A DNA stretch of 64,000 bases. Origin: Candidatus Omnitrophota bacterium. GTDB taxonomy: Bacteria > Omnitrophota > Gorgyraeia > Zapsychrales > Zapsychraceae. The translations under genes and the position numbers were made by a program. The stretch's first letter is position 1. Each line of letters begins with the position of its first letter. A model generated the notes under the pieces. That model did not search any database and was not told the origin of the DNA. It worked only from the letters and a program-made list of their open reading frames with translations. Positions 1 through 64,000 of the stretch are shown one piece after another. The DNA lies in contig JBFWOS010000001.1 of assembly GCA_050250375.1 (NCBI GenBank), forward strand, positions 830,361 through 894,360. The letters run 5' to 3'.

Positions 1-555
1 ATCACGATCGCACGGGTCAATCAGACACTGCAGTTTCCGGCAAAATTCATATTGATTTCCGCGATGAATCCATGCATGTGCGGCCATTTGGGAAGCTCGC
101 GGATTCCGTGCCGATGCAGTTCCACCCAGATCCAGAAATACCGTTCACGAATATCCGGTCCATTGCTGGACAGGATTGATTTGCATATTGATGTCCCTGC
201 TGTCAATCATTCGGAATTAAACAATCCTGCCACTTCAGAAAAATCGGAACAAATCAAAGAAAGAGTCCTTAAAGCACGGACCATTCAAGCCCAACGCTTA
301 CCGGACGAACAGAATTCCGTTTTCAACGGACAAATGAACCACCGTCAAATCCGCCAATTCTGCGTTCTAGAAAAGGAAGAAACTGAATTGCTGAGGCAGG
401 CCATGATTCAATTGAATTTAAGCGCACGTGCTTATGATAAGATCTTGAAGATATCGAGGACTATTGCCGATCTGGACGGATCAGAGAGGATAAAGTTGGA
501 ACACCTGGCTGAAGCTATTCAATACAGGAGCTTAGACAGAAACTTTCTTTCTTAA
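1..555 (+). CDS. comM: Mg-chelatase-like AAA ATPase ComM/YifB, C-terminal part (5' end lies outside the window)
   Basis: Frame 1 is open from base 1. Motifs GPLLDRIDLHIDVP and LSARAYDKILKISRTIADLDGSE..EHLAEAIQYR are typical of the ComM/YifB C-terminus. Confidence 0.8.
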   Translation: MTIARVNQTLQFPAKFILISAMNPCMCGHLGSSRIPCRCSSTQIQKYRSRISGPLLDRIDLHIDVPAVNHSELNNPATSEKSEQIKERVLKARTIQAQRLPDEQNSVFNGQMNHRQIRQFCVLEKEETELLRQAMIQLNLSARAYDKILKISRTIADLDGSERIKLEHLAEAIQYRSLDRNFLS

Positions 556-578
556 ACAGTCCTAGGCCGATTAAACGA

Positions 579-797
579 TCAACCGTTTTCTTTAATGAGG
601 ATCGCTTTAAGCTTGGAGGATATCTTCACAAATGAATACCCAACAATGAACACGAACAAACCCACCGCAGAATCAAATATATCTTTGTTAATGACACCGA
701 CAAAAGCAATCAGCACGCCCAGAAAAACCGGCAAGATCCCGCTTCTGTAAGCGGTTTTACTTAGATTCTTTAGTTCTTTTTGATTTTCGTCTTTCAT
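579..797 (-). CDS. small two-TM membrane protein, hypothetical
   Basis: 72-aa ORF with two hydrophobic helices; AAGGAGG-like sequence upstream. No family recognised. Confidence 0.35.
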   Translation of the reverse strand: MKDENQKELKNLSKTAYRSGILPVFLGVLIAFVGVINKDIFDSAVGLFVFIVGYSFVKISSKLKAILIKENG

Positions 798-865
798 AAT
801 CCCCTCCTGTTCGTTTTAGTATATCACTATTTTTTTGCTTGAAAAGGGATAATAAAAGAACGGAT

Positions 866-1282
866 TTAGACGAAGGTGATGGAGTAATAAAAAAAACAAT
901 AGGCAAGAGAGATGCAAAAAACGATCTTGAACGTATTAAAAGCGATGCACAGTGCCGTTGATTTGATACACATGATTTTTCCGCGATAGATCAGGTTATG
1001 ATTTTTGACAATCACAAAAACACAGACCAAAATAATAAGAAGAAGCAGCAAATCAAGCATATATATTTCCTTGAGATTCATGTACCCAAGATCCACGACT
1101 GGAATAATATTGAGCATATAAGAGTACAAAAAAAATATTGTCCCGACAAAAATAAACGAGATGTTAATGATGTTCCGGATGGAAACTCTGGTTATGATCA
1201 TATCTGCATCATCCAAGTTGGAATTTAAATAATCATAGAAATATAACATATTTAAAGACATTTGACCAACGCGGCTTAACAT
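866..1282 (-). CDS. hypothetical very hydrophobic protein in an AT-rich islet
   Basis: ORF in an approximately 28-30% GC stretch (800-1330). The translation is dominated by I/L/F/Y/N and may be a spurious AT-rich ORF. Confidence 0.2.
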   Translation of the reverse strand: MLSRVGQMSLNMLYFYDYLNSNLDDADMIITRVSIRNIINISFIFVGTIFFLYSYMLNIIPVVDLGYMNLKEIYMLDLLLLLIILVCVFVIVKNHNLIYRGKIMCIKSTALCIAFNTFKIVFCISLAYCFFYYSITFV

Positions 1283-1368
1283 CTATAACCCATTGTTCTG
1301 CAACTACTTAAAATTTCCAAAGGCGTGCGATTTTGAAATTTCCTCAGTTGGTCCAAACGTCGGAAAAC

Positions 1369-2361
1369 CTAACCATCACCTTTAATCAAATGGACATCTC
1401 TCTGCGGGAAAGGAATGACGATCCCTGCCTGGTTAAAGGTATCAAAGATTTTCTTGTTCAGATCAAAAAGGACGTCCCAATAAACATCCTGACGGCACCA
1501 TACGCGGCCATGCAGATCGACACTCGAATCACCGAACGATTTAATCCCGACCGAGATTTTAACCGCCTGATTAATCCTGTCATCATTTTTGATAATTTCC
1601 TTTATAACATTAATGGCCTTCTGCACATCGGCTTTATAAGAAACGCCGACATTAATATCAATCCGTTTAAAGCTCGAGCAATTATGGATGATCTCCCCGA
1701 CGATGTGACTGTTAGGGATCATAATAAATTCCCCATCAACCGTCCGCAGCTCTGTCCGCGGTAATTTGATTTCCAAAACTTCTCCGGTCCGTCCGGCCAC
1801 CTCCACAATATCTCCGACTTTAAACGGTTTCGTGAAAATCAACGAAACGCCCGCCGCATAATTACCCAACGGTCCCTGAAGCGCAAAACTCAAACCGAAC
1901 CCGGCCACGCTCAACCCGGCAATTAAAGGGGCGATCTCGATCCCAAACTTACCCAAGGCCACAATGACCGCAAATATCATGACCAGCAGCTTTACGCATT
2001 GAGCGGCAAATTTTGATACTGTGATATCAAACTGTTTCTTCAAAAAGAAATCCAATAATTTCTTGGCAATAAACCCGCCAATAAACCAGCCAAGGGCCAG
2101 AACAATTAATCCCCCCATCACTTGAAAACTGTATTTCACAAAGAATTCGATGATGATATCAATTAATTTTTTAAACGTCGCCACCTGTTCAACGGCGACC
2201 TCTCCAAGATTTTGAGGAGGCTCTACCTGCTTAAATTTTATGATCGGTCCACCGGTATTTTCCGGGACATCCGCCGGCGTCTGGGCCGCTGCGAAGGGGG
2301 ACACAACCATGACCATCGCCCAGAACAAAAACACCCAAAGAACTGAAATTCTCTTAACCAT
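1369..2361 (-). CDS. mechanosensitive ion channel, MscS family
   Basis: N-terminal TM helices followed by the MscS beta-domain motif IFTKPFKVGDIVEVAGRTGEVLEIKLPRTELRTVDGEFIMIPNS. Confidence 0.8.
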   Translation of the reverse strand: MVKRISVLWVFLFWAMVMVVSPFAAAQTPADVPENTGGPIIKFKQVEPPQNLGEVAVEQVATFKKLIDIIIEFFVKYSFQVMGGLIVLALGWFIGGFIAKKLLDFFLKKQFDITVSKFAAQCVKLLVMIFAVIVALGKFGIEIAPLIAGLSVAGFGLSFALQGPLGNYAAGVSLIFTKPFKVGDIVEVAGRTGEVLEIKLPRTELRTVDGEFIMIPNSHIVGEIIHNCSSFKRIDINVGVSYKADVQKAINVIKEIIKNDDRINQAVKISVGIKSFGDSSVDLHGRVWCRQDVYWDVLFDLNKKIFDTFNQAGIVIPFPQRDVHLIKGDG

Positions 2362-2576
2362 ATTTTCTCCTTATCTTGGCTCCTACTTCTCGATATTCTA
2401 ATTGTTTGTTCCACAGCAATAGACAGAACCGACTGTTTATTTAACGTTGAACTTTAAACTTTTCAATCATCGCGATACTTACGAGTGAATTGTTGCCTAA
2501 AAGAACTGAAATGTTATAATTCTATCATAATTCAAAAAATTGAAAACTAATAATCCCTCTACGACAGGCTGTTTTC

Positions 2577-3278
2577 ATGATCACATTTGAACAATTATTC
2601 GGGATCCAAAAGGAAAAAATCAAGAAGACCTGCGTCTTGACACCATTCCTTTCTGACGAGTTGGTTCAATCCTTCGACCTAAAAGAATTCTTCCGAGGAA
2701 GCCCGTTTTCTTGCGGCCAATCGGAAGATATCAGTCTCATCCACACACAAATCGGCGCCCCTTTTGTTGGCGACGCAGTTCTATACCTCTCAGACACGCC
2801 TTGTGAAAACCTGATTTTTCTCGGTGCCTGCAGCGCTGTCAAACCGTCCGACCTTCACCTAGGCATGATCGTCATCCCCGGCCCAGTGGCCAATTGTGAA
2901 AGTTTCACGAGCCTATTGACCAGGCAAATAAACCATACGCCACTCATCACGGGCGACCAAACCTTGTTTGGAAAAATATTTGAGTTGGAGAACAGCTTGA
3001 CGAAAGTAACGTGCGCTTCATTCGGATCATTTAAGCTGGAAGAAACATATGGCGAATTCCTGCAACAAAATAATATTCAGGTCGTGGATATGGAGGTTTG
3101 CGCGTTTTATCATGCCGCCCGTCACATCGGACGAAAAGGTGCGGCGCTTCTTTATGTTTCCGAGATCATGGGAGAAAAACACGCCTTCGAACCGCTGACA
3201 CCGCCACAACAATCCTTAGTACAGATCAGCCGGCATAAATGCGCCCGGATCATCCGGCAACTCGCCATCAATCTCTAA
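2577..3278 (+). CDS. PNP/UDP-phosphorylase-family protein (MTA nucleosidase or futalosine hydrolase-like)
   Basis: About 230 aa with a glycine-rich IFLGACSAV motif and a VDMEVCAFYHAA motif resembling nucleoside phosphorylase/nucleosidase family 1. Confidence 0.45.
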   Translation: MITFEQLFGIQKEKIKKTCVLTPFLSDELVQSFDLKEFFRGSPFSCGQSEDISLIHTQIGAPFVGDAVLYLSDTPCENLIFLGACSAVKPSDLHLGMIVIPGPVANCESFTSLLTRQINHTPLITGDQTLFGKIFELENSLTKVTCASFGSFKLEETYGEFLQQNNIQVVDMEVCAFYHAARHIGRKGAALLYVSEIMGEKHAFEPLTPPQQSLVQISRHKCARIIRQLAINL

Positions 3279-3284
3279 GACCAG

Positions 3285-4442
3285 TTATGAAAAAACGACA
3301 ATACTATCCGTGAACCCATGCAGAAAATTTCTTCCCCCGACCGGACCGATTTCTCCGGCACAAAAAAAACCGGCAGCCGGAATCGGCCCAATATATTTCT
3401 GGATCAGTTTAATGTCATGATCGGGTTCTCCGAACAAACTTAACCCGCGTCCATTACAGGAAAAAACAAAGGCCCCCTGAGGCGTCGACGCCTTATTCTT
3501 CTCTTTATATACGGCCAACAGTTGATTCAAATCCTCCTCGGCAGTTTTAGCGTCCCGGATATGAATCTGAATCGTTTGCCCCGGATTAATTATATCGCCG
3601 ATCGCTACTGCGCCAGTTTCCTGGTCAACCCCAATAACGCTGCGGACAATAAAATCCCCCCGGTTAAAGCCGTGTTTATATTCATCCATCACGATGCCGA
3701 TTAAAAGAGCCTGTTGGACAAGCCTCCGTTCATTCTCGGATAACTTTACAAATATCTTGCGAAGAACATCCAAAAAAGGCTCTCCGGCGATTTCATAGAT
3801 AATATTATTTTCCGCCTTGGTCACAATATAACTTTCCCCGATCGGTTTGCACCCTTGTGAAACAATAGTATCAATCTTTATATCACCGGTCATCACCATG
3901 CCGATAATTCCATGATTATAGGACTGTCCGTTGAGCATCAGAAGGTTTCCGTTGGCTGATGCCGATCCGCTGGCCAGTCCGCCGACAACCGGCGAGGCCC
4001 CGTAAGCATTGTTCATGCCCAGGATGAACCGGTTCAGGTCCACCCGGAAAGGATCAGGAAAAATCATGAACACCGGATTTTCATTCGGATATATTTCAAA
4101 AAGCTCATAAAAATCTTCATCCAGAAAAAGATTCTCGATATGTTCCTGATCGATATAGAATGGTTTGATCTTTACCTTCGGCAGTTTAGCCAAAAACAAA
4201 GAAGCGGCGGTCTGGTTTTCAAGCTCAGCCTGACTGCCGATAATTCCGGCACAAGTACAGGCCAAAAAATTCTGAATCTTAACTTTCTCCTGAATTCCCT
4301 GGACGATGATCTGAATATGACTTTCCTGGTGGGGCGTAATAAACAAAACCCCCATATCAAAATCACTTCCGCAACGCCCTGTCAATTGATGGATCATCTG
4401 CTGCGGATCGTTTGACGTAGAAAGGGTTGATTTAAATTCCAT
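3285..4442 (-). CDS. FIST N/C domain sensor protein
   Basis: C-terminus GFFCAGEIGPVGGRNFLHGFT is the characteristic end of the FIST_C domain. Start assigned to MEFKSTLS. Confidence 0.55.
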   Translation of the reverse strand: MEFKSTLSTSNDPQQMIHQLTGRCGSDFDMGVLFITPHQESHIQIIVQGIQEKVKIQNFLACTCAGIIGSQAELENQTAASLFLAKLPKVKIKPFYIDQEHIENLFLDEDFYELFEIYPNENPVFMIFPDPFRVDLNRFILGMNNAYGASPVVGGLASGSASANGNLLMLNGQSYNHGIIGMVMTGDIKIDTIVSQGCKPIGESYIVTKAENNIIYEIAGEPFLDVLRKIFVKLSENERRLVQQALLIGIVMDEYKHGFNRGDFIVRSVIGVDQETGAVAIGDIINPGQTIQIHIRDAKTAEEDLNQLLAVYKEKNKASTPQGAFVFSCNGRGLSLFGEPDHDIKLIQKYIGPIPAAGFFCAGEIGPVGGRNFLHGFTDSIVVFS

Positions 4443-4562
4443 AATTGTTCTTTCTTGGTTGAAGTCTCGACATAATAATTTTTGACATTCTGACCATTTC
4501 CTCCTGTAACAGCCTTGTTCGCGCAAACGATCCAGCCGTCTTGAAAATGGTTAGCTTTTTCA

Positions 4563-5645
4563 TTATAACTCATCCAGGTCTTTGAGGGTGGCGGATGTAG
4601 AAAATAATTTAGTATTCCTTAAATATTTGATCTCGATTCGGTCGCCGTTTTTCTTGGTCTTTTCAATGTATTCAATCAAATCCTCATTATTGTTAACCGG
4701 ATGGTCATCAAGCTTCGTTATGATATCGCCATAAATGATCCCACCGAAGATTCCGCCTTCCCGTTGTGTCGGTGCAAGCCCTGCCTTATCAGCCGGACCA
4801 CCCGGTAAAATATTCAAGATCATGGCGCCATCAACCCCCAGCCGTCGGCGGATATTATCCGGAACAAGAACGATCCCCAGCCCGACTTTTTTAACCTTCC
4901 CGTATTTGATCAGTTGCGGGACGACCCGTTTAACCGTATCCACCGGGATTGCAAAGCCGACGCCGGCCGAAGCCCCGGACGGGCTGTATATAGCGGTCGT
5001 CACTCCGATCAACTGCCCGCCTGAATCCAGCAGCGGCCCTCCCGAACTTCCGGGATTAATCGCCGCATCCGTCTGGATGGCATCGTAAATCCGTGTCCCG
5101 GTCATGGCCTGGATCGAACGTCCGAGGGCGCTGACGACACCGGTCGTCAAAGAATAGTCCAGGCCAAAAGGATTGCCGATGGATAAAACCTTCTGTCCAA
5201 CTTTAAGATGCTTTGATTCCCCCAGCGGAATGGCTTTTAAAATATCCTTCGGAGCATCCACCTTTAACACCGCCAGATCATGATCGGGAGAATACCCGAC
5301 AATCTTGGCATTATAAGTTTTCTGGTCGGAAAGGGTGACATCAATTTTATCGGCCCGGTATAAGACATGAAAATTGGTCACGATATGGCCATCCTTGTCC
5401 CAGACAAAACCCGAGCCCGCGCCGCGCGGCACCTCATAAAACTCCGCGGAAAACCAGTCAACCTGCAAAGCTGCGTTCTTGATAAAAGCCACCGAGGGGG
5501 ATACGGATTCAAAAATAGCGATATTCATTTCTTCATCGCTTTTGATGACAGTCTTGAACCCGCGAGGATCCGGAGATTTTTCACAGGCGGCCGCCAATAA
5601 AATAACTCCGATCAGTAATAAATAGGGAAATTTAAAAATGCACAT
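4563..5645 (-). CDS. HtrA/DegP-family serine protease with C-terminal PDZ domain, lipoprotein-type signal
   Basis: His motif TNFHV and Ser motif GSSGGPLL of the trypsin-like fold, a PDZ segment (GAMILNILPGGPADKAGL), and an N-terminal LLAAAC lipobox. Confidence 0.8.
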   Translation of the reverse strand: MCIFKFPYLLLIGVILLAAACEKSPDPRGFKTVIKSDEEMNIAIFESVSPSVAFIKNAALQVDWFSAEFYEVPRGAGSGFVWDKDGHIVTNFHVLYRADKIDVTLSDQKTYNAKIVGYSPDHDLAVLKVDAPKDILKAIPLGESKHLKVGQKVLSIGNPFGLDYSLTTGVVSALGRSIQAMTGTRIYDAIQTDAAINPGSSGGPLLDSGGQLIGVTTAIYSPSGASAGVGFAIPVDTVKRVVPQLIKYGKVKKVGLGIVLVPDNIRRRLGVDGAMILNILPGGPADKAGLAPTQREGGIFGGIIYGDIITKLDDHPVNNNEDLIEYIEKTKKNGDRIEIKYLRNTKLFSTSATLKDLDEL

Positions 5646-5725
5646 GTGAAACACCGTTTTTATTCGTTTCTTGCCTTCTTGTTTATATACCGAATAACTT
5701 ATCTTTGTCAACTCATCCGACGAGC

Positions 5726-6859
5726 TTAACTTAAGAGCATCTTAGTAAGATAACTTTCGTAGATTTTGTAGAATGTGACCATCGATTCGATATTAATCCA
5801 CTCATCAACCGTATGTAAATTTCCAACCAACGGCCTTGAGATCATAACCGGTATGCCGTGCGTCGATAAAAAGCGGGCGTCGCTCCCGCCATCATCCCTT
5901 GCAAGGACGGTCGACTGGCCAGTCACTTCCTGGATAGTCTTCTGATACTCTATGTCCGGCGAAAGACTGGTCGGATCGGCGCTGATGATGACGTCCATCC
6001 GGACATCTTCGCCTAATATTTCCTTAATATGTTTCTTCATTTTCCTCACTGTATAAGGCGAAGGAAACCGGACATCCAGCGTCGCGCTGGCATCACAGGG
6101 TATCCGGTTAATCTGTTTATTTTCCGTCCCCATCATAGTGACCGCACACGTCGGATACCACCGGTCATCCTGATCATGATTTTCCTGCATGACTTTAAAG
6201 GACGCTTTCAGATACGACAATTTATCCATGATATGTTCAATAGGGTTAAGCCCCTGCCACGGTCTGGCGGAATGGGCTGATTTCCCTTCACAGAATACCT
6301 TTATATGAAGAATCCCTTTCTCCTCAACGGTAACCTGGTTCAGAGAACCGCCGTCCGGAATCATCGCCTTGTGCGCACGCAGCCCTTTCTTACCGACCAA
6401 AAAACCGATACCCGACTCACCCCCGGTCTCCTCATCTGAGGTAATGGCAATCGCTAACGATGCTTTTTGGGATCGCGTGTTTATTAATCGGAAAATTTCC
6501 AGCAAGATGGCGACGGCCCCTTTCATATCCCCTGATCCCGGCCCGTAAATGCGGCCGTTTTCTATATGGGAACGGTAGCAGGAAACATCCTCATGTTCGA
6601 TGACATCAATATGCCCGCACATCAATATCTTTGGCTTTTTAATCCCTTTCGTCATCGCGACCAATGACGGGATACCGTTATCTTCATATTCAGTGACTTC
6701 CAGATGATCCAGAGAATCAAGGTGATTTTTGATGACTTCAAATGCCCTGCGCCTGTCTTCGGGTCTTGACGGGATGCTCGGGATCAACATTAAGTCCCTG
6801 GTCAGGGCGACCAAACGGTCTTCTAAAGAATTGTGACTGCTGGTTTTAATCACGGTCAT
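5726..6859 (-). CDS. M20-family metallopeptidase (ArgE/DapE-like deacylase)
   Basis: MCGHIDVIEHED and GPGSGDMKGAVAI metal-binding motifs of the M20 family. Start assigned to MTVIK to limit overlap with the upstream gene. Confidence 0.7.
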   Translation of the reverse strand: MTVIKTSSHNSLEDRLVALTRDLMLIPSIPSRPEDRRRAFEVIKNHLDSLDHLEVTEYEDNGIPSLVAMTKGIKKPKILMCGHIDVIEHEDVSCYRSHIENGRIYGPGSGDMKGAVAILLEIFRLINTRSQKASLAIAITSDEETGGESGIGFLVGKKGLRAHKAMIPDGGSLNQVTVEEKGILHIKVFCEGKSAHSARPWQGLNPIEHIMDKLSYLKASFKVMQENHDQDDRWYPTCAVTMMGTENKQINRIPCDASATLDVRFPSPYTVRKMKKHIKEILGEDVRMDVIISADPTSLSPDIEYQKTIQEVTGQSTVLARDDGGSDARFLSTHGIPVMISRPLVGNLHTVDEWINIESMVTFYKIYESYLTKMLLS

Positions 6860-8237
6860 ACACTCCTTTAATGGTCTCAATCTCCTGCAAACGTTTAAGC
6901 AAACTAAAAACATCATTCACACCGGGGCCTAAAAATAAAAACTGCCCTTTGACTATTTTCCCAGCTTCATTGGGGTTAAAATTAAAAGGTAAAATCCCCC
7001 CGGACATACCGGGCCGGAAAAGCAATTCCTGCCGGTCGAGAACATCCAGCAGATTATCCGTCTCATAAGAAGGATCGAAACGGATATTGCGCATAAGCCA
7101 GGCCCCCTTCGGCAAAAATGTCCTGGCCAAAATGGCCGGATAGGTAGCTCCGGTCACCCGGGCATTAATCTCACAGATTCTGACTTCTGTCCGTTTGTTA
7201 TGAACAATCACATGAAAATCGATGCTGCCGGTTCCGCGGTAACCCTGATCATATAACCACTGCCCGGCAACTGCAGCCTGGTCAAACAATTCCTGCCGGC
7301 AATCACAGCCTCCGGTAAGAAATACCGGTGGGGCCACATTCCCTTCGTGGATACTGTCCGGACTTAGAATCTGATCCGTCAGGTCATACAAATGAACTCT
7401 CTGCTCATCCACAAAAAGCTGAATACTGGGCGAACCAATATATCGCACCCCTTCAACCGTTTCATCCAGCCAGCCCTGGACAAGGACCTTACCTTCAAAA
7501 AGCAGATATTCCGGAATTGTTAAATCGTCAAATGGCTCATCCAGGGATAATTTCTGCATCCCGATTCCGGATGCCCCGATGGGGGCCTTAACAACAACAT
7601 GATGATACCCTTTAGCTTTAAAATCACGCATACATTTCTTAATGTCCGCCACAGAATCGGTTTCGTAAGAATCAAAAACATTAAATTTGGTTGTCTTCAA
7701 AAACTGATGAAGCAATAATTTGTTGTTTCCGTTCCGGCAGCCTTTTTTTGTCCCAACTGTTTTCTTCCCAAGCAGTTGTGCTAAGTTTACCAGCGCGTCA
7801 TCAACAATATAACCGTCCAGGCAATCAACATCTATCTGCCTGAGCCAATCAATTAACTCCTGGGATCTTCCTGAATAATGGTCTTTTTTCTCGGAGAATG
7901 TTTTATAAACATCAAACGGAACTACCCGAACCTGGGGCAAGGTCAGTTCAAGATCCTGCCTGAAATATTCGATTAATTGGTTATCCGGAGGGACTTCCAG
8001 AAGAAGGACATTTTTTTTGCCATGAAACATCAGATTGATCAGGGGAATAAGACGGCTACCGTAGGTTTCCAAAGCGCCGACTTCTTTTTTTAAGACCTCG
8101 GTCTCTGAAATATTTCCGTAGAACAACGACAGGATATTGGCAAAAAATGCTACGGACCGGTTCCAGAACGGCGGAATCTGACCCGGGATTTGATTGACTC
8201 CTTTAGACATTGTTCTTCCCTTCGCAAAAAGACACAT
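6846..8237 (-). CDS. ATP-grasp enzyme with an N-terminal pre-ATP-grasp-like domain (candidate peptide/amide ligase)
   Basis: C-terminal GTGSIDFHVIVHNKRTEVRICEINARVTGATYPA resembles ATP-grasp metal/ATP-binding loops, and KAPIGASGIGMQK resembles a P-loop-like segment. Overlaps the M20 gene by 14 nt. Confidence 0.55.
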   Translation of the reverse strand: MCLFAKGRTMSKGVNQIPGQIPPFWNRSVAFFANILSLFYGNISETEVLKKEVGALETYGSRLIPLINLMFHGKKNVLLLEVPPDNQLIEYFRQDLELTLPQVRVVPFDVYKTFSEKKDHYSGRSQELIDWLRQIDVDCLDGYIVDDALVNLAQLLGKKTVGTKKGCRNGNNKLLLHQFLKTTKFNVFDSYETDSVADIKKCMRDFKAKGYHHVVVKAPIGASGIGMQKLSLDEPFDDLTIPEYLLFEGKVLVQGWLDETVEGVRYIGSPSIQLFVDEQRVHLYDLTDQILSPDSIHEGNVAPPVFLTGGCDCRQELFDQAAVAGQWLYDQGYRGTGSIDFHVIVHNKRTEVRICEINARVTGATYPAILARTFLPKGAWLMRNIRFDPSYETDNLLDVLDRQELLFRPGMSGGILPFNFNPNEAGKIVKGQFLFLGPGVNDVFSLLKRLQEIETIKGVYDRD

Positions 8238-8302
8238 TTTTTATCTATTTTAGCGAAGATTGGGTTTTAAAGGGACAATTTTTAGAATTTTATTCGGAAA
8301 GA

Positions 8303-8686
8303 TTAATTTAAGTAATGCGGAGGAATGACCTTACGGCTGTTATACCCTTCATCAATGCTGTGAAAAAAGCGGATATCTTGTTCATCCGAGCGCCAGCAGA
8401 GGAAAACGGGATGCCCGTCAATCATACCCGGGAAGTCAACCAGACCGACCTCAAAATTCCAGTCTTTGTAAAAACAACCCAGCGCCTCCAGCTCCTTCAT
8501 CAAATCCTGGATCTCAGACTGAATTTCAAGACCATAGGCTGAAAGTTCGGTTCCGGCCGGAGACTGGGCAATGATGTCTTTTAACTGCTGCCCTTTAACA
8601 AGAATGTCCTCGACAATCTGCTTAACCAGCGGAAGCCGTTTGTTCGCCTCTTGCGGCGTAAATTGTTTTTTATAAACATCTGGCAT
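8303..8686 (-). CDS. DUF2203-like conserved hypothetical protein
   Basis: 127 aa. The pattern GCFYKDWNFEVGLVDFPG..GHPVFLCWRSDE..FFHS recalls the DUF2203 family. Confidence 0.4.
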   Translation of the reverse strand: MPDVYKKQFTPQEANKRLPLVKQIVEDILVKGQQLKDIIAQSPAGTELSAYGLEIQSEIQDLMKELEALGCFYKDWNFEVGLVDFPGMIDGHPVFLCWRSDEQDIRFFHSIDEGYNSRKVIPPHYLN

Positions 8687-8748
8687 TGGATTTCCTCTAG
8701 CTAAAGTATAGCTGTTAATTTTACGCTAGACAAGTTCAACGCTAAAAA

Positions 8749-10227
8749 TTATTCATCCAATTGCATAATCGGAGCAAAATATCCCTTCTCAGTCCTTGTC
8801 CAATACTCATGATTTTTCTGGAATAGATATTTTGATGTGAACTCATAGTCAAAAATCTTCGCGCGGATGTATGTGGGCGGGACCCCAAAAAACGGATCTA
8901 CGAAAAACAAATCCAAGACCTTTCTTTCTCCTTCAAGCAGTCTTTTGAGGAGGGTGGAAAACCAGGGGGTATACCTATAATCGGGCATCAGGGCCGCAAA
9001 CCACATCTGCCAGTCAAGCCGCGGCTGGTGAGGAGCGACCTGAAAAGGGGCCCGAAATACATTCCCGGGCTTATATTTAAACTCATATGTTTTCCAATTA
9101 TATCCGTCGTTACTTCCTTCGATGATAATTTCCGTGCGCTGTGTAGTCATCGTGGCAAACAAGCCGTAACTATTGTTGATCAAATACGGACGGAACGTTT
9201 TCATAACATTATCGACTCCTTTAGGGAGATTGGACTTCATGCCGACAAAGTTCAAAAACGTCATGGAAATGAGAATACCGACTACCGCCTGACAAAATAT
9301 GTCCTTAATCCGGGTCAGTTGCGTATCCTTGAATTTAAATTGTTGCGGCATCTGTCCCCACGAGGCAAAGGCCCTGTCATAAATCTTCTTGCGGAAATGT
9401 AAATCATCAATCAACAAAAAGCATAACGCAATCGTTATTAAATTAAAAAAACCATAGTTTCCGGTCAGCATAATAACCGCCTGCAATAACATAATTGCTG
9501 CGCTGGACCACAGCCTGATTTGACGGTCCATAAAAATGCCGAGGGGTACCCCCAGTTCAATGACAAACATGAACAAACAAGCGACCTCATGAAAATAATA
9601 CGGCTGCTGGCTCATATACCAGCTGATCAGATTCGGAAGCGGCTGTGTGTAATAATGATAGGATAATGCCGTCAGGTTAAGCCAGTTTTCATCCCCGCTA
9701 ATTACTTTAACCAGACCGGACTGAAAGACCAGTTTAAACAAAAGCAGCCGGAAGGCAAACATGACCCAGCGTGGCGGAGGTTCTTCAAACGTATTCAATT
9801 CCTTGGACCAGGGGGCTAGAAAAATACTCAGAAACCCGGCTTCCAGAAGCAATATATCCCATTGAAAACTTAAGAACGTTTGGCCGACATGGACGACTGA
9901 AAGGTAAAAAATCCAGAGAAAAAATAAACATACGGCCGGATAAAAACCGGCCGTCACCAAACCGGAAAGTAACATGCCGATAAAACAGACGGTGACCAGC
10001 ACCCAATCACTGTGATTAAACCAGAAAATCGTAGGCAGCCCGAAGAAATTTTTGTACCCGTAATATTCTTCCGCGGCCTGAAGATACTCGCCGACCGGAA
10101 GAATGCCACGACTGCCGATCAGCCCTTCAATCTGCACCCATATGGACGCGAAGGCAATAAAATAAATAATCCCCAAGAACCGGATAAAAAAACGCCGGGC
10201 AATAAAATATGTATTGGTTTGATCCAT
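8749..10227 (-). CDS. lipase maturation factor (LMF1/HTTM-like) family polytopic membrane protein
   Basis: N-terminal FFIRFLGIIYFIAFASIWVQIEGLIGSRGILP plus multiple TM helices and a large C-terminal domain typical of the LMF family. Confidence 0.45.
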   Translation of the reverse strand: MDQTNTYFIARRFFIRFLGIIYFIAFASIWVQIEGLIGSRGILPVGEYLQAAEEYYGYKNFFGLPTIFWFNHSDWVLVTVCFIGMLLSGLVTAGFYPAVCLFFLWIFYLSVVHVGQTFLSFQWDILLLEAGFLSIFLAPWSKELNTFEEPPPRWVMFAFRLLLFKLVFQSGLVKVISGDENWLNLTALSYHYYTQPLPNLISWYMSQQPYYFHEVACLFMFVIELGVPLGIFMDRQIRLWSSAAIMLLQAVIMLTGNYGFFNLITIALCFLLIDDLHFRKKIYDRAFASWGQMPQQFKFKDTQLTRIKDIFCQAVVGILISMTFLNFVGMKSNLPKGVDNVMKTFRPYLINNSYGLFATMTTQRTEIIIEGSNDGYNWKTYEFKYKPGNVFRAPFQVAPHQPRLDWQMWFAALMPDYRYTPWFSTLLKRLLEGERKVLDLFFVDPFFGVPPTYIRAKIFDYEFTSKYLFQKNHEYWTRTEKGYFAPIMQLDE

Positions 10228-10253
10228 AGTCTACTTAACGTATCTTAAGCAAC

Positions 10254-10607
10254 TTATCCTTCCGGCGGGTACATGAGCTGGGTTTTATAAAACTTCTTAA
10301 ATTTCTTGGCGTCTTCGGAATTGACATTCATGATTTTAACACCCGTATTAAAATCACCGGCATCAAACGACGGGTTCGACCAGATCACCTTCGCCAGTAA
10401 AGACAACGGACCGGTTTCTTTATCCAGGATTATTTTTAATTCAACGGAGTGCCCGCTGTTCACGGCGTGATCTGTTCTGAAACAAATCCCGGTATGGCTG
10501 ATATTCACGGTGGTAATGACGGCAAAGGGAAACTCTGATTCCCAAATACGGTAATTGCCTCTCATTTCGATGGTCAGGCGTTTGGATTCACGGTTGTTAT
10601 TGACCAT
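10254..10607 (-). CDS. PilZ domain protein (putative c-di-GMP receptor)
   Basis: RESKRL (RxxxR-like) followed by an N/DxSxxG-like motif VNISHTGICF, in a single domain of about 115 aa. Confidence 0.5.
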   Translation of the reverse strand: MVNNNRESKRLTIEMRGNYRIWESEFPFAVITTVNISHTGICFRTDHAVNSGHSVELKIILDKETGPLSLLAKVIWSNPSFDAGDFNTGVKIMNVNSEDAKKFKKFYKTQLMYPPEG

Positions 10608-10727
10608 GGCTGTTCCCTTTCTCGGCGTGTGGATTAAGAAGCATATAATTGGATAACTGATCGCATTAATTTTAATGCTATTATAGTAAAAAAAGACGGT
10701 TGGGCAAATGGGTAATTTTGATTTCTT

Positions 10728-11024
10728 TTAGAATGATTTTCGTCGCTCTTCAAGGATCATATCAATTATCTTAAGGTATTTTCGGCTTTTATATAGAACC
10801 TGGACGGTCACCATAAAAGCCAGGAAGGCATAAAAAAAAGTGATCCGGTAAACGGAGGAAAGTAGATTTTCCGGCAGGACAAACGTCACAAAGGCATGCG
10901 CCATCAACAGAAAAGTCAGAATGACCAGAGAATAATAAAATTTCTGACGCTTTTGTTCGCCCTGGATCCATTTCATTTCTTTTTCAGAAGATACTTCAAG
11001 CCCCACGTGATTTTCCTTTCCCAT
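10728..11024 (-). CDS. small membrane protein, hypothetical
   Basis: 98-aa ORF with two hydrophobic helices. Confidence 0.35.
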   Translation of the reverse strand: MGKENHVGLEVSSEKEMKWIQGEQKRQKFYYSLVILTFLLMAHAFVTFVLPENLLSSVYRITFFYAFLAFMVTVQVLYKSRKYLKIIDMILEERRKSF

Positions 11025-11027
11025 CCA

Positions 11028-11864
11028 TTAGAAAATGGACTTCAAAAACGCCTGCATATCATTCCATGACCGCTCATCGGCTTCTTTATTATAAGCAATC
11101 GGCATGCCGAACTTCTGGGCATATTGATCCGCATCCGGATTTGTAAAACTGTGTTTCGCCCCGGGATAATTGATTAATTGATAATCGGCCCGGGCCTGCT
11201 CCATTTCCTCTTGAAAGGCCCTGACGTCTTCAGCCGGGATAAAAGAATCATCCGCCCCGTTGCAGACAAGGATCTTGGCCTTTATATCTCCCGGAGCGGC
11301 CTTAATCTTTGACCCCAGACTTCCATGAAAACTGACCACCCCTTTAAGAGCGGTACCCAAACGGGCCATATTAAGGACGGTTGACCCGCCGAAACAATAC
11401 CCGATAGCCGCGATCTTGCTGGAGTCTGTCTTGGAACTGCCCTTTAAAATCTCCAGCCCGGCTAAAAATCTCGCCTTGGCCACATCCATATTCTTGGTCG
11501 CTTCCTGGACAAAGGCCCCGGCTTCATCCGGATGTTGTGCCTGCTTTCCATCCCCATACATATCGATGGCTAACGCGACATAGCCCAACTCGGCCAGCAT
11601 CTTCGCGCGGTTGCGTACATAATCGTTGTGCCCCCACCATTCATGAACAATGATAATCCCCGGACGCTTTTTTTCAATAGTGTCATCCCAGGCCACAAAA
11701 CCGGTCAGCTCAACCCCTTCGGATTCATATTGGATCTCTTCGGTCCTGATCTCGGCTTGGGACTGGGTTGTCCCCATCAACAAAAGCACCAAAATTAAAA
11801 ATAATCGACGCATGGATATTTCCTTTCTTAAACAATGATTCAATGATCTTTCTTCTTGCCCCAC
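11028..11864 (-). CDS. dienelactone hydrolase family protein, secreted
   Basis: HEWWGHNDY...AIDMYGDG and the nucleophile elbow GYCFGG. N-terminal signal peptide present. Confidence 0.75.
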   Translation of the reverse strand: MGQEERSLNHCLRKEISMRRLFLILVLLLMGTTQSQAEIRTEEIQYESEGVELTGFVAWDDTIEKKRPGIIIVHEWWGHNDYVRNRAKMLAELGYVALAIDMYGDGKQAQHPDEAGAFVQEATKNMDVAKARFLAGLEILKGSSKTDSSKIAAIGYCFGGSTVLNMARLGTALKGVVSFHGSLGSKIKAAPGDIKAKILVCNGADDSFIPAEDVRAFQEEMEQARADYQLINYPGAKHSFTNPDADQYAQKFGMPIAYNKEADERSWNDMQAFLKSIF

Positions 11865-12445
11865 GTTTTCTCGACAAACGGACCCCGTCCGGAGAAATAC
11901 CGGTAACTTTGATAATGCCCCGGATTCTTTTTATAATAATCCTGGTGATAATCTTCCGCTGTATAAAAAATCGTCGCCGGTTTTATCTCGACCACAATCG
12001 GATCTTTAAATTTTCCGGAGGCCTCCAGATCTTTCTTGGACTGTTCAGCCGCCTTTTTCTGTTCTTCGTCATGGTAAAAAATGGCGGTCCTGTATTGGGA
12101 CCCCTTGTCTGCGAACTGGCCGTTTTTCTGCGTAGGATCAATATTCTGCCAGAATACGTCCAGCACCTGGGCATACGTCACCTTCGACGGGTCGAAGGTC
12201 ACTTCAACCGCTTCCGTATGGCCGGTTGATCCGGATGACACTTCCTGATAAGTCGGATCTTTCTGTTTCCCGTCCGTGTAACCGGATACGGCAGAAAGAA
12301 TGCCGTCCATCTGGTCAAACTCGGATTCAATACACCAGAAACATCCCCCGGCAAAAGTGGCTTTGGCTGATTTGGATTCTTGGCTATGGGCTGGTTTCAT
12401 CATTAACAATAATATAAAACAAAGGACCGTAAATTTCTTGAACAT
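11840..12445 (-). CDS. msrA: peptide methionine sulfoxide reductase MsrA (secreted)
   Basis: Active-site motif ATFAGGCFWCIE. N-terminal signal peptide present. Confidence 0.85.
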   Translation of the reverse strand: MFKKFTVLCFILLLMMKPAHSQESKSAKATFAGGCFWCIESEFDQMDGILSAVSGYTDGKQKDPTYQEVSSGSTGHTEAVEVTFDPSKVTYAQVLDVFWQNIDPTQKNGQFADKGSQYRTAIFYHDEEQKKAAEQSKKDLEASGKFKDPIVVEIKPATIFYTAEDYHQDYYKKNPGHYQSYRYFSGRGPFVEKTWGKKKDH

Positions 12446-12490
12446 ATGATTTTATTTTACCCTTGATTGCCTGTTTGTCGAGAAAAATCC

Positions 12491-13483
12491 TTACGGATTG
12501 GCGCCCTTTTTTGAATAACCCAAAGCACCAAACAGCCCGTCATGTCCGTGAAGAAATTTCTGGTCATTCATGGCTTCAATCCACTTCTCTTTAATATACT
12601 CATTCTCTTCAACACGGGCATCGCCCCATTTATCCTTGGCCCACATCGGCATCGAGTCCCAATAGCTATTGATATAACAAAAAGCTTTCACGTTATAATC
12701 ATCGATGTGCTTGAACACAAACCGGTACCACCGTTTCCATGTGTCTTCACCATTCTTTGTTTCCAGTTTAATCGGAGTTGATTCGGCGAGCATCAAAGGT
12801 TTGTTTAAACTTTTGCATAAATCAGCGATTCTTTGCAGGCCATCGGTATTGTACGGGCTGAAATAAGACACCCCGACCCAGTCGACAAAATCATCCCCCG
12901 GATACCAATCCATCTGGGGACGATCATAGATGGGGCCGTGCGCATGCCAGACATAAGCCACATTGTCGACACCCTGATCCCTTAAATGATTCACGATATA
13001 CCGATAGGCCTCAATGTATTTTCCCGGCGCATAATCATTGAGCGGAGAATCAAACTCATACCCGATCCGCAGATAAAACGGACAGTCATGGTCATTAAAA
13101 AATTTAGCCAGCTTAACGATATGATCATCGAAGGCCCCGGCCGTAACCATGTCCAGCGCCCCGACCATATAAAGACCGATCTGGATCGCGCTGTCGGGAA
13201 ATTGTTCGATTAACCACTGCATATGCTGGTCACCCGAACCATAGTCCGCCGGCGCATACAACCCGTCCATTTTCTGGATCGATGTATAAACCATCACGCC
13301 GGCCGGCGTAATACCGACCGCTTTATGGTATTTGTCGATCGTATCTTTGTCCTGACCGACAAATACGAGCACGTTGCCTTCCGGCGGAACAAATTTTGAT
13401 TTCTGGAAACCATCAGCCCGGGCATGGGTAACGGAGAAAATGAAGATTAAAACCGAGAGGGATATGAAATTTTTCTTCTTCAT
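12491..13483 (-). CDS. glycoside hydrolase family 26-like (beta-mannanase-like), secreted
   Basis: YPGDDFVDWVGVSYF matches the GH26 YPGD.YVDW.G.D.Y motif, with candidate catalytic Glu residues in GYEFD and LAEST. Signal peptide present. Confidence 0.5.
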   Translation of the reverse strand: MKKKNFISLSVLIFIFSVTHARADGFQKSKFVPPEGNVLVFVGQDKDTIDKYHKAVGITPAGVMVYTSIQKMDGLYAPADYGSGDQHMQWLIEQFPDSAIQIGLYMVGALDMVTAGAFDDHIVKLAKFFNDHDCPFYLRIGYEFDSPLNDYAPGKYIEAYRYIVNHLRDQGVDNVAYVWHAHGPIYDRPQMDWYPGDDFVDWVGVSYFSPYNTDGLQRIADLCKSLNKPLMLAESTPIKLETKNGEDTWKRWYRFVFKHIDDYNVKAFCYINSYWDSMPMWAKDKWGDARVEENEYIKEKWIEAMNDQKFLHGHDGLFGALGYSKKGANP

Positions 13484-13516
13484 AAAGCGTCCGAAGAAAT
13501 GCTTCGTTTTGCGAAA

Positions 13517-16318
13517 TTAAATTTCTTTGACCACCGATACGCACTCTGAACAGAGGGATGAGTGATCCTTGTCCTGGCCGACGTCCGTCCTGTATTTCCA
13601 GCAACGGCCGCATTTTTCACCGTCAGCCTCTTCAATCACGACCTGAGTCTTCGCGAAATTTTCACTCAGCCCGGATGGGACGTTATCGACTTTATTCACA
13701 TTTGCCTGCGAGACAATAAACATCTCGGCCAGTTGTCCGCCGAATTGCGACAGATAAACAAAATCCCGTTCGCTCGACGTATTAAAAACCACCTTGGCTT
13801 CCAGTGAACTGCCGATCTCTTTGGCCGTGCGTTTATCTTCCAGGGCTTTCAGCACATACGGTCGCAACATAATCATCGGTTCAAAGTATTCGTCAATCTT
13901 GGCGCTTTTCCATTGTTCCGGAACGTCAAGGAATTCTAACAGGTGAACGCTTTGTACACCTTTCATCGACTTCTCTTTGGGCATGAACAAAAAGACTTCT
14001 TCCGCCGTAAACGTAATGACCGGGGCCAGCCACCGGACGAGATGGTTCAGGATATGATACAAGGCGGTCTGGGCCGCTTTGCGTGTCCCGGACTTGGCCG
14101 CACTGACATAAAGCCGGTCTTTGATGATATCCAGGTAAAAATTGGAAAGGTCTTCATTGCAGAAACTGTAAATGGATTTGTAAACTTTCGAAAATTCATA
14201 CGCGTTATAATACTCGCTGAGCGAACAGGAAAGTTCAGACAATTTATTCAGCGCCCACTTATCCAGGTCCATAAGGTCATCATATTTTAATTGTTCCTGG
14301 TCAGGATTAAAGTCATAAAGATTGGATAACAGATACCGCAGGGTATTGCGGATCTTGCGGTACGCATCCACCAGCCGGTCCAGGACTTCTTTGGAAATGC
14401 GGATATCTTCATTGTAAGAACTGGACGCGACCCAGAGCCGGAGAATGTCGGCGCCGTTCTGTTCATAAATTTCCTGGGGAGCAATGACATTGCCGAGGGA
14501 CTTTGACATCTTGCGGCCCTGGCCGTCTACCACAAAACCGTGGGTCAGGACTTCTTTAAACGGGGCCTTGCCTTCCATGGCCACCGCCGGAATTAAGGAT
14601 GATTGAAACCAGCCGCGATGCTGGTCGGACCCTTCCAGATAAAGGTCGGTCGGCAATTCATCCTTGATCATATCCTTCACGACCGCCTGGCAGCTGACTC
14701 CGGAATCAAACCACACATCCAGGATATCAAAGGTCTTCTCAAAGTCAGCCTCACCGGTCTGCGGATCTTTGAAGCCATCAGGAATCAAGTCCAGGATATC
14801 TTTGATAAACCAGGCATCGGTCCCTTCCTTACGGGCAATGTCGGCGAAATGGTCGATCACCTCAGAATACAATTTGATTTCCCCGGTTGATTTTAATTTA
14901 AGCGCGGGAATCGGCACACCCCAGTAACGCTGGCGGGAAAGGCACCAGTCCGGCCGTCCGGCCACCATGGCCGTGATCCGTTCTTCTCCGGCCGGCGGAA
15001 CCCATTTGACCTCATTGGCAATAATTTCTTTGGCTTTGGCCCGCAATCCGTTATGATCAATTTTCATAAACCATTGCTGGGTCGCCCTGAAAATAATCGG
15101 TTTCTTGGAACGCCACGAATGCGGATATGAATGCGTGATATCCTCCCGTTTGAATAAAATCCCGGCGGATTGCAGATCTTCAATAATCAGCTTGTTCGCC
15201 TTCCAGACATGCTGGCCTTCATATTTACCCGCCTCTTTGGTGTAAATCCCTTTTTCATTGACGGGCATGACCACATCCAGTTTGTATTTCATGCCGGTCT
15301 GGTAATCGTCGGCTCCATGGCCCGGCGCCGTGTGGACCAGTCCGGTACCGTCTTCTTTGGTCACATAGTCGGCAGTCACAACCGGGCAGTCTTTGCGCAT
15401 ACCCAATGGATGATTATATTTTAGGGCCGTCAGGCTCGCGCCGTCGGTCTCTTTAATCACTTTGAAACCGGTCAGTTCGCCCTTGGCCAGGACTTTATCT
15501 CTTAAGGAACTTTCCACAATGAGCAGTTTGTCGTCCGTTTCCACGACCGAATATTTAAACGCCCCGTGCACGGAAACAGCCACATTAGCCACCAGCGTCC
15601 AGGGGGTGGTCGTCCAGACCAGCAGAAAACATTTCTTGGCAGCAGCAATGTTCAAGGCCTGCGGATTGGTGACTTCAAAAAAAACGTAGACGGAAGGCGA
15701 TGTGACATTTTCATATTCAACTTCTGCTTCAGCAAGCGCTGTTTCGTTCTCAATATCCCAATTTACTGGCTTCAATCCCCGGTAAATATAGCCTTTTTTA
15801 TTAAGATCCGATAATGATTTCAAAATCCAGTATTCATAATTCGGGTCGAGAGTCAGATATGGATGATCCCATTCACCAAATACCCCCAGCCGTTTGAACT
15901 CTTCGCGCTGGATGCCGACATAATTCATCGCGTATTCATGCGCCTGCTTGCGAAAATCCACGCTGTTGACATCCTCTTTGCGTTTGTTCATTTCCTGAAA
16001 AAGCTTGTGTTCAATCGGCAACCCATGGCAGTCCCAGCCCGGGACATAGTTGGTGTTGTATCCTTCCATGGTCTTAAATTTAACAATCATATCTTTGAGG
16101 ATTTTATTCAACGCGTGGCCGATGTGGATATGCCCGTTGGCATACGGCGGTCCGTCATGCAGGACAAACTTCTTTTTCCCGGCGCCTTTTTTCTTGATGG
16201 CGGAATATAAATCCGCATCCGCCCATTGTTTGAGGTAACCCGGCTCTTTAGTCGCCAGACCGGCCTTCATGGAGAATTCTGTTTGGGGTAAGTTCAGCGT
16301 TTTTCGATAGTCGATCAT
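13517..16318 (-). CDS. ileS: isoleucine--tRNA ligase
   Basis: HIGH motif PPYANGHIHIGHALN, KMSKS motif, editing domain, and C-terminal Zn-finger cysteines. 933 aa. Confidence 0.95.
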   Translation of the reverse strand: MIDYRKTLNLPQTEFSMKAGLATKEPGYLKQWADADLYSAIKKKGAGKKKFVLHDGPPYANGHIHIGHALNKILKDMIVKFKTMEGYNTNYVPGWDCHGLPIEHKLFQEMNKRKEDVNSVDFRKQAHEYAMNYVGIQREEFKRLGVFGEWDHPYLTLDPNYEYWILKSLSDLNKKGYIYRGLKPVNWDIENETALAEAEVEYENVTSPSVYVFFEVTNPQALNIAAAKKCFLLVWTTTPWTLVANVAVSVHGAFKYSVVETDDKLLIVESSLRDKVLAKGELTGFKVIKETDGASLTALKYNHPLGMRKDCPVVTADYVTKEDGTGLVHTAPGHGADDYQTGMKYKLDVVMPVNEKGIYTKEAGKYEGQHVWKANKLIIEDLQSAGILFKREDITHSYPHSWRSKKPIIFRATQQWFMKIDHNGLRAKAKEIIANEVKWVPPAGEERITAMVAGRPDWCLSRQRYWGVPIPALKLKSTGEIKLYSEVIDHFADIARKEGTDAWFIKDILDLIPDGFKDPQTGEADFEKTFDILDVWFDSGVSCQAVVKDMIKDELPTDLYLEGSDQHRGWFQSSLIPAVAMEGKAPFKEVLTHGFVVDGQGRKMSKSLGNVIAPQEIYEQNGADILRLWVASSSYNEDIRISKEVLDRLVDAYRKIRNTLRYLLSNLYDFNPDQEQLKYDDLMDLDKWALNKLSELSCSLSEYYNAYEFSKVYKSIYSFCNEDLSNFYLDIIKDRLYVSAAKSGTRKAAQTALYHILNHLVRWLAPVITFTAEEVFLFMPKEKSMKGVQSVHLLEFLDVPEQWKSAKIDEYFEPMIMLRPYVLKALEDKRTAKEIGSSLEAKVVFNTSSERDFVYLSQFGGQLAEMFIVSQANVNKVDNVPSGLSENFAKTQVVIEEADGEKCGRCWKYRTDVGQDKDHSSLCSECVSVVKEI

Positions 16319-16354
16319 AATATAAAGATTGTTTTTCCGATTGAATTAAAGTCC

Positions 16355-16384
16355 TAAACTACCACAAATGCCCACGGGTGTCAA
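16355..16384 (-). promoter_or_regulatory. candidate sigma70-type promoter for ileS
   Basis: On the minus strand, TTGACA, a 17 bp spacer, then TAGTTT, lying 35-65 bp upstream of the ileS ATG. Confidence 0.3.
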
Positions 16385-16420
16385 TTTTCCGCTCAAGCGT
16401 TTTTTGGAAAAAAGATAAAT

Positions 16421-17383
16421 TTATTTTATTGTGGCTTTAATTTGATTAATTAAATTTTCTTTTAGTGCATCCCATTTATCGTTCTCCCAAACAATATGTG
16501 CATATTGACGAGTATCGAAATGCAATCTTTTTCGTTTGCCAGTGTTAGTATCAACGTCATCCATATGATCTTTCCGACACAATTTAACAACATCTAACCC
16601 CATTCCCATGGCATAGCCCGCTTCAAAGTAAGCCCCATTGTTTTGATCGGTAAAATCAGCGATAATGAACCGAGACTCTTTGATATCACTAATTATTTTA
16701 TGTGAAATATCATCATTATGCCTTTGATCAGATACTAAATTTGCTTCAAAACCACATTCATTACAAGCTTCTTTGATTGTACGGACCAATTCTTCTTGAT
16801 AATCAGTTCCGAATTGACACGCTATAAAAACTTTCTTACTCGAAACATTAATTTCTTTTAATCCCTCATATTTCTGCCAACCTGTCACCGTTGTACGACA
16901 CTTATACTTAGTCAAAGTTCCAACAGGGCCAGAATCAGTATTAAGCTCAATCCATTTTCTTTCTTGTAGATATTCTAATATGGTTTTAAGATCTCCTGGA
17001 GCACTCAAGTAAAAACGATATACATCATTATCGGTTAACTCAACTTTAGTTAAAACCTTAGGAGCGTTAGCATAAATAAATTTCAGAATGTGATTTGTTT
17101 TATCGGGGACCGATATTTTGGTGAACCGTGAAACAATGTCTGATATTTGTCCACACATTTGAGACGTTATACTTAACAAATTTCTATCTGAAGATATATT
17201 ACGTATGTATCCAGAGAACAAATGCAAATGATCTTGAGGAATTCTTTGAAAATTCGTATCTTCCAAAGCCTCCTGTGAAATTCGATAAAGACCACACATA
17301 GGGCATTCTACCTCGACAATATCACGAGATTTAATCTCTTCCCACCTTGTGGTTTCTTTATTGCAAAAATTGCAATTATCCAT
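16421..17383 (-). CDS. zinc-ribbon protein with C-terminal nucleoside 2-deoxyribosyltransferase-like (TIR/SLOG-superfamily) domain
   Basis: N-terminal CxxC...CPxC. The C-terminus KKVFIACQFG...RFIIADFTDQNNGAYFEAGYAMGMGLDVV resembles the NDT-family catalytic Glu loop. GC is much lower than the flanking genes. Confidence 0.5.
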   Translation of the reverse strand: MDNCNFCNKETTRWEEIKSRDIVEVECPMCGLYRISQEALEDTNFQRIPQDHLHLFSGYIRNISSDRNLLSITSQMCGQISDIVSRFTKISVPDKTNHILKFIYANAPKVLTKVELTDNDVYRFYLSAPGDLKTILEYLQERKWIELNTDSGPVGTLTKYKCRTTVTGWQKYEGLKEINVSSKKVFIACQFGTDYQEELVRTIKEACNECGFEANLVSDQRHNDDISHKIISDIKESRFIIADFTDQNNGAYFEAGYAMGMGLDVVKLCRKDHMDDVDTNTGKRKRLHFDTRQYAHIVWENDKWDALKENLINQIKATIK

Positions 17384-17411
17384 ATTCTCTCCTATAAAAT
17401 CAAATATAAAT

Positions 17412-18137
17412 TTATATTATAACCGACCGGGACAGCATTTCGCGCACACCGTTTTTGTCCTGGATATAGACTTCCGGGAGGAATTCGATGGCCTTGGGGA
17501 TCTGCTTTTCGATCACGGCCTGGATCCGCGCCTGCTGTTCGGTGTCGGCCGCGTCAAAAATCGGCTGATTGCTCAGGTCGTTCAATAACAAAATCCCCGG
17601 GTCATGGGCAAACTCAAAATTCTTGATCAGCTGTTTGACCAAAAGATCGAGAAAGACCGGTTTATCTTTAAACACCTCCACCGATGTCTTTAACGTGATC
17701 TTGCCCCAGTCTTCATGGAGCAATTTCTGAATGGTGCCGTAAGCGGATGAATATTTGACCAGGCGCTGCTCGCCGGGTTTAAGCTTGCGGGCCGTGTTAA
17801 GGATCACCGCGGCGAATTCGTTCTGGTTAAACGTGTTGATTTCTTTATGGATGTCGATAGTCAACAATTCAAATACATAAACCCCACGCACACTCAAGGC
17901 GGCGGTCGAGACGCTGTATTTCACAAAATCTTCAACCGCTTCCCAGAGGATATCTTCATCCTTGCGGATGACGTTGAGCGCGAGCATCACGCACGGCTGG
18001 TCTTCATGCACCGCCCGGTATTTGCGGACCTTGCCTTCCAGGTGCCCCTGGTAAAAAATTTCGTCAAAGATCGGCATATGCACAAACAGATTAGAGTGCT
18101 GTATGCCGCCGTTAATTAAATTATATTGTCCTTCCAT
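17412..18137 (-). CDS. hypothetical protein (241 aa)
   Basis: Long ORF with native GC and codon usage; no family recognised. Confidence 0.45.
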   Translation of the reverse strand: MEGQYNLINGGIQHSNLFVHMPIFDEIFYQGHLEGKVRKYRAVHEDQPCVMLALNVIRKDEDILWEAVEDFVKYSVSTAALSVRGVYVFELLTIDIHKEINTFNQNEFAAVILNTARKLKPGEQRLVKYSSAYGTIQKLLHEDWGKITLKTSVEVFKDKPVFLDLLVKQLIKNFEFAHDPGILLLNDLSNQPIFDAADTEQQARIQAVIEKQIPKAIEFLPEVYIQDKNGVREMLSRSVII

Positions 18138-18206
18138 AATGCCCTTTCTTTAATACCCTACGTAGCTCAAACACGAGGCGCAGCGAAGTTTTTGAGCGAA
18201 GCAGGG

Positions 18207-19874
18207 CTATTTCACGACCAGAATTCTAACATCCCCTTGGGAATAAATCACCTGAAAAATATCCGGGTTAAGCAATGTCTTACCGTGGCCGACCTGTTTA
18301 AGCCGGTCATATTTTCCCTGATAAAATCCATCGAGGTCACCGTAGCCGTTCACGACAAATTCGATCCGGCGCAACACTCCGTCCGAATAAAAAACATGGG
18401 AAATCTTGTAACGGTTAATGATTTCCCTGACCCTGGCCGGGTCTTCGGTGTTATACATTTCATAAATGTCATCGAGTACCTGCCAGCTGTCGCTGATATA
18501 AGGAATTCCCGCGCCTTTTAAAGGAAACATACTGCCCAGCAGCGCCCGGCCCGCGCAGACCCCGCTGACCATCTGGGCCGTGTAATAATCTGCCAGGACC
18601 CTGTCCTTTGCCGTCGTATGTTCCCTGAACCAATAGGCCGCGCGGATTTCCTCCAGGCTGAGCATATGTTCTTCGTAGCGGTGATTAAGTTTGAACCCGC
18701 CGTAAAGATCCGCCGTCAGGACCACGACCATAATCATCCCGAACCCGGCACAAAAACGGCTCGCCTTCCATTCCCGCTTCTGAAAAAATCTTGATTTTAA
18801 AAATTGCTCCAGGGCCAGGGCCGCGCACAATGCCAGCGGCTGGGTTAAAAAGCTGTAGAACCGGAACCCTTCGATCGGGCGCACGAGATTGTTCCACATG
18901 AGCGCATTCTTCTGAAATAACAGCAGCATCCCTTCCATGTGCGATTCAATGATCGGATAAATCGCCCAATACACGGGTAGGAGATAAAACATCTCTTTTT
19001 TGTGTTTCCGGCGGAAGATAAAAAATACCAGAAAGAAAAACGCGAGATGCCCGATGACCGCGCTGACCGTCCCATAATGTTTCAATAACAGAATCCGGTC
19101 CGGTGAGGCCGTCGAGGTTGATAACCCTTTGGTCCACCACCAGTAAAGTTTTCCGGGAAGCCACCACCAGGCTGTCAGAAGCTGACTCAATAAAAATGCT
19201 CCGATTAAGTATGCCGTCTTCTTAAAAGAGCCGATCTTCTCAGTAACCAGGCTGACGTGAACAAACAATAAAATAATCACCAGATTAAAATAAGTCAGAT
19301 GGGTCAAGAAATTCACGGTCAGCAAAATGACAAAGATCAAAAAATGGATGAGGCGGTTTTTCAGGATAAATTTGTCCTGCAGGAACGTGACCCACAGCAG
19401 GATGGCCAGCGGTATGCAGAACATCGTGAAACCCTGCGGGGTCCCGATGGATGACCAGAAAATAAATGCCGGCGTCAACGCCAGGAAAACGGTCGAGACC
19501 ACCGCCACGCGCACAGAATAAAGGTAACGGCCGAGAAAATAAAACGGCAGGACCGCCGTTGACTCGACAAACGGCATGATCCGCGAGGTCACCGTCGGTA
19601 AATCAAGCGCCGTCAGTTTGCTTAACAGCGCGTAAATATAAACGGCGAACGGGTTGTACCAGAACGGGACATTCCCGTACGCGGAATAACGGATGTCCCA
19701 GACCGGCAAATGGCCGTTATCCAGAACATACTGGGCCAGGCATAACCGGTACCAGATGTCCGCGTCGAATGTCAACAAGTGCGGATCAAAGACCAGCTTC
19801 GGCAGAAGACGGATACATACACTAAAAATATAAATGAAAACGAGAAAAAATATTTCGGAAGGTTTCAACCGCAT
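18207..19874 (-). CDS. GT-C fold membrane glycosyltransferase (STT3/AglB/PMT-like)
   Basis: About 13 predicted TM helices. The first extracytoplasmic loop FDPHLLTFDADIWYRL...DNGHLPVWD resembles the DxD/WYR loop of STT3/PMT-type transferases. Confidence 0.4.
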   Translation of the reverse strand: MRLKPSEIFFLVFIYIFSVCIRLLPKLVFDPHLLTFDADIWYRLCLAQYVLDNGHLPVWDIRYSAYGNVPFWYNPFAVYIYALLSKLTALDLPTVTSRIMPFVESTAVLPFYFLGRYLYSVRVAVVSTVFLALTPAFIFWSSIGTPQGFTMFCIPLAILLWVTFLQDKFILKNRLIHFLIFVILLTVNFLTHLTYFNLVIILLFVHVSLVTEKIGSFKKTAYLIGAFLLSQLLTAWWWLPGKLYWWWTKGLSTSTASPDRILLLKHYGTVSAVIGHLAFFFLVFFIFRRKHKKEMFYLLPVYWAIYPIIESHMEGMLLLFQKNALMWNNLVRPIEGFRFYSFLTQPLALCAALALEQFLKSRFFQKREWKASRFCAGFGMIMVVVLTADLYGGFKLNHRYEEHMLSLEEIRAAYWFREHTTAKDRVLADYYTAQMVSGVCAGRALLGSMFPLKGAGIPYISDSWQVLDDIYEMYNTEDPARVREIINRYKISHVFYSDGVLRRIEFVVNGYGDLDGFYQGKYDRLKQVGHGKTLLNPDIFQVIYSQGDVRILVVK

Positions 19875-19883
19875 GGACGCCTT

Positions 19884-20465
19884 TTAAAACGCGCCCCAAT
19901 CCTGGTCACCGGGTATATAGTGAGACGGACAGATGTATTTGAAGACATTGGCCACCCGCCGGGCTTTTTTCAGATCCTCTTTGCCTTTGGCCTGCATTGC
20001 CTTGACTTCCGGATTATTCATGAAGACCTCGTTGACAAATTTTTCTCCGGCCTGGTTGCGTTCTTTTTCCGTTTTGAACTGTTTGCGGATCGTCAGTAGT
20101 TCCCCTAAATCCAGCCAAAAACCTCCGCATTTCCCGCATTCGTCAACCGTAACCTGGCGTTTAGGGCTAAAATAACGGCGCAGCAAAGTGATATCCTCAC
20201 AACGCGGGCATTTGACCTTGGGCTTAACGTCCACGGAAGGATCGGCGTATTTTTCCATAGCCTTAACCAGTTCTTCCCCCTCGGATTCGTGCTCTTCGTC
20301 AAACTTCTTGATTTCAAAGTGGTCAAACCAGACGCCGCCGCAGCCGGTTGACACGTCAACCTTGACGCCGCCGAGTTCAATTTCTTTCATGGATTTTCCT
20401 GTCCTGGGACATAACATATCTCGACTCCTTTTCGTCTGATGATCTGATGAGTGGATCTTGATCAA
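19884..20465 (-). CDS. protein with two TFIIB-type zinc-ribbon repeats
   Basis: Two copies of C-P-x-C ... CGGVWFD/CGGFWLD, the zf-TFIIB-like pattern. Confidence 0.5.
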   Translation of the reverse strand: MIKIHSSDHQTKRSRDMLCPRTGKSMKEIELGGVKVDVSTGCGGVWFDHFEIKKFDEEHESEGEELVKAMEKYADPSVDVKPKVKCPRCEDITLLRRYFSPKRQVTVDECGKCGGFWLDLGELLTIRKQFKTEKERNQAGEKFVNEVFMNNPEVKAMQAKGKEDLKKARRVANVFKYICPSHYIPGDQDWGAF

Positions 20466-20562
20466 TTTTCCGAATTATACATCAAAAACCGGGGATGGAC
20501 ATCTGTTTCCCCCATTTTCTGGCCAAATCTAAAAATCCAATCAATTTAAGACAGAATCATTA

Positions 20563-20760
20563 TCATGGTTTATTTTGGAAAAGACCGAAATAAAACAGCA
20601 TTGCGCCAAAGGCGAAGAAAACAGCCACCGAGGACCAAAACATCATTGATTGTTCGTCCCGTGAATAACACCGGCCCTTGCAATAAATCTTACCTTGACG
20701 GATTCCGTATCCGGCGGCGGCAAAAAAAGCCGTACCCATTAATAATAAAAGTATCCTCAT
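20563..20760 (-). CDS. small membrane protein, hypothetical
   Basis: Start at MRILLLLMG chosen to remove the overlap with the GST gene; two hydrophobic helices. Confidence 0.3.
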   Translation of the reverse strand: MRILLLLMGTAFFAAAGYGIRQGKIYCKGRCYSRDEQSMMFWSSVAVFFAFGAMLFYFGLFQNKP

Positions 20761-20773
20761 GTTATCCCTTAAA

Positions 20774-21370
20774 TCACGCGACAGGAATTGTCTGCTGGAA
20801 ACTCTCACGCTGGCTGACCTGGTCAAACCACCGCAGCAGGTTTTTACAACCCTTCTGGGGCCAGAGATGTCCCTGACGGAATTTGACATATCCAAGCGCG
20901 CAGACGACCGATATTGAAGCCATGTTAAACTTCTCTAACAGGGCCAGCTGTTTGTCAAAATATTCAATGGTTCTGATGATGGCGGCCTCTTTGCCCTGAA
21001 TAAATGACTGGTTGAAATCATCCGGATGCAGGACGGCTTTTTCATAATACGTGGCCACGGTTATATCGGCCAGCCCTTTAGCGATCGTATCAAGATTAAG
21101 CACATCCAGCCTTTTTTTGGGATTGGCCGGAATCAGGACCGGGCTTTTCTTCAATCCATCCAGATATTCACAGATCAGCGAACTGTCGCAAACCGCTCTC
21201 TGGTCATCCAGGATTAATGTCGGAATCTTCCCGAGCGGATTGTGGCCGGTCAACTGAGAAGATTTATTCGTCAAGTCTTCAGGGATAAGTTCCAGTTTAA
21301 TTTTTTTCTCAAGGGCCACAACCAGCACTTTGCGGGCGTAGGGCGACCGTTTTGTATATAACAATTTCAT
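20774..21370 (-). CDS. glutathione S-transferase family protein
   Basis: N-terminal thioredoxin-like MKLLYTKRSPYARKV with a GST C-terminal helical domain. Confidence 0.65.
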   Translation of the reverse strand: MKLLYTKRSPYARKVLVVALEKKIKLELIPEDLTNKSSQLTGHNPLGKIPTLILDDQRAVCDSSLICEYLDGLKKSPVLIPANPKKRLDVLNLDTIAKGLADITVATYYEKAVLHPDDFNQSFIQGKEAAIIRTIEYFDKQLALLEKFNMASISVVCALGYVKFRQGHLWPQKGCKNLLRWFDQVSQRESFQQTIPVA

Positions 21371-21384
21371 GATTGAACCCCGGT

Positions 21385-21783
21385 TTAATATTGAAGATAG
21401 TGGACTTTTCTGATCTGGTTGTTTTCATCGTATTCGATGGTAACCAGTTCCTCGGTCTGGACAAAATCTTCCAGAGGAGTCCCGATCAGTTCCCATAACC
21501 CGAGCGTACCGACATCCAGGGCCGTATAAACACCGGCCCGGGTGACACCCCAGCCCCGGCTGTTACGCTGAAGTTTGTATTCGTCGATAATGACGTTTCC
21601 TTTGGCCTGGCTGGATATGGGTTGTCCCAACTGACTGATGACAAAGTTCCGGTCCCGTCCGTAAGCCAGGATCGTCCCTTTGTTGGTGCTGTTGATGGTC
21701 GCGGCTTTTCTCACAGAACATCCGCTCAAAAGCCCGACAACCAGAAACAAACCGATCAGATAATAATTATTTTTTAACGACAT
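21385..21783 (-). CDS. lipoprotein, hypothetical
   Basis: Signal peptide ending in the lipobox LLSGCS. Confidence 0.5.
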   Translation of the reverse strand: MSLKNNYYLIGLFLVVGLLSGCSVRKAATINSTNKGTILAYGRDRNFVISQLGQPISSQAKGNVIIDEYKLQRNSRGWGVTRAGVYTALDVGTLGLWELIGTPLEDFVQTEELVTIEYDENNQIRKVHYLQY

Positions 21784-21897
21784 GTTTTACTCCTTCATTT
21801 TTCTTCATCCCTGAAAAGGAATGCCGAGGTCCGCCTTCGGCGGGATCTCACCGATGCAAAGCATCGGCGGATCCGCCATCAATAATGACGGCCTTTT

Positions 21898-22455
21898 TTA
21901 CATCTCATTGATCATTTCGCTTAAAACAAACAGATACCAAAGATTTCCGCCGATATGTGTTCCGTTCGCGTGTTCATCCAGCAAGTATTGCTTCATATCC
22001 TTTCTCGGGACAAGGACGACTTCAATATCTTCACTGGGTTCAAGCGCCTGCCGGGGCGTTTTATTTTCTTCCAGATGTTCATCGACCTCAATATAAACCG
22101 TCATCCCGCTGTCATTGACAATCCCGGAATTCGTTTTCATGACCGGGCTGGCATGTTTGATGCGGCCGGTGTATCCTGTCTCTTCTTTCAGTTCAACCAG
22201 GGCATGTTCCGGATCACCATCGGCAATCCCCGCCGGAAACCCGATCACGTAACCGTTGATGGCCGGACGAAATTGTTTGACCAGAATAAACCGGCCTGAA
22301 GGCACCAGCCGGGCGATCGCGACGACACCGACCCAAGGTTTTCGGCGTTTAACGCTTTCCCATACAACTGTTTCGCCATGTTTGTTTTCATATACGCTCT
22401 CAACAAGCGTCAGCCAGTGGCCCTGATATAAATCTTTTTGTGAAATCTGCTTCAT
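21898..22455 (-). CDS. NUDIX hydrolase
   Basis: Nudix box GIADGDPEHALVELKEETGY. Confidence 0.7.
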   Translation of the reverse strand: MKQISQKDLYQGHWLTLVESVYENKHGETVVWESVKRRKPWVGVVAIARLVPSGRFILVKQFRPAINGYVIGFPAGIADGDPEHALVELKEETGYTGRIKHASPVMKTNSGIVNDSGMTVYIEVDEHLEENKTPRQALEPSEDIEVVLVPRKDMKQYLLDEHANGTHIGGNLWYLFVLSEMINEM

Positions 22456-22585
22456 CGGAGGTGTATTTTCTTTTCAATTTTATCACACAACTATATCTTA
22501 TTATCTAATTATTTAGTACGACATCAAGCAAATTCATATAATCATGGAAAGAGTTGGATTCCAGGTCTTTTAGGGAGAAATACTG

Positions 22586-23557
22586 TTATTTTCTGGCTAG
22601 AAAAATGCCGCGTTTCGGGGCCGGATAACCTTCAACCGTCAAATCGTGATTATTTGGGTCAAGAAAATCTGAAAGGGACTGATCGCCGATCCAATTCGTA
22701 ACGCGCTGTTCTTGCGAAGTAGTTTTGGTGACATCCACCAGACGGACATCTTTAAGTCCGGCCCGTTTCATCCAAATTTCCAGGATCCCGGGTGACGGGA
22801 TAAACCACACGTTCGACATCCGCGCGTAACGGTCCTGCGGGGTCAGCACTTCCCCCTGCTCATTATCAATGACCAGGGTTTCCAGGACAAGTTCTCCGCC
22901 TTCTTTCAGAAATGATTTTAACTGGAACAAATGATTAATCGGGGAACGCCGGTGATACAAAAGTCCCATTGAGAAAACCGTATCAAAATAATCGAATTGA
23001 CGCGGTAAATCGTCCACACTCAAAGGGAAAACAGCCACAGACGGCAGGGCGACATATTTCTGGATGCTTAAGAATTGCATCACATAATACATCGTCGGAT
23101 CAATCCCGACTACCATCTTCGCTCCTTCAGCCGCCATCCGCCAGCCGTGATATCCGTTCCCGCAGCCGACATCAAGCACATACCGTCCGCGCAAAGGTGT
23201 AATATGCGGGATGACCCGGTCCCATTTTAAATCCGAACGCCATTCCGCGTCGATTTCCACTCCGAACAGATTATACGGCCCTTTTCTCCACGGGTGCAGC
23301 TGACGCAGGAGTAATTCCATAGTCTGCCGGGAAGCCTCATCACAATCTTCAGGACAGCCGATCTGGATAGACGGGGCATTTAAATTCAGTTTTGACGGTT
23401 TGATATCGGGCAGCTGATCAATCACGCTCAGCCATTTGGGAAGGTCGCCCCAGTATTGAAAATCAAAACTCGTTTCAACCTGCCGGGACAGGCTCTCTGC
23501 CCACGACGATAAGCGGGAAGTCTGGATTAACTGGAACGTCTGCTCATAAAAGTTCAT
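22586..23557 (-). CDS. cmoB: tRNA U34 carboxymethyltransferase
   Basis: 323 aa with the typical CmoB N-terminus and a class I methyltransferase fold (VLDVGCGNGYH), immediately downstream of cmoA with a 4 nt overlap. Confidence 0.8.
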   Translation of the reverse strand: MNFYEQTFQLIQTSRLSSWAESLSRQVETSFDFQYWGDLPKWLSVIDQLPDIKPSKLNLNAPSIQIGCPEDCDEASRQTMELLLRQLHPWRKGPYNLFGVEIDAEWRSDLKWDRVIPHITPLRGRYVLDVGCGNGYHGWRMAAEGAKMVVGIDPTMYYVMQFLSIQKYVALPSVAVFPLSVDDLPRQFDYFDTVFSMGLLYHRRSPINHLFQLKSFLKEGGELVLETLVIDNEQGEVLTPQDRYARMSNVWFIPSPGILEIWMKRAGLKDVRLVDVTKTTSQEQRVTNWIGDQSLSDFLDPNNHDLTVEGYPAPKRGIFLARK

Positions 23558-24291
23558 TTGAAGGCGATCATTGAGACAAAATTAAAACAACGGAACCAGA
23601 CATGGGCGTGCTTAAAACCGGCTTGTTGAATTCTCTCCAGGTGCACCTCCAGTGTGTCCGGAACAAGCACGTTTTCAAGGGCCGTGCGTTTCTGGGAGAT
23701 TTCCAATTCACTGTAACCGTTGAGTTTTTTAAAGGAATGATGCAGTTCGGTCTGGACTTTTTGTTCTTCGGGATCCGTAAAATCAATCTTTTCCGAAATG
23801 ACCAGGACTCCTCCGGGTAAAAGTCCGTCGTAAATCCTCCGGATCAAGGATGCCCTGTGATCGGGACTGATAAATTGCAGGGTAAAATTTATAGCCGCAA
23901 ACGAAGCGTTTTCGATCGGGGTTTCAACAATATCCCCGCAGATGATCTCAACCGGGACCGTCAAATTGCTGCGGACAATGTTCTGCCGGCATTTGCCCAC
24001 CATCGCCTCGGAATTGTCGACCGCGATAATCTTGACGTTTTCTTTTTGAATGAACCGGCGCATGGCCAGTGTCCCCGCCCCCAGCGAACAGCCAAGATCA
24101 TAACAAAGGCTGTCGGCTTGGGTATACTGCCCGGCCAGGACACCCACCATGTGGATGATCGACCCGTATCCGGGGACACTTCTTCGGATCATATCATCGA
24201 AGACATTGGCGACCTGTTCATCAAACACAAAGTCCCCGATATAAGCCTGCGGCTGGGCGTACAATGAATCTTTGGATTGCTCCGGCATCAT
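23554..24291 (-). CDS. cmoA: carboxy-S-adenosyl-L-methionine synthase
   Basis: 245 aa with a SAM-binding motif DLGCSLG and the CmoA-like N-terminus. Confidence 0.8.
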   Translation of the reverse strand: MMPEQSKDSLYAQPQAYIGDFVFDEQVANVFDDMIRRSVPGYGSIIHMVGVLAGQYTQADSLCYDLGCSLGAGTLAMRRFIQKENVKIIAVDNSEAMVGKCRQNIVRSNLTVPVEIICGDIVETPIENASFAAINFTLQFISPDHRASLIRRIYDGLLPGGVLVISEKIDFTDPEEQKVQTELHHSFKKLNGYSELEISQKRTALENVLVPDTLEVHLERIQQAGFKHAHVWFRCFNFVSMIAFK

Positions 24292-24360
24292 GGATTTTTC
24301 CTTTTGTCCATTCCTTAAAGAAACGTATTATAGGCAATTTTTAATTTTATTTCTACTGAT

Positions 24361-25386
24361 TTAAAATAAATGGATGGAACGGCCGATTTTTTTCTGCCGG
24401 GCCGTCTGGTAGACAAGGTGGGCGACCGCCGCATCTTGAATGGCTAGACCGGTTGAATCAAAGACCGTAACTTTTTTCGCGTTTCTGACAAATTTCTTTT
24501 TGCCGGCTACGATCTCTCCCAGATGGGCAAAAATTTTTCTCTTTGTGATCAAACCTTTTTTAAGAGGAACATTAATCTCTCCACTGTGAGAAGCCTGCTC
24601 CCAATCATCAATGACCACAGTCCCTTGCTGCAAAATTCTGGGATCCAATTCCTCTTTCCCGGCGGCGTCAGCGCCCATAGCGTTGATATGCGCCCCCGGT
24701 TTGACCCATGGATAAAAAACGATCGGTTTACGCACCGGGGTTGTGGTCACAATGATATCCGCTGATTCGACACACTCTTTAATTTGGGTTGATTGGATCA
24801 TCGCCTCCCCTTTGATTTTCATCCGTTTTATAAAGGCTGAACTCAAACCCGGCAGATGCCCCCAAACACGCACTTCCTTGACGGGAAAAACACAACGAAG
24901 CATCTGCAATTGCGTCACCGCCTGGACACCGCAGCCAACAAGACTGACAACACTGGATTTCTTATCAGCCAGGTATTTCGCCGCGACCGCGCCGGCCGCG
25001 CCGGTTCGCACGGCTGTCAGATACGTCGCGTCCATGATACTTAATGGAAAACCCGTTTTCGGATCATTCAAGATCAACACCGCCATCACGGCCGGCAATC
25101 CGATCTTCGGATTATCCGGATGCGCATTAACCCATTTTAAAACACAGCTCTGCGGATGTTCAATATAAGCCGGCATGGCCCTGAAGTCGCCCTTATATTT
25201 TTTGAGATCAAGATAAACCTTCGGCGGCATCAGCACTTTCTTAAGACCGTACTGCCGGAACACGGCCTGCACCGCGTCAATAGCGCTCTTAAGATGGATC
25301 GTTTTTTCAATATCGCGTCTGGTAAGAATTAATGTGCTTGAGAATTTTTCAGACATTTGGATTATAGGATTTGTTTTTGGGAACAA
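24361..25386 (-). CDS. ornithine cyclodeaminase/mu-crystallin family protein
   Basis: Rossmann motif LVGCGVQA and overall OCD/mu-crystallin architecture. Confidence 0.65.
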   Translation of the reverse strand: MFPKTNPIIQMSEKFSSTLILTRRDIEKTIHLKSAIDAVQAVFRQYGLKKVLMPPKVYLDLKKYKGDFRAMPAYIEHPQSCVLKWVNAHPDNPKIGLPAVMAVLILNDPKTGFPLSIMDATYLTAVRTGAAGAVAAKYLADKKSSVVSLVGCGVQAVTQLQMLRCVFPVKEVRVWGHLPGLSSAFIKRMKIKGEAMIQSTQIKECVESADIIVTTTPVRKPIVFYPWVKPGAHINAMGADAAGKEELDPRILQQGTVVIDDWEQASHSGEINVPLKKGLITKRKIFAHLGEIVAGKKKFVRNAKKVTVFDSTGLAIQDAAVAHLVYQTARQKKIGRSIHLF

Positions 25387-25750
25387 TCATGAACATAATG
25401 ATATAAGCAATAATACCGATCCCGCCGGCAAACGCTCCGACCAGGAATAAGACACGAAAAATAACAGGGTCAATATCAAAATACTGCCCCAGCCCTGCGC
25501 AGACTCCGGCCATTTTCTTATCGTTCTCAGCCAGATAAAGTCTCCGGATTTGACCCGATAATTCCATCTGGTTATTCAACGGCACAATCACCCACATGAT
25601 GATATAAACAAGAAATCCGATCCCGAAACCAATGATGAGGATGAGAAAAATAATACGGAAGAAAACAGGGTCGACCAGAAAATATTCGCCCAACCCGCTG
25701 CATACGCCGGCGATCTTATGTTCTTTTCTAATACGGTATAATTTCTTCAT
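25349..25750 (-). CDS. PspC-domain membrane protein (two PspC repeats)
   Basis: Two repeats of AGVCSGLGEYF / AGVCAGLGQYF, each followed by a TM helix. Confidence 0.6.
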   Translation of the reverse strand: MKKLYRIRKEHKIAGVCSGLGEYFLVDPVFFRIIFLILIIGFGIGFLVYIIMWVIVPLNNQMELSGQIRRLYLAENDKKMAGVCAGLGQYFDIDPVIFRVLFLVGAFAGGIGIIAYIIMFMIVPKNKSYNPNV

Positions 25751-25814
25751 CACACTATACTCTAATTTAATTATAGCATAGCATAATATCAAATTTTTCC
25801 AGGCAATATGTGGA

Positions 25815-26285
25815 TTATAATTTGGCCTGATGGATGGCTTTGGCTTCAAAATTTCTCAGCCGTCTTAACTCGCTGTAAAGAATACTGCGGGCCGGATGTT
25901 TTCCGCCATGGTGGTCAATGACCATAACCGGTTCACCTGCGGTGGTAAAACTGGCGAACTGGTCAATAAACTGTTCCGTGCTGGTCACGCTAGTTCCGAC
26001 TGAATTATATTTTACATTAAGGTACTGGGCGGCCTGAAGCGACGTATATTCCTGGCCTGAACGGATGATTTTGAAATTCGACTGCTTGACCAGATGGATT
26101 AAATATCGTATTTCACCAGCGTTAGCCGACTGGCTGGCCTTGTAAATCTTGTACGCCTCCGATTGCTCGATTTGCCCGTTGTTCGATAAAATTTCATGAT
26201 TCTCATCTCCGGAAACAGGCCTTACCAATAAAGTCAGAATAGACAGCAGCATAAACAACACGATCGCGATGATACGTTTTAACAT
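25815..26285 (-). CDS. secreted hypothetical protein
   Basis: Signal peptide; GGAGG ribosome-binding site 6 nt upstream. No family recognised. Confidence 0.5.
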   Translation of the reverse strand: MLKRIIAIVLFMLLSILTLLVRPVSGDENHEILSNNGQIEQSEAYKIYKASQSANAGEIRYLIHLVKQSNFKIIRSGQEYTSLQAAQYLNVKYNSVGTSVTSTEQFIDQFASFTTAGEPVMVIDHHGGKHPARSILYSELRRLRNFEAKAIHQAKL

Positions 26286-26302
26286 CCTCTCCCCCTCCCA
26301 AT

Positions 26303-26338
26303 AAAAAAGAGCCTATCCTTAATCAGAATAGACTCCTC
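26303..26338 (-). terminator. intrinsic terminator/attenuator hairpin just upstream of the RBS of the 25815..26285 gene
   Basis: On the minus strand, an 8 bp stem (GAGUCUAU/AUAGGCUC, one mismatch) with an 11 nt loop, followed by UUUUUUAUU and then GGGAGGGGGAGAGG-ATG. Confidence 0.45.
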
Positions 26339-26339
26339 T

Positions 26340-26600
26340 ACCTGTACAATAAATGTACACTGCTCCATTCGGTAGCTAGGCTATCCTTTAAAGGACCCTT
26401 GGCTTTGCCGGCCCCCTATCTAGGAGGCCGCCTGATATCCGTGGATACCAGGGTCCCTGAGTTTCCTCAGGTTTGCCGTTTCGTGGTTATCTCAAAAACC
26501 TATACTAAGTATAATCGGTCAAGTCGGGTAATGCCAATTTATTTCAGCACGCCTGTTAATGGCTGGGACATAACCGCTTTAGAATAACAAATACACAGCC
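26340..26600 (-). promoter_or_regulatory. structured 5' leader, candidate c-di-GMP-I (GEMM)-like riboswitch
   Basis: Minus-strand RNA contains CGGCAAACC-UGAG-GAAA-CUCA-GGGACC (GGCAAACC, a GNRA-capped hairpin, then GGGAC), a further GGCAAAGCCAAGGGUCC, and several hairpins. It ends in the terminator above. Confidence 0.35.
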
Positions 26601-26624
26601 GCCTTGTCCAGCCACTCATCGGAA

Positions 26625-27647
26625 TTATTTCGTCTCCCGTTCAACCCGGTTGACAATCCCGCGTAACAACCGGCCCAGAATATCCGCCCCGGTTATAATG
26701 CGCTTTTCTTTTTTCCAATACAAAATCAAATCATCATCAATAACATCATCTTCTTTATGTTCCGCCCTGACTTTAAATTTAAAGATAACCTCCCCTAACA
26801 TGGTGCCGGGTTTATTGATTAAAATAGGCCGGTGACAATACATGAGGATACTTTTGCCCTCTTTGGAATACATGATGTCCCGCAAAAAACCGTCAGAATT
26901 GAGAACTACCATCGGTTTATGTTTTAAGTCAGTAATAATCACCCACTTCTTGCCGGACGCATAAATTTTTTGCAAAAACGGATCATTCGGCTCGCGTTTG
27001 AAGTCCGGAAACACCGGGAGTCCTTTTTCGTTGGATTCCAGGGCGATAATGCTTAATGGGTCGATGATTTCCCCCTCATCCCTCAACTTGACATCATCCA
27101 GTTCAAAAAAATTCATCGCCCCCTGGGTTTCCAGGAGTTCAATGTCTGTGTGTCCGGAATGGACATGACGTTTAAGCATATGCACGATTTCTTTTTCCTG
27201 GAAGTACGCAATCTCCTCTTTGCCCAGCAGTGAATCCAGCAGTTTGGCCGTCGGTTTGGCCAGCGGATATAACAGAAACTGATAAAAACGGACGATCGGG
27301 ACTAGGATAAAACTGGATTTTAACGCGTGCCGGGCCAGGTACGCCTGGGGGAAGATTTCTCCCAATATGGTGATGACAAAGGTCGAAAAAATAAAAGCAC
27401 CGATACCCGATAAAACTGATTCAGAAAGCAACGCCAACAACACATTCACCGAGACATTGCCCCATAACAGGGTGGCTAATAAAAAATGCGCGTCCTTGCG
27501 TAAATTCAATATCCGCAGTGCGTCCTTATTACCCAGGTCAGCCTGTATTTCAAGACGAAGCCGGCTGACCCCGAAACAACCGAGGTTTAATCCGGAAAAA
27601 ATCCCCGAATGCAACAAACAAACCAATATCCCGATCCATTGAATCAT
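26625..27647 (-). CDS. CNNM/HlyC-CorC family transporter (DUF21 + CBS pair + CorC_HlyC)
   Basis: N-terminal DUF21-type TM domain followed by a CBS pair and a C-terminal transporter-associated domain. Confidence 0.7.
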   Translation of the reverse strand: MIQWIGILVCLLHSGIFSGLNLGCFGVSRLRLEIQADLGNKDALRILNLRKDAHFLLATLLWGNVSVNVLLALLSESVLSGIGAFIFSTFVITILGEIFPQAYLARHALKSSFILVPIVRFYQFLLYPLAKPTAKLLDSLLGKEEIAYFQEKEIVHMLKRHVHSGHTDIELLETQGAMNFFELDDVKLRDEGEIIDPLSIIALESNEKGLPVFPDFKREPNDPFLQKIYASGKKWVIITDLKHKPMVVLNSDGFLRDIMYSKEGKSILMYCHRPILINKPGTMLGEVIFKFKVRAEHKEDDVIDDDLILYWKKEKRIITGADILGRLLRGIVNRVERETK

Positions 27648-27680
27648 AACTCTCCTTATATTTTAAAGTTAGTAATTAAA

Positions 27681-29135
27681 TTATAATAGCGGAGCCAGTA
27701 ACCTGGCCAATGAATTCCGTAACTTCACCGCTTCACTCAATTTTCCATAATCGCTCAAATTAAATTCGCGGGAAGCCGATAAATCTTTTTTGAAATCCTC
27801 CTCCAGCTGTGCGGCACATTTTAGATCATAAATCAGCATATTCAGTTCATAATTCAGATGAAAACTGCGCACATCCATATTCGCGGTTCCCACGGAACAT
27901 ATTTCAGAATCAATCATGATCGTTTTGGCGTGCATGAATCCCGCCTGATAATGATAGATCCTGACACCGGCCAGCAACAAATCCTTGAAATAAGAAAATG
28001 CGGACCAGTATGGCAATTTTTTATCAGGAACACCGGCAATAATAATCCGGACATCCAGGCCGCTCAGGGCCGCTGTTTTTAGCGCCGTATGGACACTGAC
28101 ATCCGGAATAAAATACGGCGACTGGATATAAACCTTTTTTTCCGCCAGGGTAATCAGTGTAAAATAAAGCTGTTTGATGGAGGGCCACTGTGAATCAGGC
28201 CCGGAAGTCGATACCTGCACCGCCAACATTTCCTCCTCCCGGATGACCCGGGGAAAATATTTTTGGCCGAACAATTCCTGCCCGGTGGTGTTAAACCAGC
28301 TGGTGGCAAAGACCCCCTGAAGGACAGACACGGTTTCGCCTTCAATCCTAAGATGGGTGTCCCTCCATTCCTTAAAGTGCTTTCCGCCATTGATATATTC
28401 CTCCCCCATATTCATTCCGCCGGTATATCCCATCTTCCCATCAATAATAACAATTTTCCGGTGATTGCGGTAATTGAGGGTATGAATTTTCCATGGAGAA
28501 AGAAAATTAAAATACGGGTATATCTGGACCCCCGCGTCGCGAAGCTCTTTTAGGTAACTCTTCTTAATAAAGATACTGCCGATCGCATCGTAGAGGATCC
28601 TCACCTCAATTCCTTCCGAAACCTTTTTGATCAGAATGCTTTTGATTTCCTGCGTGAGGCTGTCGACCCGCCAGATAAAATATTCCATATGGATAAATTC
28701 TTTGGCATTCCTAAGATCCTCCATAAGAACAGGAAACTTCGAACTTCCATTTTGAAGGATCTGGATTTTATTTGTCGTCGTCAAAATAGAGTTTGAATTC
28801 TTGGACAGCAAATGAAAAAGTTTCTTTTTGTGGACCAGTCCGACCTGTTCCTCAAGTCTCCTGAGTTCATCTTTCTGGCGGTTTATTAACGGCGCGAGGG
28901 TGTCGGCCAATTTTTTCTCCAGGAACTGCTTGGCCAGTCGTTCGTTCTTGTCGATCCGGCGCCAGTTTCGTCCTATAAAAATATAAATGATCACTCCGAT
29001 CACCGGCAGCAGGATAAAGACAAGCACCCACGCTAACGTTGAGGACGGCTCACGATTATCCAGAAGCAGGAGGATAATCGTTACGACCACATAAATATGA
29101 AAACAAACAACCAGCACAGGGATCAGATGTTCCAT
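27681..29135 (-). CDS. cls: cardiolipin synthase
   Basis: Two HKD motifs (NHRKIVIIDGK...GGMN and MHAKTIMIDSE...GTANMD) after two N-terminal TM helices. Confidence 0.85.
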   Translation of the reverse strand: MEHLIPVLVVCFHIYVVVTIILLLLDNREPSSTLAWVLVFILLPVIGVIIYIFIGRNWRRIDKNERLAKQFLEKKLADTLAPLINRQKDELRRLEEQVGLVHKKKLFHLLSKNSNSILTTTNKIQILQNGSSKFPVLMEDLRNAKEFIHMEYFIWRVDSLTQEIKSILIKKVSEGIEVRILYDAIGSIFIKKSYLKELRDAGVQIYPYFNFLSPWKIHTLNYRNHRKIVIIDGKMGYTGGMNMGEEYINGGKHFKEWRDTHLRIEGETVSVLQGVFATSWFNTTGQELFGQKYFPRVIREEEMLAVQVSTSGPDSQWPSIKQLYFTLITLAEKKVYIQSPYFIPDVSVHTALKTAALSGLDVRIIIAGVPDKKLPYWSAFSYFKDLLLAGVRIYHYQAGFMHAKTIMIDSEICSVGTANMDVRSFHLNYELNMLIYDLKCAAQLEEDFKKDLSASREFNLSDYGKLSEAVKLRNSLARLLAPLL

Positions 29136-29138
29136 CGT

Positions 29139-29933
29139 TTATATTTCCATTTCCAGTTCAGCCCAGATTGGAAAATGGTCGCTGGGTTTCTTGGACTGAA
29201 CCTTATCCGTTTCCACCATCCGCAGACCTTTTGTAAAAATATGATCCAGGGACGTTTTTTTATTCAGGATATACCAATGTTTATAAGACCACGCGATATT
29301 CTTCGTTGCCAGGTCAAATCCGCTATGAATAAAAGGATCTATCGTGGCAAAGTAATTTTTCTTCGTCAATGTGTTGAAATCCCCCCCGATAATACAGTGT
29401 CTGACCGTTTCCGGGATGGCGCTGATAATCGATTTCATCTGGCGGGTGCGCAATTCGGTCTTCAACCAGACTCCCATATGGATGCTGATCGCCAGGATTT
29501 TGGTATCGCCGATCGTAATGCCGGCCAGGACAGCGATTCTCTGGAGTTTGTTCATTTCCACATGCGGGAGGATCAGCTTTTGATGATCCGTGATCGGCCA
29601 TTTTGAAAGGATGGCGTTGCCGAAATCACGTCCGTGATTGGGATGTTTAACCGCCGGATAATAGACGAAATTATACTGCAGCTCATCGGAAATATGCCTG
29701 ACCCCGTCCGCATCCATTTCTTGCAGCAGCACGATATCCGCGTGATTCAAATTGGGATGGTTTTTGATCAGCTCAACGGCATGTTTAACTTTCTTGGCGA
29801 ACTGAATATTATACGTAAATACGCGGATCTTCCCGGTCGGTTTTTGCTGTGTTTTGTAATCCAGGTGTAGATACTGCGGCTCGGACGGGTGAGTGTAATT
29901 TCTTTTCTTATTGTTCAAATGTATAAATCGCAC
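29139..29933 (-). CDS. endonuclease/exonuclease/phosphatase (EEP) family protein
   Basis: IVLLQEMD..., GGDFNT and SDHFPIWAEL motifs typical of the EEP fold. Confidence 0.65.
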   Translation of the reverse strand: MRFIHLNNKKRNYTHPSEPQYLHLDYKTQQKPTGKIRVFTYNIQFAKKVKHAVELIKNHPNLNHADIVLLQEMDADGVRHISDELQYNFVYYPAVKHPNHGRDFGNAILSKWPITDHQKLILPHVEMNKLQRIAVLAGITIGDTKILAISIHMGVWLKTELRTRQMKSIISAIPETVRHCIIGGDFNTLTKKNYFATIDPFIHSGFDLATKNIAWSYKHWYILNKKTSLDHIFTKGLRMVETDKVQSKKPSDHFPIWAELEMEI

Positions 29934-29943
29934 AGACGAACCT

Positions 29944-31899
29944 CTAAAAATTTATTTTGTATTTCATCATGATTTCCGCCTCTTCCACTTCTTCGGCCCC
30001 CAAATTTGTTCCGTCGGTATTCTTAAATTCTTTATTGATATCCAGCGTGATCCGCTTTGATACCCGGATTTCGCTCCCCACTTTCTGGGTCAGGACTCCG
30101 TTGTTTGTTGTTTTGGCAGGATCTGTTTCACTCTGAACTTCATATTTGACTTCGACCCCTTCGGATAATTTCTTAGAAGCCCCGATCCCTTTGCGGTCCG
30201 GTCCGAAGCTGACTGAAAAATCGGTCAGTCCGAAGCGTTCCGCCACTTTATTGCCGGTCCCGCCGAAAAACATAAATTCAATCAAGTCTTTAGTCAGCTT
30301 GGGAGAAACGCTTCCGGTCGCGATGGATTCATCAATGCTCTCCCATTTTTTCCCCGTGGCCAGCATCAAAAACAATTCGTGCTCAGGCAGAGACGGTTCC
30401 GATGATAAATTGATCTCCGGCTCCTCTAATGTTCCTTCAACACCAACATGGATCAATACTTTACTGATGGTGGTTTCGCCGTTGATGTCCAGCCTCGGGT
30501 TCTCCGGATTCCCGGAAAAATACAGCTTGCTCGGTTTTAACTTCAGAGACGTACGTTTAGCCGTTACCTTGCCTTTGTTGAGCGCGACTTCTCCGGACAC
30601 CTGCAGATAAGACAATATGTCTTTAAACTTTAAATCAATTTCAACCGGACTTTCTTTTAAAGTCACCATCCGGTTATCCAGCTCGACCGCCAGCAGGTTT
30701 CCTGTCACGACGGGATTTTCATAGCGCCCCTGTATCCTGACATCAACTTTCTTAACCAGGCCCTGCAAATAATTGGTATGGGAATTTTTGGGGATGTATC
30801 CGGCAATTTCGCTGACATCCAAAGAAGTGGTATAAATAACGGCATTCAATTCCCCCGCACTATAATCTCCATTAAGGACCACCGGGTCCGAGACCGGCAG
30901 TTTCAAACGCGCGTTATTGATCCGCACATCCAGCCCGTTGATATCAAACGAATTAACCTTAACAAATAATTCCTGAATCTTGAATTCACTGTTTTCCGGG
31001 AGTTCCTTTAATCCGGTCACCGTCAACCTGGCGGTTACAGCCGGAGTTGTATAGTGCCCCCGAATCTTTGCATCCAGATGTGTGACCATTCCCGGCAAAT
31101 ATTTTATGTCCTGGTTCGCAAAAAAATGCCCGGCCAATTCCCGGACATCGATGGAATCTGATTGCACCCCAGCCTCTACATTACCTTTGTTGAATGATCC
31201 GTTCAAAACAATATCCGTCGAACCCGGCACTTTCAGACGTGCCTGGAAACCCTGAATATCCAGTCCATCAAAATCAAATGAAGAAGCCTTAACATATATC
31301 TCTTCAACCGTCAGTTCACTATTTTCCGGAAGCTCTTTTATATCTGTAACAACCAAACGGGCACGTACGGCCGGCGCAGTATAATGCCCCTGAATCTGTG
31401 CATCCAGATGTTTAACAAACCCCGGGAAGTGTTCAATGTCCTGGCTCTTTAGAAAATGCCCCGCTAATCGTCGAACATCCACAGAATCGGATTGCAGGAC
31501 GGCATCGATATTTCCCTTATCAAATGATCCGTTCAAGACAATATCAGCTGAGCCAGGCACCTGCAAACGCGCATTGACAGCCTGGATGTTCACCCCGTCG
31601 ATGTCAAATGACGAAACGATGACATATAACTCATCGACCCTGACCTCACAATTCTCCGGAAGTTCTTTCCAGTCTTTGAGACGCAGGCCATAGAACCGCA
31701 TCCCCGTGATCAGGTCGCCATCAACTGATTCAAACTCAAAGGTATCATCGGAAGAATAAATCTTGAGGGCTTGCTCGACAGCCATCCGGCCGCCAGAAGA
31801 GGTAAATAAAACAAAATATAAGCCGCACCCAAAACCCAGGATCAAAACCAGAATACTAATCAATATTACTTTTCGAATATACTTTATATTAATCTTCAT
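29944..31899 (-). CDS. TamB/AsmA-like translocation-assembly protein (DUF490-like C-terminus) with internal tandem repeats
   Basis: N-terminal TM anchor, three 108-aa tandem repeats (KELPEN...PAVxARL), and a C-terminal LATGKKWESI...FG region like the TamB C-terminal domain. Confidence 0.55.
   Translation of the reverse strand: MKINIKYIRKVILISILVLILGFGCGLYFVLFTSSGGRMAVEQALKIYSSDDTFEFESVDGDLITGMRFYGLRLKDWKELPENCEVRVDELYVIVSSFDIDGVNIQAVNARLQVPGSADIVLNGSFDKGNIDAVLQSDSVDVRRLAGHFLKSQDIEHFPGFVKHLDAQIQGHYTAPAVRARLVVTDIKELPENSELTVEEIYVKASSFDFDGLDIQGFQARLKVPGSTDIVLNGSFNKGNVEAGVQSDSIDVRELAGHFFANQDIKYLPGMVTHLDAKIRGHYTTPAVTARLTVTGLKELPENSEFKIQELFVKVNSFDINGLDVRINNARLKLPVSDPVVLNGDYSAGELNAVIYTTSLDVSEIAGYIPKNSHTNYLQGLVKKVDVRIQGRYENPVVTGNLLAVELDNRMVTLKESPVEIDLKFKDILSYLQVSGEVALNKGKVTAKRTSLKLKPSKLYFSGNPENPRLDINGETTISKVLIHVGVEGTLEEPEINLSSEPSLPEHELFLMLATGKKWESIDESIATGSVSPKLTKDLIEFMFFGGTGNKVAERFGLTDFSVSFGPDRKGIGASKKLSEGVEVKYEVQSETDPAKTTNNGVLTQKVGSEIRVSKRITLDINKEFKNTDGTNLGAEEVEEAEIMMKYKINF
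30697..31668 (-). repeat. three tandem 324 bp direct repeats inside the TamB-like gene
   Basis: Protein repeats at aa 78-185, 186-293 and 294-401 share more than 60% identity, and the underlying DNA is clearly repeated. Confidence 0.7.
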
Positions 31900-31997
31900 A
31901 CTTAGTTATATATTATAACCAAATTCGCCATTAAATGGAAATTATAAAACCCCGTACATTCGATTAATCGGACCGGGATCAATGTCGATTAAATCAA

Positions 31998-32625
31998 TTA
32001 ATCAATGCTGACGAAAATCTTTTTGTAGGTTTCTTTGAGGAGCTGCTTGGCTTGGAGGGAGTCTTTATCGACTTCACTTAGAATATGCCAGGCGATAAAA
32101 GCCGCGCGGTCATATTTTCTGGAGTCGAACAACTGGTTGGCTTGAGTGAGTAAATATTCCATCTGTTCGTTCGGGTCATCAATTCTTTTCATATGATCCA
32201 TTTCCACCATCGCTTTCGTCATTAATCTGGCGTAGACCAGAAATAATGACCAGCGTTCTGCAGGATTAATATTACGACCCCTTCTCAAATTTTGTCCGGA
32301 ATGTGTCCAGGATATCATTGGCAGCGGTCGATTCTCCATCAATATTATAGATTATGTATTCCGTGACTTCTCTGGCATTCCTGTAATCACGTTTTTGAAT
32401 AAACTTACGGGCATTTCCGATCAGGTAATCATGACGGTCAATGTGGTCGGGGATAATTTCCGCTTTGGCGATCACAGCATCAGCAGTAGGGTTGCGGCTT
32501 TCCGTGGCAAAACTGATAAAACTGATCCCGGCTGTAAAAACAACCAGAAATCCTATTCTGGAAAATTTTTTCATCAAGGCGCTCTCCTCTAATTGACATT
32601 CAAATAAATGGTTTAACCAAATCAA
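31998..32625 (-). pseudogene. secreted repeat protein split over two frames (candidate frameshift or pseudogene)
   Basis: ORF 32272..32625 (signal peptide) and ORF 31998..32342 overlap in different frames. Both carry a related about 40-aa repeat (DYLIGNARKFIQKRDYRNAR / EYLLTQANQLFDSRKYDRAA). Confidence 0.3.
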
Positions 32626-32723
32626 TTTTCTGATGACCTCGATTCAACGGTTTTTTAATTTGGGTGCCGGCCATCTGCCGCCGGCACCCGGGTGTTACGG
32701 GGGAGAACTAGTAGTGAATCAAA

Positions 32724-33083
32724 TTACAATTTTTCTGTGCCGGATCCTTCATCTGAGGCTTCAAGATCGGTTTCGTTGATCAGTATAGCCACTTTTCCGC
32801 CGTCTGTTTCTTTATATTCAATCTCAACGCTGTCGCCCTGATCGATATCTTCGTTCGTGGCTTCTTCGTTGAAGCTTGTTTCTGCGTTAATTGCCAGTTC
32901 AAATTGACTGACTTCATCGTTTTCCGTACTTTCTTCCTGGATCACGATGTGTTCGGAAGTGATTTCGATGACTGTCCCGCGGACAAGTTTCTTGGCATCA
33001 CTTTCTAAAGCGCGTACGGGCACGGCCAAAACAGCACACAAGACACCGGCCAAAAATACAGTCATCATTAATTTTGCGTTCAT
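32724..33083 (-). CDS. secreted acidic protein, hypothetical
   Basis: Start at MNAKLMM with a signal peptide and an Glu/Asp-rich C-terminus. Confidence 0.4.
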   Translation of the reverse strand: MNAKLMMTVFLAGVLCAVLAVPVRALESDAKKLVRGTVIEITSEHIVIQEESTENDEVSQFELAINAETSFNEEATNEDIDQGDSVEIEYKETDGGKVAILINETDLEASDEGSGTEKL

Positions 33084-33234
33084 GGAAAACTCCTTTGTAA
33101 AAATTCTTGTTAACAACATGGTTTGAATTATATGCTTAATGTTTTCAGGAAGCATTTCCTGATATTACCCCCCGTTTATTGACATCACTGTAACAAAATG
33201 AACATTAAGAGAAGATTAAAAACAAATTAATTTT

Positions 33235-34773
33235 CTAAACAGGCTGGCCGGAATGGCTGGATACGGACCTCGGCAGGGTAATATGAAATGCGGCGCCTTC
33301 ATTTATGCGGCTTTTGACAGAGATAGACCCTTTATGAAGCCTGGCAATGGACTGGGCAATACTTAAACCCAGGCCGTGGCTATGGTGGCCCTCACTGGCG
33401 GTGTGATAAAAACGATTGAATATTTTAGGGATATCTTCCGGGCGTATCCCTATTCCGGAATCCCTGACCGTAATCAGAAAATCATGTCTTGAACCGGTCA
33501 CCCCAAACTCAATAACGCCGTTTTTAGGCGTGAACTTGATCGCGTTATCCAGGATATTGAAAAAAAGCCGTCTGAGATGGACCTTATCGGCCGTTATGGT
33601 CTCGGCTGTTTTGGGCAGGCTGGATTTTATCTTAATTGATTTGGGCCGTGCCAGCAGTTTGGCCTGGCTGATAATTTCCTCCAGATAGGAAATAAAATCA
33701 AACTCTTCAAATTTAAAGACCTGGGGCTGATAATCAATCCTGGTCAGCAGCAACAGGTCATTAACAATGCGCAGCATCTTCTCAACCTCTTCCAGATTGA
33801 TTTTCATGGCTCTTTTGTATTCGATGATTGACCGTTTTTCCAACAGCGCGAGTTCCGTCTCGCCTTTGATAATGGTCAACGGTGTTTTAAGTTCATGGGC
33901 GACATGCGAACTGAATTCATCAATCAGGGCGAACGACCGCTCGAGCCGGTTGATCATTTCATTAAAATCATCCATGAGATACTTTACTTCTATGTAAACA
34001 TTTTTTGTTTCCACTCTGGCCGACAGGTCTTCATGGGATATTTTCCGCGCGATGGTCGCGATTTCTTCAACAGGCTTCAGGATCCTCCGGACAAAAATGC
34101 GGCCGATGAAACTGGTCAGGACAAGAAAGACAGGGATGCTGATAAGGACGGATGTCAGCAGGTTGATGATCAGGTTGATAATTTCTTTCTGGTACGTCCC
34201 GACCTGCAGGATGTATTTTTCTTTCCCCTTGTATGTGAAGGGATAATTAATCAGGCGTATCTTTTTCTGCGTGTAATCAATCGTCTGGTATGTGGTCAAC
34301 CCCGGGTTGGTCAGATCAACGCTGGACCGAAACAGGTCGATGAGTTCATCTGATATGTTCGCAGAACGGGCGATCGAGGCCCGGTTGACCGATATAAAAT
34401 TAATATAAAAATCGCTCAGCTCCAGTTTCTCCAGCTGCTTGAACCACCTCTTCTCAAATTTCCTGGTCCACCAGCGGCTTTGCTGTTTTTGTTCATCCTG
34501 GATCGTCTTCGCAAGAGCGAATTTCAACGGCTCAGCTTCCTCCCCCCTGACTTCCAGGTATGAGTTGATCGAGGAACTGATATTGATGGCGGCCAGCTCA
34601 AGATCTTTGTCCTGCTGGACAAACACGGTCCGGAACAAAATTAAATACAAGACCCCGCTGAAAATGATGAGAATAATAAACAGGATGAGACTGTATAAAG
34701 AACTGATTTCAAAAGTAATGGAATGATGTTTGACAGGCAGGGGTTTCTTTCCTGAGGACGGACGGTCAGGCAT
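33235..34773 (-). CDS. sensor histidine kinase (TM + HAMP + HisKA + HATPase_c)
   Basis: H-box HVAHELKTPL with N, G1 and G2 boxes (DSGIGI, GLGLSIA). Confidence 0.8.
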   Translation of the reverse strand: MPDRPSSGKKPLPVKHHSITFEISSLYSLILFIILIIFSGVLYLILFRTVFVQQDKDLELAAINISSSINSYLEVRGEEAEPLKFALAKTIQDEQKQQSRWWTRKFEKRWFKQLEKLELSDFYINFISVNRASIARSANISDELIDLFRSSVDLTNPGLTTYQTIDYTQKKIRLINYPFTYKGKEKYILQVGTYQKEIINLIINLLTSVLISIPVFLVLTSFIGRIFVRRILKPVEEIATIARKISHEDLSARVETKNVYIEVKYLMDDFNEMINRLERSFALIDEFSSHVAHELKTPLTIIKGETELALLEKRSIIEYKRAMKINLEEVEKMLRIVNDLLLLTRIDYQPQVFKFEEFDFISYLEEIISQAKLLARPKSIKIKSSLPKTAETITADKVHLRRLFFNILDNAIKFTPKNGVIEFGVTGSRHDFLITVRDSGIGIRPEDIPKIFNRFYHTASEGHHSHGLGLSIAQSIARLHKGSISVKSRINEGAAFHITLPRSVSSHSGQPV

Positions 34774-35447
34774 TAAGAGCCTTCTTTTAAGATGTAACCC
34801 GTCCCGCGAACGGTATGAATGAGTTTCTTGCCGGCATTGGTGTCGACCTTATTCCTTAGATAACGGATATGGACATCAATGACATTCGTGAAACTGTTGA
34901 AGCTTTCTTTCCAGACATGCTCTGAAATCATGGTGCGGGTGACGACCTGGTTGGCGTTCAGCATCAAATATTCCAGCAGACCGTATTCTTTGCTGGTCAG
35001 AGGAATTTCCTTGTTGCCCCTCATAACCTGATGATTGAGCATATTCAGCTCCAGGTCACCAATCTTGATGGAATCAACTTTCTCCTGGCGTTCCCTTCTC
35101 AAAAGCGCCCGGACGCGCGCCAGCAATTCACTGAAAGAAAACGGCTTGGTCAGGTAATCATCCGCCCCGGCATTCAGTCCCGAAACCTTGTCTTTCACCG
35201 CGTCCCTGGCCGTCAGCATCAGGATGGGTGAGTTGATTTTCTGCTCTCTTAATTCCCGGCAGATGGCCACACCATCTTTTTTGGGAAGCATGATGTCAAG
35301 AAGGATCAAATCATAAGGATTGATCTCGGCCAGGTAAAGCCCTTCTTCCCCGTCATAAGCCACATCAACCGTATAGTGGTGTTCCTTCAAACCGCGCTCA
35401 ATAAAACTGGCGATTTTCTTTTCATCTTCAACCAATAGAATTCTCAT
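34773..35447 (-). CDS. OmpR-family DNA-binding response regulator
   Basis: Receiver domain ([17 protein letters not shown] in LTAR) plus a winged-helix C-terminus. Stop/start overlap with the kinase gene. Confidence 0.85.
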
Positions 35448-35599
35448 CTCTCTACTCCCCTAAAAGTGATTAATGATTATTGGTTTTCTCAATTCCGGTG
35501 ACATTCTACGCAAAAAAAAGAAATCAAACAAGCATATTTTCCAACCGGGAATTAATTATTTATAAATCGTTTATTTGAAGCGAGTTATAATGCGATAAT

Positions 35600-36088
35600 T
35601 TACAGCCATCCGCAAAAGACCAGCGCACAGATTGTTTTTGCGTCACTAATTTTCCGGTGGGCGACCATGGATTTAATTTCGGGCCGGCTGACAATCCTGG
35701 TTGAAATGATCTCATCCTGATCTTTTTCGGCATGCTGCGGCATGAGCTGTTGAGCCTGATAAAGATAAATGACTTCGTTGGTATATCCGGGAGCAGGATA
35801 TATTTTCCCCAATCCGGAAAACTGGCCGCCTTTATATCCCGTCTCTTCAATCAATTCGCGTTTCGCGCAGACCAACGGGCTCTCATTGGGGTCGATTGTG
35901 CCGCAGGGTAATTCAAACAGATATTTGCCCAGCGCCGGCCGGTATTGCCGCAACAAAATAATATTCCGGTTGTCCATAAAAGGAACAATCAGGACAGCCC
36001 CGGGATGATCAATCATCCGGAATTGTCTGGTCAGACCATTCGGTAATTTCTTGCTGCAGATCTTATATTTAAATTTTCCTTTCTTCAT
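35600..36088 (-). CDS. NUDIX hydrolase (ADP-ribose pyrophosphatase-like)
   Basis: Nudix box GTIDPNESPLVCAKRELIEETGY. Confidence 0.7.
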   Translation of the reverse strand: MKKGKFKYKICSKKLPNGLTRQFRMIDHPGAVLIVPFMDNRNIILLRQYRPALGKYLFELPCGTIDPNESPLVCAKRELIEETGYKGGQFSGLGKIYPAPGYTNEVIYLYQAQQLMPQHAEKDQDEIISTRIVSRPEIKSMVAHRKISDAKTICALVFCGWL

Positions 36089-36170
36089 CGTAAAAACCCT
36101 GTTCCTTCCCCGGATTTTCATATTCCTGAATTGTCGCCGCGCGGCGACAATTCAGTTACATTATGTAAAC

Positions 36171-37007
36171 TTATAGATGATCAACCCGGTATGCATCCTC
36201 CGGCACCAGAGTTGTCTCCAGTTGAATTAATTTCATCTTCCATTTGTCGGCCGGGTCCTGACTGATAAACTCCCCGTCTGATAGACGGAAATAATATGTC
36301 CGGTTAAAAAACTGTTCCCCCAGGCCGGTGGCCGCCCAATAAACCTTGAGAGCGTCAAATGTTTCTCCGTTTAGAGTAATTTGGTGTATCCCCTTTTTCT
36401 GGGCCTTCATCCTGAACTCGGTCAGTTCGTCTGTACGGAATCCCCAGAATTCTATTTTATTCTGTCCGGATAAAACAAAACCTTTCAGGCCGAGTTTCGG
36501 ATTGTAATAAAATGGAAGATCATCCTTGAGAACAATCGTTTTGGAAAAATCTTTATTTTTGAATTTTCCTTTAAGGACAAGGGTTTTCCCCTGTTTTCCC
36601 CCCGTATATAACGTACCCGCGGTGGAAAGGCTTGATTGCCACTGCAATGTTTCCCACTGCTCGTTGAGAAGATATTCCTCCACCAGCGGAAAATCTTTTT
36701 TTATCAGGAACCATTGTACAAATTTGTTCCCTCCAGGCTGTTCGGTGATATAAACAATCGTCTTGTCGATCGTGTTATTTGTTTCGGAATCAACCGCTTC
36801 ATACGTTAATTGTTTGCGGACAATTTTATCTTCAACGGGAGCGTATCGATCTTCAATCTTAAGAATCTTCTCCGGTATCATCATGACGGTTTGACTGCCA
36901 GCGGTTACAGAGACCTTGCTTGTTTCGGTTTCTGCCGGTTGTTTTAAAATATAAAAAAATTCTATCCCCAGACAAACTACGGTCAAAAAAATAATTACTT
37001 TTCGCAT
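36171..37007 (-). CDS. secreted hypothetical protein
   Basis: Start at MRKVIIF with a signal/TM anchor; no family recognised. Confidence 0.4.
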   Translation of the reverse strand: MRKVIIFLTVVCLGIEFFYILKQPAETETSKVSVTAGSQTVMMIPEKILKIEDRYAPVEDKIVRKQLTYEAVDSETNNTIDKTIVYITEQPGGNKFVQWFLIKKDFPLVEEYLLNEQWETLQWQSSLSTAGTLYTGGKQGKTLVLKGKFKNKDFSKTIVLKDDLPFYYNPKLGLKGFVLSGQNKIEFWGFRTDELTEFRMKAQKKGIHQITLNGETFDALKVYWAATGLGEQFFNRTYYFRLSDGEFISQDPADKWKMKLIQLETTLVPEDAYRVDHL

Positions 37008-37023
37008 AAAATTGGCGCCGGGT

Positions 37024-37680
37024 TTACTTTTGTTCCCGGACAAAATGGACAATCCGTGAATAAACTGGGTACGGCAGAAGTCCGACGGCATAGGAAGTCC
37101 ATTCGTAATGGATATCCTTCCAAATCTCTGCCAGATCTAATTTGGAATTAGGTTTTGAATAAGGATGCGGAGCCCACTGAACGATCCGGCCCTGAAAATA
37201 TTTACTTTCCCTCATCTTCTTGATCCGGTGAATATGTAAAGGAGAACTGATCAAGATCACCGAATACCATTTGTTGTTGCGCAGGATCGGTGCCGTATAC
37301 CGCAGGTTGGTTTTGGTGTCATACGAATGCGGCTCCAGAAATATATTTTCTTCTTTGACGCCGTTTCGCAGCAGATATTCTTTCATCATCTGTGCGCCTG
37401 AAAAATGGCGGTTCGGCCGGTGGCCCCCCACACATAAATATCGGTCAAAAAAACCCTGTTCCTGAAGTTTGAGGGCATGATCCAAACGTTGACGGGTCTT
37501 CGGTCCGATATCCGTGAAATTTTCATTCACGTCGCCCATCAAGACGATGGCAAGCTCGGCCCTTTCAAGATACTCCGTCTTCTCATCCGCAGTCACGCTC
37601 ATAAACCAGACAAACGAAACCAGAAGGTCCACCGCAAATAAGAAAAAGACGCTGAATAACACTCTTTTAAGAATTTTCAT
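37024..37680 (-). CDS. DUF218 (YdcF/SanA/ElyC-like) domain protein
   Basis: N-terminal TM helix and DUF218-like core LCVGGHRP...SGAQMMKEYL...EPHSYDTKTN. Confidence 0.55.
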   Translation of the reverse strand: MKILKRVLFSVFFLFAVDLLVSFVWFMSVTADEKTEYLERAELAIVLMGDVNENFTDIGPKTRQRLDHALKLQEQGFFDRYLCVGGHRPNRHFSGAQMMKEYLLRNGVKEENIFLEPHSYDTKTNLRYTAPILRNNKWYSVILISSPLHIHRIKKMRESKYFQGRIVQWAPHPYSKPNSKLDLAEIWKDIHYEWTSYAVGLLPYPVYSRIVHFVREQK

Positions 37681-37696
37681 TTCAAATGGTCTCTCA

Positions 37697-38269
37697 TCAA
37701 TTTTGTTCCTGGTTTCTGCCGAGAATTTTATCGCGGTGCGGAAACCGGTTATACGCCTCAATGATTTGCTGATACCTGCGTGCGTATTTCAGGTTTCCCT
37801 CATAATATGCATGGTTCCCCGGCTGCTGCCGTTTGACGTTTTCAGCCAATGCGGTGAAACACCGGACGGACAATTCCTGCATGGCCTGATTTTCCGCGTG
37901 CATGAACGGCATATAAACAAAAAGACGCTCGATATTCATCAGCTCCAGATCCTGGCCTTCCGCGATCATGCGGTTGGATAACGCGCAGGCCTGTTCATCA
38001 AACCGGTAAGCCATCGGTGTGTCCCGGTAAATATTACGGGACAATTGGTCATAAAGGACAATCACGGCCAGCCGTTCCCGCGGGCTCTTCGGCATATCCG
38101 GGCTGATCCCGCCGTTTAACAAATATGCCTCAAACCTTGCCTTCACGTCCTTGTCAAAACTTTTGCTGGTCAAAAACCATTTCCGGAAAGGATTATCATT
38201 CTTGCGGATAACCGTTTCGTCGGTAATCCCTTCAAACCAGAACGCATGGATTTCATCAAATGGTGTCAT
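37697..38269 (-). CDS. DUF924 family protein
   Basis: The N-terminus (FWFEGITDE...WFLTS) and length fit the DUF924 family. Confidence 0.55.
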   Translation of the reverse strand: MTPFDEIHAFWFEGITDETVIRKNDNPFRKWFLTSKSFDKDVKARFEAYLLNGGISPDMPKSPRERLAVIVLYDQLSRNIYRDTPMAYRFDEQACALSNRMIAEGQDLELMNIERLFVYMPFMHAENQAMQELSVRCFTALAENVKRQQPGNHAYYEGNLKYARRYQQIIEAYNRFPHRDKILGRNQEQN

Positions 38270-39068
38270 CGTCTAATCTTGACTGAGCGGCCGCCCCGCT
38301 TGTTTCAATCAGATATTCTGTCCGGATGTTCCGGAGGCTGTTGAATATATTTATGACAATATCCGGATTATTTTGCTCAAACTCCCGCAGCATCTTTTTG
38401 ATAATCATGCGGTGGGATGTATCATCGTTAGCGCATTTGGACTGGCCGATCGCCGTGATCCCGAGTTTCTCCGCAAGCACCCGCATGGCCTCTTCCCTGA
38501 CATACGCCAGCGGCCTGATCAAAGTTATTTTACCGTCGAACAGGATCTGGTTCGGCTTCATCGCCCCGATCTCCCCGCGGTAAAACTGATTCAGAACAAT
38601 CGTCTCAGCAATATCGTCAATGTGATGGCCGAAGGCGATCTTGTTCAGCTTTTCCCTGTCGCACAATTGAAACAGGGCCTTGCGTCTGTTCCTGGACCAC
38701 CAATAGCAGTCGATGTCGCCGTATTTCTCACCTTTCAGCCAGTCAATCTTCTCTATTATATACGGAAAATCATGGACTTTCAGATAGTCCACCAGCCGCT
38801 GGGAATCAAAATCAGAAAATTCAAAATCGATATGGACAGCCAGAAATTCAAATTTGACCGGGCTCATTTTAAGACGGTGCCGCAAAACGTGCAAAAGTGA
38901 CAGGCTGTCTTTCCCCCCCGAAACCGCAACCGCGATGCGGTCTCCCGGGTGAATGAGGTCAAAATCCTTGATCGCTTTCCCCGCTCTTTTGGAAACGGAC
39001 AGAAGCTCGGGAATTTCTTTTATTCTTTTCTTTTTCGGATTAAGTGGTTCGTCCGTCATCAGTGTCAC
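38256..39068 (-). CDS. PP-loop ATP pyrophosphatase (TilS/TtcA-like tRNA modification enzyme)
   Basis: SGGKDS PP-loop in VAVSGGKDSLSLL; about 270 aa. Confidence 0.65.
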   Translation of the reverse strand: MTLMTDEPLNPKKKRIKEIPELLSVSKRAGKAIKDFDLIHPGDRIAVAVSGGKDSLSLLHVLRHRLKMSPVKFEFLAVHIDFEFSDFDSQRLVDYLKVHDFPYIIEKIDWLKGEKYGDIDCYWWSRNRRKALFQLCDREKLNKIAFGHHIDDIAETIVLNQFYRGEIGAMKPNQILFDGKITLIRPLAYVREEAMRVLAEKLGITAIGQSKCANDDTSHRMIIKKMLREFEQNNPDIVINIFNSLRNIRTEYLIETSGAAAQSRLDDDTI

Positions 39069-39273
39069 CCGCGTGAATGATTGTATCCATTTTGAAATAA
39101 TGGGCCTAACTATTTGGACGGGGCCCCAAGCTGTTCAGGCGCGCCTTCCAGTGAAGGCAATTTTAATTTCTTCCCAGACTTTTCACAACCGCCCGCCATA
39201 ACCGCAACACACATCAAAATAAGCAACCATCTCATACTCATAAATTGATTTCTCATATCCCACTCCTTTGATC

Positions 39274-40923
39274 TTATTCGTTTAAATACGGGGTGTCGAT
39301 CTTATACCGTTTCGATAACTCTTCAATTTGTTGAATAAGCCCGGTGTTGTCCTGCCCGTCTTTCAGCTGGCCGATCAAATCATAAATCTTGTTAAATGCC
39401 CAGTTCTTGGCGATTTCCTCCGAACCCTTGACCGCCTGGCTCAGAGACGCGTCAACGACAAACTCCGTCACCTTGCCCTCGACATCGCCGACCATCTGCA
39501 GAAGAAATTTATCTTCCCCTCCGTATTTTCCGTACAGGGAAAACTCGACATTCCGGAAAAAATCCGGCAGGAGTTTCGGAAAGATCTGCTCTTCGTTCAG
39601 CCCGCTGGCATGATAACGCACGTTGACCAGAAGCGGGTCTTTGATCTTGTCATATAAGTTAGATAAATAAACACCGATCTGATGGGACCGGTAAGAATAT
39701 TCGCTCCAGCCGCGGTTCTTATAAGTAATAAAATCAAGCAGATAGCGGTTCACGTTAAGCCCGCCGCTGAATCCGAAGATTGACCGCAGTCCGTTGTTCA
39801 GATCAGAAACTTCATGAATGATCCGCCGGGGTTCAGTAACCCCCTGGGTAGGAAACCCATCGCTCAAAAATATAATGTAAGATGGGGTCTTGTTGACCGG
39901 CCTGGAAATACTTTTGAACAGCGCGTTGTAGGCGTCCGTCTTGGTCCCCAACGACAGGCGGTCGACAAAAAACAAGGCCTTTCGAATATTTTCTTCCGTG
40001 GGTTCAACCGACTGCGGCATAAATTCAACAATAAATTTCTTAAAGGCAAGCACGTTAAAAGTGTCCCCCGGATTCAGATTCTTCAGACTGTATTCAAGCC
40101 CTTCTTTAAACTGGCGGAATCGTTTTTCCGTGGTGCTTTTCGAACAATCAATCAGAAAAACGATCTCCTTATTGATGGTCTTGAGTTCATGCCCGTCCTT
40201 GCCGACTTTCATGTTGATCTGGAAATATTTTTCCTTCGTTTTGGGATCTTCATATGTCAGTATTTCACTGACCAGATATTCTTTCAAATCCGTAAAATGG
40301 CTTTTCTTGGCGATCAGGGGCTGATAATTGCTGTTGATGACACCGGTATTTTCTTTCGTCGATATGTCCTTGTCCAGCGGATTCCATTTCGGGGTAAACC
40401 CGGGCATTTTTTCATGAAATTCTTCCGGCTCGATTTTCTGTTCAATCACCTGTTCCGGATCGATGATCGAATTTTGCTGGGTTAATTTGCTGATTTCAAT
40501 CATCGGGGCATTGGAGTCGGTGACCGGCTGTTTCTTCAACATGGATAAATCCCGGAATGTCCTGGCCGGGTCTTTTTTTTCTTCCTGCACCCGGGATGAA
40601 AAAAGCTTCTCGATTTTTTCATCATACGATTGAACGATCGGCTCGTGTTTGGCGGACTCAAACTGCTCGGTTGTTTTCTTGGACAGCTCCAGCTCAGACG
40701 GCTGCTGGAACTGGATCCGCTCGGTATAATCAGTTGGTTTGGCCTCGGCCGGTTTCCTGTCGGGAATATCGACATGGATTTGATTGATTTTAAAATTCTT
40801 CCGTTCTTTTATCTTTTCACGGGCCGCTCCGCTGAGCTTCATCTTGGTCGTCCCGAACAAAAATAATACGTGCACGGAAATCGAAATCAATATGGCGATT
40901 AATACTTTGTCTTTTTGTTTCAT
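39274..40923 (-). CDS. membrane-anchored von Willebrand factor A domain protein
   Basis: N-terminal TM helix, a charged linker, and a vWA domain (VFLIDCSKST...GDTFNVLAF...FLSDGFPTQG). Confidence 0.6.
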   Translation of the reverse strand: MKQKDKVLIAILISISVHVLFLFGTTKMKLSGAAREKIKERKNFKINQIHVDIPDRKPAEAKPTDYTERIQFQQPSELELSKKTTEQFESAKHEPIVQSYDEKIEKLFSSRVQEEKKDPARTFRDLSMLKKQPVTDSNAPMIEISKLTQQNSIIDPEQVIEQKIEPEEFHEKMPGFTPKWNPLDKDISTKENTGVINSNYQPLIAKKSHFTDLKEYLVSEILTYEDPKTKEKYFQINMKVGKDGHELKTINKEIVFLIDCSKSTTEKRFRQFKEGLEYSLKNLNPGDTFNVLAFKKFIVEFMPQSVEPTEENIRKALFFVDRLSLGTKTDAYNALFKSISRPVNKTPSYIIFLSDGFPTQGVTEPRRIIHEVSDLNNGLRSIFGFSGGLNVNRYLLDFITYKNRGWSEYSYRSHQIGVYLSNLYDKIKDPLLVNVRYHASGLNEEQIFPKLLPDFFRNVEFSLYGKYGGEDKFLLQMVGDVEGKVTEFVVDASLSQAVKGSEEIAKNWAFNKIYDLIGQLKDGQDNTGLIQQIEELSKRYKIDTPYLNE

Positions 40924-43271
40924 GGGTTAAGGACGGCCAGTCTTTTCTGGGCTTCTTCAAAGCGGTGGCTGCCGGTGTAAAGCTGGATGATTTCCTGGTA
41001 AACATTCCGGGCGTCATTCAGTTTATTGGTTTTCTCAAAAATGAGCCCGGCCTGGTAAAGTGACTCGGGACAATAATAGGGTTCATTGTATAATACGGCG
41101 ACCAGCATATAAAATTTCGCCGCTTCTTCCAGTTTTCCCTGACGGGCCAGGAGATTGCCCATTTCAAAACGGCCCTTGAGGGTGATCGTCCCGTCCGCGC
41201 TGAAATCGAGCAGGATCTTGTCGAGCAGTTCTTTGGCCTTCCCGTATTCCTGCTTCTCCGCCAGGCACTGGGCCTTTCCAAGCATCGCCTGCGCCACGTA
41301 TAAACTGTTATTCGGGACGGCTATGGCCGTATCATATAAAACCGCGGCCTGGTCGCATTGCCCCTGTCTCTGGTGGGCCGTGGCCTTAAAATACGCGACG
41401 GCCTGCCGGTCATCGTCCGTGTTTAATTTACCGGCGGCCTTGTCCAGAACAGACAAGACCGTGTCATAGGCCTTGGCCTCAAGGCTTTTTTCTGCCAGCC
41501 ATAAATACATGTCGATGGTCAGATCATTCTGGTCGTAACTATTGATAATCTCTTTCAACAGAAGGATCGCTCTTGGGAAATTTTTCTGATCAATATAGAT
41601 AAGCGTCAGATTCTTCCGGGCGGAATAATAAATCGACGGGTTTTCTTTGTTATGCGGGACCTTTTCATAATACTGGATTGCCTTTTCAATATTTCCATCG
41701 AGCTGAAGATTATAGGCCAGCAGGAACAGGCTTTCTTCCCGCTTCGGATTTTTTGCATCACCGTTAACAATCTGCTCAAAAATGGAAACGGCTTCTTTGT
41801 ATTGTTTCTGTTTCGAATAGAGTGAGCCGAGCAAAAAGCGGATCTTCTCAATATTGGGATCATCCGGATACGCCGATAAATAGAGCAAGGCATCTTTCAG
41901 CGCCTTGTCATTCTGTTCCATCTTGCTTTTTAAGAGGATCTGATTATAAAGGGCCTCTTTTTTCTTCACTTCATCGACGGACGAACTAAAGTACTGCTCG
42001 AACAGTTCCGCGGCCTCGGTCTCTTTTCCCAGCGCGTTTTTGGCATGCGCCAGCCCGTAAAAGGCCTCGTTTTTATATGTCGTCTCGGGATATTTCTGGA
42101 GCAATTCGTTATACAGATCATGAGCGTCCTGGAAGCGAACGAGGCTGTAACTGGATTCGGCTTTAAAAAACAGCCCTTTTTCGGCATAAGCCGGCTGGTC
42201 TTTCCATTTCTGGTCGATCAGGGTGATCACATCCTGGTACCGTTTCGACAGGAATAAAATTTCAACTTTAACGTCCGTTGCCTTGTTGACCTCATCCTGG
42301 GTCAGATCCTTGACGGCCAGGGCCTTGTCGATCTCTTTTAAGGCCTCATCATATTGACCCAGTTGTTTCAAGGAGCGGGAAAGGACATAACGCGCGTCGA
42401 ACAGCCGGCCTTCCGGGGTCAGCATGGATTCATAATGACGGTACCGTGAAACAACGGCATTGTACGCCGGGACATTGAACAAGGCCAATAACAAATTACT
42501 GACCGCATCTTCACCCAGGGCGATGTCGGATTTGATATCAACCACCTCCGCGAACAGGTCAGCGCTGACCTCATAATCTTCCGCCAGAAACGCCGTTTCG
42601 GCCTGCCGGTAAAGCGCGATGCTTTTGACCGCCGGATCCTTGGCCGCCTGAACGGCTTTCCTGAAATAATTGACCGCGGACGGATAGTCCCCGGTGCCTT
42701 TATAGATCTCGCCCAGTTTAATATACCCTTCAATCGCCGTCGGACTTTCATCATCGACACCCTCTATCTTCTGGTAATCCTTGATCGCTTCGGCGGGCTT
42801 CCCCTTGGCCGTATTGATCTGCCCCAGGAACAAATATTTCTTCTGCAGCCACTGATCCTCCAGACCTTCTTCATTGATGGCGGATATGGCCGAATATGCC
42901 TCATCATATTTTTTTAAATTCAGCAGGCATTCTCCCAGACGCAGAAGGGCCAGGTGGATTTTATCGCGGTTATTAAAAAGATTGACGTACTTCTGGTAGA
43001 CGGCCGCAGCCTCGCTGAAACGGCCCATGGAAAAATGGCTTTCGGCCAGCCCGAAATAAGCCTCGTGGACATACGTACTGTCCGGAAAACGGTCAATAAA
43101 CTGCTGATACTCCCCGCCGGCCATGTCATAAAGACCGCGTTGATATAACCCGTGGGCAAAATCAATCTTCTCAAAAAACGGGTCGACAGCCGGCTGGGCG
43201 AAGACAGGGCCCGGCCCGCAGGTCAGGAGCAAATTCAACAAAAATAGGATGGTCCGGTTTTTATTGATCAT
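40920..43271 (-). CDS. tetratricopeptide-repeat protein (783 aa), secreted
   Basis: Signal peptide followed by about 15 TPR-like repeats. Confidence 0.75.
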   Translation of the reverse strand: MINKNRTILFLLNLLLTCGPGPVFAQPAVDPFFEKIDFAHGLYQRGLYDMAGGEYQQFIDRFPDSTYVHEAYFGLAESHFSMGRFSEAAAVYQKYVNLFNNRDKIHLALLRLGECLLNLKKYDEAYSAISAINEEGLEDQWLQKKYLFLGQINTAKGKPAEAIKDYQKIEGVDDESPTAIEGYIKLGEIYKGTGDYPSAVNYFRKAVQAAKDPAVKSIALYRQAETAFLAEDYEVSADLFAEVVDIKSDIALGEDAVSNLLLALFNVPAYNAVVSRYRHYESMLTPEGRLFDARYVLSRSLKQLGQYDEALKEIDKALAVKDLTQDEVNKATDVKVEILFLSKRYQDVITLIDQKWKDQPAYAEKGLFFKAESSYSLVRFQDAHDLYNELLQKYPETTYKNEAFYGLAHAKNALGKETEAAELFEQYFSSSVDEVKKKEALYNQILLKSKMEQNDKALKDALLYLSAYPDDPNIEKIRFLLGSLYSKQKQYKEAVSIFEQIVNGDAKNPKREESLFLLAYNLQLDGNIEKAIQYYEKVPHNKENPSIYYSARKNLTLIYIDQKNFPRAILLLKEIINSYDQNDLTIDMYLWLAEKSLEAKAYDTVLSVLDKAAGKLNTDDDRQAVAYFKATAHQRQGQCDQAAVLYDTAIAVPNNSLYVAQAMLGKAQCLAEKQEYGKAKELLDKILLDFSADGTITLKGRFEMGNLLARQGKLEEAAKFYMLVAVLYNEPYYCPESLYQAGLIFEKTNKLNDARNVYQEIIQLYTGSHRFEEAQKRLAVLNP

Positions 43272-43695
43272 TCAGCGGTTTTTCGTTCTGGGTCGCAAAG
43301 GATATATTCCAGATATTGGCTTTGGCGCAGGCGTCCAGCGCGTTAATGACATATTTGTGAATCGTATTTTCGTCCGCCCGGATGATGACCGACTGGTCCG
43401 GAAAAAGGTTTGAGACCCGCATCAGCATGCTCTCCAGGCCTTCCTGGTTTAAGTTTTTCTGGTTGACGATAAACTGCCCGGCCTTGTCGATGTTAATGAT
43501 GATCTCACCGGGACTGCGCATGGCCTGGGTTGATTCCTTGGCCTGCGGGACGCTGATATTGATCTCCGTTTCCTGCTGGTTGAAAATGGACAGGGTCATA
43601 AAAAAGACCAGGGTCAAAAAGACGATATCAATCAGCGGGGCCATATGGACGACCGGCCTTATTTTCTGGTATTCGGATATTTCATATTTTGACAT
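43261..43695 (-). CDS. biopolymer transport protein ExbD/TolR
   Basis: A single N-terminal TM helix (IDIVFLTLVFFM) and ExbD-like periplasmic domain. Confidence 0.75.
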   Translation of the reverse strand: MSKYEISEYQKIRPVVHMAPLIDIVFLTLVFFMTLSIFNQQETEINISVPQAKESTQAMRSPGEIIINIDKAGQFIVNQKNLNQEGLESMLMRVSNLFPDQSVIIRADENTIHKYVINALDACAKANIWNISFATQNEKPLNDQ

Positions 43696-43697
43696 GA

Positions 43698-44465
43698 TCA
43701 GGCTCCTGACTTCTCAAAAATCTTGATGATATCGGTCCCGTACGTTTCGATCTCATGGGCGATGTTTTGGACGATGCCGCGGAAATAGGTATAAAACAGC
43801 ATCACCGGGATCGCGATCACCAGGCCGCCCGCCGTCGTGATCATGGCCTTTGAAACCCCTCCGGCCAAAAGAATTGGTTTGACCACCGCCGACTGAAACG
43901 CGATCACGTTGAAGGCCTGGATCATCCCCAGGACCGTCCCCAGCAATCCGACCAAAGGCGCCACCGCGGCAATATCCGCCAGGTAACTGATGCTCTGCCA
44001 GAGATCACCGATCTCTTTTTTCACCTGGTTTTCCATGGCCTCTTTGGCAAACAGCTTTCCCCGCTTTTTCTTGTTCAGTCCGGCATTGATAATATTGACA
44101 ATCGGATTGGATACATTTTTGCAGGTCTCGCGGATGATGCTTTCCTGTCCGCTTTCCATCTGTTCGATCAGCCGTTCCGTAAAATCCCGCGGGACCAGTT
44201 TGCTGACCTTCATATTCATGAACAAATAGACGACGATCGCCCCGGCCACAACCGACAAAGCGAACAGCACAATCATCGTAACCCCGCCGCTCTTGATCGT
44301 GTCCCACATGTTCATCCCTTCTTTGGATTTCTCCAGGGAATCAACATAAGACTGGACCTTGGCATCCGTCTGACTGTAAACCAAAACCGGTTTGTAACCG
44401 CAGATAAACAGGGCTAACAAGCCGGCCGCGGCCAATTTAATTACTGTTGATCGTGATTTCATCAA
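43698..44465 (-). CDS. MotA/TolQ/ExbB proton-channel protein
   Basis: Three TM helices and the conserved C-terminal TolQ/ExbB region (LLGTVLGMIQAF...AMITTAGGLVIAIP). Confidence 0.75.
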   Translation of the reverse strand: MMKSRSTVIKLAAAGLLALFICGYKPVLVYSQTDAKVQSYVDSLEKSKEGMNMWDTIKSGGVTMIVLFALSVVAGAIVVYLFMNMKVSKLVPRDFTERLIEQMESGQESIIRETCKNVSNPIVNIINAGLNKKKRGKLFAKEAMENQVKKEIGDLWQSISYLADIAAVAPLVGLLGTVLGMIQAFNVIAFQSAVVKPILLAGGVSKAMITTAGGLVIAIPVMLFYTYFRGIVQNIAHEIETYGTDIIKIFEKSGA

Positions 44466-44691
44466 TAGCTCCTTTAGTCATTATAAGATGGATTTTAATC
44501 CTAAGAATTACTTCGGTGGAATTAACCTGGACCTCTGGGTCTTAGCTGCCCGGACTTTTTGGTTCTCCGGAACAATTTATTGTACTATTTTAAGAAAATT
44601 TCCTATTAAAGCAAACAAATAATTTATAGGTTATACGGAATGGACGAGATTTCTTGGGCCGGACCGGTTTTCCGGAAAAAAGATCCCTGGA

Positions 44692-45735
44692 TTACGGCCT
44701 TCTTTCCCGCAGCATTTGCTCGATCTGGTACAGGACCCCGCCCGCCATAGCCGGCTTAGGCACCAGCATTTTTCTAGCGGTCACGGTGATTTTGACGGTT
44801 TTCTTCTCGGTTTTTTTGATTTCAAACTTCAGGTCATGCCCGTCAACCTTGGCCAGAATCACCCCCTCAAGGCGGTGCTGCTTTTTCAGCTTTCCTTTCA
44901 GTTCAACGTACTTGAGACAAATCTCAAAGGCCTCTTTGGCATCAATCTCCAGTTCGATGGTCGAATCATCCTTGGCCACAATAATGCCCAGCACACCAGC
45001 CGGCAGGAAACCCACCCCCATGACCGCCGCAGCCGCGTAAATACCGGCCCCTTTAATAGCGGTCGGGCCCATCGCCTGGACAATGATCGAAGTGATCAGC
45101 TGATTGACCCCGTTGACATTTTTAATCGTCTTGTTCTTCAGTCCCACATCATACACCCTGACTGCGGGCGAATCACCTTTGGTAAAATCCTTAAAAATCA
45201 CCCGGTCCACATTAAGTTTTAAAAGGTCGATCTTGAGTTCAGGCATGCCGGGGATTTCTTTCTTGGCCGGCGGTCCTGTAGGCGGTTCAGCCGGTTTTCC
45301 TTCTTTCGGCACCGGCGGTGAAACAGAACTGGCCAGCGCGTCCACATTCAGCTTTTTATCTTTGCTTTTAACGACGATCAACTCGTGCACATTGACCACC
45401 ACCAGCGGCAGATGGATCTGCCCGCGCAGCAGGGCCCACAAATTGCTTTTGACGGTTATTTCCGGAATGGTGAGAAAGGCCTCATCGGGAAAGCCGGGCG
45501 GATTAAAAAGGACGAGGTCTTTGAGGCTGATTTTCTGGGTGATCAGGCCTAAGGAAAAATGGCCTAGTTTGATTTTAGTCCCGATCGCGGAAGGGCCCAG
45601 ACGGATGATCGCGGATTTGATCACCCGGTCTTTGACGACACCGGCAGCCATAACAACGCAGACGAAGATCAGCAGATATTTTAATTGGAAGGGCGAACGG
45701 TTAACTGTCTTTTTTCTGGGTTTCGGGCCGGGCAT
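44692..45735 (-). CDS. membrane-anchored hypothetical protein (AsmA-like?)
   Basis: N-terminal TM helix, a proline-rich linker and a beta-rich C-terminus; no firm family. Confidence 0.35.
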   Translation of the reverse strand: MPGPKPRKKTVNRSPFQLKYLLIFVCVVMAAGVVKDRVIKSAIIRLGPSAIGTKIKLGHFSLGLITQKISLKDLVLFNPPGFPDEAFLTIPEITVKSNLWALLRGQIHLPLVVVNVHELIVVKSKDKKLNVDALASSVSPPVPKEGKPAEPPTGPPAKKEIPGMPELKIDLLKLNVDRVIFKDFTKGDSPAVRVYDVGLKNKTIKNVNGVNQLITSIIVQAMGPTAIKGAGIYAAAAVMGVGFLPAGVLGIIVAKDDSTIELEIDAKEAFEICLKYVELKGKLKKQHRLEGVILAKVDGHDLKFEIKKTEKKTVKITVTARKMLVPKPAMAGGVLYQIEQMLRERRP

Positions 45736-45823
45736 CGGGCTGTTATTATTCTCCGGTAAAAAAGGGACAGACCCTCAACTGCGCGAAGATCTGTCCCCTG
45801 GATTTATCCGAAATCAATAAGTA

Positions 45824-46362
45824 TTATTGATTGATTTTTTGTTTCAAACTTTCCACATCCTTGGCAGAAAAGTTCTGAACGATCTGGATCTGATCGTTAT
45901 AGACGGTGACGTCCCCGTTATCTTTGGCAACGGATGAATACAGGATGTTTCCCGCTTCGTCTTTGGCCAAAACAGCGCCGTCTGTCCGTTCAAGGACGAT
46001 CTTCGGGGTCTCCCCGTTTTCTGTCTTTGATTGGAGGGTGATCTGGTCTGTTTCGGCATTATACGAAACGATGACCTCTTCCCCTTTGTTGTTCACGAAT
46101 TTCTTTTCGCCGTTGTCGTTCAGCGCGACCGGGTTTTCCCCTGTCCAGAATTCAATCGAGTTAAAGATGATCGCGTCGGCCCAGGTCGCAATCCCGTAAA
46201 TCGGGATAAGGACACACCCCAGGAAGAACAGTTCATCGGCCCATTTATCCGTTTGTGAGCGGTGGGCGTTGTAGACTTTTTTGGTCAGATTAAAAGAGCC
46301 CGTGCAACCGATACTACTTGTCACGGTTAGAATAAGTAGAAATGTGATTGCCTTTTTCAATG
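45824..46362 (-). CDS. DUF3332-like lipoprotein
   Basis: Probable TTG start giving MKKAITFLLILTVTSSIGC (lipobox). The segment WADELFFLGCVLIPIYGIATWADAIIFNSIEFW matches a DUF3332-like core. Confidence 0.45.
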
Positions 46363-46430
46363 CTTCCTCCTTGTTGGGGTTAAAATTAATTTTTCCCATT
46401 ATACCATATTTCATAAAATCAAATAAATTT

Positions 46431-47201
46431 TTAAAGACTTCTTTGACGGCGGGCCTCATAAATCAGGATGGACGCGCTTACGGTCACGTTCAGGGACGAA
46501 GCCTGCCCGAGCATCGGAATCTTGATGGATCGGTCACAGCGTTCCTGCCAGAATGACGACACACCGTGATGTTCGTTCCCCAGAATGATCGCCGTGCTTC
46601 CGCGAAAATCCGCGTCCGTATACAAGGCTTCCGCTTTGGCGGTGGCCGCAAAGAGACGGATCTTGTTTGATTGAAGGTATTCGTAAAGATCTTCTTTGGA
46701 AGCGCCGACCGTCCTGACACAGAAAATCGTTCCGATGCTGGAACGCACGACATGCTGGTTATAGATATCCGTCTGGCCGTCACACATGATGACCGCGTCG
46801 ACACCGGCCCCGTCGCAGGTCCTGATCACCGCCCCCAGGTTGCCGGGTTTTTCGACATTTTCCAGGATCACGATCAGCGGCTGTTCCCCCAGGATAATAT
46901 CGCTCAAATGCGGCTGGACCGGTTTGCATAACGCGAGAATTCCCTTGAGCCTCGACCCGAAGGCCATTTTCGCAAAGACGTCTTTGGTCACCTCAACAAC
47001 ATTCAATCCGGAAAATTCTCCATCGGCCGGCATAAAAATCTCCGGACAGATATACAACACCTCCACCGGGACCCCGGCCCTGACAGCGCGGTTCACTTCC
47101 GGATAACCTTCCACAATGACTAATCCCGTGAGTTTGCGGTAATCGCGTGTGCGCAGGCGGTTGACTTCAATAACCGATTCGGATTGAATATCACTGATCA
47201 T
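46431..47201 (-). CDS. SpoU/TrmH-family RNA 2'-O-methyltransferase
   Basis: SPOUT motifs GNLGAVIRTCDGAG, ILGNEHHGVS and PMLGQASSLNVTVS. Confidence 0.75.
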   Translation of the reverse strand: MISDIQSESVIEVNRLRTRDYRKLTGLVIVEGYPEVNRAVRAGVPVEVLYICPEIFMPADGEFSGLNVVEVTKDVFAKMAFGSRLKGILALCKPVQPHLSDIILGEQPLIVILENVEKPGNLGAVIRTCDGAGVDAVIMCDGQTDIYNQHVVRSSIGTIFCVRTVGASKEDLYEYLQSNKIRLFAATAKAEALYTDADFRGSTAIILGNEHHGVSSFWQERCDRSIKIPMLGQASSLNVTVSASILIYEARRQRSL

Positions 47202-47836
47202 TGGTCGACGGTCTCTCCGTCTCTCATTTGTTCAAGCGCCCGCGCAAACCGGGTGGACCAGACGCGGAAAATGTCAGAGACCATTTCCGATTCTTCCGGA
47301 CTGGTCAAGGGCTGTTCATGATCCGGTGATATAAGGACATGTTCATCGGTAAAGACAGCCAGTTCTTCTTTGGTTTGCGCGTCCAGCAGCCGGCATTCAA
47401 GGGAAAGGTTTGTTTCCACGGACTTGCTTTTGGTGATCATCCAGTTGATCAGCCCCATGTCTTCCGACCGGAACCGGCCTGACAACTTGATATTCAGGAT
47501 CAGGGCCTTTTGGGAAGGGTCAATATCCTGGTTCTCGTTGACCGGAATAATCTCTTTAATGTTGAGCAGAAAATAATCATACAATTCCAGCGCCAGGTCG
47601 TTCAGCAACTTTTCATCCAGCCGGCCGGTTTCAAACGAACGTTTGTCATCATCGTAAACCTCGAACGTCATGTCCCGCAAATCAATATTCTGGACGTAGA
47701 GTTCCGTGTAAGACGTGTAATCCGCGTCCTTCTTTTTGTGTTCCACCGTAATCTTGGCCTCAGCGCAGATTCCGTTGAGGCTGATTAACAAAATTAAAAA
47801 AGAAATAAACCGATGTTTTAATGTCATCCATTTCAC
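47198..47836 (-). CDS. lipoprotein, hypothetical
   Basis: Signal peptide with Cys (LNGICA); no family recognised. Confidence 0.4.
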   Translation of the reverse strand: MKWMTLKHRFISFLILLISLNGICAEAKITVEHKKKDADYTSYTELYVQNIDLRDMTFEVYDDDKRSFETGRLDEKLLNDLALELYDYFLLNIKEIIPVNENQDIDPSQKALILNIKLSGRFRSEDMGLINWMITKSKSVETNLSLECRLLDAQTKEELAVFTDEHVLISPDHEQPLTSPEESEMVSDIFRVWSTRFARALEQMRDGETVDQ

Positions 47837-47841
47837 CTGAT

Positions 47842-48342
47842 TTAGCGGTTAACCGAATTTTGAACCGGACGGGTACGGATCATGATTTCAACGGCCGCCA
47901 AAGGCAAAAAACTCAGCCAGACAAAGAGCGGATACCAGAAATCAAAATTCATTTTATAATCCGCCCGGGTGCATGTCTCCAGAAAAATAATAAAAAGCCT
48001 CAGGGCCGGCGCGGCCAAGACCAGCGCGTAACTGCGTATCATCCAGCGCTGATGTTCGGTGATCTTTTTTGCCCTGATGCGTTGATACGCCAGTCCCGTA
48101 AACACAAACCACAGCGCCGACTGCAAGGCTGTCCCGGCCGCGGCCAGGGCCAGGTCCGTTTTAAACGAAATGATCAAACCCGTCGGCGCGCTCACACATA
48201 CACACAAAATATATGTCTTTCCCATCAGCCGGTGAAAGTTAAGGGCGTGACGCCTGATCCAGGGAATAAACTGCCACGGCCCCACGAAAAACGTGATCAC
48301 CCCGGTGATGATATGGACCATCTCAATTAACGAATAATGCAT
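47842..48342 (-). CDS. DUF2306-like membrane protein
   Basis: Four TM helices whose pattern resembles DUF2306. Confidence 0.45.
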   Translation of the reverse strand: MHYSLIEMVHIITGVITFFVGPWQFIPWIRRHALNFHRLMGKTYILCVCVSAPTGLIISFKTDLALAAAGTALQSALWFVFTGLAYQRIRAKKITEHQRWMIRSYALVLAAPALRLFIIFLETCTRADYKMNFDFWYPLFVWLSFLPLAAVEIMIRTRPVQNSVNR

Positions 48343-48351
48343 GACTTCATT

Positions 48352-48681
48352 CTATTTTCTGGGCAGGCTTGAATTGAAATTCACCGCGTATTCCACCCAT
48401 TTCTTTAACGCCGCCGGGGTCCCGGTCCCTTCTGCAGACACATAGATCATGCCTTTCATCGGCCGGCCGGTAAAGTCCATCTTGCGCGCGTGCGGTTTTT
48501 TCAAGAGCCCCTCATACTGGTCAGGCCCGACCCGCAGCATCAGATCATCCTTAACGATACCGCAGCACATATGCCCGCGCAGCATAAAACACATCCCGCC
48601 GAACATCTTATGCTCGATGTATCCCGGCTTATCCTTCATAATTTCCCGGACCCGCAATGCCAATTTTTCGTCGTAGGGCAT
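48352..48681 (-). CDS. TfoX N-terminal domain protein
   Basis: 109 aa with a KMFGGMCFMLRGHMCCGI core like TfoX_N. Confidence 0.55.
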   Translation of the reverse strand: MPYDEKLALRVREIMKDKPGYIEHKMFGGMCFMLRGHMCCGIVKDDLMLRVGPDQYEGLLKKPHARKMDFTGRPMKGMIYVSAEGTGTPAALKKWVEYAVNFNSSLPRK

Positions 48682-48776
48682 TTAGAATTTCCCTTCCGTT
48701 TGCCTTGCTATTATATGCACGGATTAATTTAATTCAAGGATCTGACAATTAAAGGAAAAATTCATAATCTAACGAC

Positions 48777-49265
48777 TCATTTATCTCTTTCCTTAATTTG
48801 TTCCGCCTTTGCCAGGACTTTCTGAGTCCAGTTCAAATCATCAGAATTGACAACAATGACATCGAAACCAAATCGGGCTCCATCGGAAATAAATGACTCC
48901 TGATCATCTACATGTAATTTAAAACCAAATTTTGAAGGATATTTGGAAGGCAATGGTATTTTCCGATTGCCAATCACCTCTCTTACATGAATGGGTTGAT
49001 TGACCACCTTCACTAAAGACACACCATAAAACTTAAAAAACCTTTTAACAGAACTTACCGAACGAAAAGAAGTTGTATAAATTGCAATTTGCCATCCCTG
49101 ATCCGTTAACCTCCGCATTAATTCAACTGTTCCCCGCCTTAATGGTTCTTTGTAAAAAAGACGCCAAATAAAGGGTACTCGAGTGGCTTCTTTGGGGACT
49201 TCACTATCTAAGCAGATCAAAGTGTCATCTAAATCAAAAGATATGATCATAGTTTTTTTATTCAA
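48777..49265 (-). CDS. HAD-superfamily hydrolase-like protein
   Basis: N-terminal DxDxT motif (ISFDLDDTL). Lower GC than the flanks. Confidence 0.45.
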   Translation of the reverse strand: MNKKTMIISFDLDDTLICLDSEVPKEATRVPFIWRLFYKEPLRRGTVELMRRLTDQGWQIAIYTTSFRSVSSVKRFFKFYGVSLVKVVNQPIHVREVIGNRKIPLPSKYPSKFGFKLHVDDQESFISDGARFGFDVIVVNSDDLNWTQKVLAKAEQIKERDK

Positions 49266-50427
49266 TTAGCCCTGACCGCTCCGGCGGCCAATAGATTTTA
49301 AAAACTTTACCCTTAACGTTTTCCTCTGGGACAAATCCCCAATAACGGCTGTCATGACTTTTAGCGCTATTGTCCCCTAGGACAAAATAATGTCCCGTCG
49401 GCACAGTGACAGGCCTCTGTCCGTAATATCCGTTAGCATAGTAGTCAATAGATTTTATCCTGGGATCCATAATCAACTCGCCGTTAATATAAATATCGTC
49501 ATTCTTTATCTCAACCTTTTCGCCCTCAAAGGCGATGAGTCGTTTTATAAAATCACGCCTCTTGTCTTCAGGATAAATAAATACGATTAAATCTCCGCGT
49601 TGCGGTGCCGATTCTTTATAAATCCTTTTATCTACCAATATTCTGTCGCCTACTAATAAAGTCGGCGACATTGATCCGGCTGGAATTTTATAGGCTTGCA
49701 CAATATTCTTTCTGACATACATTGTCACCGGAAGGCTAATAACCATCGGCATAATAAATGCAAACACAATCCCACAAATGAGAAACTTTTTGTTGTATCC
49801 AGCGAATCGGCTTTCGAGATCATGAAGTTGATTAAATTTTGTAGAAGAAAAATATGCATCAACAATTATATACAACCTAAACAAAAATAAAGAAACAAGC
49901 AGAGCAATCAAAAAAAGATTGGATTTGGTTTCAGGGAGAAAAATATAACCCGCCAGCGCATTGGAACAAACAACGCGGAGCACAAAAAACAGTATCCCTT
50001 TTTTAGGATACCCTGCATAGATTTGGCCCAACCCATCACAACAAAGACTTAAAATAATCGCCAATAAAGGTTCTTTTGGTTTTTGAACGATGCTTTTCTT
50101 CCAAGGTAAGAATCCCCAGATCTTTTCCCAGACTTGAAATGCATCACCCATCATCTCCAAACAAGCGGAGTCTTTTTCATCCCAGTTCACAAAGGTATAT
50201 TTTTTATTCTTATCGGATATTTTTTCTTCCAACAATCCATATAACTTCATTCCTACCGGTTTGATGGATTTGACTCTTGACACATTAAGGATCTTTACAG
50301 TGAATACTTTCTTGTTATAACCCCGGATGGTAATTTCAAGATACTTTCCTTTTTCACGGACTGAGATAATCGTCCCGTCGTGTATATCTTTCGGGCCGAC
50401 ATAATTTAAGTTTGGATTTTCCTGCAT
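49258..50427 (-). CDS. signal peptidase I catalytic domain fused to an about 115-aa N-terminal soluble domain and four TM helices
   Basis: SPase box B (IPAGSMSPTLLVGD), box D (FIKRLIAFEGE) and box E (VLGDNSAKSHDSRYWGFV). The N-terminal 250 aa, including four TM helices, is not a canonical LepB N-terminus. Confidence 0.65.
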   Translation of the reverse strand: MQENPNLNYVGPKDIHDGTIISVREKGKYLEITIRGYNKKVFTVKILNVSRVKSIKPVGMKLYGLLEEKISDKNKKYTFVNWDEKDSACLEMMGDAFQVWEKIWGFLPWKKSIVQKPKEPLLAIILSLCCDGLGQIYAGYPKKGILFFVLRVVCSNALAGYIFLPETKSNLFLIALLVSLFLFRLYIIVDAYFSSTKFNQLHDLESRFAGYNKKFLICGIVFAFIMPMVISLPVTMYVRKNIVQAYKIPAGSMSPTLLVGDRILVDKRIYKESAPQRGDLIVFIYPEDKRRDFIKRLIAFEGEKVEIKNDDIYINGELIMDPRIKSIDYYANGYYGQRPVTVPTGHYFVLGDNSAKSHDSRYWGFVPEENVKGKVFKIYWPPERSGLIE

Positions 50428-50437
50428 TGTTTTAACC

Positions 50438-51127
50438 TCAAGCCCAACTCAATCCATCAGGCAACGTGTAGTCGCTATACTCTAAATGAACAACTCGACG
50501 TTGAGCCGGTTTGTCCGCTTTGTTGGATGAATGAAGAACATGCGGGCGCATCAGGACCGCATCACCTCTTTCAACGATACAGGAAACGGAATCACGTTTA
50601 ACTTTCAGTTCATCAACTTGATTTTGAGTTAATATACCAAACTGATGTGATCTAGGAATTACCTTTAGACAACCGTTTGATTCATCGGCCGGGTCTAAAT
50701 GGATGCGGATCGTCACCATACGTTCCAGGACATTGATGTCCGGCTGGACATGTTGTACACCATCTTTGATGGTCCATGGCCCCCAGCCTGCTATGTCGGT
50801 TTGCCGGTCGACTGCGATCGTTTTGTCCTGATGCCATACAACACCCCAATTGGCCTCGCTTGTTTTATTAAAATAAATCGCCCTGACCATCTGGGGTTTT
50901 CCATTCAGCACCGTCTCAGCAAGGTCCAGAACTTTTGGGGAACGAGTCAAATGGTACACGGCCTTCACTTTTTTCTCCAAATTCCTTATACCGGAAACAG
51001 CGTCATTTCCTAAACACGATTTGATTTCTCTGCCAAGCAAATCCGCCTCGTCTTGATTCAAAAGATTCTTGAGAACAAAACATCCCTGTTCAACCAGATC
51101 CTTTTTTACGTTATTCTTCACGAGCAT
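50438..51127 (-). CDS. PhyH-family Fe(II)/2-oxoglutarate dioxygenase
   Basis: HxD...H iron triad (VVWHQDK... / RPHVLHSS) and overall PhyH-like length. Confidence 0.6.
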   Translation of the reverse strand: MLVKNNVKKDLVEQGCFVLKNLLNQDEADLLGREIKSCLGNDAVSGIRNLEKKVKAVYHLTRSPKVLDLAETVLNGKPQMVRAIYFNKTSEANWGVVWHQDKTIAVDRQTDIAGWGPWTIKDGVQHVQPDINVLERMVTIRIHLDPADESNGCLKVIPRSHQFGILTQNQVDELKVKRDSVSCIVERGDAVLMRPHVLHSSNKADKPAQRRVVHLEYSDYTLPDGLSWA

Positions 51128-51494
51128 TGGATATCCCTTTACCGTATTTCTTTAGAAACTCTTCTCTTATTTTTTTTGTTTTTTCTACATCTTCAATTTC
51201 TCTCGACATCGGTTCATCGGCCTGGTCTGTTTCGATAATCTTAATGACGATTTCATCCCCACACTTTAATTTTTGATGCTTGATCCAACGCAAATGTTCA
51301 TTCAACTTTTCACGATGTTGGGTTAATCCCCCAACAAAAATATCTATATTCACCTTATCTTTTACATAAACCGCGCCTTTTGATTCTTTGCCCAACGTTC
51401 CGACAGCTGATATTCCTGCATTTAGCCCCCCGAGGTCAGAACCGCCGGCAATAATCGGTTGATCATTATTCACTTGAACTTGAAGTGCAATCAT
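51111..51494 (-). CDS. small protein of unknown family, paralog 1 of a tandem pair
   Basis: Aligns over about 100 aa with the next ORF (I.AG..DL..L...S.....D....VGGL....EHL.WI.H..L...DE..I.I.E.D.AD.P). Confidence 0.5.
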   Translation of the reverse strand: MIALQVQVNNDQPIIAGGSDLGGLNAGISAVGTLGKESKGAVYVKDKVNIDIFVGGLTQHREKLNEHLRWIKHQKLKCGDEIVIKIIETDQADEPMSREIEDVEKTKKIREEFLKKYGKGISNAREE

Positions 51495-51825
51495 CTATTT
51501 GAGGCCTCCTCTTTTTGGGTAAATCCGCTTCATCCATTTCCAGAATTCTTATCTTTAGTTCGTCGTTTATATTTAATTCTCTATGCCCGATCCAATCCAG
51601 ATGTTCTCCCTGGTCACCATTCTGTGGCGCAGACAAACCCCCAACGTGTAGAAAAAAATCATCATTCTTTATTTTAGTAGGATGTATTTTCTTAAGATTG
51701 AAAGAACAGGACAAAATGCTACCTAAAACACACAAATCTTCTCTTCCGGCGATAACCAACCGTTCTCCATTTAATAGAATCTCAAATGCGATCATATCAC
51801 TCCCTAAATTTTTTTGATTCCCCAA
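51466..51825 (-). CDS. small protein of unknown family, paralog 2 of a tandem pair
   Basis: About 30% identical to paralog 1, with a divergent C-terminus ending ...CTSSSSE. Confidence 0.5.
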   Translation of the reverse strand: MGNQKNLGSDMIAFEILLNGERLVIAGREDLCVLGSILSCSFNLKKIHPTKIKNDDFFLHVGGLSAPQNGDQGEHLDWIGHRELNINDELKIRILEMDEADLPKKRRPQIDDCTSSSSE

Positions 51826-51880
51826 AATGCTTGATCAAGAACACTTCCTCACACTTCTATTTCTTGTTTTATTACTAATA

Positions 51881-52129
51881 TTATTTCGTATTACTCTTTT
51901 TTCTCAAATCTTTATTAAAGTAAACAATCGGAAGCAAAATCATCATGGTACCAAGGACAATGACGCTGATAACCGGATAAAGCGGCTGGCCTTTGAAATT
52001 GTCAACCGGTTCGCCGTATCTTCCTTGCATGATACTTGTCACTGCCCAAATAAAAGTCGGGATTGCGGCCAGCATGGTTAATATAAATCCTGCCCTGGAT
52101 AAGTATCTTCTATTCTTCTTAATACTCAT
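51881..52129 (-). CDS. small two-TM membrane protein, hypothetical
   Basis: 82 aa with two hydrophobic helices, at the head of the lower-GC operon. Confidence 0.4.
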   Translation of the reverse strand: MSIKKNRRYLSRAGFILTMLAAIPTFIWAVTSIMQGRYGEPVDNFKGQPLYPVISVIVLGTMMILLPIVYFNKDLRKKSNTK

Positions 52130-52248
52130 CAGCCTTCCCCATTAATCCACAAAAACAAACATTTTAGCGAAAAACATATTATAGATGGATTCTGGAAAAA
52201 TTGGTAGGCTGATTTGGCCGGAGGCCTGGTGAGAGGCCGTGATGGTTA

Positions 52249-52407
52249 TTAGGCCATCACGGTCTGGTTGGATGTTTTGAGGTTATATTTTCTGGACCGG
52301 TTGATGGCCCTGGTCCTGGCTTGCCGGAAATAAAGATAGGTTTCCCCGGCCAGTAAACCGCCGGTGAACCCGCCTGCCCCGCATACCATAATCAATAAAA
52401 TTGTCAT
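52249..52407 (-). CDS. 52-aa small protein (not in the supplied ORF track)
   Basis: ATG preceded by GGGAGGATCAC. Translates to MTILLIMVCGAGGFTGGLLAGETYLYFRQARTRAINRSRKYNLKTSNQTVMA, with a glycine-zipper-like TM segment. Confidence 0.3.
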   Translation of the reverse strand: MTILLIMVCGAGGFTGGLLAGETYLYFRQARTRAINRSRKYNLKTSNQTVMA

Positions 52408-52508
52408 GTGATCCTCCCTTGTTGTCGCTCAAGAACAGGATAAACCGGCTGTGTAAACAAAAGGTGAAATCCAGGTAAAATGAGGGTAAATTTTAATCGG
52501 GGGTGACT

Positions 52509-53879
52509 TCAGCCGGCGGGTTTCTGGGACACAAACAGGGCCTTGCGTTTGTTGAGGGTTGTGTAGGCCCGGACGGCCTGCCGGATGGACAGCATCTTGC
52601 ACTCGATGGAATGCCGGTTCAGGTAATCCCGGCCGTCTTTGGTCACCCGGATCACCCGGTTCTTCCTGGCGACAATCAGGACCTCTGTCTTCTTTTTGCA
52701 GAAACGGCGGATGATCTGGGCGTCGATCATATTCTTCTGGAGGAAGATCTTGAAATCGGTGCCGCCGTTTAGCTCCTTGATCTTCCCGTCGGCCCGGATA
52801 TAGAAGGATTTGTCGATCGTCATGTCATCGATGTGGACCCGGTCCCCGCGCTGAAGGGTGACGAGCGGATATTTCTTGCTTTTGAGGGTCTGCTTCTTTT
52901 TTAAATCCCTTTTCAGAAGAGCGACCGCCCCCAGGATGACGGCATCGTCACCGAGTTCGGACAAGACGATGCGGCAATGGTCGATCCCGGCCAGAAACGG
53001 GTTGGCCCCGGAACGCCGCCTGACGCGCGGAAGGATATACGTCCCGCAGGCCTCCATCATGCCCCCGCCCAGAACGATCAATTCGGGATTCAGGATATGC
53101 CGCATGGAGATGCAGGCGTTGCCGAGCGTCCGGCACAATTCATTGATGACACTGACCGTTAACGGATCTTTTTTGGCCAGCGCCTGCGCGATCACCCGGC
53201 TTTTAATCTGCGCCAGATCATCTCCCTGGATTTTGGTAATCAGGCTTTTTTTTCCGGCCCTGACCGCGTCGCGGATTTCCCGCTCAACCGCCCGGCGGCT
53301 GGTCAGCGCCTCCAGTGTCCCGCGCAGACCCGCGCTCTCTTTGGCGCTGTTCTGGTCGATGATCACATGCCCCAGTTCCCCGGCAATCCCCTGAGCGCCA
53401 TACAGCAGTTTACCGTCAACAATAATTGCCCCGCCGACGCCGGTCCCCGGAAACAGCCCGATGACATTATTCGCGTCCCTGGCCGCCCCCAGCCATTTTT
53501 CCCCGAGAAGCCCCAAATTAACATCATTACCCAAGATGACCCTGACCCCGAACAGCCGTGACAGCCGCTGGGACAACGGAAAATTGGCAAGATTAATATT
53601 GGGCGTACGCAGGATGTCGGTCTTGTTGGGCCGGACAATTCCCGGAACTCCCAGACAGATCCCTTTAAGCTGATTGATGTCTAACTTTTGTTCCTTAAAA
53701 AATCCCTGCAGGTGCGCGCGGACCTGGGCATAAATCCGCTGGGCCGAGGCCTTCTGCAAGGTCGCGCATTTTTTACGGGCCAGGATTTTTCCGGTCCCGT
53801 CAATCAACGCGGCCAGGATCTTGGTCCCGCCGATGTCGACCCCGCAATAAATTTTTTTGTTTGGGTTAACCCCTGTCAT
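52509..53879 (-). CDS. ROK-family sugar kinase or regulator-like protein with an about 130-aa C-terminal extension
   Basis: N-terminal CGVDIGGTKI and a ROK core of about 320 aa, followed by an extra basic domain (KYPLVTLQRGDRVHIDDMTIDKSFYIRADGKIKELNGG...). Confidence 0.65.
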   Translation of the reverse strand: MTGVNPNKKIYCGVDIGGTKILAALIDGTGKILARKKCATLQKASAQRIYAQVRAHLQGFFKEQKLDINQLKGICLGVPGIVRPNKTDILRTPNINLANFPLSQRLSRLFGVRVILGNDVNLGLLGEKWLGAARDANNVIGLFPGTGVGGAIIVDGKLLYGAQGIAGELGHVIIDQNSAKESAGLRGTLEALTSRRAVEREIRDAVRAGKKSLITKIQGDDLAQIKSRVIAQALAKKDPLTVSVINELCRTLGNACISMRHILNPELIVLGGGMMEACGTYILPRVRRRSGANPFLAGIDHCRIVLSELGDDAVILGAVALLKRDLKKKQTLKSKKYPLVTLQRGDRVHIDDMTIDKSFYIRADGKIKELNGGTDFKIFLQKNMIDAQIIRRFCKKKTEVLIVARKNRVIRVTKDGRDYLNRHSIECKMLSIRQAVRAYTTLNKRKALFVSQKPAG

Positions 53880-53889
53880 TCCGTGTGTC

Positions 53890-55245
53890 CTATTTTTTAT
53901 TCCATACTATTTTAATATTTTTCTGGAATACGTCCCGAAATAAATCACCTTTTTTCAAAGCGGTCTCTTTGTCTTGGTCAGCGAAATCATTGGATTCAAT
54001 ATGGATGGTGATGTCCCCGCCTTTCAGCGAACACTCCAGGTCTTTAACGGAATTCAGGTGGCTGCGGTCGAGGCCGTCGGCGACTCTTAAAACCCCCGCC
54101 AGTTTTTTGAGTTCGTCTCTTTTACCGGCCTCCAGATCGGAATAATATTTGTGAGAATTTCTCGGCAACACCCGGCGATGATACCGGGCCACCAGGGCGA
54201 CGATCAGCCGTTCTTCATCCGTCAGCGGCAGGCCGAATGATTTAAGGATGATGTCCCGCGCCGTCTTGTGATGCCGGATCCTGCCCTTGACCCACCCGAT
54301 GTCATGCAAAAGCGACGCCGACTGCAGCAGAAGCCGCTGGCGTTTTCCCAGCCCATGCAGGGCGGTCAGTTCATCAAATAATTTCAAGGCCAGCCGTGTC
54401 ACCTGGTGGGAATGCGGCTGTTCGTAATCACAGGAGCGGGCCAGCTTCAAAACTTCATTGATCACGGCCTGCTCGGGGCTGTTTTTATTTTCTGTATTAT
54501 TAACATCACTCAGGCTGCGGCCCGATTCAATCGACCGGCAGATGTCTTTGGGAAATCCTTCATCTTTCATTTTTTTCAGGACCTTGCGCAGATCATATTT
54601 GATCCTGACATTACGGACCTTGATCCCGGTCTTTGACTTTTCCAGGATGATATAAGACGCGGCCGGATTCCCGTCAAACGGACGGCCGACGCTGCCGGGG
54701 TTGATAAAATGCACACCTCCTGCGTGGCGGGTCATGTAGACATGCGTATGTCCAAAAAGCACGATATCGGCCTTGACGGTCTTGGCCAGTTCAACAAACC
54801 GTTCCCTGGGCGTGTCAACGGTCAACGGCTCATCGATCGACTCGGGACTTCCGTGCACCAGCAGAAATTTCTTTCCCATCGCCTGCGTTTCAAGCATATG
54901 CGGCAGGCCGGACAAATACGATTTTTCCTCTTCCCCGAGATGTTTGTAGGTCCAGGCGAAGGAAAAATATTTGGACGGGTCTTTGATCCGTTTCCATTTC
55001 TTTTTTTTGTCGGGAAACTTGAGAACATTCTGGTCATAGTTCCCGGCGATGCAGCGGGAAACACAACCTTTAAGAAGATGGACAACCTTTTGGGGGTTCG
55101 GACCGTACCCGATAAAATCGCCCAGGTACCAGATGTGTTTGATCTTGTTCCTGCGGACATCTCTCAGCACGGCTTCAAGCGCAGGACCATTCGCGTGGGC
55201 GTCAGCGAGGACAGCAATTGTTTGGGTATCTTCAGTCGGCATCAA
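53890..55245 (-). CDS. calcineurin-like metallophosphoesterase fused to an HD-domain phosphohydrolase
   Basis: N-terminal MPE motifs (DAHAN, GDFIGYGP, GHTH) and a C-terminal HD domain (LLHDIGW...HHK) resembling the Ppx/GppA C-terminal HD region. Confidence 0.65.
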   Translation of the reverse strand: MMPTEDTQTIAVLADAHANGPALEAVLRDVRRNKIKHIWYLGDFIGYGPNPQKVVHLLKGCVSRCIAGNYDQNVLKFPDKKKKWKRIKDPSKYFSFAWTYKHLGEEEKSYLSGLPHMLETQAMGKKFLLVHGSPESIDEPLTVDTPRERFVELAKTVKADIVLFGHTHVYMTRHAGGVHFINPGSVGRPFDGNPAASYIILEKSKTGIKVRNVRIKYDLRKVLKKMKDEGFPKDICRSIESGRSLSDVNNTENKNSPEQAVINEVLKLARSCDYEQPHSHQVTRLALKLFDELTALHGLGKRQRLLLQSASLLHDIGWVKGRIRHHKTARDIILKSFGLPLTDEERLIVALVARYHRRVLPRNSHKYYSDLEAGKRDELKKLAGVLRVADGLDRSHLNSVKDLECSLKGGDITIHIESNDFADQDKETALKKGDLFRDVFQKNIKIVWNKK

Positions 55246-55305
55246 TCATTTCCATCCGTTATTTAAAAAAGAGTAATCCCGATGATCCGGCCCGGCGCCG
55301 TTGGA

Positions 55306-57339
55306 TTACGTCCCGTAAAGTTTGATCAGGTGGTTCTGAAAGTTGAACGGCGCTGTCTTGGATTTTAATTTCTGGTACTTCTGGCCCGCGGTTAATTCCC
55401 AGGCCTTCTGATTGTCTTTCCAGCTCAGGTCCATGACTTCCATCAGGTGTGATTTTAATTCGGTCTTGTTGATCTCAAACAAAATCTCGATCCGGCGGTC
55501 AAAATTCCGGGCCATCCAGTCGGCCGACCCGAGGAAGACCCGCGGGTTTTCGTTATTGTTGTAAATAAAAATGCGGGTATGCTCCAGAAACCTGCCGACG
55601 ATGCTGCGGACTTCGATATGTTCACTCAAATCTTTCACTCCGGGGACCAGGCAGCAGATGCCGCGGACAACCAGCCTGATTTTAACGCCGGCTTGTGAGG
55701 CTTCGTATAATTTATCGATGATCGCGTGATCTTCCAGCGAATTGAACTTGGCAAAGATCTTTCCGTTTTTGTATTTATTCTGGAACCGGATCTCCCGGTC
55801 GATCAGGGACAGCGTATATTCCCGCAAACTCTCCGGGGCCGTGACGATCCCTTCCCACTGGGTCGGCTGGGAATAGCCGGTGATCACGTTAAAAAGCTCA
55901 GAGATGTCCCTGGCCACGTCTTCATTGACCGTAAAATACCCCAGGTCCGTATACGTATGGGCCGTCTTTTCATTATAATTCCCCGTCGAAAGATGGACAT
56001 ACCGCCGGATCTTCCCCTCTTCTTCACGGACGATCAGGGTCATCTTGGAGTGGACCTTCAGTCCGGTCAGCCCGTAAATCACGTGACACCCGGCCTCTTC
56101 CAGCTGGCGTGTCCATTTGATATTGTTTTCTTCATCAAACCGCGCCTTGATCTCAACCAGGGTTGTCACCTGCTTGCCGTTTTGCGCCGCTTCCTTGAGG
56201 GCATCAATGATGGCCGATCCCTTATTGGTCCGGTATAACGTCATCTTGATCGCCAGGACATGCGGGTCGCGCGCCGCCGCCTGAATCAGGTCGACCGTCG
56301 GATAAAAGGACTGGTACGGCAGATGAACCAGCATCTCCTGCTCTTTGATCCTTTCAAAAATATCGTCATATGGGACTTTCCGGGGATTGTGGCTGTCGTA
56401 TGTAATCCTGGCGGTGTCCAGCTGGTTGAACAGCTCGAATAAGAACGTCAGGTCGAGGCAGGCCTTGATCCTGGTTACCTCAACCAGGGGAAAATTCAGG
56501 CCGTCACACAACATCTGCTGCAGTTCGGAACTGCAGTCGCCTTCGACCTCCAGATAAACCGGTTTGGCAAAGGTCCGTCTTTTAACCTGTTCATCAATGG
56601 CCTTAAGAAGGTCCGATGTCAGCTCTTCATCTCCCTCGATCTCGCTGTCCCGGATAACCCGGAACAAAGAAAATTCCGTAATATGATACCCTTTAAACAG
56701 TCCGGATAAATATTCCCGGATAATCTCTTCCACCAGGATAAATTGATATTCATCCCGGGGAGAAGGCAACTTCACCAGTCTGGGAATATTTTTGGGAACA
56801 GGAATGATCGCCAGATGGCTCTCCCCTTTTTTATCGATATGGACGGCAAACGACATGGTTTTGGACGGAAGCACCGGAAACGGATGTCCCGGATCAACCG
56901 CCATCGGGGTAATGATCGGAAACAGGGTCGTCTCAAAATAATTTTTGATAAATTTCTTCTGGTCATTTTTTAACTCGTCCAGGCTTTTGATAAAAATCCT
57001 GTTCTTGGCCAGCTCTTTGAGGATCTTGTTATTATAAATTTCATACAGGGCGTCGATCAGCTGATGGGATTTGTCAAGGATCAGGCCCATCAGTTCGGTG
57101 GGCGTATAACCGTAACGCGGGTCATTGTTGATCTGGGACTCGATCATATTCTTCAGGCTGGCCACGCGGACCATAAAGAATTCGTCCATGTTGCTGACGA
57201 AGATGGCCAGGAACTTGGCCCTTTCCAGGATCGGGTTTGATAAATCGTTGGCTTCGTTCAGGACCCGTTCGTTAAACAGCAGCCAGCTGTAGTCTCGCGG
57301 GATATATTTTTCTTTATCACTGATGGTTATCTTTTTCAT
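55306..57339 (-). CDS. ppk: polyphosphate kinase 1
   Basis: 677 aa; N-terminus YIPRDYSWLLFNERVLNEA...FLAIFVSNMDEFFMVRV plus two PLD-like C-terminal domains. Confidence 0.9.
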   Translation of the reverse strand: MKKITISDKEKYIPRDYSWLLFNERVLNEANDLSNPILERAKFLAIFVSNMDEFFMVRVASLKNMIESQINNDPRYGYTPTELMGLILDKSHQLIDALYEIYNNKILKELAKNRIFIKSLDELKNDQKKFIKNYFETTLFPIITPMAVDPGHPFPVLPSKTMSFAVHIDKKGESHLAIIPVPKNIPRLVKLPSPRDEYQFILVEEIIREYLSGLFKGYHITEFSLFRVIRDSEIEGDEELTSDLLKAIDEQVKRRTFAKPVYLEVEGDCSSELQQMLCDGLNFPLVEVTRIKACLDLTFLFELFNQLDTARITYDSHNPRKVPYDDIFERIKEQEMLVHLPYQSFYPTVDLIQAAARDPHVLAIKMTLYRTNKGSAIIDALKEAAQNGKQVTTLVEIKARFDEENNIKWTRQLEEAGCHVIYGLTGLKVHSKMTLIVREEEGKIRRYVHLSTGNYNEKTAHTYTDLGYFTVNEDVARDISELFNVITGYSQPTQWEGIVTAPESLREYTLSLIDREIRFQNKYKNGKIFAKFNSLEDHAIIDKLYEASQAGVKIRLVVRGICCLVPGVKDLSEHIEVRSIVGRFLEHTRIFIYNNNENPRVFLGSADWMARNFDRRIEILFEINKTELKSHLMEVMDLSWKDNQKAWELTAGQKYQKLKSKTAPFNFQNHLIKLYGT

Positions 57340-57343
57340 AAGG

Positions 57344-58876
57344 TTATTTCGATTTTATTTTTAAGTTGAGCTGGTTCCCGGATATTTCCTCAAAGAACCG
57401 CTTGCGTTCCAGGAACGACGTCTTCTCCAGCGCCAGGCTGTCCTGTGCCAGGATGACCAGGTTGATTTCGCCCGGTTTGACAAATTCCACTTCAATCTTT
57501 TTTACTTTTTGTTTATGGGAGGCGTCCAGGGCATTGGCGATGCGCAGCAGCGATGTTAATTTCTGAACGAGGATCTGTTCGGTCGATGTCAGGTTCTGGT
57601 AATAATAATGTGAATTCTGCGGCGTGGCCTTGCGGTGATAACGGGCGATGCAGGCGATACACCGGATCTCATCAAATGTCAGGCGAAAAAGACTTAAGGA
57701 ATTAATGATATATTCCGTGTGTTTATGGTGTGAGCGGTTATTAATAAAAAGTCCGATATTGTGAAGATAGGCCGCCAGGTTTAAATAAAGCAGGTCCTTG
57801 TCTTCCAATCCCATGGACGGCTGAAACTGCTTGAACAATTCTTCTGAAAGCTGGGCGACGTGCCGGGTGTGTTTGATGTCCAGGTCAAATTTGTGGCACA
57901 AAAACTTGGCCACGGAAATGAGCTGATTTTCCTTATTATATTTCTGGGCCAGTTCCATCCCGAAAATGGTGTTGGCCAGCAAGGCCTCGGACAACGAGGT
58001 CTCCAGGATGTTGATCGTCCTTTTCTTCAACAGTTTGAACAGCTTGTTCAGGATGATCGCGTAGCCGTCAATCGAATCGGCCAACTCAATGGGAATGTCA
58101 TAAAAATCAGACAGGTCGTCCAGGTTCTTGCCCTGAATCCTTGAGATCAACTGATTGGACTCACGGAACTTGAATTGAAAAAAACTGGTCTGCCGGGTTT
58201 TATTCGGGAGGATCTTGTGCAGCGCCGCGGAATAACTTTCATCAATCAGGATAATATCATCAATCTTGATGTCCGGAAACGAGCGTTTGGTGTTGATGAT
58301 CTCGTTCTCGACATATTCTTCCAGGGCCTGATAAATTTCTTTTTTGGTGCCTTCGATACGGTTCCGGAACTGGGTCAAACGCAATGTACCCAGAGGCATC
58401 CCGAAACTGGCAACGGCAAAGCCTTTTTCCAGGACAGATATGTCCAGTGATCCCGCCCCGAGTTCCACGATCAGAAGATTCTTTTCATTGATGGGATAAC
58501 TTTTCTTCAGTTTGTAGGACAAAAACGCGTCGATGTAATAAACAACATCACCGACGTTCAGGACCTCGATCTCAAAACCTGTCATCCGTTTGACGGTATC
58601 GAGGAAGATGTCCCGGTTGAGGGCTTCGCGGACAGCAGTCGTCGCGATGATCTTGACTTTCTGGATTTCATACTGGGCGATGACGCTTTTATATTTATTG
58701 AGGACGCTGATGACATCATAAAAGATGTCCTGGGAGATTTTCCCCTTGTAGAAGGTACTTTTCCCGATCGCGTTGATATTCTTCAGGGTCTCCAGGATCG
58801 TAATTTCCTGGCCGACATCCTCACCGATGACCAGTTTGGTTGAATTTGACCCGATATCAATGACTGCTGCTCTCAT
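57344..58876 (-). CDS. ppx: exopolyphosphatase/guanosine pentaphosphate phosphohydrolase (Ppx/GppA)
   Basis: N-terminus AAVIDIGSNSTKLVI (ASKHA fold) plus a C-terminal HD-like domain. Confidence 0.85.
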   Translation of the reverse strand: MRAAVIDIGSNSTKLVIGEDVGQEITILETLKNINAIGKSTFYKGKISQDIFYDVISVLNKYKSVIAQYEIQKVKIIATTAVREALNRDIFLDTVKRMTGFEIEVLNVGDVVYYIDAFLSYKLKKSYPINEKNLLIVELGAGSLDISVLEKGFAVASFGMPLGTLRLTQFRNRIEGTKKEIYQALEEYVENEIINTKRSFPDIKIDDIILIDESYSAALHKILPNKTRQTSFFQFKFRESNQLISRIQGKNLDDLSDFYDIPIELADSIDGYAIILNKLFKLLKKRTINILETSLSEALLANTIFGMELAQKYNKENQLISVAKFLCHKFDLDIKHTRHVAQLSEELFKQFQPSMGLEDKDLLYLNLAAYLHNIGLFINNRSHHKHTEYIINSLSLFRLTFDEIRCIACIARYHRKATPQNSHYYYQNLTSTEQILVQKLTSLLRIANALDASHKQKVKKIEVEFVKPGEINLVILAQDSLALEKTSFLERKRFFEEISGNQLNLKIKSK

Positions 58877-59212
58877 ATCCCCCCGTCCTTTATAAGGATG
58901 ACATTATACTACATCTGCCGCCAAACTCAAATTATCCTTTCCACTCCTCTGCGTTAATGACATCTCGCCCAAAGACGGACACCAAAAAGGCATACAGTGC
59001 TTGTTCAAGCGGACTGTATACCAATTTAGAAGGGTAGGATCTTTGGCAGGAGTAAAGAAGAAATTTAATGCGGGTCTTATGGAAGGCTCCTATTAAACAA
59101 TGAGAAATTTTCATTTCTGATTGATCGTATTTTCCTTGATTTCCTAGTAATGTTATAGGCCGCTTGTGTTATTAATACGTGGCATCCTTGTGAACATTGG
59201 GAAAACTTTACA

Positions 59213-59258
59213 AAAAAAACCCGTTTTTCCTAGAAACGACAGAAAAACGGGTTTTATT
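59213..59258 (-). terminator. rho-independent terminator downstream of cspA (bidirectional in form)
   Basis: AAAAAAAACCCGUUUUUC...GAAAAACGGGUUUUAUUU: an 11 bp stem flanked by an A-tract and a T-tract. Confidence 0.6.
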
Positions 59259-59290
59259 TAACAAGATCTATAGATATCTAAATTGAACGA

Positions 59291-59491
59291 TTACAATTTG
59301 ACAACATCTTTTGCTTGTTCACCTTTTGGTCCGTTGGCAATCTCGAATTCAACTGCTTGCCCTTCTTCCAATGTTTTGAATCCATCACCTTGAATATCAC
59401 TGTGATGAACAAAAACATCCTTACCAGACTCCAGCGCGATAAATCCAAAACCTTTTTGATTGCTGAACCATTTTACTGTACCTTTAGCCAT
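59291..59491 (-). CDS. cspA: cold-shock protein (CspA family)
   Basis: [18 protein letters not shown] with RNP1 and RNP2 motifs; 66 aa. Confidence 0.9.
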
Positions 59492-59640
59492 TTAACTATA
59501 TCCTCCTTTCTTCGAAATATAGTAATGACGAGAGAAAATAGAAAAACCGCAAGGTCAATGTTCTCTAACCTTACGGTCTAGATCTTTTTCCTTTATCTCT
59601 TACTACTTATGGAAGAGTATGTACTATTTTCCAATATTTG

Positions 59641-61257
59641 TCAATTAAATTTTTTCTTGCCTTTATTTCGCTTGCGGCCGGAATCCTGTCCCTTCTGGGT
59701 CGCCTTCTGAACAAATTTTTTATTGCCTTTGTCAAGTTTGTTCAATGAATGCAGGACGATTTCGGCCTCGTTAAACGGAAGCGTGACAAATGAAAATTTA
59801 TCGAGCACCTGGACGTCACGGATGGCCCCCTGCGAGATGGCGCATTTCTTAATGATAATCTCAACCAATTTCTTTGGGGTCATCCCGTCGACTTTCCCGC
59901 TCTTGATAAACAAACGGGTTTTGCCTTTATGGTCAACCGGGGAGTCATTGATGTGCGAATAACTTTTTTCGTCCAGCGAATCCTGGAAGGAATATTCAAG
60001 CAACGCTGCCAGGACCGTTGACGGATCATTTTCTTCCAGCAGTTCCTGCGACATCGCCAGGTAATGCGGCTGCGGGGATGCCTGGATAATCTCGTTGATC
60101 TGGCTGATGATCCTGTTCTTCTTGGTCTTGATCAGGTCCCCCACCGTCGGCAGTTTGGCTTTTTTAATATCACTCTTAATGACGCGTTTGATAAACTGCA
60201 GCTTGCGGTATTCTTCAGAGGTGATGAACGTGATCGCGCTGCCTTCTTTCCCGGCCCGGCCGGTACGGCCTATGCGGTGTACGTACGACTCGGGGTCCTG
60301 CGGAAGTGAATAGTTGATGACATGCGTCAGGTTCTGGACATCAATACCCCTGGCGGCGACGTCGGTCGCCACCAAGACATTAATGACACCTTTCCTGAAA
60401 TTATTCAGGGTCTTTTCCCTGAGATTTTGCGAGATATCCCCGTGCAGACCGGAAGCGTCATACCCGCGTTCAATCAAATGGGAGGTGACCTGGTCCACGT
60501 CAATCTTGGTCCGGCAGAAAATCAGGCCGTAAAATTCTTCTTCGATATCAATGATCCGGCACAGGGCCTCGAATTTGTCGGAGGAAGAAACCTCAAAATA
60601 AATCTGCTCTGTCTGTGACGTCGTTAACTGGTCCTGGGTGATCTTGATAAACTCATATTCCTTCATGTATTTTTCAGCGATCTTTTTGATCGCGTTCGGC
60701 ATCGTCGCTGAAAACAGCAGGGTCTTCTTGTCTACATTTGTTTTCTCGATAATCTCCTGCACTTCTTCCTGAAACCCCATATTCAGCATTTCGTCCGCCT
60801 CATCCAGGACAAGATATTGGATTTGATCCAGCTTTAATGTCTTGCGGTTTAAATGGTCGATGATACGGCCCGGTGTCCCGACAACAATATCAACCCCTTT
60901 TTTCAGGCTGCGCAGCTGCAGGCCGATCGCCTGGCCGCCGTAAACGGGCACAATGGTGAATGCCCGGTTTCCCTTGAACGAACTGATCTCTTCGGTGACC
61001 TGGATGGCCAATTCCCGGGTCGGAGTCAAGACCAGGGCCTGCACCGTTTTGGACTTTCCCTTCAAATTTTCGAGAATCGGTAACCCGAATGCCGCTGTTT
61101 TCCCGGTCCCGGTCTGGGCCTGGGCGACCATGTCTTTCTGGCCGTTTAAAATGGCGGGAATCGCCTTTTGCTGGATCGGGGTCGGCACTTCAAACCCCCG
61201 GTCTTTTAATATTTTTAATGTTTCTTTGGATAAACCCAATTCAGTAAAATCATTCAT
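59641..61257 (-). CDS. deaD: DEAD-box ATP-dependent RNA helicase (DeaD/CsdA-like with C-terminal RNA-binding extension)
   Basis: Q motif, AQTGTGKT, DEAD, SAT and HRIGRTGR motifs, and a C-terminal DbpA-like/basic tail. Confidence 0.9.
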   Translation of the reverse strand: MNDFTELGLSKETLKILKDRGFEVPTPIQQKAIPAILNGQKDMVAQAQTGTGKTAAFGLPILENLKGKSKTVQALVLTPTRELAIQVTEEISSFKGNRAFTIVPVYGGQAIGLQLRSLKKGVDIVVGTPGRIIDHLNRKTLKLDQIQYLVLDEADEMLNMGFQEEVQEIIEKTNVDKKTLLFSATMPNAIKKIAEKYMKEYEFIKITQDQLTTSQTEQIYFEVSSSDKFEALCRIIDIEEEFYGLIFCRTKIDVDQVTSHLIERGYDASGLHGDISQNLREKTLNNFRKGVINVLVATDVAARGIDVQNLTHVINYSLPQDPESYVHRIGRTGRAGKEGSAITFITSEEYRKLQFIKRVIKSDIKKAKLPTVGDLIKTKKNRIISQINEIIQASPQPHYLAMSQELLEENDPSTVLAALLEYSFQDSLDEKSYSHINDSPVDHKGKTRLFIKSGKVDGMTPKKLVEIIIKKCAISQGAIRDVQVLDKFSFVTLPFNEAEIVLHSLNKLDKGNKKFVQKATQKGQDSGRKRNKGKKKFN

Positions 61258-61331
61258 AAAGTATTTCGCCTTTCATCAAAAAATCTGAGTATACAACCAT
61301 CCGTTTTCTATCAGATCATCGATCAGTATTT

Positions 61332-62144
61332 TTAATTTTTAATAACACTTATATCGTCCAGGGCCGGAATATCCAGGTTTAATTCCCTGGCCTGCGCGAC
61401 TGCCCGCTGCAGACGGGCCGGGGCCGAGCGCCCCATACAGACATGGTCCGGGTCACCTTCAAACGCGTGAACCATCCCCGCGATCAACCGTTCCCGGTCC
61501 AATTCCTTGCCGGCGATCTTAAACTGGATATCAAGGACCTCCCGGGCTACCTGCCGGGCCAGTTCCTGGTGATGTTTCCACAAGTCGCCGACTGTGCCTC
61601 CGACCTTTAATCCGCAGACATTGGTTGTGAGGATATATAGATTCTTGAGGATCAATTCAAAAAGCAGGTCATCCGCGTTCTTCAGGATTCTGGCGGATAT
61701 TTTTAACGCGCCCAGGATATCCGAGACCAACGGCGCCTGCGGTCCGAAGACCGGAGACGGGATGATCACCTTGAAATCCCTGGGTTGTTTCTTCTCAAAC
61801 CAGACGGAAATAACCGTCGGCTCTACCTTGTACGCCGCCCAATCCTTCGGGAGCAACTCATTCTGTACCAGGACAAGTTTATTCCGCCACGTTAGAGGCA
61901 TGGATCCCATCACGGCATGAAAATCCTTTTCACCAACGGCGACAATGACGCAGAGGAAATCCTGACCTTGACGGTCCGCTTGTGCCAGGTCTGTTCCCCG
62001 CGTAACCGGATACACCGGATGCCCGAGTTTTAATAATCCGCGCGCGAACACACCGCCGATTTCTCCCGCTCCAATTAATGCGACTGGTTTCTTCACTGTT
62101 CCGCTTCCCTTATTGATTGGTAAATTTAAGTTTTGTCCCGTCAA
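61332..62144 (-). CDS. NAD(P)-binding Rossmann-fold oxidoreductase-like protein (ketopantoate reductase or DUF2520-like)
   Basis: N-terminal GxGxxG motif (VALIGAGEIGG). Confidence 0.45.
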   Translation of the reverse strand: MTGQNLNLPINKGSGTVKKPVALIGAGEIGGVFARGLLKLGHPVYPVTRGTDLAQADRQGQDFLCVIVAVGEKDFHAVMGSMPLTWRNKLVLVQNELLPKDWAAYKVEPTVISVWFEKKQPRDFKVIIPSPVFGPQAPLVSDILGALKISARILKNADDLLFELILKNLYILTTNVCGLKVGGTVGDLWKHHQELARQVAREVLDIQFKIAGKELDRERLIAGMVHAFEGDPDHVCMGRSAPARLQRAVAQARELNLDIPALDDISVIKN

Positions 62145-62550
62145 TTTTACGGTAATAACAGCCCAGCCTGGTCTGCCCGTTTTTATGTTTGGTGTGGCAC
62201 GATCCCTTGCCGACCATTTTAACCAGATAAAGCAGCGAATTTTGTTCGCAGTTCACATACACATCCACCAAATCCAATTGATCCCCGGATGTCAGTCCCT
62301 TCACCCAGAGTTCATTGCGGGATGTGCTCCAGAACGTGGCCACTTTGTGTTCCAGGGTATGCTTTAAGGCCTTGTCGTTGGCGTAACCGATCAGCAGGAT
62401 TTCTCTGGTGGCGGCATCCTGGACGACGACCGGAACGACCGCCTCTTGAGTCTGCGCGATCTTGCGCAGTTTTTCAAAATCAATCAGCATCTCCTCGCTT
62501 TCCTCGAGAAGGCTGGATGAAATCTCTCCCTTAAAATCTTTGCGGTTCAT
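62110..62550 (-). CDS. hisI: phosphoribosyl-AMP cyclohydrolase
   Basis: VVQD...LIGYANDKAL...FWSTSRNELWVKGLTSG...YVNCEQNSLLYLV...GSCHT, a set of core motifs typical of HisI. Confidence 0.7.
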   Translation of the reverse strand: MNRKDFKGEISSSLLEESEEMLIDFEKLRKIAQTQEAVVPVVVQDAATREILLIGYANDKALKHTLEHKVATFWSTSRNELWVKGLTSGDQLDLVDVYVNCEQNSLLYLVKMVGKGSCHTKHKNGQTRLGCYYRKIDGTKLKFTNQ

Positions 62551-62690
62551 GGCGCGTTCCTTTCTGGTAATAATCCTCGCTTCGCCCTGTCAACGCGCGT
62601 CGTTTGCAAGGCGGATAATTGAGTCCCCATTATACATGAATTCGCCAATTATACAAAACTTTGATTTGGACGGATGTCCGAAGGAATTAA

Positions 62691-63215
62691 TTAATTATTT
62701 AGGGAGGCGTTGTCAGAAAGGCACTTTTCCAGGGTATCCAGGATATCGTGCCGGGTAACGATACCGACGACTTCACGCTGTTCGTTGATTATAGGGACAC
62801 ATCCGATCTTCTTTTTTACCATCAGATGGATCGCGTCTTTGACAGAATTTTCCTCGGTCAGAGTCTCCGGGTCCTTGCGCATGACCCGGCACAGGATATA
62901 TTCATCAAGCGTTTGCCGGTCATAAAAAAACTGGTCATTCTCGACCAGCAGTTCTTTTTCGTAAAAAACCTCGCCCTGCTGATTTTTCCGGGGGGCGACG
63001 GTCCGGTAAATATCCCTTTGCGAAACAATACCGATTAGCCGGTTATTTTCGTCAATCACCGGCATATGCCGAATCCGGAATTCGATAAATTCCTGTTCGA
63101 CCCTGCTCAGATCAGCTGTTTCCCGGACGGTGTGGACCGGCCGGCTCATTACTCGGCTGATCTTCAACCGGCCTAAACCGTCTCTCATGAGCGCATTCAA
63201 CGTTTCTTCTGTCAT
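62691..63215 (-). CDS. CBS-domain pair protein
   Basis: Two CBS motifs (HMPVIDENNRLIGIVSQRDI and CVPIINEQREVVGIVTRHDI). Confidence 0.7.
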   Translation of the reverse strand: MTEETLNALMRDGLGRLKISRVMSRPVHTVRETADLSRVEQEFIEFRIRHMPVIDENNRLIGIVSQRDIYRTVAPRKNQQGEVFYEKELLVENDQFFYDRQTLDEYILCRVMRKDPETLTEENSVKDAIHLMVKKKIGCVPIINEQREVVGIVTRHDILDTLEKCLSDNASLNN

Positions 63216-63244
63216 CGCATTCTTCTCCTAGTGCTTCGGCATTT

Positions 63245-63628
63245 TTAAATACAAGCCTTTGCAAATTCAGGACATTTTTTAATGGCCGGAACCAGCCGTT
63301 CATAGATATCGCTTTTGGCAATAAAATCGAAAGCATTAACGTCTTTGGCCGCTTTTTTAAACGCTTCTATTTCAAACATGGTTAGTATGATTAAATGACA
63401 TGCGGGAAGGTCCTTGAGGATTTCCCTGGCGGCGGCCAGCCCGTTTAATTTAGGGAGATTGATGTCCATCAGGATAATGTGCGGCTTAACAAATGAGGCC
63501 TTGGTCACCGCCATTTCCGCCGAGGTGGCCTCGAATATTTCCAGATTCAGGTTTTGTGTGATCAAATAACTCTTCAGGATAGCCCTAAATTCGCAATTGT
63601 CATCAACCATTAACAGCCGAACAGACAT
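63245..63628 (-). CDS. single-domain response regulator receiver protein (CheY-like)
   Basis: LLMVDD, ILMDINLP and K in the LTMF region; 127 aa. Confidence 0.75.
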   Translation of the reverse strand: MSVRLLMVDDNCEFRAILKSYLITQNLNLEIFEATSAEMAVTKASFVKPHIILMDINLPKLNGLAAAREILKDLPACHLIILTMFEIEAFKKAAKDVNAFDFIAKSDIYERLVPAIKKCPEFAKACI

Positions 63629-63750
63629 GGACGCTCCTTTTTTCCAGGTTCATGCTTTTCATTCAAAATAAATATAACATATCACCGGAAACTTCAAATT
63701 CGACCAAGTACGTATTGAACTCCGTAAGACTACTGAATCAAAAGAAAAAA

Positions 63751-64000
63751 TTAAACCAGCCCCTTGGAAATCGCGTATTTAACGAGCCCGGCAGTGGACT
63801 TAATACCCAGTTTGTTGGTGAGGTTATTCCGGTGGGTTTCTGCCGTCCTGATACTGATTTTCAGTCTGGAAGCAATATTTTTATTGGCCATTCCCGAGGC
63901 GACCAGATTAAGAACTTCTTTCTCCCGTTTGGTCAGGATATCCAGGGAAGGCGTATCCACCTCATCCATGGACCGGAGATAACGTTCCGTTTCCAATTGG
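63751..64000 (-). CDS. LuxR/NarL-type HTH regulator, C-terminal part (N-terminus lies outside the window)
   Basis: LTKREKEVLNLVASGMANKNIASRLKISIRTAETHRNNLTNKLG is a GerE/LuxR HTH. The ORF is still open at the window edge. Confidence 0.7.
   Translation of the reverse strand, partial: QLETERYLRSMDEVDTPSLDILTKREKEVLNLVASGMANKNIASRLKISIRTAETHRNNLTNKLGIKSTAGLVKYAISKGLV

What the first reader, a model, noticed from the sequence alone, without database searches (positions are those of the whole stretch)
16330..17410. Single-gene low-GC islet beside ileS encoding a zinc-ribbon plus nucleoside-2-deoxyribosyltransferase-like domain protein
The ORF at 16421..17383 is strongly AT-biased compared with ileS and the upstream 241-aa gene, and sits wedged between the ileS promoter region and the next gene, which argues for insertion. 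Domain order is an N-terminal C4 zinc ribbon, a middle region of unknown fold, and a C-terminal roughly 130-aa flavodoxin-like domain with the FEAGYAxGxG signature of the NDT/TIR/SLOG superfamily. That superfamily cleaves or processes NAD+ and nucleotides in many antiphage systems (established for Thoeris TIR and SLOG proteins). A standalone protein of this type could be a nucleotide-depleting defence effector or a nucleotide-signal sensor.
Basis: partly seen in the sequence, partly recalled or inferred. Interest (0 to 1): 0.7.

Follow-up and report, generated by a model that had tools for sequence, protein, structure and literature searches.

The report
Inserted single-gene NDT/TIR-like candidate defence cassette
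A 991-bp AT-rich piece of foreign DNA carrying one gene has been dropped between two core genes of an Omnitrophota bacterium; the gene encodes a zinc-ribbon and winged-helix "sensor" fused to an enzyme domain of the type that cuts NAD+ or nucleotides in known anti-phage systems, and it belongs to a very large mobile family whose function nobody has tested.

Summary
ORF 16421..17383 (-), 320 aa, has GC 0.343 and GC3 0.265; its neighbours have GC3 0.54-0.65. Four related Omnitrophota genomes have the 241-aa gene followed directly by ileS (110-117 bp apart). The closest relative carries different cargo at that junction. The insert is 991 bp, essentially RBS plus ORF, flanked by a 10-bp palindromic direct repeat. 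Removing it in silico restores the ancestral junction.

The family has about 4,600 clusters at 50% identity. It has no conserved partner gene and occurs in prophages, plasmids, defence islands and integron cassettes. 39 of 40 members match a PADLOC "Effector/TIR" model.

Best reading: a standalone, phage-triggered N-glycosidase acting on a ribo-substrate, most likely NAD+. The function is inferred, not shown.

The parts
16415..17405 (-). The inserted segment (991 bp): 22-28 nt leader with RBS, plus the 963-nt ORF. There is no integrase, attC, terminal inverted repeat or terminator of its own.
   Evidence: Absent between the 241-aa gene and ileS in L012, L013, L014 and L044. In-silico excision gives a 102-bp intergenic region collinear with the relatives' 110-117 bp. 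GC 0.343 against about 0.48.
17406..17415 (.). Upstream copy of the 10-bp direct repeat ATAAATTTAT, which is its own reverse complement. It overlaps the TAA stop of the 241-aa gene.
   Evidence: The 10-mer occurs only twice in the 64-kb window, at the two borders. 13 of 5000 shuffles of the two 61-nt junction windows give a shared 10-mer. It extends to 17/19 at 17402-17420 and 16411-16429.
16415..16424 (.). Downstream copy of the same 10-bp repeat, overlapping the TAA stop of the inserted ORF.
16421..17383 (-). ORF, 320 aa: ZnR - helical linker - wHTH - NDT-like protein. Identical to MAG protein AB7S78_10000 (Ca. Omnitrophota, GCA_050181705.1).
   Evidence: AF2 model mean pLDDT 89.5.
17388..17393 (-). 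Shine-Dalgarno AGGAGA, 7 nt before the ATG. The ORF starts 28 nt after the stop of the 241-aa gene, so transcription is probably by read-through.
   Evidence: Sequence. No convincing promoter or terminator of its own: the scan found fewer sites than in shuffles.
17276..17383 (-). Residues 1-36: C4 zinc ribbon (CxxC...CxxC; C4, C7, C27, C30), three short strands.
   Evidence: Cysteines invariant in A1 and present in at least 208/217 broader members. Weak Zn-ribbon Pfam hits such as Lar_restr_allev and Zn_ribbon_8.
17069..17275 (-). Residues 37-105: helical linker region, poorly conserved.
   Evidence: DSSP of the model. 24% mean identity to the query.
16850..17068 (-). Residues 106-178: winged helix-turn-helix (MarR-like), not basic.
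16424..16849 (-). Residues 179-320: NDT/TIR-superfamily Rossmann-like N-glycosidase domain. Beta1 is VF186IAxxF; D243 ends beta3; Y252-F-E254-A-G-Y-A starts alpha3; then H288-F-D290 and W299.
16622..16624 (-). Codon GAA for E254, the predicted catalytic nucleophile.
   Evidence: 217/217 conserved. Aligned to the Glu of GTAFEVG in TbNDT and GVGYELG in Rcl.
16356..16384 (-). Native ileS promoter, NOT part of the insert: -35 TTGACA (16379-16384), 17-nt spacer, TG-extended -10 TAGTTT (16356-16361). The insert ends about 30 nt upstream of it.
   Evidence: Conserved in all five aligned relatives (A2). The consensus scan did not flag it because the -10 matches only 3 of 6 positions, so this is a conservation-based call.

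Best explanation
The region is a recently acquired, minimal (ORF plus RBS) mobile cassette. It encodes a self-contained sensor-effector protein of the NDT/TIR N-glycosidase superfamily.

Proposed mechanism:
1. The fast-evolving N-terminal module (C4 zinc ribbon, helical linker, winged helix) keeps the enzyme off and recognises an infection cue.
2. Recognition drives self-association. This completes the composite active site that NDT and TIR enzymes both need.
3. The invariant Glu254 attacks C1' of a ribose-containing metabolite, most likely NAD(P)+ and otherwise an NMP or NTP.
4. The base is released, the pool is depleted, and phage replication stops (abortive infection or growth arrest).

Shown here: the insertion; the fold; conservation of the catalytic constellation; the single-gene organisation; carriage on prophages, plasmids, integron cassettes and defence islands; and sequence homology of the catalytic domain to a PADLOC defence effector model.

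Inferred: enzymatic activity, substrate, trigger, oligomerisation and the anti-phage phenotype.
For: - Insertion and foreignness.
- Defence-effector precedent: 39/40 members hit PADLOC PDLC00733 'Effector - TIR' (best E 6.7e-16) over about 100 residues of the catalytic domain. Retron type II effectors are NDT-like plus wHTH N-glycosidases that hydrolyse NAD(P)+ (PMC12673091; PMC7736814). DUF4062 TIR-like single-protein NADases defend by NAD+ depletion.
- Sensor/effector asymmetry: the N-terminal modules are 24-29% identical to the query and the catalytic domain 51%.
- Single-gene unit: no neighbour family occurs in more than 7 of 41 dereplicated groups, nor in more than 3 of 133 neighbours.
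- Mobility and context: 66 IMG/VR loci; phrog_16139; prophage moron positions; a Scalindua defence island with MTase, Fic, SLFN-AlbA, HEPN/MNT and DruA; a TIR-rich cluster; Leptospira phage-plasmid with SEFIR directly upstream; integrase and Fic island; an attC-bounded cassette next to VapBC. Integron cassettes are known carriers of compact phage-defence genes. The gene is more AT-rich than its flanks in 111/127 loci.
Against: - No experiment exists, and no published characterisation was found.
- PADLOC 2.0 does not recognise the protein as a system; only the domain matches.
- Defence genes are a minority among immediate neighbours, which also include tRNA synthetases, EF-G and topoisomerase. 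Guilt-by-association is therefore modest, and no formal enrichment statistic was computed.
- The protein scores below Pfam's PF05014 cut-off and far below the TIR cut-off.
- The winged helix is not basic, so direct duplex-DNA sensing is doubtful and the trigger is unknown.
- Invariant Y252, two residues before the Glu, could take over the role of the missing beta1 Tyr. This would weaken the ribo-substrate argument.
- No hit among sequenced phage isolates; 'viral' carriage rests on predicted prophages and viral contigs.
Confidence: 0.55

Rival explanations
1. An enzyme that benefits the mobile element or phage rather than the host. It could be a counter-defence N-glycosidase that destroys nucleotide immune signals (cADPR-type or cyclic oligonucleotides), or an enzyme that reshapes the nucleotide pool for phage DNA synthesis or modification. 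In the window it would then be a stranded remnant.
For: 66 predicted viral contigs carry relatives, and phrog_16139 is a phage protein family. Phage-encoded PF05014 NDTs have been linked to nucleotide-pool manipulation for dZ genomes (10.1101/2025.10.22.683976). BFVD's top structural hits are phage 'CMP/hydroxymethyl CMP hydrolase' and NDT proteins.
Against: Many copies lie in non-phage chromosomal settings: the ileS islet here, integron cassettes next to toxin-antitoxin genes, defence islands and megaplasmids. In prophages the gene sits in moron-like positions, once on the opposite strand to the phage backbone. No sequenced phage isolate carries it. A fast-evolving ZnR-wHTH N-terminus is unnecessary for a simple metabolic enzyme.
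Confidence: 0.12
2. A signal-dependent component of a multi-gene nucleotide-signalling system. The Rossmann domain would bind a TIR-made nucleotide signal, or cleave its substrate only after binding one, in the manner of Thoeris ThsA. The solitary copies would be orphaned or would cooperate with TIR genes encoded elsewhere.
Against: TIR neighbours appear in only one of 34 dereplicated non-viral loci and in none of 41 groups otherwise. The window insert carries nothing but the ORF. An invariant Glu at the nucleophile position, together with D243 and HFD, points to catalysis rather than binding alone.
Confidence: 0.1
3. A selfish toxin or addiction cassette, or a neutral passenger, with no role in phage defence. 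It would be an auto-inhibited toxic N-glycosidase that persists because it is mobile.
For: It sits beside VapBC and Phd/ParE cassettes. The insert is ORF-only. It is AT-rich in most hosts.
Against: No cognate antitoxin gene is conserved next to it. About 4,600 diverged full-length clusters with an invariant active site imply long-term purifying selection on function across phyla.
Confidence: 0.08
4. An ordinary nucleoside-salvage 2'-deoxyribosyltransferase, as RefSeq annotates it, or a ligand-sensing winged-helix transcription factor.
For: RefSeq/PGAP names homologues 'nucleoside 2-deoxyribosyltransferase'. There is a PF05014 hit and a MarR-like wHTH.
Against: The Tyr that goes with 2'-deoxy specificity is Phe, and the DxGT Asp has no counterpart in the HMM alignment. 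The score is below Pfam's cut-off. Distribution is patchy and horizontally mobile, and the gene is absent from sister genomes. There is no conserved neighbouring target gene, and the wHTH is acidic to neutral.
Confidence: 0.05

Closest known systems
Retron type II (Retron-Eco1/Ec86, Sen2) N-glycosidase effectors
   Same: An NDT-like N-glycosidase domain combined with a winged-helix domain in a protein of about 300-320 aa. It is an anti-phage effector reported to hydrolyse NAD(P)+ and to work as dimers or filaments.
   Different: The domain order is reversed (NDT-wHTH there, ZnR-linker-wHTH-NDT here) and the retron effectors have no zinc ribbon. They depend on an adjacent RT and msDNA. Here there is no RT, no ncRNA and no conserved neighbour. 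Mestre 2020 relates the retron NDT domains to PF15891, which gave no hit here at E<=1. Retron effector structures were not among the top 50-60 PDB fold matches.
PADLOC PDLC00733 'Effector' (described as TIR)
   Same: Sequence-level homology over about 100 residues of the catalytic domain in 39/40 family members, best E 6.7e-16.
   Different: Only profile positions about 257-372 of 388 match. The N-terminal roughly 250 positions of that effector are unrelated to the ZnR-wHTH module. From memory, PADLOC uses the name 'Effector' for CBASS effectors, but I could not verify that here.
MilB / BcmB / BlsM CMP (hydroxymethyl-CMP) N-glycosidases and DNPH1/Rcl
   Different: Those are single-domain metabolic or antibiotic-biosynthesis enzymes of about 120-160 aa. 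They are not mobile sensor fusions. The H222, HFD and W299 positions are specific to this family.
Single-protein TIR-like NADase defences (DUF4062 Swarozyc/NIR, SEFIR, SpbK)
   Different: No Pfam hit to DUF4062 or SEFIR, and the TIR hit is far below cut-off. By sequence this family is nearer to NDT/DNPH1. The auxiliary domains differ.
Integron gene cassettes encoding phage resistance (BRiCs)
   Same: The closest homologue (60% identity) is an attC-bounded, promoterless, single-ORF cassette in an array with a VapBC cassette. Compact defence genes are known integron cargo.
   Different: The window copy has no attC site and is not in an array. Only 2 of 155 family loci show a strict attC directly after the gene.

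Membership tests
Pfam PF05014 Nuc_deoxyrib_tr (NDT/DNPH1 family) | Score at or above Pfam's gathering threshold (28.8 bits) | tested here: not met
   26.1 bits, E=1e-5, residues 185-273. All 40 aligned homologues hit at E<=0.01, best 1.5e-7. This is a divergent branch rather than a core member.
Pfam PF05014 Nuc_deoxyrib_tr (NDT/DNPH1 family) | Flavodoxin/Rossmann-like fold superposable on NDT, DNPH1 and MilB | tested here: met
Pfam PF05014 Nuc_deoxyrib_tr (NDT/DNPH1 family) | Catalytic Glu nucleophile at the start of helix 3 (xFExGxA motif) | tested here: met
   E254 aligns to the Glu of TbNDT GTAFEVG and Rcl GVGYELG. Conserved 217/217.
Pfam PF05014 Nuc_deoxyrib_tr (NDT/DNPH1 family) | Beta1 Tyr hydrogen-bonded to the Glu (Tyr7 in LlNDT), associated with 2'-deoxy specificity | tested here: not met
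   The aligned position is F186: Phe in 214/217 and Tyr in 1/217. Significance per PMC11204291.
Pfam PF05014 Nuc_deoxyrib_tr (NDT/DNPH1 family) | Asp of the DxGT motif preceding the Glu | tested here: not met
   In the HMM alignment the TbNDT 'pDcGT' Asp falls in an insertion with no family counterpart. The family has (Q/R/N)xG(V/A)Y instead. This is alignment-based only.
Pfam PF05014 Nuc_deoxyrib_tr (NDT/DNPH1 family) | Glycosyl transfer or hydrolysis on 2'-deoxynucleosides or nucleotides | not testable with these tools
   Needs an enzyme assay.
TIR domain NADases (PF01582, PF13676, PF08937) | Significant match to a TIR-family HMM | tested here: not met
   PF01582 E=0.057, 13.7 bits against a cut-off of 21.3. 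No TIR_2 or ThsB_TIR hit. No TIR chain found with the family profile against PDB sequences. However, the PADLOC model labelled TIR (PDLC00733) matches 39/40 members.
TIR domain NADases (PF01582, PF13676, PF08937) | TIR-like fold | tested here: met
TIR domain NADases (PF01582, PF13676, PF08937) | Catalytic Glu with Phe or Ala (not Tyr) at the beta-A position | tested here: inconclusive
   The Glu and F186 are present and the rule is taken from PMC11204291.
TIR domain NADases (PF01582, PF13676, PF08937) | NAD+ cleavage dependent on self-association | not testable with these tools
   Needs biochemistry or multimer modelling.
Retron type II NDT-wHTH effectors | Encoded next to a retron RT and msr-msd ncRNA | tested here: not met
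   The insert contains only the ORF. No conserved neighbour in 41 groups or among 133 neighbours. No Rfam hit in 15900-18400.
Retron type II NDT-wHTH effectors | N-terminal NDT-like domain followed by a C-terminal wHTH; NDT domain related to PF15891 | tested here: not met
   The order here is ZnR-linker-wHTH-NDT. No PF15891 hit at E<=1. Family definition from PMC7736814.
Integron gene cassette | attC recombination site (R''/L''...L'/R') directly downstream of a promoterless ORF | tested here: not met
   The window has only about 36 nt of native sequence between the stop codon and the ileS -35 box, and none of the attC motifs seen in relatives. The feature is met for the closest homologue in L126: attC-like sites at 745-846 and 1810-1887, -22.9 kcal/mol with ends paired.
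Thoeris-type system | Adjacent ThsB TIR gene plus an effector with a signal-binding domain | tested here: not met
   There is no TIR gene near the window ORF. TIR neighbours are seen only in L123.
DUF4062 (Swarozyc / NIR) TIR-like NADases | Match to the DUF4062 model | tested here: not met
   No DUF4062 hit at E<=1 in the Pfam scan.

The most novel reading that the evidence does not exclude
This is a major, unrecognised family of standalone antiviral sensor-effectors: about 4,600 clusters at 50% identity, spanning bacteria and phage or plasmid elements. Its NDT-fold enzyme would not simply burn NAD+. It would cleave a different ribonucleotide (CMP or hmCMP-like, or ATP/NTP), or perform base exchange to make a signal. 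It would be switched on by a ZnR-wHTH module that reads a phage protein or an unusual nucleic acid. It would spread as ORF-only cassettes through integrons and a palindrome-targeted insertion route that needs no element-encoded recombinase.
Probability: 0.2. Interest if true: 0.75.

Novelty: new variant of a known kind. Interest (0 to 1): 0.55.

Why it matters
If the function is confirmed, this would add a very abundant single-gene defence family to the catalogue. Current tools (PADLOC 2.0, PHROGs, RefSeq naming) either miss it or label it a salvage enzyme. It would link three branches of one enzyme superfamily (NDT/DNPH1, MilB-type CMP hydrolases and TIR NADases) through a natural intermediate whose active site is NDT-like in sequence but TIR-like at the specificity-determining Tyr/Phe position. 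This makes the evolution of substrate choice directly testable with an F186Y swap. The locus is also a clean natural example of how small a horizontally transferred immune unit can be: 991 bp, ORF plus RBS, expressed by read-through, inserted without disturbing the promoter of an essential tRNA synthetase gene. It also shows that Omnitrophota, ultra-small and often episymbiotic bacteria, draw on the same mobile defence pool as Bacillus prophages.

Tried and rejected
- Conserved partner gene: I clustered the +/-4 neighbours in 76 loci (41 dereplicated groups). The best cluster reached 7/41 and looks like Bacillus-phage backbone. A Pfam bulk scan of 133 neighbours found no family in more than 3. 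A two-gene system is rejected.
- Retron: there is no RT or ncRNA and the domain order is opposite. Rejected.
- Integron cassette in the window: no attC, and no GTTAGAGG/CCTCTAAC bracket next to the gene. Rejected for this copy, though true for the closest homologue.
- Transposon or IS: no transposase and no terminal inverted repeats beyond the palindromic 10-mer itself. Unresolved; the insertion mechanism is unknown.
- Own promoter or terminator: the scan found fewer sites than shuffles.
- Single-sequence PDB search: no hits. The profile search was needed.
- Sequenced phage isolates (INPHARED): no tblastn hit with the window protein or with P0046.
- AFDB50 fold library: not available.
- Model coordinates are not exposed. 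I could not measure Glu-Tyr/Phe geometry or model oligomers.
- Literature: searches for PF05014 with defence, Nuc_deoxyrib_tr with phage, and N-glycosidase with antiphage found no description of this architecture.
- Other low-GC patches in the window were examined and look ordinary.
Full report
**1.
The window has an ATG-initiated ORF of 320 aa at 16421..17383 on the minus strand. An AGGAGA Shine-Dalgarno lies 7 nt upstream, and the ORF starts only 28 nt after the stop of the co-directional 241-aa gene. Its GC is 0.343 and its GC3 0.265. The seven surrounding genes (msrA, GH26, ileS, the 241-aa, 555-aa and 193-aa genes, and GST) have GC 0.46-0.49 and GC3 0.54-0.65, and the window average is 0.463. 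The protein is identical to a hypothetical protein of a Candidatus Omnitrophota MAG (GCA_050181705.1).

**2. It is an insertion, and its limits can be placed to within the repeat.**
I fetched ileS loci from species-representative genomes and mapped the window's genes onto them.
- Four related Omnitrophota genomes (ileS 73-78% identical: L012, L013, L014, L044) keep the 555-aa gene, the 241-aa gene and ileS in the same order. In all four the 241-aa gene is followed by ileS after 110-117 bp, with no intervening gene.
- The closest relative (L015, ileS 87%) has a different 2.6-kb cargo at exactly this junction. It consists of a small ORF with no Pfam hit that looks hydrophobic by eye, an APS kinase (PF01583, E 1e-57) and a sulfotransferase. 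The junction is therefore a variable spot.
- A putative ileS promoter (TTGACA, 17 nt, TG-n-TAGTTT) is conserved in all relatives. In the window it begins about 30 nt beyond the inserted ORF's stop codon.
- The insert is bracketed by a perfect 10-bp direct repeat, ATAAATTTAT, at 16415-16424 and 17406-17415. Each copy overlaps a TAA stop codon, and the repeat is its own reverse complement. These are the only two copies in the 64 kb. A shared 10-mer arises in 13 of 5000 shuffles of the junction windows, and the similarity extends to 17/19.
- Deleting 991 bp in silico leaves a 102-bp spacer collinear with the relatives' empty sites.
- The insert holds nothing but a leader with RBS and the ORF. There is no recombinase, no attC, no terminator and no convincing promoter, and no known RNA family. 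Expression is probably by read-through from the 241-aa gene.
- How the piece got in is unresolved. A single crossover of a circular intermediate at a 10-bp microhomology would produce exactly this repeat pattern, but that is inference.

**3. What the protein is.**
A 40-sequence alignment (A1) gave a confident AlphaFold2 model with mean pLDDT 89.5. It has four parts:
- **Residues 1-36:** a three-stranded C4 zinc ribbon. The cysteines are invariant in A1 and present in at least 208 of 217 broader members.
- **Residues 37-105:** a helical linker.
- **Residues 179-320:** a Rossmann-like beta-alpha domain.

By sequence the domain is on the NDT side:
- PF05014 hits at E=1e-5 but with 26.1 bits, under the 28.8 cut-off.
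- All 40 members hit PF05014.
- The family profile finds T. brucei NDT (E 0.0035) and Rcl/DNPH1 in the PDB, and no TIR chain.
- That alignment puts E254 on the catalytic Glu.

Across 217 diverse members, E254 and G256 are 217/217, Y252 is 216, F186 and F289 and D290 are 214, and D243 is 210 with a further 6 Glu.

**4. A specificity clue.**
The beta1 residue that aligns with the NDT Tyr ('kiYiA' against 'kvFvA') is Phe in 214/217 members. According to PMC11204291, NDTs and DNPH1 have this Tyr hydrogen-bonded to the Glu and are highly specific for 2'-deoxy substrates, whereas TIR NADases usually have Phe or Ala there. From memory, the work that paper cites (Sikowitz 2013) showed that MilB's preference for CMP over dCMP is governed by the same Phe/Tyr position. 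The best structural match, MilB, acts on ribonucleotides. I therefore expect a 2'-OH substrate: NAD(P)+, an NMP or an NTP, rather than dNMP or dNTP. One caveat applies. Invariant Y252 might substitute for the missing Tyr, and I could not inspect the geometry because the model coordinates are not exposed.

**5. The family.**
- **Size:** an exhaustive profile search finds 4,622 representatives of 50%-identity clusters at E<=1e-30. The top 150 are all full-length proteins of 290-350 aa, except one of 501 aa.
- **Existing labels:** the family corresponds to phrog_16139, annotated 'unknown function'. RefSeq calls members 'nucleoside 2-deoxyribosyltransferase'.
- **Conservation:** the catalytic domain is about twice as conserved as the N-terminal modules, at 51% against 24-29% identity to the query. 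This is the usual pattern for a conserved effector fused to a diversifying sensor.
- **The winged helix:** it is acidic to neutral (mean net charge -2), so plain duplex-DNA binding is doubtful.

**6. It is a single-gene, mobile unit.**
- **No partner gene:** across 76 loci (41 dereplicated groups) no neighbour family recurs beyond 7 groups, and those look like Bacillus-phage backbone genes. Among 133 immediate neighbours from 34 non-viral loci there are 110 different Pfam families, none in more than three proteins.
- **Prophage and viral contexts:** moron positions in a B. cereus prophage and in a metagenomic phage, in the latter on the opposite strand to the phage genes. There are 66 IMG/VR contigs in total.
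- **Defence-type contexts:** a Scalindua defence island with MTase, Fic, Schlafen/AlbA, HEPN-MNT and DruA; an integrase-bounded island with a SoFic-like Fic protein; and a tight cluster with two ThsB-TIR genes, a 2129-aa TIR protein and a patatin.
- **Plasmids:** 21 records. These include a Leptospira phage-plasmid where the gene follows a SEFIR gene and precedes a large methyltransferase.
- **Core-gene neighbours:** other neighbours are plain core genes such as tRNA synthetases, EF-G and topoisomerase. That matches the ileS islet here, but it also means the defence-island signal is only moderate.
- **Phage isolates:** no sequenced phage isolate carries the gene.
- **Composition:** family-wide, the gene is more AT-rich than its flanks in 111/127 loci (median -0.047). 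The window's gap of about -0.14 is in the extreme tail, which suggests recent arrival.

**7. An integron route for the nearest relatives.**
The closest homologue (P0003, 60% identity, Omnitrophota) sits in an attC-bounded cassette array. There are attC-like sites with RYYYAAC and GTTRRRY ends at L126 745-846 and 1810-1887; the latter folds at -22.9 kcal/mol with its ends paired. A VapBC cassette follows, and then another repeat. The 53% homologue (L003) shares the same GTTAGAGG...CCTCTAAC bracket and an 11-nt repeat element, and lies beside Phd/ParE and an integrase. A strict attC detector finds such a site right after the gene in only 2 of 155 family loci, against controls of 1/155 and 1/225. 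Integron carriage is therefore real but a minority route, and the window copy has lost it or never had it. Integron cassettes are documented carriers of compact phage-defence genes (10.1101/2024.07.02.601719).

**8. Link to catalogued defence effectors.**
39 of 40 members match a single PADLOC model, PDLC00733 ('Effector', description 'TIR'). The best E-value is 6.7e-16, over about 100 residues of the catalytic domain (member 205-303 against profile 257-362 of 388). The N-terminal 250 positions of that model are unrelated. So the catalytic module is already used as an effector in a recognised system with a different front end.

Two published precedents have the same logic:
- Retron type II effectors are NDT-like plus wHTH N-glycosidases that hydrolyse NAD(P)+. 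They have the opposite domain order, depend on RT and msDNA, and belong to a different Pfam family (PF15891).
- DUF4062 'Swarozyc/NIR' proteins are single-protein TIR-like NADases.

**9. Verdict.**
- **Best explanation (confidence 0.55):** a recently inserted ORF-only cassette. It encodes a standalone, phage-triggered N-glycosidase of the NDT/TIR superfamily that depletes a ribose-containing metabolite, most likely NAD(P)+.
- **Rivals:** an MGE-serving counter-defence or nucleotide-pool enzyme (0.12); a signal-dependent component of a TIR system (0.10); a selfish toxin (0.08); and a salvage NDT or regulator (0.05).
- **Novelty:** a new variant of a known kind. The enzyme superfamily and the strategy are known. 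This architecture, its abundance and its minimal mode of spread are not described in anything I could search.
- **Limit:** nothing here measures activity or protection.

Noticed in passing
L015:3376-6000 (JAGOSC010000036.1, closest relative; ileS 87% identical): The same 241-aa|ileS junction holds a different 2.6-kb cargo: a 116-aa ORF with no Pfam hit that looks hydrophobic by eye, an APS kinase (PF01583, E 1e-57) and a sulfotransferase (PF13469). The 555-aa gene is missing in this relative. The junction therefore behaves as a variable insertion spot in this clade.
   Followed up: partly
L126:745-846, 1810-1887 and about 2556-2703 (Ga0378408_0088137, Omnitrophota): An integron-like cassette array. 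attC-type palindromes with RYYYAAC and GTTRRRY ends separate a partial 239-aa ORF, the NDT-like gene, a VapBC pair and further ORFs. No integrase lies on the 4-kb contig. L003/L004 share the GTTAGAGG/CCTCTAAC bracket and an ATAAGGCCCCG repeat element.
   Followed up: partly
L123:7377-16915 (GCA_016294905.1, JAEAMF010000012.1): A distant family member (28% identity) is embedded in a tight same-strand cluster: ThsB_TIR (204 aa), family gene, ThsB_TIR (384 aa, overlapping stop and start), a TIR_2 protein of 2129 aa, then TPR-S/Patatin. This may be a multi-gene TIR system that uses the NDT-like protein, or simply a dense defence island.
   Followed up: no
L208:5312-10124 (Leptospira interrogans plasmid p4, NZ_CP043897.1): On a 76-kb plasmid carrying a baseplate J gene (a phage-plasmid), the family gene lies 13 nt after a SEFIR-domain protein gene and just before a 772-aa SAM-dependent methyltransferase.
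   Followed up: no
window 16415-16424 and 17406-17415: The 10-bp flanking repeat ATAAATTTAT is a perfect palindrome, and each copy contains the TAA stop of the gene before it. Whether it is a target-site duplication, a recombinase site or microhomology is unknown.
   Followed up: partly
window 17412-18137 (-): The 241-aa protein upstream of the insert has no Pfam, NCBIfam or meaningful PADLOC hit. It is 77-87% conserved and syntenic with ileS in the five relatives that retain this neighbourhood. It is a clade-specific core protein of unknown function.
   Followed up: partly
window 48777-51825 (-): A second low-GC patch (0.375-0.43 per kb). It holds a 389-aa S26 signal peptidase with a roughly 220-aa N-terminal extension, a PhyH-family dioxygenase and two small ORFs (127 and 119 aa) with no family hit. 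No defence signature was seen.
   Followed up: partly
window 59291-59491 (-) and its leader to about 59640: The low-GC kilobase at 59-60 kb contains a 66-aa ORF that reads like a cold-shock protein (recognised by eye from the translation, not scanned), with a long AT-rich 5' leader. This looks like ordinary, native AT-richness.
   Followed up: no
family-wide (127 loci): Family genes are more AT-rich than their flanks in 111/127 loci, across hosts from 32% to 69% GC (slope 0.74). This fits continual horizontal transfer with partial amelioration.
   Followed up: yes

Follow-up and report, generated by a model that had tools for sequence, protein, structure and literature searches.

The window analysed here, a 64-kb stretch of a Candidatus Omnitrophota MAG, contains six genes (A-F) that span positions 48777-52129 on the minus strand, where a preliminary description of this DNA had placed six ORFs. 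They encode a protein predicted to have two TM segments (A), two paralogous proteins (B and C), a PhyH protein (D), an S26 protein (E) and a HAD-like protein (F). The coordinates of the genes and of the associated features are collected in Table 1.

Table 1. Genes and features of the six-gene region and its borders.
Feature	Coordinates	Strand	Protein	Remarks
Candidate promoter stretch, 5′ of A	52177..52234	-		ends in TATAAT box; kept in L041 (blastn)
Gene A	51881..52129	-	82 aa	two predicted TM segments; no family match
Gene B	51466..51795	-	109 aa	unnamed all-beta domain family (predicted); paralogue of C
Gene C	51111..51494	-	127 aa	family of B; 29-nt overlap with B, 17-nt overlap with D
Gene D	50438..51127	-	229 aa	PhyH-type Fe(II)/2-oxoglutarate dioxygenase, Pfam match
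Gene E	49258..50427	-	389 aa	type I signal peptidase, S26 match
E, N-terminal stretch	50427-50074	-	residues 1-118	matches no family
E, four hydrophobic segments	50067-49711	-	residues 121-239	include GLGQIYAG motif
E, S26 catalytic domain	49758-49288	-	residues 224-380	S26 match
Gene F	48777..49250	-	157 aa	HAD-like phosphatase motifs
tfoX candidate promoter stretch	48689..48750	-		downstream islet edge; TTGAAT, 16 nt, TATAAT; site 48737-48710

The start of gene B was placed at ATG 51795 because every family member opens with MIA(L/F)(E/Q), which gives a product of 109 aa and not of 119 aa. The paralogy of the two proteins previously described as 120-aa paralogues was confirmed (35% identity, BLASTP E = 9e-16), but their lengths are 109 aa (B) and 127 aa (C). 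For gene E we prefer, as the putative start, the ATG that carries a GAGG Shine-Dalgarno sequence (389 aa) over the internal GTG start annotated by NCBI (341 aa). When gene F is read from ATG 49250 the DxDxT motif lies at residues 6-10, and a TTG start at 49265 would give 162 aa; the E/F junction is accordingly either a 7-nt gap (ATG) or an 8-nt overlap (TTG). The proposal that all of the genes overlap by 8-29 nt holds for B/C (29 nt) and C/D (17 nt), but D and E are separated by 10 nt and A and B by 85 nt, so that overlaps occur at two or, with the TTG start of F, three of the five junctions.

A hairpin (52234-52265) located just 5′ of the promoter stretch of gene A would close the preceding unit. 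Genes A-F are probably read from one candidate promoter within that stretch, in a locus where promoter-like and terminator-like matches are no more frequent than in the shuffled background. Given such tight packing (overlaps of 29 and 17 nt, gaps of 7-10 nt) and only one plausible promoter, the six genes are probably expressed together in this genome; they would be co-transcribed, with B, C and D translationally coupled.

The GC content of the region is 0.395, versus 0.466 in the rest of the window. The GC3 values of the six genes range from 0.32 to 0.45 (window mean 0.55, sd 0.09; flanking genes 0.6-0.73), and the codon bias of the concatenated genes A-F (B = 0.390) exceeds that of all 52 equal-sized blocks of consecutive genes taken from the window as a reference (0.171 +/- 0.027, max 0.237). 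The low GC content reported earlier was confirmed, GC3 and codon usage deviate as well, and the foreign composition of the block fits the suggested horizontal acquisition. Among approx. 15 billion proteins clustered at 90% identity, each of the six stands alone in its cluster, except that E and F are accompanied by variants differing in the start codon. A Pfam scan revealed no integrase or recombinase among the six genes, neither the tRNA scan nor the Rfam scan of the 64-kb window gave a match, and flanking direct repeats, att-like and attC-like sites were not found, the only repeats being short and at chance level. An integron-cassette reading was dropped because attC sites could not be accommodated between overlapping ORFs.

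The identification of D as a PhyH-type Fe/2OG dioxygenase was borne out by a Pfam PhyH score of 54.7 bits (cutoff 22) and by the retention of the iron ligands (HxD...H) and the 2OG-binding arginine: in 31 D orthologues H99, D101 and R210 never vary, and H199 is retained in at least 90%. We found 694 homologues, typically 45-56% identical (e.g. in Pseudoalteromonas and Hahella), and the orthogroup (approx. 221 aa) has a mean column identity of 54% from Omnitrophota to Gammaproteobacteria. The closest solved relatives (AviO1, PhyH, MysH and leucine hydroxylase) are distant (profile E = 1e-8 or weaker). The nearest characterised relatives all act on small molecules, and D, too, most likely hydroxylates a small molecule. 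Its orthogroup occurs in approx. 10 unrelated contexts (L005, L006, L039, L040, L043, L044 and L045-48 differ from one another), and no B/C or S26 gene was found in these approx. 10 PhyH loci. It would appear to pass singly between distant bacteria, and such a conserved, context-hopping gene suggests a self-sufficient, selectable activity, e.g. the modification of a common small molecule.

Protein E had been described as a signal peptidase I with an N-terminal domain and four TM helices, and this agrees with what we found. It matched Peptidase_S26 (PF10502; E = 2.4e-45, 154.9 bits, cutoff 22.9), TIGR02227 (156.9 bits, cutoff 47) and the E. coli LepB structures (E approx. 1e-24), and it has an N-terminal extension of approx. 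118 aa and four predicted hydrophobic segments. The motifs GSMSPT (251-256), KRLIA (295-299), GDNS (351-354) and SRYWG (360-364) are presumably, judging from E. coli LepB, the S26 catalytic Ser/Lys boxes (SM.PT, K-R) and GDN..S.DSR. A single-sequence AF2 model of E had a pLDDT of 40.7, too low to use. No relative sharing the architecture of E was found; the only match in the genome contigs was at the level of a motif, GLGQIYAG in a Runella protein which is not an S26 peptidase, and both a plasmid tblastn with the N-terminal half and a viral-contig scan with E were negative.

F can be called a HAD-like hydrolase by its candidate motifs (DLDDT 6-10, IYTTS 57-61, HVDDQ 113-117), but no family HMM exceeded its threshold: the matches to HAD, PNK3P and DNA 3′-phosphatase were all below the Pfam/NCBIfam cutoffs (PF00702, 20.8 vs 26.4; PF08645, 18.5 vs 22; TIGR01664, 19.4 vs 107.65). 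A search of PDB sequences and a viral-contig scan with F were both negative. Protein A is, as described, a small membrane protein with two predicted TM segments (12-34 and 47-73), and it had no match in the Pfam and NCBIfam scans nor in a plasmid tblastn.

Proteins B and C are alike over their first approx. 100 residues and differ in their tails, in keeping with the conserved N-terminal bodies and divergent C-termini noted earlier. Neither matched a Pfam or NCBIfam family or a PDB sequence, and no relatives were found in viral contigs. The predicted fold of C is globular and all-beta (seven strands followed by a C-terminal helix; pLDDT 89.8), and no PDB entry matched this fold. The tail of C forms a helix carrying a motif found repeatedly in the family, and B is without a C-terminal helix. 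The chains of both proteins are predicted to open straight into a beta strand, and their N-termini, by inspection, contain no region resembling a signal peptide or leader. Their relatives, which align over approx. 100 residues, form 1173 representative clusters at E <= 1e-3 (more than 1,100 clusters at 50% identity), and an alignment of 62 family sequences contains no conserved stretch of 7-10 columns. By these predictions, B and C would each be one copy of a cytoplasmic all-beta domain that is widespread but has no name, and since relatives occur as fused two-copy proteins, B and C probably pair as a heterodimer. According to hhalign, B/C are related neither to the N-terminal stretch of E (probability 0.3%) nor to DUF6968 (0.1%). 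A family of this size and distribution without a Pfam model merits a DUF entry and a structure.

Many members of the B/C family are solitary. In one lineage, the homologue is a stably inherited solitary gene among housekeeping-type genes, between a thiolase and a GGDEF gene, and in another it adjoins pheST. When approx. 30 B/C-family loci were searched by tblastn, PhyH, S26, HAD-like and A homologues were all absent nearby, and an all-against-all BLAST of 120 neighbour proteins of B/C loci revealed no partner shared across lineages. In a tblastn of the six proteins against all fetched loci, D was found only in the loci fetched with D, and B/C only in those fetched with B/C.

A related sequence is contig L041 (1195 bp), the PhyH protein of which is 86% identical to D (87% nt identity). 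Three of its segments are colinear with the window, namely the promoter stretch (L041 267-327 vs window 52234-52177; 77% over 61 nt, blastn E = 3.5e-5), PhyH, and the tfoX promoter stretch (L041 1129-1190 vs window 48750-48689; 78% over 63 nt, blastn E = 2.9e-6). The promoter stretch of L041 lies directly 5′ of PhyH, with approx. 75 nt in place of the 1.06 kb carrying A-B-C in the window, and the tfoX-promoter match starts 45 nt past the PhyH stop codon, where the window has 1.69 kb (E-F). L041 therefore lacks both A-B-C and E-F. On this contig of 1195 bp, the short matches on either side of PhyH (61 and 63 nt) suggest that L041 represents the same locus as the window, and the cargo of the latter appears to have been layered around a pre-existing PhyH gene and not to have arrived as one block.

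This comparison bears directly on the preliminary description, which regarded the genes as a dedicated peptide or protein modification-and-export cassette, RiPP-like or producing a modified effector. D would hydroxylate B and/or C, E would cleave at the membrane, and F and A would assist. Such a role would suit the tight same-strand packing, the duplicated small proteins with differing C-terminal tails and the extra membrane peptidase adjoining an oxygenase, but the gene set is not co-conserved, as is evident from L041, the approx. 30 B/C loci and the approx. 10 PhyH contexts, an outcome that the preliminary description itself had named as refuting the idea. According to the models, B and C are confidently folded domains of approx. 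100 aa and not leader/core precursors; their family is mostly solitary, and the longer tail of C is a family-recurrent helical motif, not a hypervariable core. None of the six proteins contains a class-defining RiPP maturase or recognition domain (RRE, YcaO, radical SAM, LanM; Pfam and NCBIfam), and the nearest characterised relatives of D use small molecules. Type I signal peptidases, moreover, require a Sec or Tat signal peptide on the substrate, which B and C, from their inspected N-termini, do not have. We consider it very improbable that these genes form a cassette of this kind.

A narrower association was suggested by the distant contig L004, in which an A homologue (79 aa, 31% identity) occupies the same position 5′ of PhyH. 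The tblastn match of A covers L004 7479-7688 (E = 4e-10) within an ORF at 7479-7718, and the global alignment of the two proteins has a z of approx. 12 versus 2000 shuffles. The A homologue is followed by a 100-aa DUF6968 gene and then by a PhyH gene whose product is 67% identical to D, neighbouring genes sharing ATGA at one junction and 17 nt at the other; the overlap between the small gene and PhyH has the same length as in the window. A, a small soluble protein (B/C here, DUF6968 in L004) and PhyH might therefore constitute a genuine three-part module, with E and F as unrelated passengers. The two-TM protein A and its soluble companion might tether the dioxygenase to the membrane, deliver its substrate or regulate it. 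The gene order of L004 and the overlapping B-C-D genes behind one candidate promoter argue for such a module, but L004 is the sole recurrence of the arrangement (tblastn of A over all fetched loci matched no other), and the small proteins of the two loci are not homologous. The closer PhyH of L041 stands behind a matching promoter stretch without A or a small partner, approx. 8 other PhyH contexts have no A homologue (tblastn), and the approx. 30 B/C-family loci are without PhyH. The module is in our view unlikely. Still more doubtful is its fuller form, in which the dioxygenase would belong to an undescribed membrane-associated module whose small soluble partner is exchangeable, and for which B/C would found a new-fold family as heterodimeric partner or substrate carrier.

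The surroundings of the B/C and PhyH genes in other genomes point to another possibility, an islet of the conflict or immunity type in which B/C and DUF6968 would be orphan immunity-like or anti-effector proteins within variable arrays, and the enzymes merely co-resident. Both genes recur in same-strand arrays of small genes without a family (L016, L014, L039 with DUF6966, L040, and a Variovorax megaplasmid with a DMP19-like gene), while others adjoin a transposase, a group II intron reverse transcriptase, ArdA/HsdR or a PIN/HicB pair (ArdA/HsdR excepted, all of these are seen beside B/C), and tandem paralogues and foreign composition would suit such an islet. On the other hand, the cluster and its immediate surroundings are free of toxin, secretion-system and defence genes, and one lineage keeps the B/C homologue as the stable solitary gene mentioned above. 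In PADLOC (database dated 2023) none of the six proteins matched a family at E <= 0.1, so that the defence alternative raised earlier found no match. A PHROGs scan yielded nothing informative and no relatives of PHROG function, and a literature search on DUF6968, and on PhyH with immunity proteins and polymorphic toxins, returned no papers. An islet of this type, and with it an immunity role of these small proteins, seems improbable. The earlier statement that no described system has this gene set stands, as PADLOC, PHROGs and NCBIfam gave nothing beyond single-domain matches.

The explanation that we favour, on balance and from sequence comparisons, is that the stretch is a foreign patchwork of separable accessory genes and not a conserved system. 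Such genes would stack in one orientation in a slot upstream of tfoX. The first piece would be D, a lone Fe(II)/2-oxoglutarate dioxygenase carried as a single mobile gene; the second, A-B-C, would have been set between the promoter and D, and the third, E-F, between D and the tfoX promoter. E would provide an additional, putative type I signal peptidase with a membrane-embedded N-terminal extension, and F a small HAD-like phosphatase, each product presumably having a substrate of its own rather than another product of the locus. The gene content, foreign composition, paralogy and domains, the presence/absence difference with L041 and the absence of common neighbours at other loci are direct observations. 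Since A-F are probably expressed together, a local functional link among them could exist in this genome, and the recurrence in L004 is a counterpoint to the patchwork, in that A and D, at least, may be linked. Sensitive word-index and exhaustive searches were run with B/C and D; relatives of A, E and F were sought with close-relative tools and in plasmid and viral collections, by which distant E-F or A-D pairs may be missed. We conclude that the locus does not merit further pursuit as a new modification/export machine, and that it is probably an ordinary mosaic of acquired genes.

Compared with known systems, D resembles the PhyH-family dioxygenases (phytanoyl-CoA hydroxylase, AviO1, MysH and leucine hydroxylase) in its Pfam match, HxD...H motif and conserved arginine, but its short orthogroup (approx. 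221 aa) has no characterised member. Type I signal peptidases (LepB/Sip, MEROPS S26A) include accessory paralogues, e.g. SipW and plasmid-borne Sip. E shares with LepB/Sip a full S26 domain above the curated cutoffs, the conserved Ser and Lys motifs and, immediately before this domain, a TM segment, but adds the family-less stretch of approx. 118 aa and three more hydrophobic segments with GLGQIYAG. The locus recalls RiPP clusters in its small ORFs tightly packed with an oxygenase and a peptidase, but it is without a leader/core precursor, a class-defining maturase and co-conservation, and the "precursors" are, as predicted, folded domains. Horizontally acquired islets in variable intergenic slots offer a further parallel: although integrase, tRNA, flanking direct repeats and attC-like sites were not found, the locus has in common with them a GC content, GC3 and codon usage that differ from those of the host, a presence/absence difference with respect to a related sequence (L041), and unrelated accessory cargo in one orientation.

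Between positions 52129 and 48777 of the window we found the six minus-strand ORFs of the proposed islet (genes A to F, listed below), as reported in the preliminary description. The claim that they all overlap by 8-29 nt holds for B/C (29 nt) and C/D (17 nt), but A/B and D/E are separated by gaps of 85 and 10 nt, and E/F by a gap of 7 nt, which gives way to an 8-nt overlap only if a TTG start is assumed for F. The ATG at 51795, and not an upstream TTG, was taken as the start of B, because every relative begins with MIA(L/F)(E/Q). Shine-Dalgarno-like sequences are present upstream of A, B, C and E. Judging from this layout, the six genes are probably co-transcribed, and the translation of B, C and D may be coupled.

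Genes of the proposed islet in reading order (window positions)
Gene	Position	Strand	Length (aa)	Assignment
A	52129..51881	-	82	
B	51795..51466	-	109	
C	51494..51111	-	127	
D	51127..50438	-	229	PhyH-type dioxygenase
E	50427..49258	-	389	signal peptidase I (S26)
F	49250..48777	-	157	HAD motifs

The NCBI annotation used for comparison was that of the matching locus in a Candidatus Omnitrophota MAG (GCA_050181705.1, contig JBFXCX010000003.1). It alone calls a 52-aa ORF at 52249-52407 (minus strand), the stop codon of which is spanned by a hairpin with a 12-bp stem (52234-52265).

The GC content of the region is 0.395 (0.466 in the remaining window), and the GC3 values of the six genes (0.32-0.45) lie below the window mean of 0.55 (sd 0.09) and below those of the flanking genes (0.6-0.73). 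With the other 56 window genes as reference, the six concatenated genes have a codon bias of 0.390, compared with 0.171 +/- 0.027 (maximum 0.237) when 52 blocks of the same size are taken from consecutive genes of the window. The lower GC content noted earlier and the horizontal acquisition proposed from it therefore stand. Among the background genes, the strongest codon-usage outlier (B = 0.65) is a 320-aa ORF at 16421-17383 (minus strand; GC 0.343, GC3 0.265), probably another foreign gene, whose sole family match is a sub-threshold one to nucleoside 2-deoxyribosyltransferase. Low GC content (0.36-0.41) was also observed at 58876-59641, between a ppx gene and a DEAD-box helicase gene, where the annotation of the matching locus places a 66-aa cold-shock-domain gene. 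The intervening run at 52509-58876 (minus strand) encodes a Ppx/GppA-HD protein, polyphosphate kinase 1 and a metallophosphatase that has a Ppx domain III/HD fused to it; next comes a ROK-family sugar kinase of 456 aa, whose DUF498-like C-terminal extension scores below cutoff. This run may represent a polyphosphate-linked sugar kinase cluster.

The gene set is not conserved as a block. The closest PhyH protein (P0004, 86% amino-acid identity to D) is encoded on a 1195-bp metagenome contig, L041, which gave three blastn matches colinear with the window: L041 267-327 corresponds to 52234-52177, a stretch that closes with the TATAAT box in front of A; 402-1077 to 51116-50444, the PhyH gene (87%); and 1129-1190 to 48750-48689, a TTGAAT-16-TATAAT promoter-like site just before tfoX. 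The assignment of this short contig to the same locus relies on the two flanking matches, each ~60 nt long and with E values of 3e-6 and 4e-5 in the comparison with the 64-kb window, which are colinear and lie exactly at the islet edges. The gaps between these anchors are ~75 nt and ~45 nt in L041 versus 1.06 kb (A-B-C) and 1.69 kb (E-F) in the window, and no trace of C or E was detected in any frame of the contig; both A-B-C and E-F can thus be separated from D. Since the similarity begins at 52234, just downstream of the 52-aa ORF, the upstream boundary of the variable slot lies here. The slot is flanked by the ppx-ppk-metallophosphatase-rok genes on one side and by tfoX-DUF2306 on the other.

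The reading that we favour, with moderate confidence, is that the six-gene stretch is a mosaic accessory islet, in which D would be a mobile single-gene dioxygenase located behind its own promoter and beside tfoX, with A-B-C placed between this promoter and D, and E-F between D and the tfoX promoter. The PhyH-type Fe/2OG dioxygenase assignment of D was confirmed (54.7 bits, cutoff 22), and across 31 orthologues H99, D101 and R210 are invariant and H199 nearly so. The orthogroup comprises 694 homologues, typically 45-56% identical (e.g. in Pseudoalteromonas, Hahella and Spartinivicinus), whose neighbourhoods differ among the loci compared (L005, L006, L039, L040, L043, L044 and L045-48).

A partly similar arrangement was found in locus L004 (GC 0.36), where a 67% identical PhyH gene is preceded by a homologue of A and by a gene for a 100-aa DUF6968 protein. 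The A homologue, uncalled in the source annotation, is a 79-aa ORF (7479-7718) that has two predicted TM segments and is 31% identical to A (tblastn E = 4e-10; z ~12 for the alignment versus shuffles); it is joined to the DUF6968 start by an ATGA overlap, and a 17-nt overlap follows. Thus, the order "A, small soluble protein (X), PhyH" occurs twice, with the middle gene swapped. Among the hints of a functional link, this single case is the strongest one left, and it would fit a genuine A-X-PhyH module carrying E-F as passengers. We consider such a module rather unlikely, since L004 stands alone and L041, whose PhyH is closer than that of L004, lacks the A-X arrangement. The extra pieces may have been gained in the window lineage or lost in that of L041; L004 makes an ancestral A-X-PhyH order with loss in L041 plausible. 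DUF6968 was ruled out as a relative of B and C (hhalign probability 0.1%). On its upstream side, the 79-aa ORF overlaps the stop codon of a 429-aa ORF rich in repeats and judged Sel1-like by eye, and further downstream lie genes for ArdA, an HTH_17 protein and type I restriction HsdR, so that the locus looks like a mobile island.

Genes B and C are paralogous, as proposed (35% identity, E = 9e-16), and have no match in Pfam, NCBIfam, PADLOC or PHROG. An exhaustive HMMER search revealed that their predicted all-beta domain family comprises 1173 representative clusters at E <= 1e-3 (306 at E <= 1e-10), fused two-copy proteins among them. In such proteins (L007 8001-8657, P0133, P0137, P0273 and P0274; 218-229 aa) two copies of the domain are arranged in tandem. 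The fusions mirror the adjacent B and C and suggest that the functional unit is a pseudo-dimer, from which B/C would most likely be a heterodimeric binding protein. The conserved positions, mostly glycines plus N9, D20, W70 and D80, look more like a binding scaffold than an enzyme. One member occurs in a cultured bacterium (L042; Variovorax sp. SRS16 plasmid 2, NZ_LR594667.1 271775-272170), in a same-strand array of hypothetical genes including one for a DMP19-like protein, and could be an experimentally tractable representative of the family.

In ~30 inspected B/C loci (metagenome contigs L001, L007-L014 and L016-L038, and the Variovorax megaplasmid), tblastn with all six window proteins detected B/C only. 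In one lineage a solitary B/C gene lies between a thiolase gene and an opposite-strand TPR-GAF-GGDEF gene; elsewhere the neighbours are pheST, a gene for a transposase or for a group II intron reverse transcriptase, a PIN/HicB pair, or unknown small ORFs in arrays, and an all-against-all BLAST of 120 neighbour proteins revealed no partner common to these loci across lineages. Both B/C and PhyH genes recur among arrayed small genes of unknown kind, and close to genes related to mobility or restriction, which might point to a conflict or immunity-type array. This we regard as improbable, because it finds no support in any toxin or defence gene and the PADLOC search, a check on the defence alternative, was negative.

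The preliminary description had proposed a candidate cassette for peptide or protein modification and export, RiPP-like for example, in part from the conserved N-terminal bodies and divergent C-termini of the small paralogs. Many B/C relatives end in a helix whose E.FE.AK..Y..L+.KYE-like motif recurs among them, and a form of it is present in C but absent from B; the divergent tails are therefore ordinary family variation and not variable core peptides. S26A enzymes require a signal peptide, and the B/C proteins begin directly in a strand with an N-terminus that is not signal-peptide-like, which would make them poor candidate substrates of a type I signal peptidase. Together with the lack of co-conservation of the gene set, this leaves such a system unsupported and highly improbable.

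The S26 signal peptidase I domain encoded by gene E is complete (PF10502, E = 2.4e-45; TIGR02227, 157 bits), with the conserved boxes GSMSPT, KRLIA, GDNS and SRYWG and similarity to solved LepB/SpsB structures. As described, it is preceded by an N-terminal part: a stretch of ~118 aa without a family match and four hydrophobic segments (121-239). The NCBI annotation starts E at an internal GTG, which trims 48 residues; the ATG has the better ribosome-binding site. A GLGQIYAGYPK motif in the first hydrophobic segment (residues 121-146; 49990-50067), with a weak TM2-like Pfam match (E = 0.085), was also observed close to the C-terminal end of a 294-aa protein from Runella that is unrelated (L015 8275-9159) and may be a recurring membrane-hairpin module. 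F carries HAD-like motifs (including DLDDT at residues 6-10), but every Pfam and NCBIfam score is below cutoff. Gene A encodes a predicted small membrane protein, as noted earlier, with two hydrophobic segments and no family match. Relatives of A, E and F were sought with close-relative tools, and sensitive word-index and exhaustive searches covered B/C and D. Close-relative scans of genome, viral and plasmid collections yielded no same-architecture relatives of E or F, and among 90%-identity clusters (~15 billion proteins) each of the six proteins stands alone, if variants of E and F that differ in their start codon are set aside.

In the mosaic islet the products would most likely act independently. 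E would be an additional signal peptidase, F a predicted small phosphatase and B/C a heterodimer that serves in binding, whereas the substrate of D would be a small molecule, since the characterised enzymes closest to it (AviO1, PhyH, MysH and leucine hydroxylase) all act on small molecules. The original observation holds for the most part, and a foreign origin is supported; an acquired accessory islet is an ordinary kind of feature, and this one also carries a widespread protein family that is unnamed.

Follow-up and report, generated by a model that had tools for sequence, protein, structure and literature searches.

The locus considered here raises the question of what a signal peptidase does with a far longer N-terminus than its fold requires. 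The gene lies on a 64,000-nucleotide stretch of DNA from a Candidatus Omnitrophota bacterium, referred to as the window. Against the usual LepB anchor of one or two transmembrane (TM) helices, its product has approximately 215 extra N-terminal residues, made up of a soluble domain and a three-segment membrane module. The first-pass annotation had already remarked that this region is unlike that anchor, and the combination of a soluble domain with a multi-segment membrane block bears this out. The enzyme is a familiar one in an unusual form and not a new kind of system. The same 389-aa product (P0377) also appears in gene calls of NCBI-derived and Logan origin, made independently on two contigs. 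The features of the gene and its immediate neighbours are collected in Table 1.

Table 1. Features of the window gene and its flanking genes; positions are those of the window.
Feature	Position	Strand	Extent	Basis or remark
Whole gene: N-domain, membrane module, anchor helix, S26 catalytic domain	49258..50427	(-)	389 aa	ORF list; Pfam and NCBIfam matches
Shine–Dalgarno-like GAGG	50436..50439	(-)		8 nt 5′ of ATG1; overlaps TGA stop of upstream PhyH gene
Proposed true start ATG (Met1)	50425..50427	(-)		Best Shine–Dalgarno context; coding signal begins here; N-domain homology from residue ~6
GTG codon 49	50281..50283	(-)		Start of NCBI 341-aa model (MGE0268733.1, MGE3980621.1); probably wrong
N-domain, compact nine-strand all-beta, predicted cytosolic	50122..50409	(-)	Residues 7-102	
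Linker IWGFLPWKKSIVQKPKE	50071..50121	(-)	Residues 103-119	Basic (+4/-1); ends in the family's conserved KPKE
h1 PLLAIILSLCCDGLGQIY	50017..50070	(-)	Residues 120-137	Module signature; predicted re-entrant or interfacial, not spanning
Module TM hairpin: TM-a, short loop PETKSN, TM-b	49849..49995	(-)	Residues 145-164 (TM-a), 171-193 (TM-b)	Hydropathy
Anchor helix TM-c	49717..49788	(-)	Residues 214-237	Directly before box B; hydropathy
Peptidase S26 catalytic domain	49288..49758	(-)	Residues 224-380	Pfam PF10502 match
Ser252 codon (TCA)	49672..49674	(-)		Nucleophile; box B PAGSMSPT
Lys295 codon (AAA)	49543..49545	(-)		General base; box D FIKRLIAFE
Box E GDNSAKSHDSRYWGFV	49330..49377	(-)	Residues 351-366	Canonical GDN-S-D-R residues intact
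Upstream neighbour, PhyH-family Fe(II)/2OG dioxygenase-like	50438..51127	(-)	229 aa	Pfam PF05721, E=2e-14; 10-nt gap to peptidase gene
Downstream neighbour, small HAD-like hydrolase	48777..49265	(-)	162 aa	Weak matches only; 8-nt overlap with peptidase gene

The catalytic domain

The C-terminal part of the window protein matches the Pfam model PF10502 (Peptidase_S26) over model positions 4-168 of 168 (E=2.4e-45; 154.9 bits against a cut-off of 22.9). It also passes the equivalog cut-off of the NCBIfam model TIGR02227, sigpep_I_bact, with 156.9 bits against 47. The SPase I boxes B, D and E that had been read from the sequence at the outset are all present, with the Ser/Lys dyad intact, and both residues of the dyad align with the Ser and Lys of 120 short-form LepBs from Omnitrophota. 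The domain further matches the solved SPase I structures 1B12, 1T7D, 4NV4 and 4WVG, with E-values down to 5e-25. Judged from its sequence, the window protein is apparently an active type I signal peptidase.

Models of other S26 types fit less well. The score is 54.7 for the TraF conjugative peptidase model TIGR02771 (cut-off 100.25) and 51.1 for the SodX Ni-SOD maturation protease model TIGR02754 (cut-off 63.25), and those for NF010459 and NF010412 are far under their cut-offs. Within MEROPS family S26A, the window protein shares its fold, boxes B–E, the Ser/Lys dyad and an anchor helix before box B with E. coli LepB (1B12/1T7D), S. aureus SpsB (4WVG) and 4NV4/4ME8. Its S26 domain of approximately 150 aa is of the compact Gram-positive type. 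The E. coli-type LepB model NF008114 (PRK10861), which takes in the domain II insertion and a 2-TM N-terminus, is matched in two stretches with 101.9 bits against a cut-off of 277, and the large domain II insertion is accordingly absent.

The membrane module and its topology

The window protein contains four hydrophobic segments (residues 120-137, 145-164, 171-193 and 214-237). The last of these, TM-c, aligns with the single TM helix of the short forms and is the counterpart of the lone LepB membrane anchor. The module ahead of it (residues ~116-213) carries the motif KPKEPLL...GLGQIYAG...KKG and is distantly similar to DUF5683 (PF18935), DUF6677 (PF20382) and TM2 (PF05154), which share a G-x-G-Q/H-x-Y...K/R-G signature followed by TM helices. 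The window protein falls under every gathering threshold of these families, with 15.1 bits against 27.9 for TM2 and no match to DUF5683 or DUF6677 even at E≤10, whereas relatives with duplicated modules (P0083, P0084, P0093) pass the Pfam thresholds of both DUF5683 and DUF6677. No mention of DUF5683 or DUF6677 was found in the literature searched.

The four segments had at first been taken for four TM helices. The segments themselves stand, but the first, h1, probably does not span the membrane; its residues G132, G134 and Y137 are invariant in 87/87 sequences. Only the positive-inside rule and comparative reasoning underlie the proposed topology. The mean net charge of the loops in 86 relatives is +2.5 for loop 1, +0.3 for loop 2 and +3.9 for loop 3. 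Positive charge is found on both flanks of h1 in single modules and in most second modules of the double-module relatives, and in one relative the single module is preceded by a 300-aa TPR N-terminus that lacks a signal peptide. The anchor helix follows a basic loop (family net charge +3.9), which fits an in-to-out orientation by the charge rule alone. Four true TM helices combined with a cytoplasmic N-domain would place the S26 domain in the cytoplasm. From these sequence comparisons, three spanning helices and one re-entrant or interfacial element are probably the likelier arrangement. Single-sequence AF2 of the full protein gave a pLDDT of 40.7 and no usable model.

Long and short forms in Omnitrophota

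The extension had been described as atypical, with the proviso that a LepB variant common in the lineage might carry the same N-terminus. This proviso holds for the membrane module, which is present in approximately 99 of the best 120 database homologs, and does not hold for the soluble domain, which alone is unique. The module-bearing homologs are Omnitrophota-type proteins of approximately 280 aa, 45-55% identical to the window protein over residues ~115-389, and public records label them “signal peptidase I”. They are defined in this analysis as the long-form S26 clade, recognised by the module signature K-P-K-E-P-L-L...G-L-G-Q-I-Y-x-G...K/R-G, which is followed by a pair of TM helices and then by a basic loop before the anchor helix.

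The window protein shows all of these features. It has G132, G134, Q135, Y137 and G144, with Asp131 where Pro or Thr is usual, and in the NJ tree it nests within the clade with P0002, P0003 and P0004. The other long forms (P0002-P0088 etc.) have the same module (KPKEPLL...PGLGQIYAG...KG, TM hairpin, DAY..A..FN loop), anchor and S26 domain. They differ in lacking the N-domain, with 15 residues or fewer ahead of the module in 87/98, and in a dyad that is non-canonical in 59/99. Among the 99 long forms, the dyad is Ser/Lys in 40, Thr/Lys in 24 and lost in 35, and on the tree these states go back to at least 17 changes that arose independently; box E is kept in 91. Close relatives of the window protein (P0004, P0023/24) have Ala at the nucleophile position, and Ala/Tyr variants occur in the nearest clade. 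Since the closest relatives include members with an Ala nucleophile, their sequences suggest that catalysis may not be what the nearest long-form clade is selected for.

The short-form LepBs of Omnitrophota (P0090-like, 190-245 aa) have a catalytic domain approximately 60% identical to that of the window protein, as close as the long forms. They have a single anchor helix, lack the module and usually follow lepA directly, as in L002, L004 and L005. Ser and Lys are retained in 120/120 of the matches listed, and the mean pairwise identity is 0.71, against 0.535 for the long forms. In one genome, lepA, a long form (P0043) and a short form stand in tandem. The short form is likely the housekeeping enzyme. 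The long form appears to be an accessory paralog, as its dyad is often lost while that of the short form is kept, the short form is the one linked to lepA, and the two co-occur in tandem. The repeated loss of catalytic residues in long forms also implies that another active SPase I is required in the genomes concerned.

The surroundings of the window gene differ from the lepA–lepB operon. It is not directly downstream of lepA, and no lepA was found in the window, where the only candidate was a weak EF-like match at 23920-24291. It instead belongs to a compact cluster of six genes (48777-52129) with gaps of -29, -17, +10 and -8 nt and GC z-scores of -1.6 to -2.05, PhyH excepted. The first-pass annotation had spoken of a low-GC operon with no other lepB in the window; the packing and composition agree with the former, and tblastn found no other lepB or S26 gene in the 64 kb. 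Its further suggestion of a dedicated processing peptidase gained no direct support, as none of the six cluster neighbours is found again beside a long-form homolog in any of the eight further loci covered, and no obvious substrate gene, pilin or sortase gene lies near the window gene. An origin of the cluster in a defence system or a phage was considered and set aside; there were no PADLOC matches, and the PHROG match of the HAD-like gene is weak.

It is somewhat probable that the window gene encodes a membrane-bound, catalytically competent S26A SPase I of an Omnitrophota-specific long-form paralog clade, most likely accessory beside a conserved short housekeeping LepB. We infer both the peptidase activity and the accessory status in the source genome. 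The early view that this is not the housekeeping LepB gains indirect support, in the form of an accessory paralog, through the loss of the dyad in many long forms and in none of the short forms listed, the position of short forms after lepA, and the genome that has both. Translation would begin at ATG1, and residues 7-102 would fold as a small all-beta domain that is kept in the cytoplasm. The basic linker would lead into the membrane module, in which the PLL...GLGQIY element would dip into the cytoplasmic leaflet before a two-helix hairpin. The third spanning helix, the normal LepB anchor, would then take the chain out. This would place the compact S26 domain on the periplasmic face of the inner membrane, where the Ser252/Lys295 dyad would cut signal peptides from Sec/Tat-exported preproteins. 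We infer that the N-domain and the module serve localisation, partner binding or regulation, and not catalysis.

Accessory SPase I paralogs are carried by B. subtilis (SipS/T/U/V/W and the plasmid-borne SipP) and by Streptomyces (SipW-Z); their substrates overlap or are specialised, and they keep a simple 1-TM anchor. We know of no such paralog that has a DUF5683-like module or is fused to a cytosolic beta domain.

A different reading makes the window gene the sole housekeeping SPase I, the long form having replaced the short lepA-linked LepB so as to process all exported preproteins. The intact dyad and box E, a 64-kb window free of any other S26 gene and the lepA-adjacent position of one long form (P0043) would all be expected in that case. 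Nor did the 120 short forms listed include a second SPase I assignable to the source genome, and ten NCBI-sourced short forms looked up by accession included none of the MGE series. The reading is nevertheless unlikely: the lepA-adjacent long form is itself followed by a short form, and the window gene lies apart from lepA in a low-GC, accessory-looking cluster. The short form, moreover, is extremely conserved across the phylum with its dyad intact in all of the 120 listed, and the recurrent loss of catalytic residues in long forms requires another active SPase I there.

The altered dyads may also be taken to mean that the window protein is mainly a non-catalytic factor for binding signal peptides or preproteins, with the module and N-domain as its functional core. 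There is a precedent in SipA/LepA of the streptococcal pilus islands, an essential S26-fold protein that has Asp and Gly in place of Ser and Lys (PMC4049620). SipA (4N31, 4K8W) is an S26-fold paralog beside a housekeeping SPase I, the window protein matches PDB 4N31, and many long forms appear to have non-catalytic roles of this sort. The frequency of non-canonical dyads in long forms, most of which still keep box E, together with the Ala and Ala/Tyr variants of the nearest clade, points the same way. However, the similarity to SipA is weak (E~1e-7); SipA has no membrane module and belongs to a pilus/sortase context, and no such partner genes lie near the window gene. The window protein also keeps both Ser and Lys, and indeed every catalytic-site residue examined, which one would not expect to last if the protein had no need of catalysis. 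A purely binding role for the window protein is quite unlikely.

A broader proposal seems a long shot. The long-form clade would be a distinct class of membrane protein, joining the S26 signal-peptide-binding fold to a DUF5683-like module, with catalysis optional (approximately 60% non-canonical dyads) and an N-terminus that repeatedly gains cytosolic domains (TPR, Zn-ribbon-like, beta domain). Its members would serve particular exported proteins of Omnitrophota as receptors, chaperones or gatekeepers. If so, the window protein would be a rare member whose peptidase is still active and is coupled to a cytosolic binding domain, which might, for instance, regulate processing or make it selective for certain substrates.

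Returning to the accessory paralog reading, Omnitrophota contain a large and unremarked S26 clade with a conserved extra membrane module, and the Ser/Lys dyad is altered or lost in most of its members. To our knowledge, pseudo-signal-peptidases have so far been known mainly from Gram-positive pilus islands (SipA). Module-bearing pseudo-peptidases found phylum-wide would offer a new context for studying the role of an S26 fold that does not cut. Omnitrophota are ultra-small, often host-dependent bacteria, and the clade would bear on protein export in them.

The N-terminal domain and the start codon

A soluble domain of approximately 115 aa had been proposed at the N-terminus. It is real coding sequence, unique among the long forms to the window protein, with its extent now placed at residues 7-102, after which the AF2 pLDDT falls. 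Structure prediction, which had been recommended for this region, gave a confident all-beta fold (pLDDT 89.3, pTM 0.79, from an MSA of 109 sequences). At E≤1e-3, phmmer yielded 175 relatives from an unnamed family, most of them proteins of approximately 100 aa that stand alone. The family is defined here from these relatives, with the motifs Y-x-G...H-D, G-M-x-L-Y and F-x-N-W-D-E. The window protein has these motifs and matches the family HMM at full length (model positions 1-102; 110 bits, E=3e-32). The family-invariant H16, D17 and F79 are kept, as is the conserved Y63. No match to the N-domain was found in Pfam, NCBIfam, PHROGs, PADLOC or PDB sequences.

The fusion is seen in one species-level lineage only. 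No other peptidase fusion was found among the N-domain relatives, none of the long-form relatives carries the domain, and in the loci examined the other long forms have no N-domain gene upstream (a 105-aa ORF in L090 is unrelated). With a single lineage having the fusion, there is no sign that selection maintains it, and it may be a lineage-specific, nearly neutral event. The genes around N-domain relatives include small unknown genes, HEAT and DMP19. These neighbourhoods prompted an immunity-protein reading of the domain, which was dropped as no known Imm family matched.

Whether the domain is translated with the peptidase depends on the start codon. The NCBI-model version (P0001; 341 aa) is 100% identical to the window protein and starts at GTG49, which would cost the N-domain its strands 1-4 and its invariant H16-D17. 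A Shine–Dalgarno-like core is present in 18/38 genes of the window (background 0.20), mostly at a spacing of 5-8 nt. The codon log-odds in frame are +0.24 for residues 1-92 (gene mean 0.315), whereas the other frames score -0.2 to -0.7, and codons 93-122 contain no ATG, GTG or TTG. ATG1 is probably a better start than the GTG49 of NCBI, which truncates the N-domain.

The N-domain could still be left over from a formerly separate upstream gene that lost its stop, with the peptidase translated from GTG49 or ATG92/93. The NCBI pipeline did pick GTG49, a start at ATG92/93 would give a product of approximately 297 aa, near the clade norm of ~280 aa, and the fusion is unique among the sequences found, the N-domain relatives being usually standalone and ending near the equivalent of residue ~100-110. 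This account is decidedly improbable. GTG49 has no Shine–Dalgarno sequence 5′ of it and would halve a domain that AF2 predicts to be folded, the GGAG before ATG92/93 is too close at only 0-3 nt, and a well-spaced Shine–Dalgarno sequence precedes ATG1 directly after the stop of the upstream gene. The retained invariant residues, the full-length HMM match and the gene-like codon usage also indicate that the N-domain is not decaying.

With translation from ATG1, the public record of a 341-aa “signal peptidase I” conceals that the protein is fused to a domain from a widespread but uncharacterised family of small proteins. For this new beta domain and the DUF5683-like module alike, physical linkage to the export machinery provides a first functional handle.

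Full-length and internal-start products of the gene could both exist.

Catalytic domain and its long- and short-form relatives

The ORF list holds the peptidase gene exactly where the first-pass annotation had placed it, and the C-terminal part of the 389-aa product is, by its sequence, unambiguously a type I signal peptidase (SPase I) domain. Residues 224-380 match Pfam Peptidase_S26 (E=2.4e-45), the NCBIfam model TIGR02227 gives 156.9 bits where its cut-off is 47, and the domain matches solved SPase I structures from E. coli, S. aureus and others. The three motifs noted earlier are all found: box B is PAGSMSPT with Ser252, box D is FIKRLIAFE with Lys295, and box E is GDNSAKSHDSRYWGFV. The active site is fully canonical. 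It had also been stated that no other lepB is visible in the window, and indeed neither a second S26 gene nor lepA was found within the 64 kb.

The short LepB of Omnitrophota has 190-245 aa and one anchor helix, and the long form has approximately 280 aa and a membrane module. The catalytic domain of the window protein is about equally similar to short forms (mean 0.60) and to long forms (0.575), but the protein nests within a long-form clade. In the sets compared, which are best-120 lists and not a census, the catalytic dyad is Ser + Lys in 120 of 120 short forms, whereas the 99 long forms have Ser/Lys (40), Thr/Lys (24) or a lost nucleophile or Lys (35). The nucleophile is replaced by Ala, Gly or Asn and the Lys by Met, Gln, Glu, Tyr or His, while box E is kept in 91 of the 99. 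When the two catalytic columns are left out, the neighbour-joining tree requires at least 17 switches between canonical and non-canonical dyads, against approximately 41 with shuffled labels. Among the nearest relatives of the window protein, P0002 and P0003 are canonical, and P0004 and P0023/24 carry Ala or Ala/Tyr.

Mean pairwise identity is 0.71 among short forms as opposed to 0.535 among long forms. lepA directly precedes the short form in three Omnitrophota loci (L002, L004, L005), and in GCA_040960315.1 lepA is followed first by a long form (P0043) and then by a short one; the remaining long forms occur in unrelated contexts. This contrast in dyad state, conservation and lepA linkage points to the short form as a conserved housekeeping enzyme and to the long form as a fast-evolving accessory paralog that would often be a pseudo-enzyme. 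Together the long forms look like a large clade, so far undescribed, that is likely made up of pseudo-signal-peptidases.

The window protein itself is probably an active, membrane-anchored accessory SPase I. Signal peptides would be cut at the periplasmic face through Ser252/Lys295, with the membrane module and a cytosolic N-terminal domain contributing localisation, partner binding or regulation. It is unlikely that this is the sole housekeeping SPase I, even with no second S26 gene in the window. A mainly non-catalytic role, for which SipA offers a precedent (PMC4049620) and to which dyad loss in close relatives would be suited, is about as unlikely, Ser252 and Lys295 both being present. In its architecture the window protein is a new variant within a well-known enzyme family, and the weight of the finding lies more in the pattern of dyad loss across the long forms than in this gene.

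Four 243-aa short forms (P0090, P0094, P0095, P0109) have a cytosolic N-terminus of approximately 60 aa that is weakly similar to sigma-70 region 1.1 (PF03979; E=0.002), an odd appendage on a signal peptidase.

Membrane module and topology

Of the 120 best homologs, approximately 99 are long forms of approximately 280 aa that share 45-55% identity over residues ~115-389. Their sequences start a few residues ahead of a conserved motif, K-P-K-E-P-L-L-A...P-G-L-G-Q-I-Y-A-G...K/R-G, in which G132, G134 and Y137 are invariant in 87 of 87 sequences. Because the module is so widespread, the "4-TM extension" is, on this sequence evidence, a LepB variant that is common in the phylum though undescribed; of the extension described as atypical, only the fusion of the N-terminal domain stands out as unique. 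Relatives with two modules in tandem score above the Pfam cut-offs of DUF5683 and DUF6677, neither of which is mentioned in the literature library searched, and the window protein's module matches only TM2, below threshold. At most 15 residues lie ahead of the module in 87 of 98 long forms; a few members carry add-ons, P0113 a TPR N-terminus of 300 aa, P0079 additional TM helices, P0119 an N-terminus rich in Cys and P0072 a MORN region at the C-terminus.

The four hydrophobic segments reported as TM helices are present. If the 115-aa N-terminus lies in the cytoplasm, four passes would keep the catalytic domain on the cytoplasmic side. Averaged over 86 relatives with one module, the net charge is +2.5 in loop 1, +0.3 in the 6-residue loop 2 and +3.9 in loop 3. 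The first segment (residues 120-137, the PGLGQIY element) is positively charged on both flanks, as it is in most second modules of double-module relatives, and the relative with the TPR fusion lacks a signal peptide. The simplest reading would be three passes, not four: a cytoplasmic N-terminus, a re-entrant or interfacial first segment in the cytoplasmic leaflet, a TM hairpin running in-out-in, and an anchor helix running in-out that would place the S26 domain in the periplasm.

N-terminal domain and start codon

The soluble domain noted at the N-terminus (residues 7-102) was borne out. An exhaustive phmmer search of 1.84 billion representatives returned 175 relatives at E<=1e-3, of which 29 reach E<=1e-10; with few exceptions they are standalone proteins of approximately 100 aa matched end to end. 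A profile search added 117, from Paenibacillus, Acidobacteria, Planctomycetes and many metagenomes, all of them annotated as "hypothetical protein" and free of Pfam domains. The window protein retains the family's invariant (H16-D17, F79) and near-invariant positions (including Y9, G59-M60 and L62-Y63), and the family HMM scores 110 bits over model positions 1-102. The structure prediction proposed earlier (AF2, 109-sequence alignment) confidently yielded an all-beta domain of nine strands (pLDDT 89.3, pTM 0.79). Neither Foldseek nor sequence profiles found a solved structure resembling it, and the only resemblance, a weak one, is to phage DUF7448 proteins, themselves uncharacterised.

Other family members are fused, on either side, to HEAT repeats, assorted small soluble domains or TM segments, and family genes sit among small unknown genes. 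None of the members found is fused to another peptidase, and none was found upstream of another long-form LepB. On the HMM match, the fold and the lack of any other peptidase fusion, the domain is real and intact, and its fusion to a signal peptidase appears unique to this lineage. Rather than contributing localisation, partner binding or regulation, the domain may be a nearly neutral passenger.

Residues ~42-86 of the query match 4-7 repeated stretches in five giant proteins of 1,600-2,750 aa (P0130, P0158, P0171, P0225, P0254), either sub-motif repeats or compositional matches.

The NCBI model of the gene is a 341-aa protein (P0001; MGE0268733.1, MGE3980621.1) that starts at GTG codon 49. 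The sequence evidence favours ATG1. A GAGG precedes ATG1 at 8-nt spacing, right after the stop of the upstream gene; SD-like cores precede 18 of 38 window genes, mostly at 5-8 nt, are absent before GTG49, and lie only 0-3 nt from M60 and M92/93. Codon-usage log-odds for residues 1-92 are +0.24 in frame and between -0.2 and -0.7 in the five alternative frames (gene mean 0.315, SD 0.109), and homology to the independent family starts at residue ~6. The 389-aa product is on record from an independent gene call on two contigs, and codons 93-122 hold no ATG, GTG or TTG, so the membrane and peptidase part cannot be made as a normal clade protein of approximately 280 aa. It is unlikely, despite the shorter NCBI model, that the N-terminal domain is not translated together with the peptidase.

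Gene neighbourhood

The low-GC operon described earlier is present as six tightly packed genes with gaps of +55, -29, -17, +10 and -8 nt, low GC (z -1.6 to -2.05, PhyH excepted) and low GC3. The first encodes an 82-aa membrane protein and the next two are paralogous unknowns; a PhyH-like dioxygenase, the peptidase (fifth) and a small HAD-like hydrolase follow. The neighbours gave no convincing match in defence and phage libraries, and the cluster looks like an accessory island. The proposal of a dedicated processing peptidase found no direct support: no neighbour points to a dedicated substrate, and none was found near another long form in the eight other loci compared.

The two unknowns are 35% identical (E~1e-15) and have no match in Pfam, NCBIfam, PHROGs or PADLOC. 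The 82-aa protein has two TM segments and an N-terminus that is signal-peptide-like by eye (MSIKKNRRYLSRAGFILTMLAAIPTFIWA/VT); it is conceivable that it is an SPase I substrate.

Positions of the peptidase gene, its surroundings and a related tandem locus
Feature	Position	Strand	Remark
Signal peptidase ORF	49258-50427	-	389 aa
Region of NCBI start GTG49	50281-50427	-	Start falls inside the folded conserved domain
Six-gene cluster	48777-52129	-	
Paralogous unknown	51111-51494	-	127 aa; overlaps the next
Paralogous unknown	51466-51825	-	119 aa
Two-TM protein	51881-52129	-	82 aa; heads the cluster
Region just upstream of cluster	52509-57339	-	
ROK-family kinase	52509-53879	-	456 aa; long C-terminal extension
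Metallophosphatase/HD protein	53890-55245	-	Ppx-GppA domain III
Polyphosphate kinase 1	55306-57339	-	
Tandem lepA, long-form S26, short-form S26	L083 (locus in GCA_040960315.1) 8001-9475		S26 proteins of 285 and 195 aa; lepA stop overlaps long-form start by 4 nt

Every one of the 31 non-overlapping ORFs (250 aa or longer) picked from the window (1-64000) for training the codon-usage score is on the minus strand; gene orientation is therefore extremely uniform over the 64 kb.
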